Positions 1 to 64,000 of a stretch of 64,000 nucleotides of DNA are shown here, piece by piece. The stretch comes from Candidatus Campbellbacteria bacterium (GTDB taxonomy: Bacteria; Patescibacteriota; Minisyncoccia; Phycocordibacterales; EsbW-18), in assembly GCA_024653945.1 (NCBI GenBank), contig JANLIT010000001.1:20641-84640 (forward strand), in the 5' to 3' direction. The notes under the pieces are model-generated. The model saw only the letters and a list, made by a program, of their open reading frames with translations. It made no database searches and had not been told where the DNA came from. The stretch's first letter is position 1. Every line of letters begins with the position of its first letter. The position numbers and the translations under genes were made by a program.

Positions 1-565
<565 letters not shown>

Positions 566-3500
566 TTATTCGTTTTCTTCTTTTAATTCAACATCAAGCG
601 CGAGACCACGAAGGTAGTGCAAGAGCACGCTGAAGGATGCTGGTGTGTTTGGCTGTGTCAGTCGAGACCCGCGAACAATAGAATCAAACGCGGCTGAACG
701 GCCCATAATGTCATCCGATTTAATCGTAAGCATTTCACGTAGCGTGTATGCTGCACCATAACCCAAGAGCGCCCACACTTCCATTTCTCCAAATCGCTGT
801 CCTCCGTTTTGTGCACGTCCACCAAGTGGCTGTTGTGTAATAAGGGAGTACGGACCAATTGAGCGCATGTGAATCTTGTCTTCAACCATGTGTTCAAGTT
901 TGAGAATGTACATGTATCCAACCGCAATGTCGTTTTCAAACTGCTCACCTGTGCGTCCGTCAGTGAGTTTCATTTTTCCGTTTTCTGAAAAACCGGCTGC
1001 TTTCAATTCAGATTTTATTTCGTCTTCAGATGCTCCCACAAACGGTGGCACAACCGCTTGGTAGCCAAGTGTTTTTGCAGCCATACCGAGGTGCAGTTCA
1101 AGAATCTGACCCAAGTTCATACGGCTCGGCACGCCAAGTGGAGTCAAAATAACATCAACAGGTGTTCCATCTGCCATGTGTGGCATGTCCTCAATAGGAA
1201 CTACGCGTGAAATAACACCCTTATTTCCATGTCGCCCAGCAAGTTTGTCACCAACAGTGATGTTTCGAAGCTGTGCGATTTCAATATAAATTTTCTTGAT
1301 GATTCCAGATTCAAGTTGATCTCCCTTTTCTCGTGAAAAGACTTTGATACCAATAACACGCCCGCGCTTTCCTCCTTCCATGCGAAGTGACGTGTCTTTC
1401 ACATCGCGAGCCTTGTCACCAAAGATGGAACGCAACAGACGTTCTTCTGGAGTTAGTTGTGATTCTCCTTTTGGTGTAATTTTTCCAACAAGAATATCAC
1501 CTGGTTGTACCTCTGAACCAATGCGAATAATTCCTTCTTCATCAAGATTGCGGAGCTTCAGTTCCCCAACGTTTGGAATATCGTTTGTGGTTACTTCTGG
1601 TCCAAGTTTTGTATCGCGTACGTTGGAAGAAAATTCCTCGATGTGAATAGAAGTGAGATAGTTATCACGGACAAGTCGTTCCGACAAAATAATAGCGTCT
1701 TCAAAGTTATTTCCTGACCATGGCATAAACGCAACGAGAAGGTTTTGTCCAAGAGCAATCTGACCATCGGCACTCGTTGATGTGTCGGCAAGCAACTCTC
1801 CACGCTTGACGCTGTCGCCGAGAGATACTGCTGGACGCTGGTGAAACACTGTAAATCCGTTTGTTCGAGAGAAGGTAATGAGTTTGTATTCGTCGTCTTT
1901 TCCTTTTGCATTTTTCACTACAATCTTTTTTGCATCAACGTAGGTTACCTTTCCAGCTTCTCGTGCATAGACCAGTCGTCCCGAATCACGTGCAGCGCGT
2001 TCCTCAATACCTGTTGCAACGAGAGGTACTTCGGGTCGAATACAAGGAACCGCCTGCTTCTGCATGTTTGATGCCATGAGCGCACGGTTTGCTTCGTTGT
2101 GATTCAAAAATGGGACGAGAGCTGTTGCAATTGAGTATGCTTGGTTTGTTGCAACATCAATATACTCAACTTCTTTTGCAGATACTGAAACTGGTCGTCC
2201 CTTCACACGGATGTCAACACGTTCATCAGTTATGACACCTTTATCACTGCGCGCAATAGCAGCATGGGCGATTTTGTAGTTTTGTTCATCTTGCGCATTG
2301 AGATATACCACCTCACCGGAAACAACGCCATTCGTTACTTTCATGTACGGTGTTTCAATAATACCAAAATCGTTGATTCGAGCGTACGTCGCTAGGTGTA
2401 GAATAAGACCTATGTTTGGACCTTCCGGGGTGTGGATAGGACACAAGCGTCCGTAGTGCGATACATGTACATCACGAACTTCAAATCCTGCCCGCTCACG
2501 TGAAAGGCCCCCCGGGCCGAGAGCCGACAGTGTTCGAAGGTGTTCCAATTCAGAAAGGATGTTCTCCTGGGCCATGAATTGAGAAAGTTGGTTTGTGCTG
2601 AAAAACTCCCTAATTTGGCCCTGAAGTGGTCGTGGATTGATGACCTGTGTAGGCATTGTTGTCTCCGTATCAATAATAGACATACGGTCCTGAATGTTTC
2701 GCTTCATACGAGCGAATCCAACACGCATTTTTTGTTGCATCATTTCACCAACATATCGAACGCGACGTGATGCAAGGTCGTCAACGTCGTCCGCCTGTGC
2801 GTCTGGTGTAATATTCAAAGAAACAATGTAATTAATAATGGTGAGTACATCATCCAATGAAAGAGTTCTTTCACCCATTACTTTTTTGTCCATTGACTTG
2901 CCAAAACGTTGATTGAAACGAAAACGTCCAACTTCAGAAAGATCATATCGTTCCGTATTAAATATTGAATTAACAAAATCACGCGCATTTTCTGCAGTTG
3001 CAAGTTCACCGTCACGAAGTTTTTTGTGAATCTCAATAAATGAATCGTCAACCGTTTGAGCGGTGTCATGTGCAAATGTCTTTTCAATAAAAGGGAGTGC
3101 GGGGGTGCCAGCAAACAATTCCAAAATGTCTTCTTTTGTTTGAACACCAAAAACACGCAAGAGGTGTGTTACAGGGAACTTTCTTTTTCTATCAATACGA
3201 ACCTGTAGTGATGCGTTTGGTTCTGTTTCAATTTCAATCCATGCCCCGCGAGATGGAATAATTTTTGCACCAAAATATTCTTTTCCTCGAAATTCCTGTG
3301 ATGTGAACAAAACTCCAAACGAACGGATAAGTTGCGGAACAATGACACGCTCAACACCGTTAATAATGAATGTTCCGTGATCTGTCTGAATAGGAAGGTC
3401 TGAGAGGAAAATTTCTTGCTCTTTCTCAGTACCAAGCGTTTTATTGAGAAGCTTCGCAGTTACTTTCAACTGAACCTCATAACTCAACTTGTTCTCCTTT

Positions 3501-3715
3501 GCGTGGTGTTCGTCATACATGCTCTCAGTACACATTGGATTACTGATGTGTAATTCAAATTTTTTCCCTGAGTAGTCAGAAATAGGTGAAAATTCTTTCA
3601 ACAATTCCTTCACGCCTTTTTCCATCAACCACCTAAAAGATACTATTTGAGCCTCTGAAAGATTCGGAAGTTCAAGGAGTGGCTTTTGATACTTCGCGAA
3701 GACTTTTTGTTGCAT
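566..3715 (-). CDS. rpoB: DNA-directed RNA polymerase subunit beta
   Basis: GTFIINGVERVIV, HYGRLCPIHTPEGPNIGL, GDKLAGRHGNKG, GGQRFGEMEVWAL motifs; likely start MQQKVF. Confidence 0.99.
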   Translation of the reverse strand: MQQKVFAKYQKPLLELPNLSEAQIVSFRWLMEKGVKELLKEFSPISDYSGKKFELHISNPMCTESMYDEHHAKENKLSYEVQLKVTAKLLNKTLGTEKEQEIFLSDLPIQTDHGTFIINGVERVIVPQLIRSFGVLFTSQEFRGKEYFGAKIIPSRGAWIEIETEPNASLQVRIDRKRKFPVTHLLRVFGVQTKEDILELFAGTPALPFIEKTFAHDTAQTVDDSFIEIHKKLRDGELATAENARDFVNSIFNTERYDLSEVGRFRFNQRFGKSMDKKVMGERTLSLDDVLTIINYIVSLNITPDAQADDVDDLASRRVRYVGEMMQQKMRVGFARMKRNIQDRMSIIDTETTMPTQVINPRPLQGQIREFFSTNQLSQFMAQENILSELEHLRTLSALGPGGLSRERAGFEVRDVHVSHYGRLCPIHTPEGPNIGLILHLATYARINDFGIIETPYMKVTNGVVSGEVVYLNAQDEQNYKIAHAAIARSDKGVITDERVDIRVKGRPVSVSAKEVEYIDVATNQAYSIATALVPFLNHNEANRALMASNMQKQAVPCIRPEVPLVATGIEERAARDSGRLVYAREAGKVTYVDAKKIVVKNAKGKDDEYKLITFSRTNGFTVFHQRPAVSLGDSVKRGELLADTSTSADGQIALGQNLLVAFMPWSGNNFEDAIILSERLVRDNYLTSIHIEEFSSNVRDTKLGPEVTTNDIPNVGELKLRNLDEEGIIRIGSEVQPGDILVGKITPKGESQLTPEERLLRSIFGDKARDVKDTSLRMEGGKRGRVIGIKVFSREKGDQLESGIIKKIYIEIAQLRNITVGDKLAGRHGNKGVISRVVPIEDMPHMADGTPVDVILTPLGVPSRMNLGQILELHLGMAAKTLGYQAVVPPFVGASEDEIKSELKAAGFSENGKMKLTDGRTGEQFENDIAVGYMYILKLEHMVEDKIHMRSIGPYSLITQQPLGGRAQNGGQRFGEMEVWALLGYGAAYTLREMLTIKSDDIMGRSAAFDSIVRGSRLTQPNTPASFSVLLHYLRGLALDVELKEENE

Positions 3716-3876
3716 ATAATTACGTAAAAAGGGACGCACGAAGCCAAACCTTGGATAAAGGTTTGTCAACACAAGTCACAAAAAGTTATCTGCTAGCTAG
3801 GTCTAGCAAAATATGTGTTTAATCTATAAAAATCCGAGAGTGCCCCATAACTCACTCTACCCCCTGATTAGACGCC

Positions 3877-3929
3877 ATTCTAAATTAAATATCGTTTGCA
3901 GTCAAGCCTTTTTTGTGGTGTGTGGATAA
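3877..3929 (-). promoter_or_regulatory. sigma70-type promoter for rpoBC with upstream DnaA box
   Basis: TTGACT-N17-TAGAAT (3905..3877) on the minus strand; TGTGGATAA at 3921-3929. Confidence 0.65.
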
Positions 3930-3930
3930 C

Positions 3931-4587
3931 TTACTTTTTGTGCGTATTCTTTCTCCAATTGTCAATGTTTTTGTGATGTCCGGATGAGAGAACTGCGGGT
4001 ACACGGCGCGACTTCCCTTTCCAGACGAATGCGTCGGGTCGTGTGTATACATCTCTTGACGCAATACGTTTCTCTTCAAGGGATTCGTAAGCACCGAGAA
4101 CTCCTTTAATGTGTCGTGCAACCGAATCAATAACAACAAGTGCCGGAATTTCTCCTCCGGTAAGCACATACGGACCGATTGATATGTCTTCTGCTTTCAA
4201 AATTCGTCTGACACGCGCATCAACACCTTCATATCGTCCTGCGATACAAATAATGTGGTCATATCGTTTTGCAAGCGTGCGAGCGAATACATTTGTAAAT
4301 TGTTTTCCAGTTGGAGAAAAGAAAATAATTTTTGTACGTTCTTTTTTATTTTTTCTTTTCTTCTGTACAGATTCTATCGCCTTCAAAATAGGTTCTGCTT
4401 TCATGACCATGCCCGGACCACCACCGTATGGTTTATCATCAGTTTTGTGGTGTTTGTCTGTCGTAAACGTTCGTGGATTTATAAAAGAAACGGAAAGGAG
4501 TTTTTTCTCTTGTGCCCGCTTCAAAATAGAGCTCTGTACGTAGGACTCAATTGATTCTGGAAAAAGAGTAATGACGGTGCATTTCAT
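3931..4587 (-). CDS. trmD: tRNA (guanine37-N1)-methyltransferase
   Basis: DDKPYGGGPGMVM, GRYEGVDAR, SIGPYVLTGGE. Confidence 0.97.
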   Translation of the reverse strand: MKCTVITLFPESIESYVQSSILKRAQEKKLLSVSFINPRTFTTDKHHKTDDKPYGGGPGMVMKAEPILKAIESVQKKRKNKKERTKIIFFSPTGKQFTNVFARTLAKRYDHIICIAGRYEGVDARVRRILKAEDISIGPYVLTGGEIPALVVIDSVARHIKGVLGAYESLEEKRIASRDVYTRPDAFVWKGKSRRVPAVLSSGHHKNIDNWRKNTHKK

Positions 4588-4666
4588 GCCGACATCCTAA
4601 CACACAACCCGCTTTTGTGGCGGGTTGTGTTTTGATACATGTTTTGTGTTACATGCTGCGTGTCTT

Positions 4667-4978
4667 CTATTCTTTCAATGCTGCCATCGCATCGTCAATA
4701 TTTGCTGCGGCCATTCGTGTTGAACCTTCTGGTTCAAGAATTTTCAAATTAACACGTGCATTGTTTCGCATGCCGACAACTCGGAGCAAAGTGCGAATTG
4801 CTTTTGCTGTGTTGCCTGAACGGCCGACGACAGTACCCATGTCTTTTTGATTAACCTTCAATGTAATAAGCACGCCCATCTCATCGACGGTGCGAACGAC
4901 TTTCACATCAGCCGGAACTTCTACAAGCGCCTTAACAACTGCTTCAAGAAATACTGCGTCTTGATACTCTTGTGTCAT
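4667..4978 (-). CDS. khpA: KH-domain RNA-binding protein (KhpA/YlqC)
   Basis: DMGTVVGRSGNTAKAIRTLL; lies between rpsP and trmD. Confidence 0.9.
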   Translation of the reverse strand: MTQEYQDAVFLEAVVKALVEVPADVKVVRTVDEMGVLITLKVNQKDMGTVVGRSGNTAKAIRTLLRVVGMRNNARVNLKILEPEGSTRMAAANIDDAMAALKE

Positions 4979-5127
4979 GGTATGTGACTAAGTTCTAGTA
5001 AACCTGTTTAACTTTCAAACAGAGCCCCCTCGGCGATTACCGACGGTTTGAGTATGAGTATACTGTTTGAATAAAAAAATGTCCACGGCTTTTGAGGGCC
5101 GTGAATATTTTTAAAATTGTATGAAAG

Positions 5128-5619
5128 TTAGGCTGTTGGGGTCTCTTCTGGAGCTAGTACTGGTACTTCTTCTGCTAGGGTTGCTGGAGTTTCTTCAACA
5201 GAAACCACTGGAACTTCTTCTGCGACAGGCGTTGGTACCTCCTCAACAGGAGCTACTGGAACTTCTTCTGCAACAGATGCCTCAACTATGGCCTCCGCTT
5301 GAACTGGTGCTGGAGCTACTGTTACTTCGGGCTCATCCTTCTTGATAGGACTTTTCTTAGGAAGAGCGTTTCGCTTTTTGCCCTCAACTGCTCCAGCTGT
5401 TACGAGCATGTTGTATACCGTGTCTGATGGTTGTGCTCCTTTAGACATCCAGTACTTTGCTTTTTCAGAGTCAAGTGTTTTTTGCTTTGTCACTGCATTA
5501 TAAAAACCAATTTGGTCAACGTGTTTGCCCGCCTTTGGACCCTGTGTTGACTCAAGAACAACCACTCGGAATGAGGGGTCATTTTTTCGTCCAACGCGTT
5601 GTAGTCGTATTTTTAGCAT
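5128..5619 (-). CDS. rpsP: 30S ribosomal protein S16 with acidic Pro/Glu/Val-rich tail
   Basis: MLKIRLQRVGRKNDPSFRVVV...GAQPSDTV. Confidence 0.97.
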   Translation of the reverse strand: MLKIRLQRVGRKNDPSFRVVVLESTQGPKAGKHVDQIGFYNAVTKQKTLDSEKAKYWMSKGAQPSDTVYNMLVTAGAVEGKKRNALPKKSPIKKDEPEVTVAPAPVQAEAIVEASVAEEVPVAPVEEVPTPVAEEVPVVSVEETPATLAEEVPVLAPEETPTA

Positions 5620-5678
5620 GTGAAATGAAAACTGCCATCTGGCAGTTGTGATACTGTACCAAATACTCGCATAAAAGA

Positions 5679-5708
5679 CAATCCCACCCTGAGCTTAGGG
5701 TGGGATTG
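5679..5708 (-). terminator. intrinsic terminator of the 5736-7114 cassette
   Basis: caatcccaccct-gagctt-agggtgggattg hairpin followed by a T-rich run on the minus strand. Confidence 0.7.
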
Positions 5709-5735
5709 AAAGAACAAACAGAAAGGAGAACCCAT

Positions 5736-6398
5736 CTAGTTTCCCGACCACGTGAACTTGTGCGTCCAGTTACTTGAGCTGGTGTTGGTGTAGCTGTTGC
5801 AGTTGACGCCCGGTGTACAATAATCACCGCTCGGAAACCGCGACGTGTTTTTGGAACGAGAAGCCGAGCCTGTGGTGGTGTAACCTGCATGCACGTGTGT
5901 TCCATTCCACGCACCACATCCTGTGTCTTGAATCATGCTTCCGAGAGTTCGTGAGTTGAGTTCCCCACTACCAGACGTGGCAATGGAAAAATCTGCAGTT
6001 GAATTCATTGACGCGTGAAGGTATCGCATCGTGCCTCGAATTTGCAGAGCAGCAGTATCCACAATGTATGCTCTCTGCTCTTCGCATCTGTCACCACCGC
6101 CACTAATACGAACGCGTTTTCCTATGAGTCGATTGGTTTCGCGCGGAGAACCGCCTCTCGTAAAAATACCTCGGAAATAAACAGAGGAGGTACTCGTGTT
6201 GTCCCAATCAAGAAAGTCCCCACTTCCAGCTCCACACGAACCACCATGGAAACCGCAGGTGAGAGTTGGTGCTTGTCCGGAAGAACCAGACGCTGGGAGC
6301 ATCTTCACAAGATACGTGACGAGCGGGGCACTCTCGGTGGGCACGGAAAAACCCAACAGCACACCAAGAAAAATCGGGAACATCCATCGGAATCTCAT
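5736..6398 (-). CDS. secreted Cys-rich protein, divergent M23-peptidase-like
   Basis: Signal peptide; GFH..DFLD, YLH and GTHVH motifs in M23 order; SD AAGGAG. Confidence 0.5.
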   Translation of the reverse strand: MRFRWMFPIFLGVLLGFSVPTESAPLVTYLVKMLPASGSSGQAPTLTCGFHGGSCGAGSGDFLDWDNTSTSSVYFRGIFTRGGSPRETNRLIGKRVRISGGGDRCEEQRAYIVDTAALQIRGTMRYLHASMNSTADFSIATSGSGELNSRTLGSMIQDTGCGAWNGTHVHAGYTTTGSASRSKNTSRFPSGDYCTPGVNCNSYTNTSSSNWTHKFTWSGN

Positions 6399-6412
6399 CC
6401 CATTCTCCTTTT

Positions 6413-7114
6413 CTACTGCGTACGCGTTGTTGACGCGACGAGTTCAACAAGTTTCATAAACTCATCACGAGACAGGTTTGCTGTGCCGATAAATGTCTTT
6501 CCGAACGATTCGGAAATCCACGCATTTCCGTTTTCCAAAAAACCTTCTTTGGTCAACGGTTCAATAACAACCACATCTCTTCCTGCAATCTTCATGAGCT
6601 TTGGACGTTCCGAAGAAACACTCACTTCGTCGTATTCAAGAATACTTCGCCCGATGATAATGTTTGCGTTGTCATAGGGCGACTTGAAGGAATACACTCT
6701 GCGAGCTGCGTAGACAATGTCGTTATCCGCACATGCAATAACTCCATTGTTTATGTCGTCTTCCTGCAAAACATAACCCTCAGAAAGATCCAGCGTAAGT
6801 TCAAGTGCTCCTGCACGATCCCAAGAGACGTCCACAGACCCAGAATCGGGTGACCCGCAGACATCTTCATACGAGGTGAACTTCTCTGGTACGGGTGTGC
6901 CTTGTGGTGCAAGAAAGATACCACCGATTTCACCCTCGAAACGTGGTTTAGCGCGCTCCTGCGCTTCCAGAGCACTGTTGTCGGGAATACGCTGAAGACG
7001 AACCTCATCATCAGCAACGAGTGTGGTGCGCAGGTAGAGAGCCCCAACAAAACCAGACACGATGAGAAGTGCGAAAAGAAAAATGGCGCGAAACGACAAC
7101 ATACGAATGTTCAT
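6413..7114 (-). CDS. membrane-anchored extracytoplasmic hypothetical protein
   Basis: N-terminal TM helix; SD AAGGAG at 7121-7126; abuts 5736-6398. Confidence 0.75.
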   Translation of the reverse strand: MNIRMLSFRAIFLFALLIVSGFVGALYLRTTLVADDEVRLQRIPDNSALEAQERAKPRFEGEIGGIFLAPQGTPVPEKFTSYEDVCGSPDSGSVDVSWDRAGALELTLDLSEGYVLQEDDINNGVIACADNDIVYAARRVYSFKSPYDNANIIIGRSILEYDEVSVSSERPKLMKIAGRDVVVIEPLTKEGFLENGNAWISESFGKTFIGTANLSRDEFMKLVELVASTTRTQ

Positions 7115-7360
7115 TGTGTGCTCCTTGTGGTTAGTGATAGTTAATAAACAACTGCCCTTTGCTACACGATAGAAAACTTTTTTCCTCCTTTCTGTTGTCA
7201 AAGATCTGTCTGAGCATGAGTATATGTATGAGAGGTGAAGGAAAAATAAAGTGTTACATACAGTATAAAACACTCTCATGAAGGATAAAAATTAAAATAA
7301 CCAAACGCATAGTAGTGCAAAAAGTGCCTAAAATATGGTATTCTTATCCCCACACAAGAC

Positions 7361-9337
7361 ATGAAAGGCAAGAAACACCCCCATCACGACCGCCGTGCCC
7401 ACAAAAAAAAGGACGCACCAAAGCGATCAACACAACGATTTGAAAACACCATCCGCACGATTGCTCGAGGTGTTGGTTTTGTTCCACACCCGAGCATAGA
7501 AAAAGAGGATGTTCGTATTGAAAATGACAACCTCAACACCGCACTCAATAACGACCTCGTTGAGGTAGAACTTCTCGGAAAAAAATTGCGTGACCAACAC
7601 CTGGGCTGTGTAATTCGTGTGGTCCATCGTTCACGAACAAAATTTGTGGGAAACGTTGTTGAGGAAGACGATATGACATTTCTCATTCCCGACGACCGAA
7701 AAAGCTACATTAAAATACTACTTTCAAAAGATGAAAAACTCTCTATTGCTGAAAAAGTATTTGTAGAGCTTTTACCGTGGACTGACCCAAAAGAGCTACC
7801 TCGTGGAAAAGTGATTGAACGACTCGGCACCAAAGGTGTACATGAAGTTGAAATTCGTTCCATTATTTTGGAAAAAGGAATTGATGATACGTTTCCAAAA
7901 GCGGTTGAGGATGAGGCGGAGAAAATACACTCCGCATATAAAACAGAAAACAACCTTGTGGGACGTAAAGATTTTCGCAATGTACCAACATTCACCATTG
8001 ACCCCGTTGATGCAAAAGATTTTGATGATGCAATTTCATTTCAATCTCTTCCCGATGGCACCTACGAAATTGGTGTGCACATTGCTGACGTATCGCACTT
8101 TGTCACACCCGGAAGTGCCCTTGACCAGGAATCCTACAAACGCGCGTTTTCTGCATACCTTGTTGACCGCACCATTCCGATGCTTCCTGAAATTCTTTCA
8201 AATGATTTGTGTAGCTTGAAAGCAGATGTTGACCGACTCACCTTCTCTGCATGGTTCACCCTTGTACAAGACGGCACTGTGCTCACCCGCAATTTTGGAA
8301 AATCAATCATTCACTCGGACAAACGCTTCACCTATGAAGAGGCGCAGGAGGTCTTAAACGCCGGCTCAGGGCTTTATTTTAAAGAACTCAATACACTCAA
8401 CACCATTGCAAAGAAATCACGCGATGAACGCATGGCGTCTGGCGCTATTGATTTTGAACAACACGAGGTGCGTTTTGAACTTGCCGATGATGGTGTTCCC
8501 TTGTCCGCATATTTGAAAGAACGTCTTGATACACACAAATTAATTGAGGAGTTCATGTTACTTGCCAACAGAGAAGTTGCTGAACATGTGCGAAATAAAT
8601 ATGGAAAAGCTCGCCACGCATTCATCTATCGCATCCATGACACACCAAATATGGAGAAAATTAAAGATCTCGCTGAGTTTGCACACGCGCTTGGTCACAC
8701 TCTTGAAATCTCTCCAAAAGGAACAGTGACCGGAAAAGCACTCAACAAACTTTTTAAAGATGTTGAAGGAACTCCCGAAGAAGACCTCATCGCGACAGCG
8801 GGTGTACGTTCTATGTCAAAAGCTATCTACTCAACGGCAAATATTGGACACTTTGGTCTTGCGCTTCCCGCCTATACACACTTTACGTCTCCTATTCGCC
8901 GATACGCTGATCTTATTGTGCACCGTCTTTTGGATTACATGAATACTAATGGCCAACTCCCCAATGAAGATTATGCGACATACGCAGCCATTGCCGACAG
9001 TATTTCAAACCGCGAGCTTTCCATTATTGAAGCCGAGCGCGAATCCATCAAACTTAAACAGGCAGAATACATGAACGCACGTATTGGAGAGGCTTTTGAT
9101 GCGGTTATTTCAGGCGTATCCGAATGGGGTATTTTTGTTGAAGAAATGAATACACACGCCGAAGGGCTGATTCGTCTCTCCGACATGCCAAATGATTTCT
9201 ACAAATACGAACAAAAAAAGTATCGCATCATTGGACAAAAAACACACAAGACGTATGCACTCGGAGACCAAGTACGCATAACCATCAAAGCGGTTGATGT
9301 GGACAAAAAATTGATTGAGTGTGCCCTCGTTGCGTAA
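7361..9337 (+). CDS. rnr: ribonuclease R
   Basis: TIDPVDAKDFDDA, YTHFTSPIRRYADL, C-terminal S1 domain. Confidence 0.97.
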   Translation: MKGKKHPHHDRRAHKKKDAPKRSTQRFENTIRTIARGVGFVPHPSIEKEDVRIENDNLNTALNNDLVEVELLGKKLRDQHLGCVIRVVHRSRTKFVGNVVEEDDMTFLIPDDRKSYIKILLSKDEKLSIAEKVFVELLPWTDPKELPRGKVIERLGTKGVHEVEIRSIILEKGIDDTFPKAVEDEAEKIHSAYKTENNLVGRKDFRNVPTFTIDPVDAKDFDDAISFQSLPDGTYEIGVHIADVSHFVTPGSALDQESYKRAFSAYLVDRTIPMLPEILSNDLCSLKADVDRLTFSAWFTLVQDGTVLTRNFGKSIIHSDKRFTYEEAQEVLNAGSGLYFKELNTLNTIAKKSRDERMASGAIDFEQHEVRFELADDGVPLSAYLKERLDTHKLIEEFMLLANREVAEHVRNKYGKARHAFIYRIHDTPNMEKIKDLAEFAHALGHTLEISPKGTVTGKALNKLFKDVEGTPEEDLIATAGVRSMSKAIYSTANIGHFGLALPAYTHFTSPIRRYADLIVHRLLDYMNTNGQLPNEDYATYAAIADSISNRELSIIEAERESIKLKQAEYMNARIGEAFDAVISGVSEWGIFVEEMNTHAEGLIRLSDMPNDFYKYEQKKYRIIGQKTHKTYALGDQVRITIKAVDVDKKLIECALVA

Positions 9338-9345
9338 AGATATGA

Positions 9346-9383
9346 GAACGCCCCGCGTATCCGTTTGGATACGCGGGGCGTTT
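9346..9383. terminator. terminator hairpin between convergent genes
   Basis: aacgccccgcgtatcc-gttt-ggatacgcggggcgtt. Confidence 0.8.
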
Positions 9384-9421
9384 GCTATTTGCTATTAGAT
9401 ATTTGATATTTCCCCCAAGAA

Positions 9422-11257
9422 CTACATCCCCGCCAACTGCTCAAGAAGAATCAAGAGAAGCTGACGCATGAGAGAAACGAGCTCTGTCCGGAGTTCAGCA
9501 ATAAGCTTTGTTTGTTCATCGAAGGTAAGTGGTTGTGGTGTTGGAGAAATAGGTGGTGGTGTCGATGGCGTACTGATGCGTGCTCCTCCTCCACTGCCAC
9601 CTCCAGCACTTGTGGAGTCATCATCGTTGGTGAGCGTACAGGTGTAGGTACCACCTGCAGACATAGTAATGGTACCGTCTGTCGCACAGTCACCTCCCCA
9701 TGTTGAGGTATAGGTGTAACCTGCGGGAGTACTGTGGGTAAGGGTATGTGACGCTGCAACGGTTGTTGTTGCAGTGCCACTCGTGATGGTGAGGCCGTCG
9801 AGATTGAGAGTGAAGTCGCTTATTGTGGCAGTGCCTTGGTCATCATTGGTGACCGTGGTGGTGACGGTGAGAGTGGGTGCGATGTCGTCGTTCGTGATGG
9901 TGCAGGTTGCCGTGTCTCCAAGCGCGAGCGTGATGGTGCCGTCAGCGGCACAATCACCTCCCCAGTCACCTGCAGTGTATGTCGCGTCTTCTGTTTCAGT
10001 GATGGTGTATGTGCCTGCGACAAGGGTTGTAGTTGCCACACCGCTTGTGATGCTCACGCCGTCAACGAACAGTGGAAAATCACCGACCACCGCAGTGCCT
10101 CCGTGGTCGTTCACGACCGTTTTGGTGACGGTGAGCTCTGGAGGAAAAGTTCCGTATGCGAATTTGAGATCGCTGTTGGTAGTGTCAAAATAACTTATAT
10201 ACGCCGAGCCATCTGCATCAAGCACGATTGAGAGGTAAGCCCCAACATCACCAGTAGAATCAATGACGGTAATCGTTTTCGTAGAACATGTTGCATTGGT
10301 ACATTGAGCAAATTTGAGATCGTCGTTGGTGTCGTCATAGTATGCAATGCGTGCAAAACCATCTGTACCAAGGGCTATAGAATTAAAGATCCCTATACCA
10401 GTCTCCGTCGCATCAATGGTTGTATTGGTCTTTGTCGAACATGATGCGTTGGTACATTGAATAAAAAATAAAAGTGTCCCGGCACTCCCGTAGTAACTAA
10501 TCCGTCCAAGATCACCGGCCGTTAAGGCGAGAGAAGATACGACCAGACCAACATCGCCCGTTGGGTCAGGATACGTAATAACGCTTGCCGAACACGCCGC
10601 GTTTGTACACTGTACAAATTTTAAAGCGGCGTTTGAAGCATCATTATAGGTAATACGCGCAAAGCCATCACTACCAAGAACAAGAGATGTGTTTTCTCCA
10701 ACCATATCCGCAGAATCTACAGTAGTGATGACGCTGGTCGAACAAGCAGCATTGGTACATTGAACAAATTTGAGATCTTTATTGGTAGTATCGTAGTATG
10801 AAATTCTCGCAAAACCATCAGAATCAAGAATAGCCAGAGAGGTATACTTTCCAACAATACCCACTGAATCAATCGTTGTGATAACGCTTGTTGAACACGC
10901 GTCATTAGTACATTGAACAAATTTAAGGGCACTGTTAGTAATGTCATAGTATGAAATCCGCGCAAAGCCATCTGAACTAATAGCGATGGAGGTAAATTGT
11001 CCGACGTCACCCGTTGAATCAATAGTCGTAACAACATTTGTCGTACAATCAATGTTCGTACACTGAATAAATTTTAAATTTGCATTTGTAACGTCATAGT
11101 AGGCAACGCGCGCAAAACCATCAAGACCAAGTATTGTGGATGTATATGATCCAACATTTCCTGTTGAATCAATCGCCGTTTTTGTCCATGTTGCCGCAGA
11201 AACAACTGACGGAACGCTGATAATTAAAAACGCAACGATAAATAAAAGTTTTTTCAT
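9422..11257 (-). CDS. secreted surface protein: ~7 Cys-pair beta-propeller-like repeats plus two Thr-rich Ig-like modules
   Basis: Repeats of DSxGxVGxxTS...DGFARISYYD.TN..LKFxQCTNxxC; two LTVTxTVxND.GTA...WGGDC..DGTIT modules; CPR-type C-terminal helix. Confidence 0.85.
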   Translation of the reverse strand: MKKLLFIVAFLIISVPSVVSAATWTKTAIDSTGNVGSYTSTILGLDGFARVAYYDVTNANLKFIQCTNIDCTTNVVTTIDSTGDVGQFTSIAISSDGFARISYYDITNSALKFVQCTNDACSTSVITTIDSVGIVGKYTSLAILDSDGFARISYYDTTNKDLKFVQCTNAACSTSVITTVDSADMVGENTSLVLGSDGFARITYNDASNAALKFVQCTNAACSASVITYPDPTGDVGLVVSSLALTAGDLGRISYYGSAGTLLFFIQCTNASCSTKTNTTIDATETGIGIFNSIALGTDGFARIAYYDDTNDDLKFAQCTNATCSTKTITVIDSTGDVGAYLSIVLDADGSAYISYFDTTNSDLKFAYGTFPPELTVTKTVVNDHGGTAVVGDFPLFVDGVSITSGVATTTLVAGTYTITETEDATYTAGDWGGDCAADGTITLALGDTATCTITNDDIAPTLTVTTTVTNDDQGTATISDFTLNLDGLTITSGTATTTVAASHTLTHSTPAGYTYTSTWGGDCATDGTITMSAGGTYTCTLTNDDDSTSAGGGSGGGARISTPSTPPPISPTPQPLTFDEQTKLIAELRTELVSLMRQLLLILLEQLAGM

Positions 11258-11401
11258 CCCGTTAGAAATGCCCGTTGAAGGTAGATACTGTTTCATAAAT
11301 ACTATGTAGCGAGGTGTAACCTCGCTCATGATTAGAGAATATGAGAACAGAATATCATTTTTACCCCCCCCCGCACATTTTTTGTGTATAACTTTTAAAA
11401 C

Positions 11402-11436
11402 GTAGAGACCGGACCCTTAGGAGGTCCGGTCTCTAC
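11402..11436. repeat. GTAG-initiated REP-like palindrome
   Basis: gtagagaccggacc-cttagga-ggtccggtctctac. Confidence 0.6.
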
Positions 11437-11465
11437 AACCTCTTCCGAGGGTTACACCTCCAAAA

Positions 11466-13796
11466 CTATGGGGTCGATTCTGGAGCTGGATTAGGTGTGG
11501 GTTCAACAACTGGTTCGAGTATGGGTTCCGGAGCTTGCCCTTCAATAATTGGTTCACCTGCCTGCGCAGGCAGGTCTATAGCTGGTGGCTCCACAACTGG
11601 AGAAATTTCAGATGTGGAGGTTGGAGCTTCCAACGAAGGTTCAACTTCTGTGGCTGGTGGGGTTTCAACAACCGGTGGAGGCGTTGAAGAAACGTTCACA
11701 CTATCAAGAATCTCTTGAAGTTGTGACTCGTTTACACATGTTGTTCCAACGCACAGTTTATTTGTCGTGAGTTCATCCGTCGTCAACTTTTGGGCAACAA
11801 TATCAAAGAAGTTAGACACACCCGTCGCAGCGTTGGCGAGAGTTAGTTCAACTTTTATCGAGAGATCTTGAACCGTCTTAATCAAAAGTGGAATAATACT
11901 CGTGTAACGAACACTGTTCGGTCGTCCTTGGTCATCATACCCAATAAGACGACTGTCTACTTTTTCCACCTCTTCAGCAATTAATCCGTACCGCAATCCT
12001 GGAATTTGATTGTATTCAAACGACACGGGGCGAAGTGCAGAAAGCACCTGCTGAGATTCTTCCAACGAGAGTTCATTGATGTCGTGTTTGTAACGCAGTG
12101 ATGAGGTGATACATGTTTCGTTGTCGGTGTTGCGTGTCACTTCATTGTTTGCGTCAAGACACAACGATGCTGTGGCCGCACCAGTATTTGTGGTCAACCC
12201 AGCAAATCCAACAGTGCCAGTAACCGAGAGTGTCCGCCATGGAGATGTGGTGCCAACACCAACGTTACCTGCAAAATAGCTCTTTCCACCAGCTGAATAA
12301 ATTGAATAATTATTTGTCGACCCACTCGTTATCGATTCCAGATACAAACCATACGCATCTGTTATTGATCCTCCTAATACTCTTACTTTACCATAGTATC
12401 CATACGCGCTTCCAATCACTCCACTGGCGGCAGTAACCACATCAGAATATGTGCCGAAAGCGGAAGTAATGGATGCCCCCGACCCAACTGACGAAACTTG
12501 ATTGTATGCTCCATACGCCTGAAGTGTCGTACCCGATATCTGTGCAGTTCCCTCAGTTCCTGTTACATTATCTGTTGTTTGACCACTATCTACAATTCCC
12601 GCACCCTGTACACCAAGCACTGCTCCATGAGAAAACGCTCCAGAACTCCTCGTCGCACTACCGCGAATTCCAATCAAACTGTTTTCACTGTTTCCATTAC
12701 CCGCGAGTGAAAAGAAACCGCCGTATATTCCCCCACTTGTCGTATCGAGACCTGTCGCATTTACATACACATATTTTTTACTATCAATTGCAGTCCCTGC
12801 GGCGCTTATTGAACCAGAAACAAGTACACTTCCTCCTACAACGAGTTTTTGAGAAGGACTTGTTGTACTAATGCCAACATTTCCATTTTGCAATACCGTT
12901 AAACCAGATGATCCCGCAACAGAAAGTCCTCCAGAAAAAGTACTTGTCGCCGTTGTAGATGTGGCGTTAATAAAAAGCGTTTGCACATACTTACTTCCAT
13001 CTGGATAAATGTACGTGCCTGTATCAAGCCATTCTGATATTCCACCAATACCGAGTGTTGATGTTGCCACCCAATCCGTACCCGTTTCAGTGGATTGTAG
13101 TACATATCCGCTTGTCCCCACATCACCCGAACTATCAGCAAACGTACCCGCCACAGAAAGAGTATCTGAAAGTGTAAGTGTTGTTCCTGTGAGTCCGCCG
13201 GTGAGAGTGCCTCCAGAGAGCTCGAGAAAATTGTCGGGGAAATTGGTAATAGGCGAACGTGACGCACTCTTAATTTTTGGCAAAAGTTCTGCGCGAAGTG
13301 CGGCAACTGCGTTGGCAACAACATAAAACACTTCAGTTTGTTGTACTTTTTTATCTACAGCGGATGGCGCCTGAATAGTAAAATGAGGAGGAGGTACTTC
13401 TTGGATAACTGCCTCTGAAAGCACTGACCCTTGGGTGGAAATTGGCGTAAAAAAAGATTTTGCAACAGGTACAATCTGCTGTGTAGGTTCATTTTTTTGT
13501 ACAGAAATGACGGGTGGTTTTTCAGAAACACCGGTGGCACCGAACCACGAACGTATTTTTGCCTGTATGCGCTGAAAAAAAGTTGGAGCGGTGGTAAAAG
13601 TTTGAGGTACTTCGGTCGATATGGTTATTTTTTGGGAGATTGAGGTATCAGACGCTATAGCAAATGTTCCGAGGCTGTGGGTATATTTTTGTGCACCAAC
13701 ATTTAAAACAGTGTCATAACTACTATCCCCTGCAAAAACAAAAATGGGTACAACAAGTATGAGGGTAAGAAAAACGTTCTTCATGTAATATTTCAT
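11466..13796 (-). CDS. secreted tail-fibre-like protein with Peptidase_S74 intramolecular chaperone domain
   Basis: GNVGIxTTSP repeats; SSLRYKHDI..LRPVSFEYN..GLIAEEV; C-terminal LCVGTTCVNESQL and Pro-Glu-rich tail. Confidence 0.85.
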   Translation of the reverse strand: MKYYMKNVFLTLILVVPIFVFAGDSSYDTVLNVGAQKYTHSLGTFAIASDTSISQKITISTEVPQTFTTAPTFFQRIQAKIRSWFGATGVSEKPPVISVQKNEPTQQIVPVAKSFFTPISTQGSVLSEAVIQEVPPPHFTIQAPSAVDKKVQQTEVFYVVANAVAALRAELLPKIKSASRSPITNFPDNFLELSGGTLTGGLTGTTLTLSDTLSVAGTFADSSGDVGTSGYVLQSTETGTDWVATSTLGIGGISEWLDTGTYIYPDGSKYVQTLFINATSTTATSTFSGGLSVAGSSGLTVLQNGNVGISTTSPSQKLVVGGSVLVSGSISAAGTAIDSKKYVYVNATGLDTTSGGIYGGFFSLAGNGNSENSLIGIRGSATRSSGAFSHGAVLGVQGAGIVDSGQTTDNVTGTEGTAQISGTTLQAYGAYNQVSSVGSGASITSAFGTYSDVVTAASGVIGSAYGYYGKVRVLGGSITDAYGLYLESITSGSTNNYSIYSAGGKSYFAGNVGVGTTSPWRTLSVTGTVGFAGLTTNTGAATASLCLDANNEVTRNTDNETCITSSLRYKHDINELSLEESQQVLSALRPVSFEYNQIPGLRYGLIAEEVEKVDSRLIGYDDQGRPNSVRYTSIIPLLIKTVQDLSIKVELTLANAATGVSNFFDIVAQKLTTDELTTNKLCVGTTCVNESQLQEILDSVNVSSTPPPVVETPPATEVEPSLEAPTSTSEISPVVEPPAIDLPAQAGEPIIEGQAPEPILEPVVEPTPNPAPESTP

Positions 13797-14009
13797 CGGA
13801 TCAATAATCTATACGACCAAGATACCACGTTACACTTCAATGGTAAAATAGCCTGCACAAAAAAGGAGATTTTGTTGGTATCATTTACAATTGATTGAAT
13901 GTGCTCTTGTCTGAGAAAATGATTCGTCCAACTCACACCCTGACCTGAGGACCCAATCCCCAAGAGCTTCAAATTGCATCGTAAAGATAACGTTGTACAC
14001 TATGTGGGT

Positions 14010-14261
14010 ATGTTGAGTACATCATCTTCAGATTTTTTTAGCAAAACGTCATCCGTTCTTCCCGACACACTCTCCCCCACTGCGTTGTGGATATTTGTTG
14101 CGATTGCAGTTGTTGTTTGGGCACTATGTGCTGGTATTTTGTGGTATCACTGGAACGCATATGACGCAAAAAGTAAGCGCCTAAAACGTATTAAGCGAAT
14201 TTTCTTTACTGGCTCCGTTGTGATTTTACTCCTTGCGGTCACTTTTATTTTCTCCCTATGA
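14010..14261 (+). CDS. small 2-TM membrane protein
   Basis: Two hydrophobic helices with YHWxxY; stop overlaps the next start. Confidence 0.7.
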   Translation: MLSTSSSDFFSKTSSVLPDTLSPTALWIFVAIAVVVWALCAGILWYHWNAYDAKSKRLKRIKRIFFTGSVVILLLAVTFIFSL

Positions 14262-14821
14262 GCATTGAGCACCTTGTACAACTAGAGAATGACGAGCGTG
14301 TGTTGCTTGAGGTGCGACGACACATGTTTATACTCTATACAAAAATGGCGTTCTTGCTCATTTTATTTTTTATTCCACTTGGTCTTTCTCCCCTCCTCGC
14401 AACCCTTATAGATAAAGTGACGGGAGGTATGTATGGGAGTATTCTGATAGGTTTTCTTTTTATGTTGTGGTGTCTTTTTTTGTGGGTTCTCTTTTTCTTT
14501 TACTGGACCAACTATTATCTTGATGTGTGGGTTGTTACCAACAAACGTATTTTTGATATTGAACAAAAGTCAATTTTTCGTCGTGAAATTTCTGTTACTC
14601 GACTAGAGCAAGTGCAAGACGTAACGATTTCCATCAACGGCATTTTTGCAACATTTATGAAATTCGGAGATATCCACATCCACACCGCCGGAAGTGAAAT
14701 TGACTTCACTATAAAAAACGCAGCCGACCCACTTATGGTAAAAGAAACAATCATGAGAGCCCATGGTGAGACCTACCAACCCCTCCAAACGCAAGGTCTC
14801 CAGCAAACCCACACGGAATAG
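14258..14821 (+). CDS. membrane protein with bacterial PH domain
   Basis: YYLDVWVVTNKRIFDIEQ...QDVT...FGDIHIHTAG. Confidence 0.85.
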   Translation: MSIEHLVQLENDERVLLEVRRHMFILYTKMAFLLILFFIPLGLSPLLATLIDKVTGGMYGSILIGFLFMLWCLFLWVLFFFYWTNYYLDVWVVTNKRIFDIEQKSIFRREISVTRLEQVQDVTISINGIFATFMKFGDIHIHTAGSEIDFTIKNAADPLMVKETIMRAHGETYQPLQTQGLQQTHTE

Positions 14822-14847
14822 AAAATAAAACCCCGATTATCGGGTTT

Positions 14848-17148
14848 TTATTTTGCCACGTGTACTGCCTCATCAAATGAAACAGAGAGCAGTTGGGAGA
14901 TAGCGTCTGCTCCCATCGTAATTCCGTAGAGAACTCCAGCTCGGGACATGGTCTCGCGATTGTGTGTAATCAAAATAAGTTGTGTTTTCTTTGAAAGATT
15001 TTCAATCATATCGCCGTAGCGTTTTGAGTTTGCTTCATCCAGTGCAGCGTCTGTTTCGTCTAAAATAATGAATGGTGGAGGATTCACCTGCGACATTGCA
15101 AAGATAAGTGCAATTGACGTCAGCGCACGTTCGCCACCTGAAAGCATTTCAAGACCGTGAATTTTTTTGCGCGGAAGCGCAACATGGATTTCAACACCTT
15201 CAAACACTTTTTCTTCACCCTCTGCCCCATCTTCAGTACCATCATCATCTTCAATATCTTCAATATCTGTGTCTCGTTTTATTTTGCGAACTTCGCGCAC
15301 TATTTCAAGAGATGCATTTCCACCATTAAACATGAGCGAGAAGAATTCGGAGAACTGCACATTTATTTTCTTTACACCTTCGGCAAATTCACGCGCGAGC
15401 GTTTCTTCAAGATCGGTGATGAGCGCGTGCAAGGACTCTGCTGATTGTTCCAAATCGGCAACTTCTTTTTCTAAAAACGCATCACGTTGTGAGACCTCTT
15501 CAAATTCTTTCATAATATCGTCTCCGCCACCGCTTCCCGCATCCTCAAGACGAACTTTCGTTCGCTCAATTTGTCGCTTGCGTTCGTGCTGTTCAGAACG
15601 TTCTTCAACAACACCACTCTCGGCAAGTGCACGAGATAGATCATCAAACCGAACTGCCTCAACGCCTACCAGTGCCCCTGCTTCAAGTAATTCCCGTTTG
15701 TATTCTTCTTCTTCAAGTTTGAGTGTGCTTTTTTCGCTCGTCAGTACCTGGATATGCATGCGAACTTCTTGTTGTTCGTTTGAGAGTGTGAAAATGCGTC
15801 GTTCCATTTCGCGTCCTGAGTGTATGTCAGATTCAATGGTGTGTTGGATTTTTTTGTATTCCTCCGCGTACTTTTTCTCTTCAGCATCTAGCGTGGCAAT
15901 TTCTCCTTCTCGTTTCTTTTTGTCATGTTCAAGTGAGGAAATATTTTCTCGCACCTCGGCGATATCATTGTCACGAGCCGTTTCACCACGCACCGTGTTC
16001 ATAAACTCAGACACGAGCGTCTTGATAGCACTGAGTGCGGCCTTAAACTCTGCTGGATCACCTTGAGACAATGCGCTGTCTATCAAACGTCCGAGAGAGG
16101 TCGTCATTGATGAGACGGACGTAAACGGGACGGTCTTGTGCGCTTCTTCGGTTTGTTTGCGTTCTTCTTTTGCAAGGAGTGTTCGCAGAGCGGAAATTTC
16201 TCCTTCAATGCGTCCAACCTCTCGAACGGCCAAATCTTTCTTCTCACGAATGCTTCTCATTTTTTCTTCCGAGGAAAGGAGTGCGTCTGATGTTACGTCT
16301 TTTTGAGAGAGTTTCTGTAATTCTTCTCGGGCGTGTGTGATATCTTTTTGCAGTTCAAGCATTCGTTTCTCCAACGGGTCCAGCTCGTACGTAATACGTT
16401 TGAGTGTCGCATCAAGGTACGCTTTTTCACGGGCGAAATAATCTCGGTACGCCTGTTTCAAATCAAGTGCCAGTTCGCGCGCCTTTTCAACTTTCGCGAC
16501 TTGTTTATGTAAAAATGCGAGGTGTGGTTTGAGTTCACGGCGAATACTTTCCACTTTGTCTAAATTCTCTTGTGTTTTTTCCAACTTACGCTCACTCTCA
16601 TCTTTTTTGTAGTGATAGATTTTCAATCCCAACGCGTCTTCAATCATTGCTTTGCGCTCACGCGTGTTCACCGACAAAATTCTGTCCGCTTCTCCTTGAG
16701 AAATAATGTGGTGACCAGATGCGCCGATGTGTGCGCCAGAGAGCAGTTCAATCGTGTCTTTCAATCGCACCACTGAATCATTGAGACGATACTCGCTCGT
16801 TGCGTCACGATGAATGACTCGCTCAAGGACTACTTCATCAAAATCAATGGCAAACAAACGTCCCGATTCGGAGACATTGCCACGAGCCGTATTATCAAAA
16901 GTAAGCTTGACATGAGCGCGGTTGCTTCGCGGGGAGGTTTTTGAACCATTCCAAATGAGGTCCTCAGTGCGCTTACCGCGCATTGATTTGATTGACTGCT
17001 CACCAAGAACAAACCGAAACGACTCGGCAATATTTGATTTACCAGAGCCGTTCGGGCCGACAATGGCCGTAATGGGTGTTTTAAATTCAAGCGACGCTTT
17101 TTTGGCGAACGATTTGAATCCGGAAAGTTCTAGAGATTTGAGGTACAT
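14848..17148 (-). CDS. smc: short SMC-family chromosome segregation ATPase
   Basis: GFKSF, GPNGSGKSN, ISQG, LSGGE, ILDETDAALD; coiled-coil middle. Confidence 0.9.
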   Translation of the reverse strand: MYLKSLELSGFKSFAKKASLEFKTPITAIVGPNGSGKSNIAESFRFVLGEQSIKSMRGKRTEDLIWNGSKTSPRSNRAHVKLTFDNTARGNVSESGRLFAIDFDEVVLERVIHRDATSEYRLNDSVVRLKDTIELLSGAHIGASGHHIISQGEADRILSVNTRERKAMIEDALGLKIYHYKKDESERKLEKTQENLDKVESIRRELKPHLAFLHKQVAKVEKARELALDLKQAYRDYFAREKAYLDATLKRITYELDPLEKRMLELQKDITHAREELQKLSQKDVTSDALLSSEEKMRSIREKKDLAVREVGRIEGEISALRTLLAKEERKQTEEAHKTVPFTSVSSMTTSLGRLIDSALSQGDPAEFKAALSAIKTLVSEFMNTVRGETARDNDIAEVRENISSLEHDKKKREGEIATLDAEEKKYAEEYKKIQHTIESDIHSGREMERRIFTLSNEQQEVRMHIQVLTSEKSTLKLEEEEYKRELLEAGALVGVEAVRFDDLSRALAESGVVEERSEQHERKRQIERTKVRLEDAGSGGGDDIMKEFEEVSQRDAFLEKEVADLEQSAESLHALITDLEETLAREFAEGVKKINVQFSEFFSLMFNGGNASLEIVREVRKIKRDTDIEDIEDDDGTEDGAEGEEKVFEGVEIHVALPRKKIHGLEMLSGGERALTSIALIFAMSQVNPPPFIILDETDAALDEANSKRYGDMIENLSKKTQLILITHNRETMSRAGVLYGITMGADAISQLLSVSFDEAVHVAK

Positions 17149-17243
17149 GATGTCATCTTCATAAAAATTCTTACTGCTCTAGTATGACAAAAAAACGGAC
17201 AAATAGAAACTGCCGGAGCGCGCAAACGCTCCGGCAGGAAAAC

Positions 17244-17750
17244 TTACGGCCGTGACCTGTTGCCCAACAGAGAGAGATCCCAAGGATGAATCTTGTCTCC
17301 ATGTTTTGTGCACCCCCAGCACGGTGACCCCACACGTGACAATCCCCTGAGCTCCGCTAGGACAACACCTTGCCGCACAAGATTAAGAACTTTGATGCTC
17401 CAACCCGAGGGAACAAACACATCAAGAAGAGATGCTGATTGGTGGTAGATGGTGTCAATGTCCAGAATCCTTCGCTTGTAGTCAATGCCTTCACGGATTT
17501 CCATTCGACCCCAACATCCACTCGGGTCTTCGGAAGCAGGGAGAAATCGCCTCAGGAGATCCTTTTGGGAGATGGGAGAGAGCTGCTGATCTTTCCTGGT
17601 CTCGTTGACCCCCTGAAGAAGGTCCTTGAGCTTGTTCCAACCCCATGTGGAGTCTGCAAAATTGAAAATTGCAGGGGCTACCAACTTCGGCTCCTCTATC
17701 ACGGTCTTTCTCCTTTGTCGCCTTTTGGCGGCGGTTGTTGTGGAGAACAA
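17244..17750 (-). CDS. orphan hypothetical protein (start uncertain)
   Basis: 168-codon ORF between promoter TTGACA-N17-TATTAT (~17781-17809) and terminator ctgccggagcg..cgctccggcag (17210-17237). Confidence 0.5.
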   Translation of the reverse strand: MFSTTTAAKRRQRRKTVIEEPKLVAPAIFNFADSTWGWNKLKDLLQGVNETRKDQQLSPISQKDLLRRFLPASEDPSGCWGRMEIREGIDYKRRILDIDTIYHQSASLLDVFVPSGWSIKVLNLVRQGVVLAELRGLSRVGSPCWGCTKHGDKIHPWDLSLLGNRSRP

Positions 17751-17822
17751 ACTGGTCGCAATAACCAGTTTTCCGTGTATATAATAAAACAGTGAAATAG
17801 AAATGTCAACTTACTACTATCC

Positions 17823-18518
17823 CTACCGTGCCCATCCTTTTGCGGTGAGAGCATTCACTGCAGCTTCCTGTTCAGCTTCTTGTTTTGATTTACCATCACC
17901 TTCTGCAATTTTGACACCTTTAAGAAACACACCGACAGTAAATTGTTTATCGTGGTCAGGACCTTCTTCTTGCATCGTTTCATACGATGGCGTCACACCT
18001 GTTTTATCTTGTGCCAACTCCTGAAAACGACTCTTCGCATCTCGCCACAAATGTTTACCCACAATATCGTCCGTCAAAGGAAGGAGGGAGCGTTCCACAA
18101 ATTGTTGAGCGGCGGCATACCCACCATCAAGAAAAAGAGCACCCACAAGCGCTTCAAACGCATTTGCAAGAATATACTGTCGCGCACGTCCAATATCTTT
18201 TGATTCACCTTTGGAAAGAAGTAAAAACTCATTCACACCCAATTCCATTGCAACCGTTGCAAGCGTTGAGGTGTTTACCAATCCTGCACGATATGATGTT
18301 AAATCCCCTTCTGTTTTTTTTGGATATTTTGCAAACAAAAATTCAGTACTTATAAGTTCCAGTACCGCATCGCCTAAAAACTCTAAGCGTTCATTGTGTT
18401 GTCCTGTATGTGCATGCGATTCGTTGATGTATGAACGGTGTGTCAGCGCAGTTAACAATATTTTGTCATCGGTAAATGTGTGACCAAGTTTTTCTTCTAG
18501 AGGTTTCAGGTTTTTCAT
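17823..18518 (-). CDS. rnc: ribonuclease III
   Basis: HNERLEFLGDAVL; dsRBD with GKSKQEAEQEAA. Confidence 0.97.
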   Translation of the reverse strand: MKNLKPLEEKLGHTFTDDKILLTALTHRSYINESHAHTGQHNERLEFLGDAVLELISTEFLFAKYPKKTEGDLTSYRAGLVNTSTLATVAMELGVNEFLLLSKGESKDIGRARQYILANAFEALVGALFLDGGYAAAQQFVERSLLPLTDDIVGKHLWRDAKSRFQELAQDKTGVTPSYETMQEEGPDHDKQFTVGVFLKGVKIAEGDGKSKQEAEQEAAVNALTAKGWAR

Positions 18519-18673
18519 AAAAAGTGGAAGTTGGAAGTTAGAGGTGGGAAGTTGGTGATTAGTTTTGGTGATTCGCATTTTGTTACATGCTTCATGCTAT
18601 ATGTTTTCTGTTACATGCTTCATGCTATATGTTTTCTGTTACATGCTACACGTTACATGCTACATGCTACATA

Positions 18674-19564
18674 CTACTTTTGTGATATGAGTGTAATTGC
18701 TTTCGTGATAAGTGGCAAAATATCATCGTAAATATTGAGATTGAGAATTTCTGAAATACGAAACCATCGTCCATCATCAAGTCCACCAGATGTGCCGAGT
18801 GTTATTTCATGGAATGGTGCTTCGGCTAAAAAGTACATCACTCGCTTGCGTACTTTTCCTCGTTCAGGATGTGATGCAACATATTCATTTGAACCAAGTT
18901 CATCTTGAATCGTGACCGGAAGACCGAGCTCCTCTTGAATTTCACGCGCGGTTCCCGCTTTCACATCCTCATTTTTTTCAATCTTTCCTTTTGAAAGTGT
19001 CCAGTGCCCGAACACGTCATGCACAAAGGCGACGTAAATATCCTTTTCGTGCTTTGCGTAGACCACGGCACCACCGAGCATCTCCAATGGTAATTCATCG
19101 TACGGAACGTCTTTCTTTTTCTTTGACTGTTCGTCTTTGCCTGGCTCGCCCATTTCTTTATATACAGAACCAAGCACGCCGTTCACAAAACGACTCGACG
19201 TGTCTCCACCAAATGTTTTGGCAAGTTCAATAGCTTCGTTGATGGCAACTTTTGCAGGAACATGCGCACGGTCACCAAACAATAATTCGTACAGCCCGAG
19301 GCGCAGAACACTTCGGTCAACAAGAGAAATTTTATCTATGGGCCACTCGGGAGCTGCTTTTTGGATAATAGTATCAAGGTCGGTTTGTCGTTCAATAACA
19401 CCATGCATCAGTGCGCGCATAAAATCACGCTCGCCAATACCAGGCGCATATTCCTCAATAGTATTTTGGAGAATCGAATCAACCTCTTTCAGATTAACAG
19501 TAGAAAAATCTATCTGAAAAAGAGTTTGAAGAACAACTGATCGTGCGAGATGTCGATTACTCAT
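18674..19564 (-). CDS. nusB: NusB antitermination factor fused to a NUDIX domain
   Basis: VAINEAIELAKTFG..SSRFVNGVLG, then GKIEKNE..AREIQEELG. Confidence 0.92.
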   Translation of the reverse strand: MSNRHLARSVVLQTLFQIDFSTVNLKEVDSILQNTIEEYAPGIGERDFMRALMHGVIERQTDLDTIIQKAAPEWPIDKISLVDRSVLRLGLYELLFGDRAHVPAKVAINEAIELAKTFGGDTSSRFVNGVLGSVYKEMGEPGKDEQSKKKKDVPYDELPLEMLGGAVVYAKHEKDIYVAFVHDVFGHWTLSKGKIEKNEDVKAGTAREIQEELGLPVTIQDELGSNEYVASHPERGKVRKRVMYFLAEAPFHEITLGTSGGLDDGRWFRISEILNLNIYDDILPLITKAITLISQK

Positions 19565-19610
19565 GTGGTGTGCAACGCTTTTTCAAACGCTGACGATTTT
19601 TTCGATGAAA

Positions 19611-19895
19611 CTATTTTACTGTTTTCTTAGTCTCCTCTTTGTCTGCTTTTGGTGTTTTGGCTACAGCTTCTCCACGTGCTCGAATTTTTACTTGTTTGCG
19701 ACGAAGGGAGCGTTCTTGCTTGCCCTTTGCGTCAAGGACTGTCCGCCCTCGGTAGATACCACACACAGAACACGCTTGGTGTCGGATATGTTTTGAGCCA
19801 CAAGATGAACACGTTGAAAGACGTGGCTCTGTGAGCGCGTGGTGGGAACGTCGGCTTCCCGTCTGTCCTACTGTATGTCGCATTCGAACGGTCAT
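19611..19895 (-). CDS. rpmF: 50S ribosomal protein L32
   Basis: RRSHHAL..CSSCG..HQACSVCGIYRGR. Confidence 0.93.
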   Translation of the reverse strand: MTVRMRHTVGQTGSRRSHHALTEPRLSTCSSCGSKHIRHQACSVCGIYRGRTVLDAKGKQERSLRRKQVKIRARGEAVAKTPKADKEETKKTVK

Positions 19896-19991
19896 ATGAA
19901 AAATACTATAGCACGTCAGATAATTTCATGCAAAAAGAAAAAGCCCGGTGCGGTTTGAACGCACGCGGGCTTCGGCGAAGGACTGTTCGGG

Positions 19992-20468
19992 TCAGATGAG
20001 ACCCTCGTTCTGGGCGAGGTAGTAGAAAGCCGGAAGCTTGTTCACCCCCCATGCGATGACCTTCTTGAGTGCCTCCCGATGAGAGTAGACCACCATCTCC
20101 CTACTGAGAAGAGAGTGGTCGATCTTGGTCCAGACAGGAGGTGGGAGTGTGTCTCCGTTGTCCTGCTTGACCTCGGTTCGAATATCTCCCTTCCACTTCG
20201 TGGCACCCCAGAAATCTCTGAGGGACAAGGGATTGTTGGGGTCTTCACAGCTGACCACTCGCTCTGCATTGAGCGGGGTAATGCCCAGCTCTTCGAGGGA
20301 TTCACGGCTCACAGCGGAACTCGGAGTTCCGTCGGTATCTTCCTCCATGCCACCCGGGATTTTGGCCTGCGTCCGCCGACCAAATGGAGGAAGAAGAAGA
20401 ACAAACGGTTCCCCGTTTTCCTCCTTGATGTACGCGATTCCGCAGAACCGAACTGTTTTTCCGCTCAT
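19992..20468 (-). CDS. NUDIX hydrolase (stand-alone cassette)
   Basis: PGGMEE..AVSRESLEELG; SD AAGGAGG; promoter TTGACA-N16-TATAAT at 20525-20552. Confidence 0.8.
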   Translation of the reverse strand: MSGKTVRFCGIAYIKEENGEPFVLLLPPFGRRTQAKIPGGMEEDTDGTPSSAVSRESLEELGITPLNAERVVSCEDPNNPLSLRDFWGATKWKGDIRTEVKQDNGDTLPPPVWTKIDHSLLSREMVVYSHREALKKVIAWGVNKLPAFYYLAQNEGLI

Positions 20469-20571
20469 GGCGGCCTCCTTAGAAAAAAGAAGACGCCTGA
20501 TTAATTCAGGATTCGTCCGAATATATTATATGCTATTTAATATATTTGTCAATACATCGTAAGGTTCGACC

Positions 20572-21189
20572 TTACGGGCGAGTGTTTTCCGTAAGGTCGA
20601 ACCTTGAGGACACGAACCTCCTGCAAAACGTCTTTCGGTGTATGGGCGAAAGTCCCCTTTTAAGCAGTACCTGTATGTGTTTTTTGGTGCCATAGCCTTT
20701 GTGAACTTCAAATCCGTACTCCGGATACTTTTGGGCAAGTTCCACCATGTATTTATCACGTGTTACCTTCGCCACAATTGAAGCAAGTGCAATTGCAAGT
20801 TCTTTCTCATCCCCTTTGATGATAGTTTTTTGATGTATGAACTCTTGTGGTGCTTTTAATCCCCCATCAAGAAGAATCTGTGTGTCCTTGGGCATGTTCA
20901 CCGATTTCAGAGCGTCAAAAATTCCCTGAGCAATGGCGTGGGTAATTCCCTTTAAGTCTATTGTCCGCTCGCTTACCAATTGTGATGTATACGAGAGTGC
21001 GCCTTCTTTTTGTAAGCGCACAATTTCAGAAAACCATACTTCTCGTTTTTTAGGAGAGAGTTTTTTGGAATCGCGCACAATCGGAAATGCTTCTTGAACA
21101 TCAAGAGAGTGAATTGCGACACACGCCACAGACACTGGCCCCGCCAACGGCCCCCTTCCCGCCTCATCAATTCCAATAACAGTTTGCAT
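20572..21189 (-). CDS. rnhB: ribonuclease HII
   Basis: GIDEAGRGPLAGP, DSKKL, ASIVAKVTRD, HKGYGT. Confidence 0.97.
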   Translation of the reverse strand: MQTVIGIDEAGRGPLAGPVSVACVAIHSLDVQEAFPIVRDSKKLSPKKREVWFSEIVRLQKEGALSYTSQLVSERTIDLKGITHAIAQGIFDALKSVNMPKDTQILLDGGLKAPQEFIHQKTIIKGDEKELAIALASIVAKVTRDKYMVELAQKYPEYGFEVHKGYGTKKHIQVLLKRGLSPIHRKTFCRRFVSSRFDLTENTRP

Positions 21190-21313
21190 CTCGAAATTGT
21201 ACCACTCTCTAAGTCTCAAGACGTTGCCTTGAGGAGATTTTGACATTTGTCATTTGGATTTTGAAATCTCTCTCCACAGGAAACTTTTCTGAATGGGCGT
21301 GTACAATAGGAAT

Positions 21314-24300
21314 ATGTCTGCACCCTTCGTCCATTTGCACACACACTCCCACTATTCTCTTCTTTCTGCGCTTCCAAAAATAAAAGCGCTTATTGCGAAA
21401 GCGGTTGAATTGAAAATGCCCGCACTCGCACTCACCGATAATGGCAACATGTATGGTGCGATTGAATTTTACAAAGCATGCATTAAAGCAGAAATTAATC
21501 CAATTCTTGGTGTTGATTTTTATGTTGCATCTCGCACACGTTTTGACAAAGAAGCGGGCATAGACGCCAAGCGCGATCGGCTCGTTCTTTTGGCAATAAA
21601 TGATGTGGGATACAAAAATCTCATCAAACTTGTTACCTATTCGCACACCGAGGGATTTTACTATCGCCCGCGCGTTGACCGAGAACTATTGCAGAAATAT
21701 CATGAGGGACTTATTGCCATTCTCCCCATTTTCAATGGCCCACTTTCAAACGCACTTCGCAACAATGACACAGAGCGCCTGAACAGTGCATTTTCTTTTT
21801 ACCTTGAGACATTTGGAAAAGAAAATCTCTATCTGGAAATTACACACCATCCCGACGTTGATGGACATGAAGCACTTGTGCAAAAAGTAATTGCACTTGC
21901 ACGTGAAAAAAACACACCACTCATCGCCAGCAACGATGTCCACTACCTTTCTCCTGAAGATATGCCGGCACGAAAAACACTCCTCTCCATACAATCTGGT
22001 TCTGACTTCCGTGGTGGCGGTTTTACGTCTTCAGAGGCCGATTTTTCTTTTCTCACATCCGAGGAAATGTACAAACTCTTCAAGGACACGCCAGACGCAC
22101 TTGAAAACACGGTCAAAATTACACAGCGGTGCAAAGTAGAGATTCCGCTTGGCAATTGGCTTTTCCCAACCTTTAACATTCCCAAAGGCACCACGTATGG
22201 AAGTGAGTTGCGACTGCGCGTGGAGGAAGGAGTGGCACGACGCGAACTCACCAAGTCGGCAGAGGTAACAGAACGACTTGAATATGAACTTACTACCATT
22301 ATTTCAAAAGGATATGCGCCATATTTTCTCGTTGTGGCAGATCTTTTAGATTACGCGCGGGAACATACAATTTTGACCAACACTCGTGGTTCCGTTGCTG
22401 GCTCTCTGGTCTCGTACCTCCTCGGTATTACGACAGTGAACCCTCTTGAATATCAGTTACCGTTTGAACGCTTTCTCAACCCCCTACGTCCATCACCTCC
22501 TGATATTGATTTGGATATTGCAGATAACCGTAGGGACGAAATGATTGCCTATGCACGAGAGAAGTATGGGGAGGATAAAGTCGCACAAATTGGAACATTT
22601 GGAACCATGATGGCGCGTGGCGCGGTACGTGATACTGCGCGCGCTCTTGGTTTTGATTACGCGATTGGAGACCAAATTGCAAAACTTATTCCAATGGGCT
22701 CACAAGGTTTTCCTATGGGCCTGGATCGCGCGATGAAAGATGAGAAAGATTTGAAAGCGCTCTATGACCGTGACGAAGATGCCCATCGCATTATTGATAT
22801 GGCAAAAAAGATTGAAGGGTGTGCACGACATATCTCCGTGCACGCCGCGGGAGTAGTGATTTCCCCTATCCCGCTTATTGATATTGTGCCAACACAATTT
22901 GACCCAAAGGGCGAGGGTAAACTACTCACACAATATGACATGCATGCTGTGGAAGATATTGGCTTGCTGAAGCTTGACTTCCTCGGACTCAAAAACCTTG
23001 CCATACTTGCTGAAGCAATTCGCCGTGTGCGAAAGATTTATGATGTTGCTATTGATGTAGAAACACTGCCAATTGATGACACAAAAACATTTGAAATGCT
23101 TGCACGTGGAGATACCATGGCGGTCTTCCAGCTTTCAGGTCAGGCAATGACGCAATTTCTTAAAGAGCTCCGCCCCACAAGTATCCACGACATCAACGCT
23201 ATGGTTGCGCTCTACCGACCGGGTCCGATGAAAAACATTCCTGAATATATTGCACGCAAACACGGAAGGAGTCCTGTGCGGTATATGCATCCCAAGATGA
23301 AAGAGTTCCTTGAACGTTCATACGGTATTCTCGTATACCAAGACGACCTCATGACAACCGCTCTTGAAATTGCCGGCTACACGTGGGAAACGGTGGACAC
23401 GTTTCGTAAAGCAATCGGAAAGAAAATCCCCGTTGAAATGGCAAAACAACACATCATCTTCGTTGAGGGATGTGTTAAAAATTCTGGCATGACCACGGCG
23501 CAAGCAGAGGATATGTGGAAACTCTTTGAACCATTTCAAGGATACGGATTCAACAAAGCACACGCCGCAAGTTACGGACGTTTGGCATACCAAACCGCAT
23601 ACATGAAGGCGCACTACCCCACTGCGTACATGGCGGCCGTACTTTCGGCTGACGCGGGAGATGTTGAAAAAATCTCCGAGCTTATTGCTGGATGTGTCTC
23701 TATGGGAATTGAAGTACTTCCTCCAGATATTAATGAAAGTTATGGTGTTTTCTCCGTCGTTACAAAAGATCTTGCTGAAGATGGCACAGAGAAAATTCGT
23801 TTTGGCCTGCACTCAATTAAAAATCTTGGAGAAGGTATTTCTGACGTTATTATTGAAGAACGCAAGGAACACGGAGTATACGAGTCACTTGAAAATTTTC
23901 TTGAGCGTATTCATGACCGTAACCTCAATAAAAAATCTCTTGAGGCGCTTATTCAATCGGGTTCACTTGATCGTTTTGGCGAACGGGGTCACATGCTCGC
24001 AAACGTTGTAACGCTCTTGGCTTTTAATAAAGAATCATCTGAACGGGGCAAGGCACAGGAATCACTCTTCGGCGCAGGAACAGCTGGTCCGTTTGTATCA
24101 CACATACACCTTGCGGATGCAGAGAGCGCGACCCAGACACAAAAACTTGTCTGGGAAAAAGAACTTCTTGGTTTGTATGTCTCTGGCCATCCGCTGGATG
24201 TGCACAAAGTATTTCTAGAAAAAGTGCCAACAACTATTGAGAAAATAAAAGCACTTCCTAGTGGTATGACGACGGTTATCTATGGCCTCATTGAAGACGT

Positions 24301-24538
24301 GCGCCCTATTATGACAAAGAAAAATGAAAAGATGGCGTTTGTGCACATCAGTGATTTTACAGGAACACTTGAATTAGTACTTTTTCCAAAATCGTATGAT
24401 GAATTCAAAAATATTCTGATTCCTGGAGCGTGTATCGGTGCAAAGGGGAAAATTTCTGTACGCAACGGAGAAATGAGTATGCTCGCTGACAAAGTAAAAT
24501 TGCTTGGTAATGCGCCCGAAGTAGCGCCCGTTAAATAA
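21314..24538 (+). CDS. dnaE: DNA polymerase III alpha subunit
   Basis: PHP HLHTHSHYS; PPDIDLD; FNKAHAASY. Confidence 0.98.
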   Translation: MSAPFVHLHTHSHYSLLSALPKIKALIAKAVELKMPALALTDNGNMYGAIEFYKACIKAEINPILGVDFYVASRTRFDKEAGIDAKRDRLVLLAINDVGYKNLIKLVTYSHTEGFYYRPRVDRELLQKYHEGLIAILPIFNGPLSNALRNNDTERLNSAFSFYLETFGKENLYLEITHHPDVDGHEALVQKVIALAREKNTPLIASNDVHYLSPEDMPARKTLLSIQSGSDFRGGGFTSSEADFSFLTSEEMYKLFKDTPDALENTVKITQRCKVEIPLGNWLFPTFNIPKGTTYGSELRLRVEEGVARRELTKSAEVTERLEYELTTIISKGYAPYFLVVADLLDYAREHTILTNTRGSVAGSLVSYLLGITTVNPLEYQLPFERFLNPLRPSPPDIDLDIADNRRDEMIAYAREKYGEDKVAQIGTFGTMMARGAVRDTARALGFDYAIGDQIAKLIPMGSQGFPMGLDRAMKDEKDLKALYDRDEDAHRIIDMAKKIEGCARHISVHAAGVVISPIPLIDIVPTQFDPKGEGKLLTQYDMHAVEDIGLLKLDFLGLKNLAILAEAIRRVRKIYDVAIDVETLPIDDTKTFEMLARGDTMAVFQLSGQAMTQFLKELRPTSIHDINAMVALYRPGPMKNIPEYIARKHGRSPVRYMHPKMKEFLERSYGILVYQDDLMTTALEIAGYTWETVDTFRKAIGKKIPVEMAKQHIIFVEGCVKNSGMTTAQAEDMWKLFEPFQGYGFNKAHAASYGRLAYQTAYMKAHYPTAYMAAVLSADAGDVEKISELIAGCVSMGIEVLPPDINESYGVFSVVTKDLAEDGTEKIRFGLHSIKNLGEGISDVIIEERKEHGVYESLENFLERIHDRNLNKKSLEALIQSGSLDRFGERGHMLANVVTLLAFNKESSERGKAQESLFGAGTAGPFVSHIHLADAESATQTQKLVWEKELLGLYVSGHPLDVHKVFLEKVPTTIEKIKALPSGMTTVIYGLIEDVRPIMTKKNEKMAFVHISDFTGTLELVLFPKSYDEFKNILIPGACIGAKGKISVRNGEMSMLADKVKLLGNAPEVAPVK

Positions 24539-24546
24539 AAAACGCC

Positions 24547-25023
24547 TCAGCCGGTGGCCGAGGCGCTCTGCAGGAAGGATGGTGGCACCAGTAGTGGCCA
24601 CGCATCCAGATAGAGAGACCAGTCAACAGCTGGTCGCTTTTTTCTTGTGTGGTAAACCCACGAGCATTGCACCGGCAGATAGAAGCGCTTGAAGGCAACG
24701 CCCTCAGGAAATCTTTGAAGGAACACGCTATTCGGAATAATGAGAAGCAACTCCTCCTCGCCATCATGCATACAAAACGACACGAAGGTGAAGTCAGAAT
24801 CCTCGAGCGCTGACCGCGAGACACCCAGCATCGCGTAGTACCTGTCTCCGACCTCACGCATGTTTGTGAGGTGGTGCAGGCGACAATGAAGACCGTTGAC
24901 GAGAAACCGAGTTCTACTCACGGTCTTCATGCGATTTCCGTATAGCAAGTTCACGCGCTCCACAAAGAACCCGCACGCTCTTGCCTCTGCAAAAACGCGA
25001 TCCATCAGTTCGCTGTTGACCAT
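24547..25023 (-). CDS. orphan hypothetical protein
   Basis: SD GGGAGGAG upstream of ATG at 25023; 158 codons. Confidence 0.6.
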   Translation of the reverse strand: MVNSELMDRVFAEARACGFFVERVNLLYGNRMKTVSRTRFLVNGLHCRLHHLTNMREVGDRYYAMLGVSRSALEDSDFTFVSFCMHDGEEELLLIIPNSVFLQRFPEGVAFKRFYLPVQCSWVYHTRKKRPAVDWSLYLDAWPLLVPPSFLQSASATG

Positions 25024-25105
25024 GTTCTCCTCCCATAGTAAGAGCAGTTGAAGAGTCTGCCAGAAACTATATACTACAGAGGTAGTACAAGTAATTATTT
25101 TGATT

Positions 25106-26842
25106 ATGAATAAACATACCCCAGAAGAACTTGCCCCGATGCGCCACACGCTCTCGCACCTCATGGCCGCGGCAGTTTTAGAAATATATCCAGATGCAAA
25201 GCCGACCCTGGGGCCTGCCGTGGACAATGGTTTTTACTACGACTTTGACTTTCCTACCCCAATTGTCGACACTGACCTCAAGGAAATTCAGAAGCGGATG
25301 AAAAAAATGCTGTCATCGTGGAAAGAGTTTACACATGAGGAGGTTTCAAAAGAAGATGCACTTAAACGATTTGCAGGGAACGAATACAAAGAAGAACTCA
25401 TCAATGAGATTGCTTCCCGTGGGGAAAAAATAACACTCTACACATGTGGAGGATTTACCGATTTATGTCGTGGGGGACATGTTGACCATCCATCACAAGA
25501 TATTGATGCCGACAGTTTCAAAATCTCACATCTTGCCGGTGCGTACTGGCGCGGAGATGAAAAAAATAAAATGCTCACACGCATCTATGGTTTTGCATTT
25601 GCAACAAAAGAAGACCTTGAAGCATACGAGACACAAATTGAAGAGGCAAAAAAACGTGACCATAAGAAACTTGGACGCGAACTAGGTTTGTTTATGTTTC
25701 ACGAGACGGCACCAGGTATGCCATATTGGCTCCCTAAAGGACTTATTGTCTATAACGAGCTAGTTAACTTTTGGCGAGAAGAACACACACGTTTAGGCTA
25801 CCAAGAAATTGCCAGTCCGCTTGTAAACAAAGCTGAACTCTGGCACACATCTGGGCACTGGGAACACTACAAGGAAGATATGTTTATTGCGGACATGGGA
25901 GAAAATGAAGTATATGGAATTAAACCAATGAACTGTCCAAACGCCATGATAGTGTTTCAGTCTATGCAAGTAAGTTACCGAGACCTTCCTCTTCGACTTT
26001 CAGACACTGACCGTTTACACCGATACGAGCGTTCAGGAACACTCAACGGTCTCTTGCGCGTTCGCTCCTTCCAACAGGACGATTCTCACAACTTTATCTC
26101 AGAGGACATGATTGCATCAGAGTACGAACATATTTTTGAAATATGTAAAAAATTCTATGGTATTTTTGGTCTCGACTACTCATTCCGTATGGGGACACGT
26201 CCAGAAAAGTTCCTTGGTGATAAAGAGACCTGGGATAAGGCAGAAGAGGCACTACGAGGTATTCTTGAAAAATCAGATAAAGAGTATGTTGTTGCCGAAG
26301 GTGATGGCGCATTTTACGGTCCAAAAATCGATATTATTATGAAAGATACACTTGGCCGTGATTGGCAGATGGGCACCATACAGCTGGACTTCCAACTTCC
26401 TCGTCGGTTTGATCTCTCCTATGCCGCTGCAGATGGTACCAAGAAAACACCCGTTGTTGTTCACCGAGTCATTTACGGTTCTCTAGAACGCTTCATTGGT
26501 ATTATCATTGAGCATTTTGCTGGCGCACTTCCAACATGGCTCTCACCGATACAAATCTCCATCTTGCCCATTTCTGAAAAACATCTCACAAAAGCACGAG
26601 AACTAACCACGGCTCTGCAATCAGAAAACATCCGTGTACATTGTGATGATTCAAACGAGACACTTGGCAAAAAGATTCGTACGTGGAAGATAGGAAAAAA
26701 CCCATACGCACTTGTTCTCGGTGATAAAGAGGTAGAGAGTGGTGAACTCACGCTTGAAAAACGCTCTGGTGAAAAGGAAACCATTTCTCTTGAGGCACTT
26801 ATTGCAAAACTAAAAACAGAAATCTCAACCCGAGCTCTCTAA
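25106..26842 (+). CDS. thrS: threonine--tRNA ligase (no N-terminal TGS domain)
   Basis: RHTLSHL, DLCRGGH, KPMNCP, GAFYGPKID, HRVIYGSLERF. Confidence 0.98.
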   Translation: MNKHTPEELAPMRHTLSHLMAAAVLEIYPDAKPTLGPAVDNGFYYDFDFPTPIVDTDLKEIQKRMKKMLSSWKEFTHEEVSKEDALKRFAGNEYKEELINEIASRGEKITLYTCGGFTDLCRGGHVDHPSQDIDADSFKISHLAGAYWRGDEKNKMLTRIYGFAFATKEDLEAYETQIEEAKKRDHKKLGRELGLFMFHETAPGMPYWLPKGLIVYNELVNFWREEHTRLGYQEIASPLVNKAELWHTSGHWEHYKEDMFIADMGENEVYGIKPMNCPNAMIVFQSMQVSYRDLPLRLSDTDRLHRYERSGTLNGLLRVRSFQQDDSHNFISEDMIASEYEHIFEICKKFYGIFGLDYSFRMGTRPEKFLGDKETWDKAEEALRGILEKSDKEYVVAEGDGAFYGPKIDIIMKDTLGRDWQMGTIQLDFQLPRRFDLSYAAADGTKKTPVVVHRVIYGSLERFIGIIIEHFAGALPTWLSPIQISILPISEKHLTKARELTTALQSENIRVHCDDSNETLGKKIRTWKIGKNPYALVLGDKEVESGELTLEKRSGEKETISLEALIAKLKTEISTRAL

Positions 26843-26899
26843 ACATACAAAAAACCACCAGTTTTTTCGAACGGTGGTTTTTTGTATTTTCGAAAATCT

Positions 26900-27268
26900 T
26901 TAGAAAAGTACCAGGGATCCACCTCCACCAAGAAGAAGTACGAGTGCTCCGGCAAGTAACACAATATCAAATTCCCATCCCATTTTATCCATAGCAGAGA
27001 AGGGTACGTGCCACTTTACTAACTTAAAGTAGAGAGCGCCAAGCATAACAATCGCAAGGCCGAGGGCGGATAGTTTAAAAAGAAGACCGGTGATAACACC
27101 GAGTCCACCAAGTATTTCAACTAACCCAACAAACAACACCATGCCGGCAGACATGCCCACCATCGGAGCAAGTTTTTTTGCGCTTCTCACTTTTGGAAGC
27201 CCGTGGTAGATAAAGACAACTCCCATTGCTAGGCGAAGTGCTAAAAGTCCTAAATTACTGTAGTCCAT
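26900..27268 (-). CDS. DoxX family membrane protein
   Basis: LRLAMGVVFIYHGLPK...E..GG...GWEF. Confidence 0.88.
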   Translation of the reverse strand: MDYSNLGLLALRLAMGVVFIYHGLPKVRSAKKLAPMVGMSAGMVLFVGLVEILGGLGVITGLLFKLSALGLAIVMLGALYFKLVKWHVPFSAMDKMGWEFDIVLLAGALVLLLGGGGSLVLF

Positions 27269-27391
27269 AGTAAGAGATTAATATATAAAAGATACATCTA
27301 GTAGTATACCGCATAAAAGAAAACGCCCCGCATCTCTCTGAACAAATCCAGAAAGGTGTAGGGCGTGAGGTGCAACGGAGAAGAAGAAAAC

Positions 27392-28249
27392 CTACTGGGA
27401 GGGCCAGGTGGGCATGAAGCCCTTCGGTTCTGGGATTACTCGACCCGGCGCGAAGGGTGACTCCATCACCGCACCAGTCCACCGAGACATGTCTCCCGTT
27501 TCAAAGCCATCCCGAAAGATGTCAGGTGTCCAAAGAACAACGGTTGTCGTCCCGCTGTTCTGGTACCCGTTCACCGAGTACCCGCCAGAGATGATGATGT
27601 TCTCCGTACGAATGTACTCGGCGGTCTCGTCGAGAATCGCCTGATCCGGGGTCGTTCCCCCAGGCCAGTATCCGTTCCCGACACCAACGTAGTAGAGCGC
27701 ATCCAAAACCGTCGAGTCGGATTCGCCGGAATTGTAGACGATGTCGTCACCGCCACCGAGTACCCGGTCGGGACCGTAGTTCACCCCTACACGCGTCGTT
27801 CCGTTGAGGGTTGTACCGACGAGGCTACCGATGTAGTTGAGCTGGCCGTCCGAGCTCAGAATGGCGAACTGAACGTTCGCCAAGGTGAACCACTCCAAAC
27901 CGTCGCCCAAGGCGACGAGCCCGAAGTGCATCCTGTTGCCATACTCGCCGTTGAATGGTGCTGGAGGTTCCGAGATGCCGCGCCACGAGCTGAAGCTCGT
28001 GACCATGACGTCGCCCGGGAAGTACCGGACGAGCGCCGAGTACGCTGTTGGGTCCGTCTCGCGGTCTCCAACGACCGAAAGACCGTTTTGAAGCGCGTTC
28101 ATGGCGTTCGCCAGGTAACCGCTCCAGCTCGGCGAGCCGAAGCCATTCGGCGCCGGCGAAGCATAGACATTGACCAAGATGTCGGCCGATACTGCCGTCG
28201 GCAAAGCGACGACGAACAGAACTGCGAGGACTACGACGAATCTCTTCAT
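27392..28249 (-). CDS. secreted protein with C-terminal IFxDGFExGD motif
   Basis: Signal peptide, high GC, SD AAGGAG, promoter TAGACA-N17-TAGAAT; DIFRDGFETGDMSRW near the C terminus. Confidence 0.8.
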   Translation of the reverse strand: MKRFVVVLAVLFVVALPTAVSADILVNVYASPAPNGFGSPSWSGYLANAMNALQNGLSVVGDRETDPTAYSALVRYFPGDVMVTSFSSWRGISEPPAPFNGEYGNRMHFGLVALGDGLEWFTLANVQFAILSSDGQLNYIGSLVGTTLNGTTRVGVNYGPDRVLGGGDDIVYNSGESDSTVLDALYYVGVGNGYWPGGTTPDQAILDETAEYIRTENIIISGGYSVNGYQNSGTTTVVLWTPDIFRDGFETGDMSRWTGAVMESPFAPGRVIPEPKGFMPTWPSQ

Positions 28250-28353
28250 CTTTCTTCTCCTTGTTGTTAGAGAACAAAAAAGAGGCACGATGCCTCCTCA
28301 TAACCACAAGAATTCTACATTATTCTCATGTTCTTGTCTAGACCACCCTTCTC

Positions 28354-28755
28354 TCACCCACGCTCATTTTTAAACTTCTCTCGTTCACGCTTCCGTACTC
28401 CTTTTTCGTCAAGACCAAAGTGGTGACCGATTTCGTGCCACAGTGTTTCGTATATAACGTCGGGAAGTGTTTTGCCTAACTCCTGTGCATGCCTTTCCAA
28501 GGGTGTTTTGTACAATGTGATAACGTCGGGATACGCAAAACCAGCGTCGTTACTTCGTTTTGTTCTTGGAACGCCGGTGTACAGTCCGAGAAGATCTGAC
28601 TGAGGAGAAAGCTTCAGTTTTTTCCTCGTTTTTTCATCAACACTTTCTTCAACAAGTATGGCAACATTTTTCACAAGCATGCGAAATTTCTCCGGAAGAC
28701 GCACAAACGCTTCCTGTACCATGGCTTCAAATTCTTCACGTGAGATTGCTGTCAT
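28354..28755 (-). CDS. Zincin_1-like metallopeptidase
   Basis: LLGLYTGVP..PDVITLY..HEIGHHFG. Confidence 0.88.
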   Translation of the reverse strand: MTAISREEFEAMVQEAFVRLPEKFRMLVKNVAILVEESVDEKTRKKLKLSPQSDLLGLYTGVPRTKRSNDAGFAYPDVITLYKTPLERHAQELGKTLPDVIYETLWHEIGHHFGLDEKGVRKREREKFKNERG

Positions 28756-28903
28756 ATGATTTTCCAAAATCACGTCGCGCAAGTGTTGATTCTGCAGAAT
28801 CATGTCACGTACTGTCCATTAAAACGTGACCAAAAGCGCGACGTAATGAGCGAAATTGTGTCACGTACCTGATTCTGCGGAATCATGTCGCGAGACCGAT
28901 TCA

Positions 28904-29233
28904 TTAAAATTCATACAACACATCCCAGAAATATTTGATGCGGTCATTTTTTTCTATTTCTATTCCCTCTTGTTTGTAGAGTTTCATGCGTTGTGCCCTG
29001 TACTGCTCGTTTATCCAGATTCTCCCATCAGCATATACAATTCTATGAAAAGGGATTGATGCGCCTTCACCCTCTGCTTTTCCAAGTATTGAGGTAATGC
29101 TTTGTGCTGACATTGCACCACCACCTGCACTACGTGCAATACGCCCGTACGTCGTCACACGTCCGCTTGGGATTTTTTGTGCAAGGCGTACAACACGTTC
29201 GCTAAATGTTGGCCCAAGTACTTTTTTCTTCAT
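28904..29233 (-). CDS. alkyltransferase-like (ATL/MGMT family) protein lacking the catalytic Cys
   Basis: IPSGRVTTYGRIA; IPFHRIV in place of PCHRV. Confidence 0.85.
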   Translation of the reverse strand: MKKKVLGPTFSERVVRLAQKIPSGRVTTYGRIARSAGGGAMSAQSITSILGKAEGEGASIPFHRIVYADGRIWINEQYRAQRMKLYKQEGIEIEKNDRIKYFWDVLYEF

Positions 29234-29302
29234 ACGATTTCACAAAATCGCGTCGCGTAACTGTCCATTGAAACGCGACACCCTTATTCTACCATTCGCG
29301 CG

Positions 29303-29351
29303 CCTGCCTGCCCTGCCTGCCCTGCCTGCCGGCAGGCAGGCGGCAGGCAGG
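29303..29351. repeat. nested CCTGCCTGCCGGCAGGCAGG palindromes
   Basis: A 20-bp palindrome (29321-29340) sits in the centre of an identical copy, with an extra half copy upstream. Confidence 0.85.
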
Positions 29352-29400
29352 AATTAGGGAATATAAAACGTAAAATATGGAAAATAATAATATGGAATAG

Positions 29401-30135
29401 AGAAAAGGCCCGAGCGCAAGCGTCGGACCTCTTCAGTAACTACCGGCGACCGGCAATGATACTGGAAAAAAGAACGGAATCTACGTCGACCTCTGGAGCG
29501 AACTCCTGAGGATAGATTAAGACGTTGGGAACAGAGCGGCCTATCGCTCTTGGATGATTTTGCGTGTCGCGACCGAAGTCGAGAGCACGTGTCCTGGGTT
29601 GGACATCATCCGTTCCCACGAGCCCTGTGTTTCACTGATGTGTCACACAGAACCATTACCGAGTTATTGCAGAAAGGGTGAGCTCCCTGCGATTTCTCGT
29701 TTGCCTCTGAGGCGATCGTGACCAATTCCTTTTAAGGGCGCTGGTCTCGTTCGTTGTGATGATGTCTGAAGGGTTTTGAGTCCTCCGAACACCCCACTGT
29801 AGAAGTTGTCGATTCTGCCGCAAGCGACAGAGTGCTAGGTCCGACATCTCCTCCTGGTGCAATGGAAACCGAGTTGCTCGCAAGATTGCTCCCGCGTGCT
29901 TCTCTCCCATAGTTTCCCTCGGCTCATTCCACGTTGTCTCACATCGACATTCCCTTTGAGGAGAAGCAAACCGAAGTTCGCAGTCATCCCAACTGGACTA
30001 TCGCGTCTGATGCTAGGCACCGGACTGAAGTGGTTTCAGAGAGAACATTGCACTGTTCTCCTTACCGTGTAACCAATCACTCTCGGTTTGTTGTGGTCCT
30101 CTTGCGAGAGCCGTAACGTACCGCATGCTTGGTAT
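29401..30135 (-). ncRNA. putative large (~730 nt) structured non-coding RNA
   Basis: Own promoter and terminator; no ORF longer than 84 codons; several UUCG/GNRA-capped stems that read as stable loops on the minus strand; nested multibranch and long-range helices. Confidence 0.75.
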
Positions 30136-30141
30136 GTGAGA

Positions 30142-30278
30142 AGTATACGGATAGTGAAGTTGTTGTCAATCACATATCTCGTTTCTCAATAAAAAATACC
30201 TTTCGTCAAATTTTTTGTTTAAATGCATCCCTGTACCGAAAACAGCACGTTGACATACAGGAGATACCTGTATACTAT
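30142..30278. promoter_or_regulatory. back-to-back sigma70 promoters
   Basis: Minus: TTGACA(30169-30164)-N16-TATACT(30147-30142). Plus: TTGACA(30250-30255)-N17-TACTAT(30273-30278). Confidence 0.75.
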
Positions 30279-30284
30279 CCATTT

Positions 30285-30555
30285 TGGTTCAGGCAAACAC
30301 TCGGTGGCTTGCTGGTCTTTCTGGGGGCGGGGATGAGCCCAAACCTAGAGAGTTTAAAGGGCGATGAGCCCGAACAGCCAATAGTAGACAGGAAACTGCT
30401 ACTGTTTCGAGGGTTCAATTCCCTTGGGGTGGCGGAGAGATGATCTTGAGTAGCGTAGACTAGGCGGGAGACGGAGAAGCTTTGGCTCTGGCCAAGGTGG
30501 AGTCGCCACTGAAAAACCGCCCTCTCAGGAAATATGCTCGAAGTCGCTTGAACCA
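30285..30555 (+). ncRNA. putative ~270 nt structured RNA with a 23S L1-stalk-like domain and a T arm
   Basis: 10-bp closing helix TGGTTCAGGC/GCTTGAACCA; T arm at 30409-30425; L1-stalk-like module at 30444-30530. Confidence 0.8.
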
Positions 30556-30558
30556 CAG

Positions 30559-30592
30559 TGTCACTCTTTCGGGGGTGACATTTTATTTTTTT
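30559..30592 (+). terminator. intrinsic terminator
   Basis: tgtcactct-ttcg-ggggtgaca followed by ttttatttttt. Confidence 0.85.
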
Positions 30593-30595
30593 ACA

Positions 30596-31156
30596 TTACT
30601 TTTCTCGCCGAAAACAATCAACGGAGTGGTCATTCACCATTCCCGTTGCCTGCATGTGTGCATACACCGTTGTTGAGCCAAGAAACTTAAATCCACGTTT
30701 TTTTAAGTCCAATGCAAGCGCATCCGATTCTTTTATTGTTGGTTTGTAGTCCTTGAGTGTTTTTATTTTGTGTTGGATTGGTTTTCCGCCAACAAAACTC
30801 CATATATATTTTGAAAACGTGCCAAATTCTTTCTGTACTTCAAGAAAACGCCGTGCATTGTTAATTGCCGCTTCAATTTTTGCACGGTTGCGAATGATGC
30901 CCTCATTTGTAAGAAGCTGACGTACTTCCCTTTTTCCAAAAAGTGCTACTCTCGAGGGATTAAACTGCGAAAATGCTTTTCTATAGTTTTCTCTTTTGCG
31001 CAACACCGTGAGCCACGAAAGACCGGCTTGTGCACTTTCAAGCACGAGAAATTCAAAAATCTTTTTGTCGTCATATACAGGAACACCCCACTCTTCGTCG
31101 TGGTACTTCTCATAGAGTTCGTCACCAATTTTGATCCACGGACAACGTTTTTTCAT
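30596..31156 (-). CDS. tag: DNA-3-methyladenine glycosylase I
   Basis: RCPW, YHDEEWG, LESAQAGLSW, GMVNDH..C. Confidence 0.96.
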   Translation of the reverse strand: MKKRCPWIKIGDELYEKYHDEEWGVPVYDDKKIFEFLVLESAQAGLSWLTVLRKRENYRKAFSQFNPSRVALFGKREVRQLLTNEGIIRNRAKIEAAINNARRFLEVQKEFGTFSKYIWSFVGGKPIQHKIKTLKDYKPTIKESDALALDLKKRGFKFLGSTTVYAHMQATGMVNDHSVDCFRREK

Positions 31157-31308
31157 ACACACATTCTACCACTGTAAAAAGAGCCCTAATATAATATAAA
31201 AAAGAAAAGATGCCCGACACCATTTTTCATTTTTACTGGCGTTTTAATATATTAGATTGACTCTTCTCGTGCCTCGATAATTTATCTTAATTAATTTTAG
31301 AGTTGTAA

Positions 31309-32535
31309 TTATTTAATATTTTTAATTATAGATTTGAATTCAGGCTTATTCTTATAAAAAGTGAAAATTTCCCATTCGTCTATTTCTTTTTTTCCTACGG
31401 TTTTTGCCTTGATTAATTTACTTAAATATTTATAAAAATCTTTGTGTTTTTCCAATAAAGCAAATTTACACATCTCAAAATCATCTCTAGTTAAGCTCCA
31501 ATCTTCTAACAGTAAAACTTTTTCTATATCTTCCAATTTTTTCCCTTGTTTTTTTAATCCAATACAGTAGTTAATAGCTATGTATTTTTTCTCAGAAGCA
31601 TCTATTTTGAGATTTGAAATAAAATTATATATGGATTTTGTATAATTATATTGTTCATGTTTGACTAAATAATGTAATGGATTGGTTAATAAAAAATTTT
31701 TATTTTTTATTTCTTCAGAAAAGTTAAGTTGAGCTTCTTGAATGATATAAGTTCCTATAAAATACAATAAGTAAAGTGAATCGGTAAGATATTTGTCTGT
31801 TATAGTTATAGTTTTGTTTGAATTATTTTTTTCGTCTCCATATCTTTTAATATACTCTCGATCCTTTTTTCCTTCATTGTGAACAATAAGATTTCTTATT
31901 TTAATTAATTTTTTTAAATCTTCCAAATTTTTACTAATTGGATCTAAATTAAGAGCCATGTCCTTTTTTAAAACTTTTAGTTTTCGATCTAATCCTTTTT
32001 CAATCAAAAGAGCTTCAATTTCTCTGTCAATTAGAAATTTTTGGGCCTCTGCTATGTTTTCTATATTTTCTAGCTCTTTATAGTTGATTGACTGATTTTC
32101 TAATGATAATTTCTTGTAATTCTTTTTATAATAAAAACTAAATAATTTCGAAAGTAAAATATCTAAAGTTGAAACCATAGACACTATAGTATTTTGTGCA
32201 AATAAATGTCCTTGTAATGGTTGTGTCTTTAAAACATCAACAAGTATCTCAGAAACATTACTTAATTCTTTTTTTGAAAATTTAAGTTTTAACTTACCTT
32301 TGGCATGATTTTTATTTTCCTTGGCTTTTTTCTTTAATACTTCCAAAAAGGGTTTAAGCTTTTTATTGTCATATTCTTGCGCATGTTTCCCAATTTCTCT
32401 AATTGATATTTCTTGAAGAAAAATATTGTTTTCAAAAACATTCTGCATATGTCTAAAAGAATCAATGTTCGTATTTGCCTCCCCTTTGATTAACTTTGTT
32501 TGTTGTTTTATTTTTGGTATCTTTTTAGTCTTCAT
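31309..32535 (-). CDS. low-GC protein with HEPN-like RxxxxH motif
   Basis: IRNLIVHNEG; extremely AT-rich codon usage compared with the flanks. Confidence 0.65.
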   Translation of the reverse strand: MKTKKIPKIKQQTKLIKGEANTNIDSFRHMQNVFENNIFLQEISIREIGKHAQEYDNKKLKPFLEVLKKKAKENKNHAKGKLKLKFSKKELSNVSEILVDVLKTQPLQGHLFAQNTIVSMVSTLDILLSKLFSFYYKKNYKKLSLENQSINYKELENIENIAEAQKFLIDREIEALLIEKGLDRKLKVLKKDMALNLDPISKNLEDLKKLIKIRNLIVHNEGKKDREYIKRYGDEKNNSNKTITITDKYLTDSLYLLYFIGTYIIQEAQLNFSEEIKNKNFLLTNPLHYLVKHEQYNYTKSIYNFISNLKIDASEKKYIAINYCIGLKKQGKKLEDIEKVLLLEDWSLTRDDFEMCKFALLEKHKDFYKYLSKLIKAKTVGKKEIDEWEIFTFYKNKPEFKSIIKNIK

Positions 32536-32737
32536 ATTTATATGATATATCTTAAGAAATAGGGTCAGGCACCTTTTAATATCCCCACCATACACCCGAA
32601 AAACGAAAAGACAATGTGCACGAACAGTGGCAAGATTAAACCTCGCTCACGTAAAACCAAAAAGCCAAGTAAAAGAAAAGCCGCGTCCCGGGAGTTGTAT
32701 CCGGAAACGCGGTCTCAAAAAAGTGGTCAAACAGAGT

Positions 32738-33232
32738 CTAGAACGGCAACTCATCCTCCAACTCATCGAGAAGGATTGGCACCAGTGAATTACTGCTTAC
32801 TTCGGCAATCGCTTGAACACCACCTTCCTCGAGTAGACCACTCCCGATGGCGATGGTTAGCACGATTACCTCATCACCGTGTTCAGGGAACCCAGAGAAT
32901 GCAATGACAAGATTGCCGGCTCTGATACCACCGCCGTAGTGCTTCGGCTCAGTGTTGAGGTCGCGGCTCTGCCAAGCACTCACGTGGCCACGATTCTCCA
33001 GGAGTCGCTTGCCCTTGTCGAGAGCATTGGCGAGACACCGGCCCCGCCGAGCAACGTCATTCATGTTGCCCACCAGAGCAGAAAGTACTGGTGATGCGTC
33101 CGGACCGGCGTCGTTATCAAAAACGCACAGATAACCGCCAAGATTCCCGTCCTCAACCATCTGGGAAAGAGTCCTGGAACCAAGCGCCCTTTCAGCGAGC
33201 CGGAGAATTTTACCCAAATTTGGATATATCAC
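32738..33232 (-). CDS. GlcG/HbpS-like fold hypothetical protein
   Basis: YGGGIR...AFSGFPEHGDE; SD AGGAGAG; terminator at ~32680-32712. Confidence 0.55.
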   Translation of the reverse strand: MIYPNLGKILRLAERALGSRTLSQMVEDGNLGGYLCVFDNDAGPDASPVLSALVGNMNDVARRGRCLANALDKGKRLLENRGHVSAWQSRDLNTEPKHYGGGIRAGNLVIAFSGFPEHGDEVIVLTIAIGSGLLEEGGVQAIAEVSSNSLVPILLDELEDELPF

Positions 33233-33475
33233 GTAGACCTCTCCTTCTTCGGTTTAATCCTAGGAACCGCCTAGTACGGGTTCACACCTGCCGTGAGTAT
33301 ACTCACAAGGACAAATTTGTAAAGAAAAGAATCATGTGACCCTATCGGGATTCGCCTCTCGCCGTACTCGGCTCGAAACCTTCGGCGTCTCTTCGACGCC
33401 TGCGGCCCGCGGTTCGAATCCCTGGACTCACAAAAGAAAATACCCCAGATGAACTGAGATATTTTCTTTCGCGTG

Positions 33476-33550
33476 TGACCTCATCGGGATTCGAACCCGA
33501 GTTTACACCTTGAGAAGGTGACGTCCTGGACCAGGCTAGACGATGAGGCC
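33476..33550 (-). tRNA. tRNA-Glu(CTC), CCA not encoded
   Basis: GGCCTCATCGTCTAGCCTGGTCCAGGACGTCACCTTCTCAAGGTGTAAACTCGGGTTCGAATCCCGATGAGGTCA folds as a cloverleaf. Confidence 0.95.
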
Positions 33551-33675
33551 GTGTTGCACAGGATAACGAAAATAAGAACATCAGGCAAGGAATATTCTTT
33601 TTGATTGACTAAAAAAAGTCTATGTATAGTATACCTATAGACACGTTCACAAAGTGCAACCAAGGGGGAGTCCAA

Positions 33676-33942
33676 ATGAACAGTCTCACCGCTCTGATGT
33701 TTGTGGTGTACTTCGGCTTCATCCTTGCCGTAGTGAACATCAAACCACTCTCAGATGCACTCATCGGCACCAACCAGGATACGGGAGAAAGTCATCCTGT
33801 GGCACTCCGGATCATCGGAGGCGCCGTCTACTTCCCGATCTGTAGCGTCGTGCTGTTCTGTCTGGGATGGTTGATGCTGAAGTTGGGGGGATTCATGCTT
33901 CTCCCCTTCCAGTACCTGTACAACCTACTCCCTACGACGTAG
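33676..33942 (+). CDS. small membrane protein
   Basis: SD GGGGGAG; two hydrophobic segments. Confidence 0.65.
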   Translation: MNSLTALMFVVYFGFILAVVNIKPLSDALIGTNQDTGESHPVALRIIGGAVYFPICSVVLFCLGWLMLKLGGFMLLPFQYLYNLLPTT

Positions 33943-34090
33943 ACATCGCGAAGTTCTTGGGAGGCGGCAACCGAGCATGGTTGCCGCTTTTCTATTACAT
34001 TGATTTTGTTAGAGTTTTAAACTCTAACAGGATTGACAACTTCTGTTTCAGGTAGAGAATGGGTCTAGAAACAAAAGGAGGAGGTACCCA

Positions 34091-34303
34091 ATGCTTCCAA
34101 TGAAATTTCCTGTAGGAACGGTAGTTGAAGCAGTTCTCCATCACAGTATGGGTGATGTTGGCGTTGTAGTGAGTGCTGTAGAAAAAACATCACCTGGCTA
34201 CAAGAATGGTGAGCTCTTTCTCCAGTACACATTCAAACTCTTGGGCGACAACGGCACACGCGAAATGCCTGAGTTCTGGCTCAAGCAGTGCGAGAGAAAG
34301 TAA
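34091..34303 (+). CDS. small hypothetical protein (possible SH3-like beta barrel)
   Basis: Strong SD AAGGAGGAGG; hairpin directly after the stop. Confidence 0.65.
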   Translation: MLPMKFPVGTVVEAVLHHSMGDVGVVVSAVEKTSPGYKNGELFLQYTFKLLGDNGTREMPEFWLKQCERK

Positions 34304-34350
34304 GGCCCGACACGATGGTTTGTGCCGGGTTTCTGTTTTTATCTTTCTGT

Positions 34351-34573
34351 CCACCTACAACCTGTTCGCGTAAGCGCTCACAACGGTTGTTGCTCGCCAA
34401 ATGGCGAGCACCAGATTAAAAGATAAGCAGTTATCTTTTAATCCACCTCCTTTCGGTCGGATATAAATCTCCACAGGAGATCTATATCCACCTACGGTCT
34501 ACTTCGCCTTGCTCAGTAACGACCGTTGCACTTCGTGCACCGGAGCAAACGCTAAGCAGTTAGCGTTTGCTCC
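34351..34573. repeat. array of stem-loops containing two covarying structured units
   Basis: Units beginning CCACCTAC at 34351 and 34488 share TTCGC/GCTCA, GTTGC/GCACC and TAAGCAGTTA but have different stem sequences. Confidence 0.75.
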
Positions 34574-35843
34574 ATTCTGTCCCCTGTCGTACTAAAAGTG
34601 AATCTGCTTGCTCTGGGTGTGCAAGAAGTTCTTTGGTAACGTGTTCAACGCGCACCGATTGAGAACCTTTGAGTAATACAACATCACCCTCTTTTAAAAT
34701 ACTTTTTACAAAAAGCCCCGCCTCTTGAGAAGCATCAAAACTTTCAACTCGCATCACACCAGTATCTTTTGCACTTTGTACCGCACCTCGCATGCGACTA
34801 CCGACCGTCACCAACACATCAATACCCGAACACCACGTCCCAACATCCGCATGCGCACTTTCTGAAAATTTTCCAAGTTCCATCATGTCTCCCAAGACAG
34901 CGATTTTTCGTTTTCCTTTAATATCCTGCAGTGTTTTGAGAGCACTCTCTACGGCAACAGGAGATGCGTTGTACGTATCATCTATCAAGGTTGCATTGTG
35001 AAGCCCTTTGAGAAGACGCATGCGCCCCGGGGGAAGCACCACAGTACGTAAGGCATCCGTTACACCTACCAAGTTGAGTCCTTGAGAAAGTCCAAAAGCA
35101 CATGCAGCAAGACATGGATACATGAGATGTTGCCCCACAACACCACGTAGTTCAAAGGGAACGATGTTGCCCCCATGAATTATTTTAAATGCGCATCCTG
35201 TTGGTGCTCCTGTATCGTCATACACAACAGAATAGAAATCGCCCCGAACATCTGCGTTGTCATTGCGCCCGTAGGTGAGTGTTTTGTGTGTTGAAGCATC
35301 TTTCAAACCTAGCACCTGTTCGTCATCATAGGAGAGGACGAGTGTTCCTTTTTGGCACAGACCATCAATAATCTTCTTTTTTTCCTCAAACACTTCCTGC
35401 GGAGAAGAAAAAAATTCAACGTGTACGGGAGTAACGCCCACATGCGTGATAATCGCACTATCAAGGCGTACCCACGATACTGAACGCTTCATATCCCCTG
35501 GGTGATCTACCCCCATTTCAAGAACAAGCCACTTTGGATATGGTTTTGAAAAAATAATAAGACCTATACCATGAAAAAAAACCTGTAGCCACCCCGAAGC
35601 ACTCCCCCACGCAGTTTCGCATCCAAGTACCGTCAGAGGAATACCGAGTTCCGAGTTATAACTTTTTTCACTTGCGCGCACTGAACCAAAAAGTGTAGCA
35701 ACACTGGCAACAGCATCTTTGGTTGAGGTTTTACCAACACTTCCTGTGATACCAACGATGTACGGCGCATACTTCGCCAAAATAATTCGCGCCTCAAGTG
35801 TGAGGAGGATAACAACTATTTTTTTAAAAAAAGATTTAATCAT
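34560..35843 (-). CDS. murF: UDP-N-acetylmuramoyl-tripeptide--D-Ala-D-Ala ligase
   Basis: GITGSVGKTSTK, DDTYNASP, LGDMMELG, LLKGS. Confidence 0.95.
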   Translation of the reverse strand: MIKSFFKKIVVILLTLEARIILAKYAPYIVGITGSVGKTSTKDAVASVATLFGSVRASEKSYNSELGIPLTVLGCETAWGSASGWLQVFFHGIGLIIFSKPYPKWLVLEMGVDHPGDMKRSVSWVRLDSAIITHVGVTPVHVEFFSSPQEVFEEKKKIIDGLCQKGTLVLSYDDEQVLGLKDASTHKTLTYGRNDNADVRGDFYSVVYDDTGAPTGCAFKIIHGGNIVPFELRGVVGQHLMYPCLAACAFGLSQGLNLVGVTDALRTVVLPPGRMRLLKGLHNATLIDDTYNASPVAVESALKTLQDIKGKRKIAVLGDMMELGKFSESAHADVGTWCSGIDVLVTVGSRMRGAVQSAKDTGVMRVESFDASQEAGLFVKSILKEGDVVLLKGSQSVRVEHVTKELLAHPEQADSLLVRQGTEWSKR

Positions 35844-35847
35844 GTTT

Positions 35848-37584
35848 CTAGAGCTGTTGTCGGTCGGGTGGAATTTGATAGTAGTTTATGAGGAAATCAA
35901 CAGTATCCATGAATGGCAGAGTAAATGTTTGCGAAGCAAATGTAGTACCGTGCGGTTCTTCGGCAAAGAAGAACACGAGAAACCTCGGCTGGTATGCGGG
36001 AAAGTATCCGAAGAACGAGTGAAGGAATCTATCGTCATAGTAGCCACTACCACCCTTTTTTGCAATTTGAGCCGTTCCTGTCTTTGCAGCTATTGCATAG
36101 GTGTCTTTTTTGACTGTTCCGCCGAGTAAGTATGTATCAACAACCTCTACAAGCATTCGTGTGATTGTTTCACTTGTTTTTGGTTGTATAACTTGTTTCT
36201 CTTCTGGGTGTGTGGTCATTTTTGAAAAACCGAGATCATAGACAATCTCCTGAACCACGTGCGGAGAAATAAGTTTTCCTCCATTTGCGAGTGCAGAGAG
36301 CGCTCGTACCATAGCAATTGGTGTCACCGCAATTCCTTGTCCAAATCCTGCGGTAATGTGTTCTATATCACGAGATGTATCAAGCGGTTTTAAATTACCC
36401 GGAACTTCTCCAGGAAGATCAATTCCTGTTTCTATTCCTAAACCAAAATTGTTCATGTACTGCGTAAAGCGTTTGTTCCCCAATCGTGAAACGACATACG
36501 CCATACCAGTGTTGAGTGAATTACCAAGCACTTTTTGCATACTTGTGTTTGGCCCCCGACCTTTGAGGTCATAGTTCCAAATTGTGTATCCGTTTGCCTC
36601 CACAAATCCCTTATCGGTGTACGTTGTGTCTGGCGTTACCACACCAGCATCCAAACCTGCTGCCATGGTGATTGGTTTCATAATAGAACCCATTTCAAAT
36701 GTCCCTTCTACAATAGGATTTCCAAATACCATTGGATCTGTAACACCTGAAAAATCATTCGGATTAAACGTCGGCAAAATCGCAAGTGCATAGATAGCTC
36801 CTGTTACTGGATCAATGATGATTCCACCGAGCGTCTTTGGGGTAAGCTCTTTGTCTACTTTTACAAGAACATCTTCAAGAAACCCCTGCACATTAGGTTC
36901 AATCGTCGTAACCACATCACCTTCCCCTTCTTCGTTTTGCGTACGGGCAACATCTTGTACGGTGGAAAAAATTTCAACAAAAATATTTTTGTACAACTTT
37001 TTGTCGTTTCTCTGTAACAAACGTTCGTAATATTTTTCCAAACCATATCGTCCTGCAAATTCATCCCCATTAAATCCAACAAACCCGATGGTGTTTGCGG
37101 CACGTTCTTCACCTGGGTACAAACGCCATCGTTCTTTTTCAAGAGTTACTCCATCAATATCAAGTGCAAGTAGCACGTCGGCGGTTTTTTGGTCAAGACG
37201 ATGTGCGACAACCGCGTAGGTATCATCTGTTTTATCTGCGTATGACAAAAAGGTACCTTCATCTATATCAACAAGAGTGCTTATTTTTGTGTATGCATCT
37301 TCTGCATCTGTTATTTGTGATGGATTGAGCGTCAAAGCAAAACCAGAGCCAAGTGTTGCGGCAGAAACACGTTGACCATTTTTATCCTGAAAAAAGATTG
37401 ACCCTCTATTAAAAAGCCCGCCGCTCGGGCGTGTATATTGATGATTTGCCTCTTCCAAAAACTCATCTCCGTGTACCACCTGCACAAGATACAACTTAGT
37501 GGTAAGACCAAGCGCAAGAAAAAAAAATATAACAAAGAGAACCCGCCCTCGTTTGCGTAAAATATCACTAGTATGCGCGGTCAT
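35848..37584 (-). CDS. ftsI: class B penicillin-binding protein (FtsI)
   Basis: GSIMK (SxxK), SLN, KTGTAQ; dcw cluster context. Confidence 0.9.
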   Translation of the reverse strand: MTAHTSDILRKRGRVLFVIFFFLALGLTTKLYLVQVVHGDEFLEEANHQYTRPSGGLFNRGSIFFQDKNGQRVSAATLGSGFALTLNPSQITDAEDAYTKISTLVDIDEGTFLSYADKTDDTYAVVAHRLDQKTADVLLALDIDGVTLEKERWRLYPGEERAANTIGFVGFNGDEFAGRYGLEKYYERLLQRNDKKLYKNIFVEIFSTVQDVARTQNEEGEGDVVTTIEPNVQGFLEDVLVKVDKELTPKTLGGIIIDPVTGAIYALAILPTFNPNDFSGVTDPMVFGNPIVEGTFEMGSIMKPITMAAGLDAGVVTPDTTYTDKGFVEANGYTIWNYDLKGRGPNTSMQKVLGNSLNTGMAYVVSRLGNKRFTQYMNNFGLGIETGIDLPGEVPGNLKPLDTSRDIEHITAGFGQGIAVTPIAMVRALSALANGGKLISPHVVQEIVYDLGFSKMTTHPEEKQVIQPKTSETITRMLVEVVDTYLLGGTVKKDTYAIAAKTGTAQIAKKGGSGYYDDRFLHSFFGYFPAYQPRFLVFFFAEEPHGTTFASQTFTLPFMDTVDFLINYYQIPPDRQQL

Positions 37585-37885
37585 GCAAGGTTAGGGTTTG
37601 GGCTTGTCGGGAAACAAAGAAAGAAACATCTGTATCTATAAAGCCACGCAGGTGCGCTTCATCTAACGTCAACAGACCCATTCGACGCATATAATCACTT
37701 TCAAGCGTACTCACAGAAGCTGATACATCCACCATATTCTGTTCAAGAGTTTCTTGAGCAACAATTCGCGCATAGGTTTGAAATTCTAATACGCCATACA
37801 TTGCAATCATACCAACGAGTATCAGACATAACCCAGCGATGGTTTTTTTGTAGAACGTATTGAGTTGGAAGAGATCGCGGACCAT
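37568..37885 (-). CDS. FtsL-like cell division protein
   Basis: TM helix plus coiled coil, located between rsmH and ftsI. Confidence 0.6.
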   Translation of the reverse strand: MVRDLFQLNTFYKKTIAGLCLILVGMIAMYGVLEFQTYARIVAQETLEQNMVDVSASVSTLESDYMRRMGLLTLDEAHLRGFIDTDVSFFVSRQAQTLTLHDRAY

Positions 37886-38017
37886 ATATGTGGGTAGAAA
37901 GTAGTAGGTAGTAAGTAGTAGGTAGAATGTTGGGAGTTGGGGGTTGGTAGATAGTAGTTGGTATGTGGGGAGTGGGTGTATGAGTTTGTTTCGTATTTCG
38001 AGATTCGAATTTCGTGC

Positions 38018-38899
38018 TTATTTCTCTAGTATTCTTAACTTTGCGCTGCGTGATCGTGGATTTCGTCGTACTTCGTCAAAATCTGGAGGAATGGGCTTCT
38101 TGGTTATTCGGGTACTTCCCTCTTTTTCTTTTTCTTTAAAAAACTCCTTTACCTTTCTGTCCTCTAAACTATGAAAACTGACAACTGCCATTCGCCCTCC
38201 TTTCTTTAAAACTGTGTACCCTTTCGCAAGACCCCCATCGAGTGCTCCGAGCTCATCGTTTACCGCAATTCGTAGTGCTTGAAATGTCTTTGTTGCTGGA
38301 TGAATAGGTCCTCCTTTGTATCCCAAGGCTTCCGTGATGATCTCAACCAATTGTGTTGTTGTCTCAATCGAACTCTTTCGTCGTGCCTCAACAATTGCTT
38401 TTGCAATTTTCTTAGCATTTCGTTCTTCGGCGTACCCAATGAGCACATTTGCAATCTCGTCTTCTTTCCAAGAGTTCACAATATCTTTCGCGGTGAAGTG
38501 TGATGAGTCCTGTTTTTCTTGAAACGTCATAAGAAGCGGTTCGTCGCGCATAAAACTGAATCCTCGTCCTGACTCTTCAAGCTGAAGCGAACTGAGTCCG
38601 ATATCAAATGCGATACCATCAACTTCAGAAATACCCAGTGTGGCAAGTGCTTCATCCACATCACGAAAGTTTGCGTGAACTAAGTGAAGTGTGCAGGCAA
38701 CATCGGCGAGTGTTTCTTTTGCCGCCCTCAGCGCTCCCTCATCTTGGTCCAATCCGATAACGACACCTTTTGGACCAACTACATCACACAGTGCTTTTGT
38801 GTATCCAGCGCCACCAACGGTTGCATCGACAACGGTCGCACCTTTACTCAAGGCCAATCCTTCAATCACGTGTTGTAAAAGAACAGGAACGTGGGTCAT
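38018..38899 (-). CDS. rsmH: 16S rRNA m4C1402 methyltransferase
   Basis: HVPVLL, RGFSF, HPATKTFQALRIAVNDEL, NPRSRSAKLR. Confidence 0.97.
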   Translation of the reverse strand: MTHVPVLLQHVIEGLALSKGATVVDATVGGAGYTKALCDVVGPKGVVIGLDQDEGALRAAKETLADVACTLHLVHANFRDVDEALATLGISEVDGIAFDIGLSSLQLEESGRGFSFMRDEPLLMTFQEKQDSSHFTAKDIVNSWKEDEIANVLIGYAEERNAKKIAKAIVEARRKSSIETTTQLVEIITEALGYKGGPIHPATKTFQALRIAVNDELGALDGGLAKGYTVLKKGGRMAVVSFHSLEDRKVKEFFKEKEKEGSTRITKKPIPPDFDEVRRNPRSRSAKLRILEK

Positions 38900-38983
38900 A
38901 GTTTCTCTAGCTTCGTTAGCCGTGCTAGCTTCATTAGCTTTGGAATCTCAAGCTAGCGAAGCTAATATAGCTAGTGAAGCTCA

Positions 38984-39418
38984 TCATAGAGCTCCTATAC
39001 CACCGAGATGTTCAGCAAGCATATCTGCTTCCTTCTCGATGCGGTGCTTGTATGCATCCCACGCTTTCTCATTCCAAATCTCCGCTCGTGTCTGCACACC
39101 CGTTACCACGACCTTATTTTTCAAATCAGCGAAGTCCTTTAAAAAGTCGGGGATGAGCATGCGACCAGCACCATCAACATCAACCTCCACCGCACCAGAG
39201 AGCATGAATCGTGTGAACCCTCGCATACTTGCTTGACCCATACCAAGTTCACCAAGCCGTCCAGAAATGTTTTGCCACTCTTTGTGTGAATAAATAAATA
39301 AACATCCTTCCAACCCTCTCGTAATCACTAATTTTTTTCCAAGCTCCTGACGAAATTTCACCGGAAGCGAAAGTCGCTTCTTGTCGTCCAGTGTGTGAAT
39401 GTATTCGCCGATTAACAT
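38984..39418 (-). CDS. mraZ: division/cell wall cluster regulator MraZ
   Basis: GEYIHTLDDKKRLSLP; DGAGRMLIP. Confidence 0.97.
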   Translation of the reverse strand: MLIGEYIHTLDDKKRLSLPVKFRQELGKKLVITRGLEGCLFIYSHKEWQNISGRLGELGMGQASMRGFTRFMLSGAVEVDVDGAGRMLIPDFLKDFADLKNKVVVTGVQTRAEIWNEKAWDAYKHRIEKEADMLAEHLGGIGAL

Positions 39419-39517
39419 GGATTAGCTTATTAACTTGTAGCTTGTAAGAGGTTGGGGGGAAAAATAATTTGGAATTGGGAAAGACGAGACATTGGGGAAA
39501 CTCGATTATTTCGAGCT

Positions 39518-39585
39518 TCCCACTTTGTCCCACATGATTAGTATTGTATGCCATCCTTTCCCACATGCAAACATAGTTATCCACT
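39518..39585 (-). promoter_or_regulatory. mraZ promoter with GTGGGA direct repeats (MraZ boxes) and DnaA-like box
   Basis: Minus strand GTGGATAA..TTGCAT-N16-TACAAT..GTGGGAcaaaGTGGGA. Confidence 0.6.
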
Positions 39586-39649
39586 TTTGTAGACGCGAAA
39601 AAGGGGCGTCCGGAGCTGATTGCTCTCTGGACGCCCCCTGCGTTGAAAC

Positions 39650-40360
39650 CTACTTGTCGGAGTCGACTTGCAACACCCCGACCGAAAGAACCTCCCTCGC
39701 ACGGGCAATCTCCTCGTCGCGAGCGCGGACACGTTTGGCGTAATCCTGTGACCACTCCCTGAAGTTATCCGCCCTCCAGAACTCCTCTGTGAAGATGACG
39801 CCCGATGGACAGGACTTCTCGTCGGTGGCATCACCTTCATACTTGAGGTAGAAGGTATTCCAGATACGCTCTTCGAGGCCGAACGTCCTGGTCTGACTCT
39901 GGATGGCAACGATTGTTGCCGTTCCACCGACCTCGATGTAGCAGGAATCGCCGAAGGTGTAGGTGCGACCCCCATAGATGATGGGGTCGGGATTGGTGAC
40001 CTTGACGTCGTGCCGAACGGGCACCAACTGGTGTTCGCCAACCTTGAGCCCCTCGACCGCCGCCGCTTTCTCCTTGGCGATCTTCGCGAGTTGGTCCGCG
40101 TAGTCACTCGCTGTGCACCCCTTCCAGATGAGCAAAGCGAACAGGGCGAGACAAGTCACCGAAAGCTTCCAGAGCCGGGGCTTGTACTTCTTCTTCCACT
40201 CTTCGAGGCTCGAGATTGCGGTGGTGGCATTCCACCTATCCCCCTCAACCCGCCTCAGCTCTCCCTTGAGCCTGTTGTTCTCCCCCTCGAGGAGCTTGAT
40301 CTCCATCTCGGAAACGGAAAGCTTGGACTTCTCTTCCGGCGTCTTGTGAACTTCGTCCAT
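39650..40360 (-). CDS. orphan coiled-coil/TM protein
   Basis: High GC; SD GGGAG; promoter TTGACA-N16-TATAAT at 40420-40447. Confidence 0.7.
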   Translation of the reverse strand: MDEVHKTPEEKSKLSVSEMEIKLLEGENNRLKGELRRVEGDRWNATTAISSLEEWKKKYKPRLWKLSVTCLALFALLIWKGCTASDYADQLAKIAKEKAAAVEGLKVGEHQLVPVRHDVKVTNPDPIIYGGRTYTFGDSCYIEVGGTATIVAIQSQTRTFGLEERIWNTFYLKYEGDATDEKSCPSGVIFTEEFWRADNFREWSQDYAKRVRARDEEIARAREVLSVGVLQVDSDK

Positions 40361-40497
40361 TTGAATCTCCCTTCGGTTGTAGGTTTTGCGAGGAAACACT
40401 CCTCGAACTTCTGAGGTTTATTATAGCAAAAACAAAGTATTTGTCAAGTATATAGAAAAAGGGCCACCTTGCGGCAGCCCCTCAAATCCACCACTAC

Positions 40498-41154
40498 TCA
40501 GAGAACCGTCCACAGAATGGTAACCGCGAGCCAGCTCACCTCGTTCCCCATTTCACTGAGGACGAGACCGCGCAGTTCACGACTCCAGCCACGGCGCGCT
40601 GCCACGAAAAGCTGCGCCATTCTGGTTAGAATCGTCATGTGTCCGACGACAATCATGATGATTCCGATACCAGGAGCGCCACCGACGATGGCAATCTTGA
40701 TTGCTTGCCCAATCTGTGGGGTCACTTTGAACAGCAAGGACAGACACCCTCGCATAATACCATCGCTCGACGAGAGCTTCTTGATGTGGGCAAAAACCCA
40801 CAGCCCGAAGATTCCGAGACAAAGTGCGACGGCAATGGCCGAATCCACTCGTGACCACTCGTTCAAGCCACCCTTCGCGAAGAAAAGCGTGAGATTTGAA
40901 CTCCAGAGGATAACCCAGAGCGTGTAAACAAACACCACCTGCTTCTCGGCGCGTGACTTGTTACCTCGATGTGCACGAAGTGCAAGGATGAGATTGATCA
41001 CAAGAAACATCTCAACCCCGAGAAACATCGTGACGAGAACCCCATGCACCGAGTTCTTTGCCATGTGGAGAAACTGACCGATGTTGAAGAACATCGTGAG
41101 AACGACCTGCGCTACAAAGAACAGGTCCCCTACGAAATTCCTTTGGTTGTTCAC
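40498..41154 (-). CDS. orphan 7-TM membrane protein (possible PQ-loop/SWEET-like duplication)
   Basis: Seven hydrophobic helices, PQ motif; SD AAGGAGG; promoter TTGACA-N16-TATACT at ~41266-41293. Confidence 0.7.
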   Translation of the reverse strand: MNNQRNFVGDLFFVAQVVLTMFFNIGQFLHMAKNSVHGVLVTMFLGVEMFLVINLILALRAHRGNKSRAEKQVVFVYTLWVILWSSNLTLFFAKGGLNEWSRVDSAIAVALCLGIFGLWVFAHIKKLSSSDGIMRGCLSLLFKVTPQIGQAIKIAIVGGAPGIGIIMIVVGHMTILTRMAQLFVAARRGWSRELRGLVLSEMGNEVSWLAVTILWTVL

Positions 41155-41300
41155 CCCTCTCCTCCTTACGCAGTTAATCCCGCAAAATGTTTTTTATCGT
41201 GACGAGCAAAATGCTCGATTGTTTTTTCTCTGAAATAAGTTGTCAATTGTACACACCCAAGGGCAAGTATAGCAGATATTAGGTATTTGTCAATACCCTT

Positions 41301-42758
41301 CTACTGCTCACTTCGTGGACGCATGAGTGGAAAAATTTGTCCTTCACGAACATTCAAATTCATAAGAAAACTAAAGAGTCGTTCAGAAACGCCAAAACCA
41401 AATGTTGGTGGCATACCGTATTCCATTGCTTCAACATATTCCATATCTGCCATTTGTGCTTCTTCATCACCTTTATCACGCAACGCCTGTTGTTGAACAA
41501 AACGTTCACGTTGATCAATTGGGTCATTGAGTTCACTAAATCCCTTCCCCATTTCAGAACCTGCAAGAATAACTTGGAATCGTTCAACTGTCGCATCATC
41601 ATCTCGTGAACGCTTTGCAAGAGGTTCAAGATATACAGGAACTCCGATAAGAAATGCTGGGCCACCAATTGTTTTTCGAATATTTTTCCACAACCCATCT
41701 ACCGCACGCTCTTTTGATTCAGGGGTTGGCATATGTGGGTTTGTTTTTTTGTAGAGTGCAATCGCATCTTCTTCGACGACTTTCCGTGGGTCAATTCCAT
41801 ACTCTTTTTGAATACGTTCGCAGAAATGTATGCGTGGCCACTCATTATTCAAATCAATCTCAAATTCTCCAATCGTAAACTTTGTCGTACTAAATGTTTT
41901 TTCTGCGACCGTTCGATACAAATCCTGCACTAACAGCATCCCTGTTTCAAAATCAGCATATGACTCATAACTTTCAAGTTGTGTGTAGTCCTGTAAATGT
42001 TCTGCGGACATTCCTTCGTTGCGGAAAATGCGTCCGATCTCAAATGTTTTTGGAATACCTGCAACCATCAACTTTTTCTGCCACAATTCTCCTGCTGAAA
42101 TACGCAAAAACACATCAATATCAAGAGCATTGTGGTGTGTGATAAACGGACGTGCTTCAGCACCTCCGGTAATTGTTTCAAGAACCGGTGTTTCTACTTC
42201 TGTATATCCACGTTCAAGATAAAACGTTCGCATGGCATTCCAAAAAATTGAACGCTTTTCAACAACTTGTCGCGCAGTATCGTTCGTTAGAATATCCAAA
42301 TAGCGACGGCGGAGTCGTTCTTCTGAGTCAGTAATACCAACCCATTTCTCAGGAAGTGAGCGGAGTGATTTTGAAAGCATTGCCCACGAAGACACGAGCA
42401 CACTTGGTTCGCCTCGTTTTGTTTTTGTTGGAACACCTGAGAGGTCAACAAAGTCACCGACATCAACGATATCAACAAAAAGTGCAAACGCATCGCCAAG
42501 CATATCCGCTTTGAAATATCCTTGAATTTTTCCTGTGCCGTCAAAAATATCCGCAAACAACATTTCCCCATGTTCGCGGATTGCCATCACTCGTCCTGCA
42601 ACCGTTGTTGGCGCTCCATCAACTTTTGAATCAAAATCAATCAGTAAATCACCGATGGTTGTTGTGCGCGAGGAAACGGCCGGATACGCTGGAATACCCT
42701 TTTCTTTCAAAAGGGCGAGTTTTTTGAGTCGGTCATTTCGAATATCTTCAAGGGACAT
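41301..42758 (-). CDS. lysS: lysine--tRNA ligase class II
   Basis: GGAEARPFITHHNALD, FRNEG, YGMPPTFGFG. Confidence 0.97.
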   Translation of the reverse strand: MSLEDIRNDRLKKLALLKEKGIPAYPAVSSRTTTIGDLLIDFDSKVDGAPTTVAGRVMAIREHGEMLFADIFDGTGKIQGYFKADMLGDAFALFVDIVDVGDFVDLSGVPTKTKRGEPSVLVSSWAMLSKSLRSLPEKWVGITDSEERLRRRYLDILTNDTARQVVEKRSIFWNAMRTFYLERGYTEVETPVLETITGGAEARPFITHHNALDIDVFLRISAGELWQKKLMVAGIPKTFEIGRIFRNEGMSAEHLQDYTQLESYESYADFETGMLLVQDLYRTVAEKTFSTTKFTIGEFEIDLNNEWPRIHFCERIQKEYGIDPRKVVEEDAIALYKKTNPHMPTPESKERAVDGLWKNIRKTIGGPAFLIGVPVYLEPLAKRSRDDDATVERFQVILAGSEMGKGFSELNDPIDQRERFVQQQALRDKGDEEAQMADMEYVEAMEYGMPPTFGFGVSERLFSFLMNLNVREGQIFPLMRPRSEQ

Positions 42759-42885
42759 AAGTCGCATAACATGTAACACGCAACATGTAACACACTATTA
42801 CATACTTCACGGTTCATGTTTTTTGCTACATGCTTCATGATTCATGATACATGCTGCATGCTACATGTTACATGATTCATAAACC

Positions 42886-43356
42886 CTAGTCGATAGAGAC
42901 AATGGTGTACTCTATCTTCTTTCCTGTTGGTGTAGAGAACATGAAGATTTCACCTTTTTCTTTTCCCATAAGAGATGAGCCCAGTGGGGACAAAAAAGAA
43001 ATACGTCCCAATGATGTATCAGCTTCTTCTGAACCAACAACAAGAAGTTCTTTTTTCTCTTTTTCTCCCTTTTTCTGAATAGTAACCGTTGAACCAATCT
43101 CCACAACACTGCTGTGGTGTTTTTTTACAATTTCAGCCGAATCCAATAGTCCTACGAGATATTTGATACGTGATTCAATCTGCCCTTGTGTTTGGCGAGC
43201 TTGTTGATATTCTGCGTTTTCGGAAAGATCGCCTAAAGAACGCGCATACTCAAGCTGTCGGGCGATTTCGTTTCGCTGAGTTGTAATTAAAAAATCAAGC
43301 TCATTTTTGAGCTCGTCGTGTTTCTCTTTTGTTAAATATTGTTTTCCGTCATCCAT
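42886..43356 (-). CDS. greA: transcription elongation factor GreA
   Basis: GDLSENAEY, ISFLSPLG. Confidence 0.96.
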   Translation of the reverse strand: MDDGKQYLTKEKHDELKNELDFLITTQRNEIARQLEYARSLGDLSENAEYQQARQTQGQIESRIKYLVGLLDSAEIVKKHHSSVVEIGSTVTIQKKGEKEKKELLVVGSEEADTSLGRISFLSPLGSSLMGKEKGEIFMFSTPTGKKIEYTIVSID

Positions 43357-43419
43357 ACCCTTGTGCCTACTATATGGGGGAGTATTTTACCTGTTGTGGA
43401 AACAAAAGACAAGGACCCC

Positions 43420-45156
43420 CTAAAGACCCCTTTGTTCTGCATCAAAATATTCAGGGGTATTGGTGTGCATCCAATCAAACAAGCGTCGCATCACCGAGGC
43501 CGAGCCGACAAGATTCGTTACTGGACCGTGTTCCATAACCATCACAAATGCGTACCGTGGTGATTCATAGGGCCAGAATCCCTCAATCCATGAGTTCACG
43601 CGCTCCTTGGAAACACCGAGTTCCGCGGTCCCTGTTTTTCCAGCAAACTCTGTGTATGCCACATTAAGTGCTTTTGCCGTTCCTTCCGTGGCACCTCGAC
43701 GCATTCCTTCTCGTACCACGGCAAGAACATCACTATCAATTGGAATGGTATCAACTGGCGATATCCCTGCATCGCTACGCAAATGAGGAACGACAAGGAG
43801 ACCGTCGTTTGCAATCGCTGCAATACCGCGAACCATTTGCAGTGGTGTTACCTGAAATCCATACTGGCCAATACTCGTGTTATAGGTGTCGCCCACTCGC
43901 CACGGGTCGTCAGGAAAATGTTCTTGCTTCCACGCAATACTTGGAATAAGACCATCAACTTCTCCTGAAATATCAATACCCGTTTTTGTGCCAATACCAA
44001 ACAAACGTGTATACGTTCCTATGTTTTCAATTCCCAATCCTTTCTGATCTCCAAATCCTCCTCCGATGGTCATGAAGTACACATTTGATGATACGGCAAT
44101 CGCTTGACGCATATCCACCCACCCGTGCGCTTTCCAATCCTTAAAGACGGTTGGTTTGTCGGGATTATATGGATTCGGGACACGCAATGAGCCGTCACTG
44201 AAAATTTGTTTTTCAGGAGTAATCACCTTTTCTGCAAGCGCCCCAATGGCAATGAATGGTTTTATAATTGACCCTGGCGTGTATCGCCCACCTATTGCTC
44301 GATTGAGAAACGGGTTTTGCGTATCAGCACTATACGCCGCGATTGCTTGTACGTCAGACCCACTTGAGAGAATATTTGGATCAAACCCAGGAATACTGAC
44401 GAGTGCAATAATTTCACCGGTTGTTACATCCATAATAATGCCGGCGCCTCCAGTGAACCCCTTTTCATCCATCAAATCCTGCGCATACTCATATAACTCT
44501 TTTTGTATACGACTATCTATGGTGAGCCGAAGTGGTTCGCCGTCTTTAGGTTTGGTAATCGTCGAACCGGCTATTCTTTTTCCAAGCGCATCTTGCTCCA
44601 CAATTTTTCGTCCCTGCTCACCCGCAAGAAGAGAATCATACATTTCTTCAACTCCTTCAACGCCAGTAATAGCATTTTGAATATAATATCCATTGGGATC
44701 CATCTTTGGATATCGCACATACCCTACAATATGCGATAGCGCCAGGTGCGGGTCATACTTTCGTAACGAGAACGTTTCGCTGTCCGTATCGCTTGTTGTT
44801 GCTGTTGATGATGTGGCTTCCTGTGACTCGTTCCATGCGAGTACAAGACCGTTTCTATCATATATTGGACCCCGCTGAGAAAAGATAAGTGTGTGATTCA
44901 ATCGGTTAGATTCAGCGAGTGACGCATACTGTTCTCCTGACATAATTTGTAGAAAAAAAACACGTCCCACAATAAGCACACCCACACAGGTAAGAAAGAG
45001 CCCGAATAGAAAAAGTTCTCGTCGTGCTATTGGCTTTTCAATTTTTCCTTCAAATTGGTTCGTATCAAATTGAGGAATGTTGCGCGCGTCTAAAAATATC
45101 TCATCTGGACTTATATCGTGGACAGGAATACTTTTTTTACGACGAAAAAGCATCAT
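43420..45156 (-). CDS. mrdA: penicillin-binding protein 2
   Basis: PGSIIK, SSN, KTGTA; downstream of mreBC. Confidence 0.9.
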   Translation of the reverse strand: MMLFRRKKSIPVHDISPDEIFLDARNIPQFDTNQFEGKIEKPIARRELFLFGLFLTCVGVLIVGRVFFLQIMSGEQYASLAESNRLNHTLIFSQRGPIYDRNGLVLAWNESQEATSSTATTSDTDSETFSLRKYDPHLALSHIVGYVRYPKMDPNGYYIQNAITGVEGVEEMYDSLLAGEQGRKIVEQDALGKRIAGSTITKPKDGEPLRLTIDSRIQKELYEYAQDLMDEKGFTGGAGIIMDVTTGEIIALVSIPGFDPNILSSGSDVQAIAAYSADTQNPFLNRAIGGRYTPGSIIKPFIAIGALAEKVITPEKQIFSDGSLRVPNPYNPDKPTVFKDWKAHGWVDMRQAIAVSSNVYFMTIGGGFGDQKGLGIENIGTYTRLFGIGTKTGIDISGEVDGLIPSIAWKQEHFPDDPWRVGDTYNTSIGQYGFQVTPLQMVRGIAAIANDGLLVVPHLRSDAGISPVDTIPIDSDVLAVVREGMRRGATEGTAKALNVAYTEFAGKTGTAELGVSKERVNSWIEGFWPYESPRYAFVMVMEHGPVTNLVGSASVMRRLFDWMHTNTPEYFDAEQRGL

Positions 45157-45400
45157 AGCGAACGGAGCGACGAATAAAAAATATTCCAAAACACACCACA
45201 AGTGCTACTGCTGTTACAAAAAAACGAATACCAAAAAGTTCGTGTGTCGCATAGAGCATGTCGTACAACGCAGCAATAATGACCCCCTCAAGAAAAAGCG
45301 GGAATCGAAATGATACACCGGCGATTGCAACCATAAAAACCCACCATGGAAATAGTACCGAGAGAAGAAAAATGCCAAGAACTAGTGCGGGGCGTTCCAT
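45137..45400 (-). CDS. small membrane protein at the mreD position
   Basis: Hydrophobic 87-aa ORF between mreC and mrdA. Confidence 0.6.
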   Translation of the reverse strand: MERPALVLGIFLLSVLFPWWVFMVAIAGVSFRFPLFLEGVIIAALYDMLYATHELFGIRFFVTAVALVVCFGIFFIRRSVRYDAFSS

Positions 45401-45405
45401 AGACG

Positions 45406-46191
45406 TTATTCAAGATTTTTTTGAGGATGTACAACAACCGTACGTACTTCAAATATGTTTTGTGGCATCACTACCTGGGCGATGACAAAGGCCTCAGCAT
45501 CACTTTCTTTCAATTGTTTAACAATACCCAAAAGCTCTCCGCTCCCAAGAAACACATTATCATTTCTGGCAACAACACTCTCTTTAGGAATGGAAATTTC
45601 AAAAACACCCCCTCCTTGACCACGGGCGAGCAGCAAAAAATCATTCGTCCCTACGCGCACCTCTTGCTCGTATCCAGGAGATGAAAAGAGTCGTACGCGC
45701 GAAGCATTTTTTGAAACACTATCAATAACTCCGAGAGCAACCGTTGAGTCAAAAGAAACCCTATCTCCAACAGAAACACCTTGTGCTGTGCCTATAGTAA
45801 TAATGAGTGTGTCGTAGGGAGAAAAAGGAGGTGTAGCAAGAATAAATCCTGGAATAGTATTTATGCTTGACGTAGCAGTATCGGAAATTCCTGAATATTT
45901 TTTTCGTAATGAGTCATATAAATCGGCTTTTATTTTTGCACGAGCAAGTTCTTCTTTGAGTGTTTTATTTTCGTCCACAAGAGATTGACGTGATTCAAAT
46001 CCACCTAAAAATGATTCTGCATTTGCAGCAACGTTTTCACGAGCACTGTGAAAGGGAGATGTTATAAAAAGTAACGTCCTTGTTATGAACGACGGCTGTA
46101 TGCTCACAATACCAACGAGTACCACACATACACAAATAGAAACAAGAAGTGCGATATTTTTTCTTTGTTTATATGGTCGGGGGAAGTGCAT
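45406..46191 (-). CDS. mreC: rod shape-determining protein MreC
   Basis: TM, coiled coil (ENKTLKEEL), beta domains; follows mreB. Confidence 0.85.
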   Translation of the reverse strand: MHFPRPYKQRKNIALLVSICVCVVLVGIVSIQPSFITRTLLFITSPFHSARENVAANAESFLGGFESRQSLVDENKTLKEELARAKIKADLYDSLRKKYSGISDTATSSINTIPGFILATPPFSPYDTLIITIGTAQGVSVGDRVSFDSTVALGVIDSVSKNASRVRLFSSPGYEQEVRVGTNDFLLLARGQGGGVFEISIPKESVVARNDNVFLGSGELLGIVKQLKESDAEAFVIAQVVMPQNIFEVRTVVVHPQKNLE

Positions 46192-47233
46192 GTTCTTCGT
46201 CAATAATAATTTCTTTAAATCGAATAAGGTCTTCAAGCACCACTCCTGTACCACGTGCAACTGACGTCAGTGGGTCATCTGCAACATACACAGGAATTTT
46301 GAGCCACTCAGCTAAGAAAACATCAAAACCCCGGATAAGCGCACCCCCACCTACAAGGTACATACCACGGCGCATCACATCAGACAAAATTTCTGGCGGT
46401 GTTGTTTCAAGTACTTCTTTGATTGCCTCAACAAGCATATCAATTGATGGAGCAATTGCCTCGCGCACATCAGAATCAGTCACAATTACCTCTCGGGGCA
46501 AGCCAGTCACCAAATCACGCCCACGAACAGTTACCTCAATTGGGGTTGGGCCGGGAATGATTGAGCCGGCCTGAATCTTCAAGTCCTCTGCCGTACGTTC
46601 ACCAATAAGAATCTTAAATTCATCACGAATATAGGAAGAAATGTCACTATTGAGCCTATCACCCCCTATTTTGGTGTTTTTACCGTTAACCACGCCGTTA
46701 AGCGAAATAATGGTGATATCTGTGGTTCCTCCTCCAATATCCACAATCATGCTTCCACTTGCATCCTCAACGGGAAGTCGGATGCCAATTGCTGCCGCCA
46801 TGGGTTGCTCAACAATATGTACTTCGCGCGCGCCTGCATTGAGTGAAGCATCTCGTACCGCACGACGTTCAACGTTCGTTGTACCATACGGAACACCAAC
46901 CACAATACGTGGTCCAAATAATTTTCTTTTTCCTTGTTGTGCACGACGAATCAAGTGCGCAAGAAATTCTTCGGTTACTTCAAAATCAGAAATAACACCG
47001 TCAACAAGTGGGCGTACTGCGTTGATGTGTCCAGGTGTTCGTCCAAGCATACGCTTGGCTTCAGTTCCAACAGCAACCACTTGTCCTGTTTTTTGGTTGA
47101 CCGCAACAACGGTCGGCTCATTAATGACAATTCCCCTACCGCGAACATACACGAGCGTGTTCGCTGTTCCAAGATCAATACCGATATCATCGGACATAAA
47201 ACTGCCGAATCGTTTCTTTAGTTTTTCCCACAT
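46169..47233 (-). CDS. mreB: rod shape-determining protein MreB
   Basis: IGIDLGTANT, VDIGGGTT, GGGAL. Confidence 0.97.
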   Translation of the reverse strand: MWEKLKKRFGSFMSDDIGIDLGTANTLVYVRGRGIVINEPTVVAVNQKTGQVVAVGTEAKRMLGRTPGHINAVRPLVDGVISDFEVTEEFLAHLIRRAQQGKRKLFGPRIVVGVPYGTTNVERRAVRDASLNAGAREVHIVEQPMAAAIGIRLPVEDASGSMIVDIGGGTTDITIISLNGVVNGKNTKIGGDRLNSDISSYIRDEFKILIGERTAEDLKIQAGSIIPGPTPIEVTVRGRDLVTGLPREVIVTDSDVREAIAPSIDMLVEAIKEVLETTPPEILSDVMRRGMYLVGGGALIRGFDVFLAEWLKIPVYVADDPLTSVARGTGVVLEDLIRFKEIIIDEEHALPPTI

Positions 47234-47308
47234 ACAAATATATACACGTAGTATATACGCGTTGTCTCAGTGCTCAAAATGGACACTCTTAGTATTTCAA
47301 ATACGCGT

Positions 47309-48565
47309 CTATGATGACAAGAGGCCAACCACTTCTGAAGAGGTCACCACACGCGCGTCTGCCTCTGTACGACCCTTCATCTCAACGGTGTTGTTACGCA
47401 TATGTTTATCAGAAATGACAAGACGCATAGGAATACCAATAAGGTCGGCATCCGCAAATTTTGCTCCAGCGGTCATACCACGGTCGTCGTAGAGCACCTC
47501 ATATCCAGCTTTCTCAATATCGGTGGTTATTTTTTCCGTATACGCGTGTACATCGGCTCCCTCTTTGCTTTCAAGCACAAGCACATGCACATCAAACGGC
47601 GCAACACTCTTTGGCCACACCAACCCTTTGTCGTCTCCATATACCTCAGCAATAACTCCCATAGTGCGGGTCGGGCCAATACCGTAACTTCCCATAACAA
47701 CACTTTGTTGCGTACCTGTTGCATCAAGAAAGTTAAGACCAAACGCATCAGAAAAACGCGTACCGAGAGAGAAAATATTTCCCACTTCAACGGCCATTTT
47801 TTCAACGAGATCGTCGCGCGACACACCAAGATCTTTCAATACTTCATCATTCAATACTTCTTTATTGATAGCAATATGTTTTTTCTCGTCAACATAGATG
47901 GTGTCTTCTCCCGTATCACACAATGTTTGAAACTCATGAGAGTATTTTGAGAACGTACCACCTGATGCAAAGGTCATGAATGTTCTGTCGCCAAGACCTA
48001 CGCGTTTAAACACGTTGGTATATGCTTGCTTTGCTTGTTCATAAAACGCATCTTGTTCTTCTGGCGTTTTACAAAATGAGTACAAATCTTTCATCAAAAA
48101 CTCTCGTCCTCGAAGGACCCCACTTTTTGCACGCACTTCATTTCTAAACTTTGTTTGAATTTGGTACACATATTTCGGCAAATCCTTATACGAAGAAATG
48201 TGGTTCTTCATAAGATTTGTGAGCGGTTCTTCGTGCGTAAAACCGAGACCAAGTTCCCCACCATTTCCTAAATGTGTCTTAAACCAAATATCTTTTGCGT
48301 CCCCTTCCCAGCGGTCTGTTTTCTTCCATGTTTCAGGATCTTGCAATGCAGACATAAACACCTCCTGTCCTCCAATTGCGTTCATTTCTTCTCGAATAAT
48401 CGTATTGATTTTATCTACCACGCGGAGTCCTAGTGGCAATAATGAGTACACACCCGCCATTTCTTTATGGACAAAACCTCCACGAATAAGGAGTTGCGCA
48501 TTTTTTGATACCTCATCACTTGGTACCTCTTTGCGAGTTTTTGTAAAAAGCTGTGACTGTTTCAT
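47309..48565 (-). CDS. proS: proline--tRNA ligase (short form without editing domain)
   Basis: THEE, YQIQTKFRNEVRAKSGVLRGREFLMKD, MGSYGIG. Confidence 0.96.
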   Translation of the reverse strand: MKQSQLFTKTRKEVPSDEVSKNAQLLIRGGFVHKEMAGVYSLLPLGLRVVDKINTIIREEMNAIGGQEVFMSALQDPETWKKTDRWEGDAKDIWFKTHLGNGGELGLGFTHEEPLTNLMKNHISSYKDLPKYVYQIQTKFRNEVRAKSGVLRGREFLMKDLYSFCKTPEEQDAFYEQAKQAYTNVFKRVGLGDRTFMTFASGGTFSKYSHEFQTLCDTGEDTIYVDEKKHIAINKEVLNDEVLKDLGVSRDDLVEKMAVEVGNIFSLGTRFSDAFGLNFLDATGTQQSVVMGSYGIGPTRTMGVIAEVYGDDKGLVWPKSVAPFDVHVLVLESKEGADVHAYTEKITTDIEKAGYEVLYDDRGMTAGAKFADADLIGIPMRLVISDKHMRNNTVEMKGRTEADARVVTSSEVVGLLSS

Positions 48566-48657
48566 CCCGATAGTAAATTATTCTGGCAAATGAGCCCCGT
48601 AGTTTTGAAAATATCACTATCGGGATTCATACGAAGTATTGTACGGTGCACGCGGTC

Positions 48658-49764
48658 TTAAAACAACTTCACGACGTCATGTATCGTCACAACAACCATT
48701 AGTAGAATCAGCAGACCAAAACCAACAATGTTGAATGTGTTTGCAACTACTGGTTTAATTGGTGAACGTTTAATTGCCTCAATAATCACAAACAAAATAC
48801 GTCCGCCATCCAGTGCTGGAAACGGAACCATATTAATAACTGCCAAATTAAGTGACAGCATTGCTGCAAACGAAAGAAGTGTCACCAAACCCATGCGCGC
48901 AGCATCTCCCGCAAGCCCAACGATACCAACTGGCCCAACCACTTGTGAAAAATCAGCCGCTCCGGTTACTGCTTGATATAAAAACTGCCACAACCCCACA
49001 GCAATATTTTGTGTTGCATAGTATGTCGTTTTTGCTCCTTCAATAACCGCAAGCCAAAGTGGTAATCTCACCACGGCAATGTAATCAAGCGCAACACCAA
49101 TCACTCCGCGTGTTTCTTGTCCAATGACACGAACCTCTGGAACAACGGTCGTACTTTTGAGTTCTTTTTCTCTTGTGTAAGCAATCGTCAATGTCTCTTC
49201 GCCGTGTCGTGCAATAAAATCCTGAACCGAAACAATAGAAAGTTGTCCTTCGAGCGTTTCTGTTGTACCAGCAATAGACACCAATTCATCACCTGGTAAA
49301 AATCCCGCATCACGCGCTGGGCTCGTTTCGTCAATGTGTATCAAAACTACAGATGGTACCCCCACAATCCCCTGCGTCTCCGGTGTCACCGACATAGGAA
49401 AACCGAGTGTTATACCTATTGAAATAAGACCCCATGCAAGAAGCACATTGAAAAGTACACCAGCAATGAGCACCCACACTTTTGCATACCACGGCTTTGC
49501 ATCAAGGGTTTTTTCTTTTTCTTCTTGTGTGAGCCCTGTTATGTCCTCATCTTCTTTAAAAATTTTTACAAAACCACCAAATGGAATCCAATTGATTGAA
49601 TAGAGTGTTTCACTTCCTGTTGGTCGCCAACTATACAAACGAGGCGGAAATCCAATGCCAAATTCATCAACGCGCACACCAACAGATTTTGCTGCAAGAA
49701 AATGCCCCACTTCGTGGGCAAGAATAAGTATTGCTAAAACAACAATAAAAAGGATAACAGTCAT
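48658..49764 (-). CDS. rseP: RIP metalloprotease RseP
   Basis: HEVGH, PDZ domain, NMVPFPALDGG. Confidence 0.94.
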   Translation of the reverse strand: MTVILFIVVLAILILAHEVGHFLAAKSVGVRVDEFGIGFPPRLYSWRPTGSETLYSINWIPFGGFVKIFKEDEDITGLTQEEKEKTLDAKPWYAKVWVLIAGVLFNVLLAWGLISIGITLGFPMSVTPETQGIVGVPSVVLIHIDETSPARDAGFLPGDELVSIAGTTETLEGQLSIVSVQDFIARHGEETLTIAYTREKELKSTTVVPEVRVIGQETRGVIGVALDYIAVVRLPLWLAVIEGAKTTYYATQNIAVGLWQFLYQAVTGAADFSQVVGPVGIVGLAGDAARMGLVTLLSFAAMLSLNLAVINMVPFPALDGGRILFVIIEAIKRSPIKPVVANTFNIVGFGLLILLMVVVTIHDVVKLF

Positions 49765-49769
49765 GAGTA

Positions 49770-50321
49770 TTATGTTCGTATGCTTTCTTCTTTTTGTCGA
49801 GCTGTTTCTTCAAGTTTCTTGTTTGCCTCCGTGATTATTTTTTCCATTTCCTCCTTCGCACGGAATTTATCGTCCTCGCCTAGTGCCCCACTTTTTTCTT
49901 TCACTTGAATATCATTCCACACTTCGTCGCGCACACTGCGAATAGAAATACGAGCTTCCTCCATTTTCTTTCCAACAAGTTTTACATATTTCTCACGAGT
50001 TTCGGTCGTCAGGTCTGGAAAAGAGACGCGGAGTCCTTTCTCATCGGTCGCAACTGACACGCCGAGATTTGCTTCACGAAGTGCTTTGTCTATTGCACCC
50101 AATACTGATGAATCCCACGGAGTAATACGTATTGTTCGTGCATCTTCAATAGACATGTTTGCCACCTGTGCAATAGGCATAAAACTGCCGTACACATTCG
50201 CACGAACTGTATCAAGAAGCGAGACTGACGCACGCCCCGTGTGAACCGCAGAGAGTTCTTTGGTGAGCCATTCTTGAATTTCAGCGGTTTTCTTTTTTAA
50301 TTCAGCAAAAGCGTATGACAT
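49770..50321 (-). CDS. frr: ribosome recycling factor
   Basis: HTGRA, PDLTTETR, EEARISIRSVR. Confidence 0.96.
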   Translation of the reverse strand: MSYAFAELKKKTAEIQEWLTKELSAVHTGRASVSLLDTVRANVYGSFMPIAQVANMSIEDARTIRITPWDSSVLGAIDKALREANLGVSVATDEKGLRVSFPDLTTETREKYVKLVGKKMEEARISIRSVRDEVWNDIQVKEKSGALGEDDKFRAKEEMEKIITEANKKLEETARQKEESIRT

Positions 50322-50512
50322 ATGTACAGCAACAGTATACCTGTTGCAAGTTCAAAATCCAAAGTTCAAATTTCAAAGTTCAAATTTCAAAAAATAGATA
50401 CAAAAAGCTGATAGTTTGTAGCTAACAGGAAAATGGAGAAAGAAGAAACCCGCCCTTGTTGAAGGGGCGGGGTCTCGGTTCACACTACCGAGCAGTGTTT
50501 GTAGAACGAAAG

Positions 50513-51139
50513 CTAACTTGCGGACGAGGCAGCGGGATCGCTGCCGTGCCAGTTGCTGCCGAGCCAACGGCGGACCGAGACGACCGTGCCTTCGTCCCAA
50601 GACGCGTAGCGGACGCACAGGTCGACGCTCGCCGGGTAGCGGAAAATGTCGTCCCAGAAGAACACGTAGACCGTGTTGCCCTGAGCGTCCTTCTTCCACG
50701 ACTCCGGCCAGAGCTCGGGATGCGCGACCAAGTGGTCGAGCACCTTCGCGCTGACGTTGTTGCCCCGCTTCTCGAGCTCCTTGCGGAGGTCGTAGCCGCC
50801 GATCACTCCCCCGTTCTTCTGCTTACGCGAGAGGAACAAGTTGAGCGGCTTGCCGTCGAGGTAGAGGTCGTCACCGCGACGCTCGAGCTTCACGACGCCT
50901 TCGCCACGGTGAACCTCCAGCACAGCTCCGTCGAACGGGAGCTTGGCTGGGGAACCGAGGTCGATGACGTGGTCGATGGGCTTCACCTCGTGCGTACCGC
51001 GAAGCACGCCGAGGATGCCCGCCATCTTGTCCTCGCTGTGTGCGAGGGTCGCGAAGTCCTTCGGCTCGAAGCCGACCTTCGTCGCAGTGATGGCGAGCTC
51101 ATGAGAAACGCCGACGCTGATTTCGGACGCGGTTGCCAT
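50513..51139 (-). CDS. probable DGR variable (target) protein, CPR type
   Basis: High GC; C-terminal VFFW..IFR....LCVRY..W.......WL...W....PAA with NNC-biased codons; downstream hairpins. Confidence 0.6.
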   Translation of the reverse strand: MATASEISVGVSHELAITATKVGFEPKDFATLAHSEDKMAGILGVLRGTHEVKPIDHVIDLGSPAKLPFDGAVLEVHRGEGVVKLERRGDDLYLDGKPLNLFLSRKQKNGGVIGGYDLRKELEKRGNNVSAKVLDHLVAHPELWPESWKKDAQGNTVYVFFWDDIFRYPASVDLCVRYASWDEGTVVSVRRWLGSNWHGSDPAASSAS

Positions 51140-51367
51140 GTGGCACATCCTTTCGTTGGTGACACATCCCGTTAGAGACGCATCAGGTTTGTGCTATCTG
51201 ACCACCACGCGCTGGTAGTCATAGCTATAAAAATCCGATCGTTCGGGTGCTTATAGCTATGACTACTCGCAAGTTAACTGTGAAAGAACTTACATATGCA
51301 GTATAACATCATTATTACTGTTTTGTCAACTCCCCTCAAAGCATTGCCTCGATACTTTCTCTATAAG

Positions 51368-51673
51368 CTAGTTCAACGCTCCTTCCCTCTTTAATAGTGC
51401 ACGCTTTTTTGAAATACCACCAAATGCATATCCACCCACCGAACCATCACTTCGAATAACCCGATGGCATGGTACGCGCGGGTTTTTGTTTTTATTAAGA
51501 ATGTTACCAACGGCACGATATGCACGAGGACTTCCTGCTAAATGTGCCACTTCTTTGTATGTGTGTGTTTGTCCTTTTGGAATACGCGCAACAACACCAT
51601 ACACTTTTTGTGCAAATGAAGACACAAGAGTACTACTGTGTTTAGAAAAGTGTTTCTTTTTCTTTTGGAGCAT
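51368..51673 (-). CDS. methylated-DNA--protein-cysteine methyltransferase (single domain)
   Basis: IPKGQTHTY..RAVG..VPCHRVI. Confidence 0.9.
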   Translation of the reverse strand: MLQKKKKHFSKHSSTLVSSFAQKVYGVVARIPKGQTHTYKEVAHLAGSPRAYRAVGNILNKNKNPRVPCHRVIRSDGSVGGYAFGGISKKRALLKREGALN

Positions 51674-52448
51674 CTTCTTTTTTTCGTTGTGCCACAACAA
51701 CATTTCGAATTGCCGTCCCTGCCCCATCACGATATGGACAGTATTCGCAACGCTCTCCTATTTCAGGCACCGTGTCACTCATAAGTGTTTTTCGTGCTTT
51801 CACAAGAATGCTGTCAATCCACGACGCATCTCCGTCGTATGGAATAACATCAACATCAAATTCAAGTTTTGCATCGAACGCTTCAACATCTTTTTTACCG
51901 TTCACGTACACAAAATATCCGCGCGGGGATACTTTGAATCCGTTGTTTCGCAAAAGCCACTGGTACACTTCCATTTGTCGTTTATATCCCTGTTGCCAAA
52001 TACCATCAAGGTTTGGTTTCTCTGCTTTACTCGTGGCTTTATAATCAACAACGTGAAGTTCGCCGGAAGGCGTCACCCACACGTCATCAACTGCGCCGGT
52101 AACTAAAAAGTTACTTTCTGGGTGCACGTACTGCACGCCTTTAAAGTTTTCTCGCCATATATCTAAATCCTTATGTTCAAATGGCACTGCATCAATACCA
52201 TACGCCGTCATAAGCGGATGTGGCTCACCTTTTGCACGGTGTATATCAAATTCTTTTTTGAGCAAGTGGTCAACGGCAACATTGAGTGTAAACCCCGGCA
52301 TTGAGGGGCGCCCCACACCAAGACGTCGGTCCAAATAAAAACAACGTGGACACTCATGAAAGAGATCTATTTTTGAACGAGAGAGCTTAAACGGTTCGCT
52401 CGATGTTGGGTCAAATAGTTTTGCTTTGTAGCTTTTTGTAAATGCCAT
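51642..52448 (-). CDS. PD-(D/E)XK nuclease family protein
   Basis: GAVDD..VVDYKAT; QMEVY; N- and C-terminal CxxC. Confidence 0.88.
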   Translation of the reverse strand: MAFTKSYKAKLFDPTSSEPFKLSRSKIDLFHECPRCFYLDRRLGVGRPSMPGFTLNVAVDHLLKKEFDIHRAKGEPHPLMTAYGIDAVPFEHKDLDIWRENFKGVQYVHPESNFLVTGAVDDVWVTPSGELHVVDYKATSKAEKPNLDGIWQQGYKRQMEVYQWLLRNNGFKVSPRGYFVYVNGKKDVEAFDAKLEFDVDVIPYDGDASWIDSILVKARKTLMSDTVPEIGERCEYCPYRDGAGTAIRNVVVAQRKKEDAPKEKETLF

Positions 52449-52537
52449 GATGAAATTGTACCACAGACGAAAAGAAGACCTGTCCCAGTCACGGGTCAGG
52501 TCTTCGGTATACCGCGCGAACGCGGTTGGTTGTACCG

Positions 52538-52783
52538 TCACCAACGTGGCGTATGACCGAATCGGTTCCTCAACTCTGCAAGTTGGCCAGCGGCTTGCAT
52601 ACGCCGATACCCCTCGCTCTTCACCTTCTTTTTCTGAGCCGGCGGTGGCGGGGTTGTCGACACCTCTTCAGAGAGCCGACAGCACTCAAAGCACGTCCGC
52701 CCCTCCCTCTCTTCGCGGTCCTTATCCCACCCACAGGAGGGACAGAAACCCTTCTCAACAAATTCTTCTTTTCGGGTATACAT
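52538..52783 (-). CDS. small Zn-finger-like orphan protein
   Basis: CPSC...CFEC; SD GGAGG; promoter TTGACT..TATTAT at ~52840-52869. Confidence 0.55.
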   Translation of the reverse strand: MYTRKEEFVEKGFCPSCGWDKDREEREGRTCFECCRLSEEVSTTPPPPAQKKKVKSEGYRRMQAAGQLAELRNRFGHTPRW

Positions 52784-52890
52784 TGGAGAACCTCCGGTTC
52801 CGAAAAAGTTAGATGAAATGAACCACTATTCCGAGATAGATAATACCACAGTTTTTATAGAAAAGTCAAGTAGTTATCCCCATCTTCCCA

Positions 52891-53352
52891 TTACACGTTA
52901 TTTTGTGGCCCCATATGAGAAACCCCTCGTTCAATAAACCAAAAGACGGTAAACGTAAGGAGTGTGAGAAATGTTGTATAGAAAGCAATTTCGTAGAGCT
53001 TAAAACCAATAGCAACGCCAATACCAGATGCAACCCATAAACCTGCGGCAGTCGTTAGACCGACAAGCGTTTGGTCACGAAGAATAATAACGCCCGCTCC
53101 CAAGAAACCAATACCCGTGATAATGCCAGCAACAACACGCATAACATCAGCACCTGATACACCGAGAGAATCTTTAAGTCCGAGTGAAACAACTATAAAT
53201 AGACATGAGCCCATCGCAACCAGTCCGTATGTTCGCAGACCTGCCGTTTTTCCTGCAAGTGTTCGTTCTGCACCAATGAGCATGCCAAGTACGAGTGCGG
53301 TTAGTAACTGAACAAAAAAAGTTCCTCCGAGTGTTGTGATATCCATATACAT
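52891..53352 (-). CDS. MgtC/SapB family protein
   Basis: IGAER..AGLRT..GIGFLGAG..GLTTAAGLW. Confidence 0.93.
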   Translation of the reverse strand: MYMDITTLGGTFFVQLLTALVLGMLIGAERTLAGKTAGLRTYGLVAMGSCLFIVVSLGLKDSLGVSGADVMRVVAGIITGIGFLGAGVIILRDQTLVGLTTAAGLWVASGIGVAIGFKLYEIAFYTTFLTLLTFTVFWFIERGVSHMGPQNNV

Positions 53353-53367
53353 TTCAAATTATAATTT

Positions 53368-54198
53368 TTAAGGTGTGCACAATTGGTGCGCTTCATATAA
53401 AACCTCATCAACTTTTTTCCCAGTAATACCGGCTGTTTCCAAAATATTTGGATTATCAATAATGTTTTTACACAACACAATGTTTTGTTGATAGAGCATA
53501 TCCCGTTCTTTCTTTGAAAGCGTGGTAAGACATGAGAGCGGATGTAGTTTCGTTTCCTCAATAAGGTCTTGTACATTTCCTTTGCGTGGATATCCCCATC
53601 CAATCATCGTAATACCAACACACTTTCCATGCATAATGGCATTCTCAGTAAACTTTGTATTCGTCACCAGCCACTGCGTGCACGTACCACCTGGAGGGCA
53701 TAACCCGTCGTAGTTCCCCGCCTGCAGGTCAAGTGTTCGGGCATGAATATAGAGCGACACCTTCACATCGGTTTTAAATCCCTGTGCGTTGTGAAATTTT
53801 GCTTCAACCAGAATAAGCTCTTTTTCTTTTTGTGCAATAACATCAATCTCGTGTGATACACACTTTCCTTGCATCATGGCACCAACACGTACGGTGTACC
53901 CTTTTTTCTTAAATACCTCACCAAGAAGTTGCTCGAATGGAAAACCTGACGGACCAAGCTCAAGTACAGCACGTCGGAGAGAGTATCGGGCCGCAATAGG
54001 GTGGTGTTCCTTTTTCTGGAGCAATCTGAGCGCGTGATTATAGATGTGCGACGTAGTAATACCTTCGTGCAACTCTTTTTCAATATGGGTAAGGATTGTT
54101 GTGGCAACATCATCTGATGCCCCTGCATTTTTAAGCGAACGGATAAGTTTTCCTGGAGAAAACTCTTCCCGAGTTCCATCTAGTTTTGAAATAAGCAT
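53368..54198 (-). CDS. ATP-cone plus restriction endonuclease-like (Mrr-type) domain protein
   Basis: KLDGTREEFS.GKL; GFPFEQ; HEIDV..VEAKFH; VTNTKFT. Confidence 0.85.
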   Translation of the reverse strand: MLISKLDGTREEFSPGKLIRSLKNAGASDDVATTILTHIEKELHEGITTSHIYNHALRLLQKKEHHPIAARYSLRRAVLELGPSGFPFEQLLGEVFKKKGYTVRVGAMMQGKCVSHEIDVIAQKEKELILVEAKFHNAQGFKTDVKVSLYIHARTLDLQAGNYDGLCPPGGTCTQWLVTNTKFTENAIMHGKCVGITMIGWGYPRKGNVQDLIEETKLHPLSCLTTLSKKERDMLYQQNIVLCKNIIDNPNILETAGITGKKVDEVLYEAHQLCTP

Positions 54199-54225
54199 AT
54201 CTAAAGTATATCGTGAGAAAGGATG

Positions 54226-55314
54226 CTATGCCACAGAGAACACCACACCCCCACCCACGCACACCTCGCCGTCATACACAACGAGTGACTGTCCTAACGC
54301 CACAGAACGCTGTCCTTTAGAAAAATGAACATGAGCTCCCTGTTCAAAAACTTCTATCACGCACTCTTGCAATGCTTGACGGTATCGAAACCGTGCTGAA
54401 TATTTTTTTCCTTGTTTTGGAGTATCTGAAATCCAATTGGTGTGTTCAAGCACAATATCTGTATGATTAAAACCGTCCGCTGTTTGAAGGTGTTGTGAGA
54501 CGGTGAGTGTGTTTGCCAAGACATCTTTTGAAACAACATACAACGGTCCGTCTGTTGGTGTTTTTTTTGTAACGGTAAATCCGTGTCGTTGACCAAGTGT
54601 ATAAAGCCAAGCCCCCTCATGTGTGCCAATAACACTACCCTGTTCGTCAAGAATGTCTCCACTAGAAACATCAATAAACCTTTTTAAAAACTCCTTCATA
54701 TCAACCTGACCAAGAAAACACACACCTTGACTATCTTTTTTATCTGCAACAGAAAGTCCAAACCGATGCGCTTCTGTGCGCACTTCAGGTTTTTCTAGTT
54801 CTCCCACAGGAAAGAGTACTTTTTCAAAAACGTCGCGAGGAACTCGCCACAAGAAATATGACTGATCTTTCTGCACATCCACCCCCGCCAGTAATTCTAT
54901 TTTTTGAACTTTGTGCTTTGTGCTTTGTGCTTTTACTCTTGCATAATGTCCCGTCGCAATGTACTGTGCCCCCTCTTGTTGTGCTTTTGTAAAAAAAGCA
55001 CCGAACTTTATTTTTTCATTACACATGACATCTGGGTTTGGTGTTCGTCCTGATGCATATTCGGAAATCATGTAGTCAACAACTTCTTTTTTGTATTCCT
55101 CTTCCAAATCAAATGTCTTGAATGGAATACCGAGGTGCGCGCACACATCCATAGCGTCAGATCTCTCTTCTTTCCACGTACACTCCAAAAAAGGCGGGTG
55201 CCATGTCTTGATAAAGACACCCGTGACATCATAACCCTGCTCGCGGAGAAGTGCGGCAGAAACCGAGCTATCCACACCCCCACTCATTGCAACGTATACT
55301 TTCTCCATAGACAC
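54226..55314 (-). CDS. mnmA: tRNA-specific 2-thiouridylase
   Basis: AMSGGVDSSV, TPNPDVMCN, ATGHY, KDQSYFL, DSQGVCF. Confidence 0.97.
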   Translation of the reverse strand: MSMEKVYVAMSGGVDSSVSAALLREQGYDVTGVFIKTWHPPFLECTWKEERSDAMDVCAHLGIPFKTFDLEEEYKKEVVDYMISEYASGRTPNPDVMCNEKIKFGAFFTKAQQEGAQYIATGHYARVKAQSTKHKVQKIELLAGVDVQKDQSYFLWRVPRDVFEKVLFPVGELEKPEVRTEAHRFGLSVADKKDSQGVCFLGQVDMKEFLKRFIDVSSGDILDEQGSVIGTHEGAWLYTLGQRHGFTVTKKTPTDGPLYVVSKDVLANTLTVSQHLQTADGFNHTDIVLEHTNWISDTPKQGKKYSARFRYRQALQECVIEVFEQGAHVHFSKGQRSVALGQSLVVYDGEVCVGGGVVFSVA

Positions 55315-55477
55315 AGCGTACTATACTACAAATAATTGACTTTTCATAAAAAACGTGTATTATCAGCGTGGGAATGTGTGGGTGGCGCGTGTTCACCTCG
55401 CATATCTCAGCCTCAGCAGAGTTGCCCTTCATCTGCCGGGGCTTTTTTTATACACAAAGAAATCGTACACTATATGC

Positions 55478-56005
55478 ATGACAGTGAAAATTGTTCAAAA
55501 CAAAAACCCCGTGCTTCGAGGAAAAGCCCACGCTGTTTCAAAATCGGATGTTGGTGGTAAAAAACTTGCATCTATTGTTGCTGATATGAAAAAGGCGCTC
55601 GCCACACAAAAAGATGGTGTTGCTCTTGCTGCGCCCCAAATAGATATTCCGTTGCAAATATTTATTGTTGCAGGAGCCATCTTTAAAAAAGAAACGGATG
55701 AAAAAACACCCGACGATATGGTGTTTATAAATCCTGCAATTGTCAAAAAATCACGAACAAAAAAATGGCTGGAGGAAGGATGTCTTTCTGTTCGTTGGAA
55801 ATATGGAGAAGTACACCGACATACAAAAGCAACGGTGCGCGCTCTTGGTTTGGATGGAAAACCTTTTGAGGTCGGTGCCAGTGGACTCTTGGCACAAATT
55901 TTTCAGCACGAAACAGACCACCTCAACGGTGTCCTGTTTATTGATACCGCCCGCAATGTCCACGATATGCCACCAGAGAAACCTGAGAAACCTGAAAAAA
56001 AATAA
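55478..56005 (+). CDS. def: peptide deformylase
   Basis: GVALAAPQ, EGCLS, QHETDHLNG. Confidence 0.97.
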   Translation: MTVKIVQNKNPVLRGKAHAVSKSDVGGKKLASIVADMKKALATQKDGVALAAPQIDIPLQIFIVAGAIFKKETDEKTPDDMVFINPAIVKKSRTKKWLEEGCLSVRWKYGEVHRHTKATVRALGLDGKPFEVGASGLLAQIFQHETDHLNGVLFIDTARNVHDMPPEKPEKPEKK

Positions 56006-56007
56006 GT

Positions 56008-56862
56008 ATGAAACCTTCGTTCGTCTTTTTTGGCTCACCCGACATTGCGGTCACAGCTCTTGAAACACTGCTCCATGCGGGGTTTATTCCGCATACCATT
56101 GTCACCGCGCCTGACGCGCCTCAAGGACGCGGGTTAATTCTCACTCCTCCACCAGTAAAGGTGTGGGCTCAAAAACATGCCATACCAATCCTTCAACCGG
56201 AAAAGCTTTCGGAGGAACGTGTCGTGTCAACACTACAAAGTTGTACTCCTGAGTTTTTTGTTGTTGTTGCCTATGGAAAAATTATCCCACAGGTTATTCT
56301 CAACATCCCACACAGAGGAACACTGAATCTACACCCATCTCTTCTTCCCCGACATCGTGGACCCTCACCAATTGAATCTCAGATTTTACATGAACAAAGT
56401 TCAACAGGTGTTGGTGTTTCCATTATGCTTTTGGATGAAAAAATGGATCATGGACCAATTCTGGCACAACGCTCCCTTGAACCAGGGGCACCGTGGCCTG
56501 TTGCAACAAGCATTTTGCGACCCCACCTTGCGCGGATTGGAGCACAACTCTTGTGTGACGTACTGCCAAAGTATCTTGACGGGACACTCTTACCTATTGA
56601 ACAGAATCATGAACAAGCAACGTATTGCAAACTGATTAAAAAAGAAGATGCATTGCTGGATATGAATAGTGCTCCATATATTGAGTACTTAAAAATACTG
56701 GCATATGATATGTGGCCTCGAGCATTTTTCTTTATAGAAAAGAGTGGAAAAAATATTCGAGTCATTGTCACTCGTGCGCGATTTGAAGATACCATGCTCA
56801 CTATTGAAAAAGTTATTCCCGAGGGACGGAAGGAAATGACCTATGCGGAGTTTCTTTCTTAG
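56008..56862 (+). CDS. fmt: methionyl-tRNA formyltransferase
   Basis: VVAYG, NLHPSLLPRHRGPSP, MDHGPI. Confidence 0.96.
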   Translation: MKPSFVFFGSPDIAVTALETLLHAGFIPHTIVTAPDAPQGRGLILTPPPVKVWAQKHAIPILQPEKLSEERVVSTLQSCTPEFFVVVAYGKIIPQVILNIPHRGTLNLHPSLLPRHRGPSPIESQILHEQSSTGVGVSIMLLDEKMDHGPILAQRSLEPGAPWPVATSILRPHLARIGAQLLCDVLPKYLDGTLLPIEQNHEQATYCKLIKKEDALLDMNSAPYIEYLKILAYDMWPRAFFFIEKSGKNIRVIVTRARFEDTMLTIEKVIPEGRKEMTYAEFLS

Positions 56863-57242
56863 TTTTCATCCCCACCTCCAAGTCCCATCTTCTGCAAAAG
56901 TGATTTAAACATTCGAGCGCCTCGGCGAGAATCTCGTGTTTTTTTATTTTTTCGTTTTCGTACTTCATCAAGAAGTTCATCTTTTGCAACATCAATTGCC
57001 GCATACAAATCTTCTTTGTCTGAAACCACGCGTATAAGCTCACCCTCAACACGTAGGTTTATCTCGCAACGAAAAATACTACCTCCACTGTGGTGGCGTG
57101 TTGTCATACCCATTTCAACCTCAGCGTACGCTTCTTTTGAAGGGTCAATGAATTTTCCTACTGAAACAACCTTTTCCTGCGCATACGAACGAATCGCTGA
57201 TGTTAATTCCATACCTGTCGCCTTGAGGGAGATATTGAGCAT
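56859..57242 (-). CDS. raiA: ribosome hibernation factor RaiA/HPF
   Basis: MELTSAIRSY..K; DLYAAID. Confidence 0.9.
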   Translation of the reverse strand: MLNISLKATGMELTSAIRSYAQEKVVSVGKFIDPSKEAYAEVEMGMTTRHHSGGSIFRCEINLRVEGELIRVVSDKEDLYAAIDVAKDELLDEVRKRKNKKTRDSRRGARMFKSLLQKMGLGGGDEN

Positions 57243-57270
57243 ACGAAATGACGATGAACGAGTAATACTC

Positions 57271-57501
57271 CTATTCTAACACTTCAACTACTTTATTTCT
57301 TGCATGATGTCCGGTACGGATACGGAGTTTTGAAACAGGAATGCCCAAACGCCTAGCCACGAGAGCCAGTGTACGTAGTGTTGCTTTGTTGTCCTGTGCC
57401 TTTTCTCGAACAGATATAACAAATCGCCCATCACCTTTATCTTCAATGGTTTCTTTTGGAGCGTTTGGAGTTACTTTTATTTTGAGATACGTGGTGTTCA
57501 T
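57271..57501 (-). CDS. DUF167 (YggU) family protein
   Basis: IKVTPNA..V.EKAQDNKA..GHHARNKVV. Confidence 0.85.
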   Translation of the reverse strand: MNTTYLKIKVTPNAPKETIEDKGDGRFVISVREKAQDNKATLRTLALVARRLGIPVSKLRIRTGHHARNKVVEVLE

Positions 57502-57519
57502 ATATACATCATAACGTAC

Positions 57520-57650
57520 AAACGCCCCCACTTGCGTGGAGACGTCTGTTTGATACATGGTACAGAATTTTTTAAGAGGCGCAAGTGGTTATCCACCTTG
57601 CCAACATTCCCCCTAAAATGTAAACGCCCCCACTTGCGTGGAGACGTCTA
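57520..57650 (-). repeat. two identical 28-nt hairpins
   Basis: aaacgcccccacttgcgtggagacgtct at 57520-57547 and 57622-57649. Confidence 0.85.
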
Positions 57651-58067
57651 CATCAGCAATCTTATACTACCCCTTTGTGGAGTGCAAATGAGTTATCCAC
57701 AGTGCTAAAATGCTCTCTGAAAGACCTTTTGTTTATTTGGGTTATACCCAGCTTACCTAAAAGTCTATGAGCTTATTTTAAGACCAAGATAGATACCGAG
57801 AAATCCACCGATGGCCGTGCAAATAACTGAAGAAAAACCAAACGGGCTTGCTCCCCACAACGTTGGCACATACCCACCGACAAATGAGCCGACAAAAAGC
57901 CCGAGCCAAATAAATTTCTTTGAATCCACGGTGTGTAGTTTACCCCGTTAGATACAAACCCGCTATACCAACTCATGTCTATATATAAACAAGATATCTA
58001 ACGGGGTGTATCACCCAAACAAAAAGCCACCGATGGTTTGGTGGCTTTTTGTACTACGCCGTCTACG

Positions 58068-58436
58068 CTAGAACGTAAAGTATTTTGAGAAACCTCCAAC
58101 GAGTGGAAGCGCCTTTTCTCTCTTTTCTACAACGTTCACAATTCCGATAATGGAAAGAATGAGTGTTGCGATATTGACAATGTTCAATAGCATCCAGAGT
58201 TGCCACATAAACATGCCCAAAATCCATACAATAACTTCAATGCTCAATACTACAAGTCCTTGTTTAATGTGGAACTTCACAAATGGTTGTTCTTTGTTTG
58301 TAAAAAACGGAATTAAAACCAATGGGCCGATGTATGAAAGAATACCCATGAGTGTATTCTTACTTGCAGCATCGTCTGCGTGTGTTCCTTGTGGTGCGCT
58401 GTTTTGTTGTGACGCGTTATTGTTTACTTGATCCAT
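58068..58436 (-). CDS. DUF4870-like membrane protein
   Basis: GILSYIG..FVKFHIKQGL..GIVN...EKALPLVG. Confidence 0.8.
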   Translation of the reverse strand: MDQVNNNASQQNSAPQGTHADDAASKNTLMGILSYIGPLVLIPFFTNKEQPFVKFHIKQGLVVLSIEVIVWILGMFMWQLWMLLNIVNIATLILSIIGIVNVVEKREKALPLVGGFSKYFTF

Positions 58437-58540
58437 ACTTTTTATATATACTACTAGTAATAATAGTTGTCTTCTTAGTGTATCACTCTCCCCATATCTC
58501 AAAAACAAGACGGTGGATTACGTGTGATTACTGTTGTTTT

Positions 58541-59404
58541 TTAATCAAAAATACTGATGAGATATTTGTCGATTTCCCTCTGATCCATATCATAAAAGTT
58601 AATTTTCTTTCGGTGCAATATACGGGCCAAGTCTGTGCCCACAAATCGCCAATGCCACGGTTCAAATTGATAAAACGTATTTCCCTGTGGATACGAGAGA
58701 ACAAAACCATATTTATACGCATTATCATCAAGCCATGTATATGCAGATGTTGCCCCAAAACCATCTAACCCACCGTTCAAACCAGTCGTCGTAAAATCAA
58801 TCGTCGTTCCGAGTTGGTGTTCTGAGTATCCTTGGTCTGCAGAAAAAGCATTCGCGCCCGACCCATAGCTCACTGTGTATCCAGTTTTAAGAGCAGTTTG
58901 GGTACCAAATGAACGATATGCAGAAACAATAAAAAGCTCTACATCATCATCCTCTGCGTCTTGTATGAGGTTTTCAAGGAAACTTCTTACTTGTCGGTGA
59001 ATTTGTTGTGCAACTTTTTCGTCATAGAGAAGATCCTTATCAATAGTAACGAGCCTTGGTGGCGTATAATTTTCATTCAAAAAGTATACTTTGGAATATT
59101 TTTGCAATAATTCAGGATCTAGTTTACTCAACTTTTCAAATTCTCCCACTGTGCCACTAAGCTCTTCTATTTGATCTTCAAGATTATTCACACGTGACTC
59201 TTGTAAATTAAGTTCATCACGCAAATTTGTCTTTTCTTCTTCTGCTTGTAACAACTCACCTTGAAGTGACACGACCGAGCTTGATGCTGACAAATAAAGA
59301 CCGTTGATTGTATAAAAACGATATCCTCCGTATCCGAGAATAATAAGAAGGACAACAACAATAATGCTCAAGAGTGTGTCTGCTATTTTGTGTGAAGGTT
59401 CCAT
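58541..59404 (-). CDS. M15B D-Ala-D-Ala carboxypeptidase (VanY-like) with coiled coil
   Basis: SAYRS, SEHQLGTTID, EPWHWR. Confidence 0.92.
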   Translation of the reverse strand: MEPSHKIADTLLSIIVVVLLIILGYGGYRFYTINGLYLSASSSVVSLQGELLQAEEEKTNLRDELNLQESRVNNLEDQIEELSGTVGEFEKLSKLDPELLQKYSKVYFLNENYTPPRLVTIDKDLLYDEKVAQQIHRQVRSFLENLIQDAEDDDVELFIVSAYRSFGTQTALKTGYTVSYGSGANAFSADQGYSEHQLGTTIDFTTTGLNGGLDGFGATSAYTWLDDNAYKYGFVLSYPQGNTFYQFEPWHWRFVGTDLARILHRKKINFYDMDQREIDKYLISIFD

Positions 59405-59501
59405 ATGTGTAATGTGGCTTGATTGTAGCACCTTTTACTCTAGAGAAATAGAAAAGCACCCTGTATCTCTACAAGGTGCTTCGGGTTGCCCCAAGGAAGT
59501 C

Positions 59502-59723
59502 CTAGAAGGACTGGCTCGGGAGGAGAAAGATGACAGGCTGGCGCGGGTTCATGTGAATCACCCCGCAGAAAACCAGCATTCGGTTCGGCTTCGCTCCGGT
59601 GGGGGCGCTGATGCGCACCTTGCGCATCGTCCCCAACTTCCTCGGGGTGCTGGGATCGAGGTCGTTCTCGACAGAGTGGAACGTCTTCTGCACACGCTCC
59701 CAGCGGTTCTTACGGTCAGCCAT
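59502..59723 (-). CDS. small orphan protein
   Basis: High GC; SD GGGAGAG; terminator at ~59456-59480. Confidence 0.45.
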   Translation of the reverse strand: MADRKNRWERVQKTFHSVENDLDPSTPRKLGTMRKVRISAPTGAKPNRMLVFCGVIHMNPRQPVIFLLPSQSF

Positions 59724-59936
59724 GTACTCTCTCCCGCTAAGTCACGCGAAATTGCGTGACATATTTTCCGATACAACTGTATCATACTATATTATACATG
59801 TCAAGTACTATGAACGGTGCTCTATTTTTGTGCACATCACACTCGCCCACCACTAAAGCATCTAGAATCTAACCTATACACAGTTTAGTATAAAAATTTT
59901 TCAAAATTCCAGAGCATGTATGGTAAACTATTGTGT

Positions 59937-60245
59937 ATGGAAACACTTATCCACGCAGATATTTTTTTCTTTATCACAAGCATCTTTGTTGTTCTTCTTA
60001 TCATTACGTTTGGTGTATCAATGTATTACATCATTCCAATTTTTAGAGACCTGCGACACCTCTCAGAAGTCGCGCGAAAAGAAGGTGATAAACTTGTTGG
60101 TGATATTGATGAACTGCGCGGTGCGGTGAAAGAAGAAGGCACGAAGATAAAAACGATTTTTGATTATTTTATTGGATTATTCATTAAACGGCAGAAAATA
60201 AACAAAAAAAAGAAAGCGGGTATTAAAAAAGACAGTAACCAGTAG
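59937..60245 (+). CDS. small membrane/coiled-coil protein
   Basis: METLIHADIFFFITS; TM helix followed by amphipathic helix. Confidence 0.75.
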   Translation: METLIHADIFFFITSIFVVLLIITFGVSMYYIIPIFRDLRHLSEVARKEGDKLVGDIDELRGAVKEEGTKIKTIFDYFIGLFIKRQKINKKKKAGIKKDSNQ

Positions 60246-60340
60246 AATTACATCGCGCTCTGTGTTACGTTTCTATTAACGGTACGTGACATGATCTCGT
60301 GAGATCAACAATTACGCGATGCGATTTTGTGAAATCGCAC

Positions 60341-60736
60341 ATGAAAAAAACAACAAAAAAGGTGGCGACGGGAGCAGGAATCGCAGTACTCGCAGCAGCG
60401 GCCGCAGGAACATATTTCTTTTACGGGTCAAAACATGCGAAGAAAAATCGTGCTACAGCCAAGGCGTGGTCACACAAAGCAAAAAACGAAGTTATACAAA
60501 AACTAAAGAAAGCGTCAACGATAACCGAAAAAGGATACCACGCAACAGTTAAAGAGGTTGCTGGACGTTACAAAAAACTACAGAAACTTGACCCTAAAGA
60601 AGTCGCCGTGTTTGTGTCAGAACTCAAAAGTCATTGGAAAAATATTTCAAAGGAATTAAAAGCTGGAACAAAAACTGTTCATCACACAAAGAAACCAACC
60701 GCAAAAAAGAAATCGGCCAAGAAAACAAGAAAATAG
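60341..60736 (+). CDS. basic YtxH-like hypothetical protein
   Basis: AAAAAGTYFFYGSK; Lys-rich tail. Confidence 0.75.
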   Translation: MKKTTKKVATGAGIAVLAAAAAGTYFFYGSKHAKKNRATAKAWSHKAKNEVIQKLKKASTITEKGYHATVKEVAGRYKKLQKLDPKEVAVFVSELKSHWKNISKELKAGTKTVHHTKKPTAKKKSAKKTRK

Positions 60737-60790
60737 GCCCCTAAAGTAAAAAACACCCATTCGGGTGTTTTTTACTGCTATACTGGTTGT

Positions 60791-61996
60791 ATGAAAAAAA
60801 TCCACTCTCTTTCTTGGTTGGTGGTTCTGTTCTGTCTTCTATTGATTAGTATGACTGTGGCTCCCTCTTCCGTCCACGCAAACACTGATTTAAAAATATC
60901 AGGATGGATTCCCTACTGGGCAGTATCCAGTGGCACAAAAGATGCACGAAAAAATATTGATGCATTCTCGGCTATTTTTCCTTTTAACTATTCCGTAAAA
61001 AGTGACGGTTCCCTGCTTGATTTAGGAAAAATCAAACAAAGTGCATGGAAGAAGTTGTTCACTGTAGCAAAAAAGAAAGATGTGCTTGTCATTCCAACAG
61101 TTATGTGGAGCAACACGGGTGCCATATACACAGTATTGAACAACCCAAACCTTAGAGCAAAACATATTGGAGAGATTGTAACGATGGTGAAAAAGCAAAA
61201 GTTTGATGGTGTGGACATTGATTATGAAGGAAAGAGTGCCGAAACATATACTTCTTTTGCACTTTTTCTCAAAGAGCTCAAAAAGAAACTTGGAAAAAGA
61301 AAAGTTCTCTCGTGCACCATTGAAGCACGAACTCCACCAGATTCTCTCTACAAAACAATTCCCACCGACTTGCGCTATGCGAATGATTACAATGCAATTG
61401 CAAAATACTGTGATCGTGTGAACATCATGACCTATGACCAGCAACGCGCAGATCTCAAACTCAACGACGCACACGTTGGGGAAGCATATATCCCCATGTC
61501 AGACCCCGCGTGGGTCCGCAAGGTCATTGAGTTGACACTACAGACCATTCCTAAAGAAAAAATCTCACTTGGCGTTCCCACATATGGACATGAGTATGAG
61601 GTTATCGTACGCTCTGGAGCATATCAGGAGTATGGGAAGACTGGTGCGTTCAATCCTTCGTATGGAATCAAGACCGCGAAACAATACGGTATCACACCCG
61701 AGCGTAGTGACGCTGGCGAGTTGAGTTTTACGTTCTCTCTCCTCCCAACGGCGCCACAATTCCTATATAACGCACCCATCCCAACAAACACATCCAGCGC
61801 AAATCGAGTTGCAGCACAATCATTTGCATACACAAAGGCGACCGGGCTCGCGTCAGTGTTCTATTATGCAACGTGGAGTGATGCGGAAGCTATCAGACAA
61901 AAGATTGAGCTTGCGCGGGAATATGGACTTGCGGGTATTGCACTTTTTAAAATTGACGGTAACGAAGATTCCGCCATGTGGAAACTCTTTGATTAA
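60791..61996 (+). CDS. secreted glycoside hydrolase family 18
   Basis: FDGVDIDYE, IMTYD, LGVPTYG, GLAGIALF. Confidence 0.9.
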   Translation: MKKIHSLSWLVVLFCLLLISMTVAPSSVHANTDLKISGWIPYWAVSSGTKDARKNIDAFSAIFPFNYSVKSDGSLLDLGKIKQSAWKKLFTVAKKKDVLVIPTVMWSNTGAIYTVLNNPNLRAKHIGEIVTMVKKQKFDGVDIDYEGKSAETYTSFALFLKELKKKLGKRKVLSCTIEARTPPDSLYKTIPTDLRYANDYNAIAKYCDRVNIMTYDQQRADLKLNDAHVGEAYIPMSDPAWVRKVIELTLQTIPKEKISLGVPTYGHEYEVIVRSGAYQEYGKTGAFNPSYGIKTAKQYGITPERSDAGELSFTFSLLPTAPQFLYNAPIPTNTSSANRVAAQSFAYTKATGLASVFYYATWSDAEAIRQKIELAREYGLAGIALFKIDGNEDSAMWKLFD

Positions 61997-62010
61997 AAAA
62001 TACCGCTAAA

Positions 62011-62727
62011 CTATTTATTATTTCGGAGATATGTAAGTGTTATTGCACGAAACCCAAAGAAAAGAAGTGGTACTGCAATAATCTGTAAAACTGATATCCA
62101 CGGCGACGAAATAACCGACAAATACCAAAAAGATTGTTGAGGTAAACCAACTTGAACAAAGATATAAAGCAGAGATGTTACCAAAAGTGTTAGTACCCCC
62201 GACATGACAAAAAAGATGCCTGATTTTGAAACGACAGAAAACGAAGACAGTTGTTGTTGTTTAATATCTCGGAGTTTAAAAAGTAAAAATATCTGCATTG
62301 GAATAAAGAAGAGTACGTGCGAAAGCCACACGGGAGCATAGTTTGTATCAAATGTAGGAATTAAAAAGCTTAGGGAAAAATACACACCCGAGAGAATGAG
62401 TACTATGGCCGACACAACAGTAAAAGCTTTATGGTGAGAAAACGGTTTCAGCATAGCAAGCACTTCTATAAATAAAAAGTATGCGAGAAGATGCAGAATA
62501 AGTGTTATGAAAAAAAATGGATATAAATCACGCTGAACAACGGTAATGTTTGCGTTTATAATAATGTTTGGCATTTTAAACAAAAGAAGAAATACAAATC
62601 CAAAAGTTAAATACAAATGAAATGCATGTTTTCTTCCGCTTAAAAACCACAGCACAAGAAAATAGAGGCCACTTACAATAGAGACCAAAAAAGCAATCCC
62701 TGCGAGGAGAAAATTTGTGGTAATCAT
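62011..62727 (-). CDS. 7-TM membrane protein
   Basis: Seven hydrophobic segments; AT-rich. Confidence 0.7.
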   Translation of the reverse strand: MITTNFLLAGIAFLVSIVSGLYFLVLWFLSGRKHAFHLYLTFGFVFLLLFKMPNIIINANITVVQRDLYPFFFITLILHLLAYFLFIEVLAMLKPFSHHKAFTVVSAIVLILSGVYFSLSFLIPTFDTNYAPVWLSHVLFFIPMQIFLLFKLRDIKQQQLSSFSVVSKSGIFFVMSGVLTLLVTSLLYIFVQVGLPQQSFWYLSVISSPWISVLQIIAVPLLFFGFRAITLTYLRNNK

Positions 62728-62863
62728 GTATAGTAAGAATAGTAACGCTTATAGTAAGAATAGTAACGCTACACAAAAAAATTGCAAACAAGCACTGTCT
62801 TGATATACCATTATATACGTGAATATAACAAAAACCCGCCACCTGGCGGGTTTTTTAAAATCG

Positions 62864-63277
62864 TTATTCTGTTACCACCACCGTTCCCTGCATTGAAGGA
62901 TGCAGTGAGCAGGTGTATTGGAATACTCCAACAGTATCAAAGGTAAAAGAGAATGTAGCGCCCGTGGCCAATGAGACGCTTGATGGGCCAGCACCTCCAA
63001 CCACACTTACCGTGTGTGGTGCACTATCCTTGTTCGTCCATGTAACCGATGTTCCTTTCTTCACCGTAACCGTCTTCGGAGAAAAGGCAAAATTTTCTAT
63101 TGCTACAGACGCCGTAGGCACTAAAAATTCTGCTGTTGGTGGCAGTGTTGTTGGTGTCACTGTTGTTGTGGTTGTTCCTGGGTCCGTGGGAGGAACGAGA
63201 ACGGCTGGTTTTCGTACCCACATAACACCGAGAACAACAAGAATAATAATAACAATCCAAATAATGAGTGATTTCAT
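62864..63277 (-). CDS. membrane-anchored cupredoxin/plastocyanin-like copper protein
   Basis: FAFSP, WTNKDSAPHTV, YTCSLHPSMQG. Confidence 0.9.
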   Translation of the reverse strand: MKSLIIWIVIIILVVLGVMWVRKPAVLVPPTDPGTTTTTVTPTTLPPTAEFLVPTASVAIENFAFSPKTVTVKKGTSVTWTNKDSAPHTVSVVGGAGPSSVSLATGATFSFTFDTVGVFQYTCSLHPSMQGTVVVTE

Positions 63278-63466
63278 ATGTATAAAATTTATTTGTAATA
63301 CTATGTTTTGCACGGAGAGTGTCTCATGGTCCGTGTTTAAATTTTATCGTACAATGTCTTTATACGATTTCATTGTATCAAAGTATGTATAAAACTTACA
63401 CAAAGAAAAGGCCGACCCTAGAAAAGGCCGGCTGTTACTACCCCCAACACCACGAGTGGCGCCAAT

Positions 63467-63868
63467 CTAGTGCTGTTGGCAGGCTTCAATAAAGCGATTT
63501 GTAACATGGAACACACCCCTATCATCCTGAACCAGCAGAACTTGGTCAGGAGACATCCACTGCGGTGAAGCCATGTCCAGCCACGAACACCAGAAGCCGA
63601 AGAACACCAGATTTGGGTCCCAGAGGTTCTCTTCATAGAACTTCATCAGTTCTTGAAGATGAAACCCTGCCCAGAGGTCGCCCTTTTTTCTCTGGAAAAA
63701 GAGAACCAACCTTCCCGCCGACACCTCAACCTCAAGCTTGCCGAACCTGCCGGTAGCTCCCGTTGGTCGGACGGAAATGTCACTTGGCCTGGTGGACTGT
63801 CTACCGTGCAGGTTCTCAGTAGATTCCCCAAGAACTCTGAACTCTGCTACTGAAAAGGACATTGGCAC
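63467..63868 (-). CDS. orphan hypothetical protein
   Basis: SD GAGGAG before GTG; terminator aaaaggccg..aaggccgg region at ~63405-63430. Confidence 0.55.
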   Translation of the reverse strand: MPMSFSVAEFRVLGESTENLHGRQSTRPSDISVRPTGATGRFGKLEVEVSAGRLVLFFQRKKGDLWAGFHLQELMKFYEENLWDPNLVFFGFWCSWLDMASPQWMSPDQVLLVQDDRGVFHVTNRFIEACQQH

Positions 63869-64000
63869 TCCTCTCTAGGTGTTTTTGATATCGTTCTGGG
63901 GAAACCTTAGCACACAAAAGAACGCAGGGAAATGCTTTACTTCAAATGCTACTTTCCGATACAATGAAAGAATATGAGATTCGGCATATTTGAATCAGGA

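Follow-up and report, generated by a model that had tools for sequence, protein, structure and literature searches.

The minus strand of genome G000 (703 kb in four contigs; CPR (Patescibacteria), Campbellbacteria-type lineage) almost certainly carries a gene for a real structured non-coding RNA. It covers 30135-29401 of the window, i.e., of the whole 64,000-nucleotide stretch of DNA that was analysed, with its start predicted from the -10 box and its end from the terminator, which gives a length of about 735 nt. Sequence comparison indicates a stand-alone gene that has its own promoter and terminator signals and whose product is under selection for shape. The best reading of these comparisons is a probable new family that falls into the established category of large ornate orphan RNAs and is neither ROOL nor GOLLD. 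The gene lies between genes for a methyladenine glycosylase (31162-30596) and an alkyltransferase-like protein (29233-28904), which are likewise on the minus strand, and a tRNA-Glu gene is located 3.3 kb away. The original prediction of a large structured RNA in the size class of GOLLD, ROOL and OLE is supported by five diverged copies with compensatory changes, a promoter and a terminator belonging to each copy, and the lack of any Rfam hit.

Compared with shuffled sequences (20 per strand), the region folds with a z-score of -5.9 on the minus and -3.0 on the plus strand. The fold energy is unexceptional by itself, as 10 of 60 GC-matched 739-nt windows of the same genome fold equally well or better, and therefore the case for a structured RNA rests on the homologs. 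Four of these were found, G006 and G012 via BLAST and G010 and G001 via covariance models of the 3' part, and a covariance model of the 5' core retrieved the same five copies. The RNA is present in 5 of the 15 genomes of the genus, including G000, with one copy per carrier genome, and in neither of two genomes from the other genera of the family. It was not found in the single-contig genome G013, although the SmpB protein of this genome is 97% identical to that of G000. The homologs are 700-770 nt long and share 58-70% identity with the window copy, compared to a shuffled baseline of 54-55% with the same lenient aligner; the alignment scores are 365-620 versus at most 295 for shuffles. The five copies have very similar fold z-scores (-5.9, -5.9, -5.9, -6.2, and -6.0), and sequence conservation spans the region from promoter to terminator and ends there, with variable genes on either side.

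Beyond these five copies, covariance model R1 matched only members of the genus among 149 relatives, and with strict filters model R2 gave no match in 149 genomes of a phylum sample and 149 of a class sample, and model R3 gave G001 and one weak match in 149 genomes of the order. Weak R3 matches in G011, G013, G012 (a second one), and G054 were dismissed because they overlap long open frames. A blastn search against 400 genomes of the order returned G006 and six short matches that the covariance model did not support, and the 20 matches of a 21-mer pattern in non-carriers of the order included no homolog. In a pattern scan of a species collection two of nine matches were true and in metagenomes one of eleven, and all three repeat known sequences; the pattern used for the whole collection recognises three of the five known copies. 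In viral scans, all 40 matches of one set (27 distinct contexts, none scoring against the profile) and all three of another were due to chance and two further scans gave none, while blastn against phages and plasmids gave no match and one chance match. Overall, the searches beyond the genus and in viruses revealed no homolog, but they are samples with strict filters and not a proof of absence. The same order contains other strong folds past promoters in L182, L185, L169, L165, L183, and L180 (z -8 to -14, six shuffles), which are unrelated to the RNA described here.

The sigma-70-type promoter TTGACA-N16-TATACT proposed at 30169-30142 is the top one of five promoter-like sites in 2.5 kb (11/12; shuffles give 3.2 sites), and an equivalent promoter precedes all five homologs. 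Likewise, the proposed intrinsic terminator (29434-29401) could be confirmed as a hairpin with stem 29430-29423/29413-29406 followed by a U-run and is kept in 5/5, so that a TTGAC...TAYAMT promoter and a hairpin with a U-run bound each copy. Directly past the terminator lies a GC-rich palindromic array of CCTG/CAGG units (29297-29351). A DNA-repair gene is located downstream in three of the five carriers, alkyltransferase-like in G000 and udg in G001 and G012, which would fit a role of the RNA as a long leader that regulates the following gene in cis. However, the terminator looks constitutive and is kept in all five, and the downstream genes differ in the others (NYN, ftsW). A decayed protein gene was considered together with the leader, but translated searches gave matches in every frame, riddled with stops, and no conserved reading frame; as claimed beforehand, the region holds only short open reading frames, the longest sense one with 84 aa, none of which is conserved among the homologs. 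Both explanations are largely refuted and very improbable.

The predicted fold comprises about 19 helices that recur across the homologs, with the same order of elements in all five: P1; P2 enclosing P3 and a variable P4; P5; P6-P11; P12-P16; P17-P19; terminator. P1 (30133-30072) is a long 5' hairpin with a GCAA cap that is kept in shape and variable in sequence. It is followed by P2 (30069-29930), formed by 30069-30066 with 29933-29930 as an invariant CACG/CGUG helix, which encloses P3 (30061-30040) and the variable P4 domain. P5 (29917-29864) has a one-sided bulge bearing the 5' strand of the pairing PK3 described below, and all five of its core pairs change on both sides across the homologs. 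The local hairpins P6-P11 stand in a row (29852-29621) with an AAACGA-like linker after P9, then come the nested multibranch domain P12-P16 (29620-29523) and the 3' hairpins P17-P19 (29518-29435), of which P17 is present in four of five homologs. The compensatory-change evidence comes from five genomic sequences that were aligned by hand: in ten core helices, both partners are altered in 27 of 44 pairs, with registers chosen by the analyst. Due to this choice of registers, the 220 of 220 paired cells in the core-helix alignment do not constitute a test. The nested domain was part of the original prediction, and its helices GGGAAC/GUUCCC, GGAUGAU/AUCAUCC, GUCC/GGAC, and AGAGCG/CGCUCU were recovered at their predicted places with a counterpart in all five homologs. 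Out of six tetraloop hairpins named there, five were recovered with a pair probability of at least 0.93, whereas the GAAA hairpin at 29699-29690 reached at most 0.07. The long-range helix 30099-30074/29669-29650, which had been thought to close about 400 nt, has to be given up: its top pair probability is 0.0003, the matching segments in 4/4 homologs pair no better than random segment pairs, and its strands are used instead by the local helices P1 and P10. The global architecture is apparently based on three loop-loop pairings and not on one 400-nt closing helix.

These three long-range loop pairings, absent from the original prediction, hold in 5/5 copies with compensatory changes. PK1 (30053-29857) connects the P3 loop (30053-30047) with 29863-29857 by 5-7 Watson-Crick pairs in all five copies, three of which are altered on both sides in G012. 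PK3 (29909-29595), which occurs in four sequence versions among the five homologs, connects the bulge of P5 (29909-29906) with the loop of P14 (29598-29595) by 4-7 pairs in 5/5. In PK2 (29839-29540), 4-5 pairs are formed in 5/5 between a P6 loop (29839-29836) and that of P16 (29543-29540), with two pairs altered on both sides across the homologs. When 21 loop-loop combinations from six loops were tested, four stood out with Watson-Crick runs of at least 4 in all five, namely PK1, PK3, one self-pairing, and PK2, the last with 4, 4, 4, 4, and 3 plus G-U. The G012 strands of PK1 and PK3 fail against the partner strands of the other species. Depending on the homolog, the fraction of equally long segments of its RNA that pair just as well is 0.004-0.013 for PK1, 0.003-0.026 for PK3, and 0.02-0.29 for PK2, which therefore is the weakest of the three; as PK1-PK3 were picked by eye before testing and the homologs are related, these values cannot be multiplied. 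Covariation cannot separate intramolecular from intermolecular pairing. The five homologs revealed no palindromic loop that covaries, and the UGCA palindrome of L3 is missing from G012.

Sequences of the RNA are also present in RNA libraries. Out of 12 runs listed (X1-X12), 10 contain part of the stretch, and the contigs of six runs (X1-X5 and X9), which had been chosen for containing it, were compared. The contigs on 29508-30074 stem from three RNA-library studies of river, soil, and sediment and from one study of guessed RNA status. One RNA-library contig has a single difference in 215 nt, and the others are variants at 85-95% identity with several per run, which suggests that rivers, soils, and sediments harbor many more members of the family than the genome set does. 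At paired sites, pairing is preserved by 6 of 9, 5 of 6, 11 of 14, and 11 of 14 of the changes listed, compared to a baseline of 19% for any change and 56% for transitions; the counts refer to the variants listed, and the runs share variants. P7 has two two-sided changes, seen in runs X5 and X9 alike. In a control on 19.9 kb (X1, X2, X5, and X9) and 2.9 kb, the listed pieces outside the RNA are at most 68 nt long and for the most part loose-ended with many differences, so that the flanking genes are without cover among the listed pieces. As RNA libraries can contain DNA, and as the contigs tell presence but neither strand, ends nor level, this is a hint of expression and no proof.

In the entire window, tRNA-Glu is the sole Rfam family at gathering score. 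At E-values up to 10, the stretch, each of its halves, and the four homolog loci gave chance matches only and none to GOLLD, ROOL, OLE, raiA, or HEARO. The ROOL and GOLLD models had no match in the genome either, although the genome-wide ROOL search is uninformative alone, since its control matched nowhere. Like the RNA described here, ROOL (RF03087) is large, patchy in distribution, and non-essential-looking, with few invariant bases and many helices, and its halves are tied by long-range loop pairings. For ROOL three pseudoknots are described (PMC5737381), as compared to three pairings here, a correspondence in number and not necessarily in topology. However, ROOL averages 581 nt and belongs to phages and tRNA islands, whereas the present RNA with its 700-770 nt has no RF03087 match and was found in one CPR genus and in neither phages nor tRNA islands; a single tRNA lies about 3 kb away in two of five carriers, and none is present within the fetched 15-20 kb in the other three. 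GOLLD (RF02032) is similar in size (~700-830 nt), in having a variable 5' part and a better-kept 3' part, and in its stable tetraloops. In contrast to GOLLD, the RNA has no match to the conserved 3'-domain model RF02032 and no prophage or tRNA-cluster context, and PK2 and PK3 would join its 5' and 3' halves, which in GOLLD are separate domains (10.1101/2024.12.08.627333). OLE and the raiA motif are also large structured chromosomal RNAs without coding function, but the RNA of G000 has no match to their models, no conserved partner gene, no fixed locus, and a narrow distribution.

It is rated as quite improbable that the RNA belongs, in highly diverged form, to ROOL, GOLLD, or some other large RNA family already described, with unpublished and non-Rfam clusters included. 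It would share the size class and, with ROOL, the number of three pseudoknots, and Rfam filters can miss partial matches: the rRNA-like module mentioned below went undetected in a 1451-nt query and was recognised in one of 331 nt. A term search of a preprint on other RNAs (10.64898/2026.10.21.760802) gave no mention of Patescibacteria, CPR, or GOLLD, and its cluster database could contain the RNA unnamed; the lack of any match at E up to 10 in the stretch, its halves, and the homolog loci argues against this explanation. A literature search that covered few subscription papers yielded no such RNA described for CPR bacteria.

Group I and II introns, RNase P RNA, and tmRNA resemble the RNA in size and in their pseudoknot-rich folds, but it lacks their catalytic-core motifs. 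As predicted, it is not one of them: Rfam gave no hit, the RNase P RNA (rnpB) of the genome is located at C1:36200-36685, and its tmRNA lies beside smpB at C2:12328-12699. The P4 consensus motif of RNase P is absent in 5/5 copies. The idea that the RNA might be the tmRNA fell once the tmRNA was found beside smpB, where a tmRNA with a conserved tag is present in all five genomes tested, and no tmRNA T-arm was found in the RNA. In G000, the tmRNA of the genus escapes both RF00023 and ARAGORN at default settings, and a relaxed threshold finds it with a conserved tag of 20 residues. As for introns, the flanking genes are intact and outside the RNA unit, with no interrupted gene.

A divergent second non-coding unit is located at 30250-30590 on the plus strand, with a promoter-like site (30250-30278), a terminator (30557-30582), ends closed by an inverted repeat, and a fold z of -3.6. 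It contains an isolated 87-nt module (30444-30530, plus strand) that matches the bacterial 23S rRNA model (43.8 bits, E 3.6e-12) at positions 2128-2213, which we take to be the L1-stalk region, and a tRNA T-arm-like motif ahead of it near 30410. The module is not copied from the 23S of G000 itself (E 0.65), and no other fetched locus contains it. The unit could possibly be an L1-protein or tRNA-elbow decoy. The zone between tRNA-Glu and the RNA is patchy in GC and includes a 428-aa open reading frame (31309-32595, minus strand) with 22-27% GC and no Pfam match.

The five copies occupy four loci, and no protein neighbour is common to more than two carriers. The G006 copy lies between PemK-like and NYN genes, those of G001 and G012 at the same locus upstream of udg beside nrdJ, and the G010 copy between mraY and ftsW. 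The latter is an insertion, because the mraY-ftsW gap is ~970 nt in G010 versus ~5-150 nt in 6/6 other genomes. Each promoter is preceded by a second TTGAC, in the window at 30209-30205 (minus strand) and 40 bp upstream of the TTGAC of the -35 box, with an A/T-rich tract after it. The offsets from the -35 box are 40, 40, 41, 41, and 41 in the five homologs, and a TTGAC at that offset is present at just 1 of the 135 promoter-like sites of G000. By eye, none of the five copies has a -10 box at the proper distance from it, and the element may be a contact for a regulator or the polymerase four helical turns upstream, or the left end of the cassette. In G010, this second TTGAC sits 5 nt past the mraY stop, on the left edge of the insert. 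A tandem-TTGAC promoter is also present in 33 other genomes of the order and two more of the family, a count that we estimate to be near chance given real promoters, and 0 of 29 such loci fetched lead to an RNA homolog.

It is conceivable, though unlikely, that the RNA is a selfish mobile RNA or a new ribozyme that copies itself with promoter and terminator into intergenic sites by an enzyme acting in trans. The four loci in five carriers, the insert of G010 with the extra TTGAC at its edge, the failure to find the RNA in G013, and two matches to the Y1 transposase family in G000 are consistent with mobility. Against it, there is one copy per genome, neither a target duplication nor a terminal repeat was seen at the G010 insert, G001 and G012 share a locus as under vertical descent, and promoter and terminator lie outside the transcript, so that an RNA copy could not carry the promoter. 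As regards a ribozyme, no group I, group II, or hammerhead consensus motif is common to the five copies, there is no Rfam intron or ribozyme hit, and no RVT_1 reverse transcriptase was found in G000. Horizontal transfer between G000 and G006 was rejected as unsupported: the two genomes group together in mraY but not in udg, ftsW, or smpB, and no branch of the RNA tree is supported. With host markers in such conflict transfer is not demonstrated, and the trees do not settle the choice between a putative transfer and loss with rearrangement.

Three further observations concern these loci. MraY of G000 (C4:42010-43059) is 69% identical to that of G006 (L147) versus 54-57% to closer kin, which suggests that mraY has been exchanged. 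In G010, a 15-bp inverted repeat after the RNA terminator overlaps the -10 box before ftsW (L083 1311-1400). At a distance of 3.1 kb from its RNA copy, G006 encodes a 589-aa recombinase (L133 4803-6627), the end of which overlaps a tRNA-Tyr gene.

Another explanation, less than probable yet to be taken seriously, is an RNP scaffold like OLE or the PhoH2-linked candidates, which would need a host protein encoded elsewhere. The short invariant unpaired motifs ACACGG, AACGUG, AAACGA, and a CCCAAC-like one could bind a protein, PhoH2 adjoins the G001 copy, the nuclease genes PemK and NYN flank the G006 copy, and other RNAs are connected with PhoH2 in the preprint (10.64898/2026.10.21.760802). However, no neighbour is conserved, and PhoH2 itself was rejected as a partner: it is adjacent in G001 only (1/5), and its gene is present in 2/5 carriers and in 3/10 non-carriers of the genus and not in G000, while G004 and G008 share the phoH2-udg junction with G001, PhoH2 facing udg, and contain no RNA in between. 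In G008, this RNA-free spacer (L140/L123) holds, by eye, a TTTGAC and then an A/T tract like the upstream element of G000 and G006, which is possibly a relic of a lost RNA copy.

Tentatively, and with somewhat less than an even chance of being right, we favor the view that the ~735-nt RNA acts, as ROOL and GOLLD do, as a compact scaffold or particle made of RNA alone, which would be built from its ~19 helices and the three long-range pairings. Transcription would run from ~30135 to 29401, the fold would be locked by PK1-PK3, and the RNA would work as a folded object. In the cryo-EM report, the covarying "pseudoknots" of ROOL and GOLLD are bridges between copies that build hollow cages, and the raiA RNA is a monomer (10.1101/2024.12.08.627333). 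By analogy with ROOL and GOLLD, one or more of the PK pairings may form between copies and build a multimer. The gene would be accessory, and probably moves or is lost as a cassette of promoter, RNA, and terminator. A bolder version, rather unlikely, is a protein-free RNA machine of 0.75 kb with a triple pseudoknot, which would form a cage via covarying kissing loops or act as a ribozyme and would spread from locus to locus as an autonomous cassette with the upstream TTGAC at its left end. If true, this would be a new class of RNA machine in ultra-small parasitic bacteria.

Few bacterial RNAs are so large and complex, and the ones whose role is understood either act as ribozymes or form the core of a major machine. 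ROOL and GOLLD proved to be RNA-only cages with no known purpose. The RNA described here would add a further independent family under structural selection, in genomes of 0.6-0.7 Mb that are stripped of most else. It offers a new cryo-EM target and a comparison free of phage context, and would thereby help to test whether cage formation is a common function of ornate RNAs.
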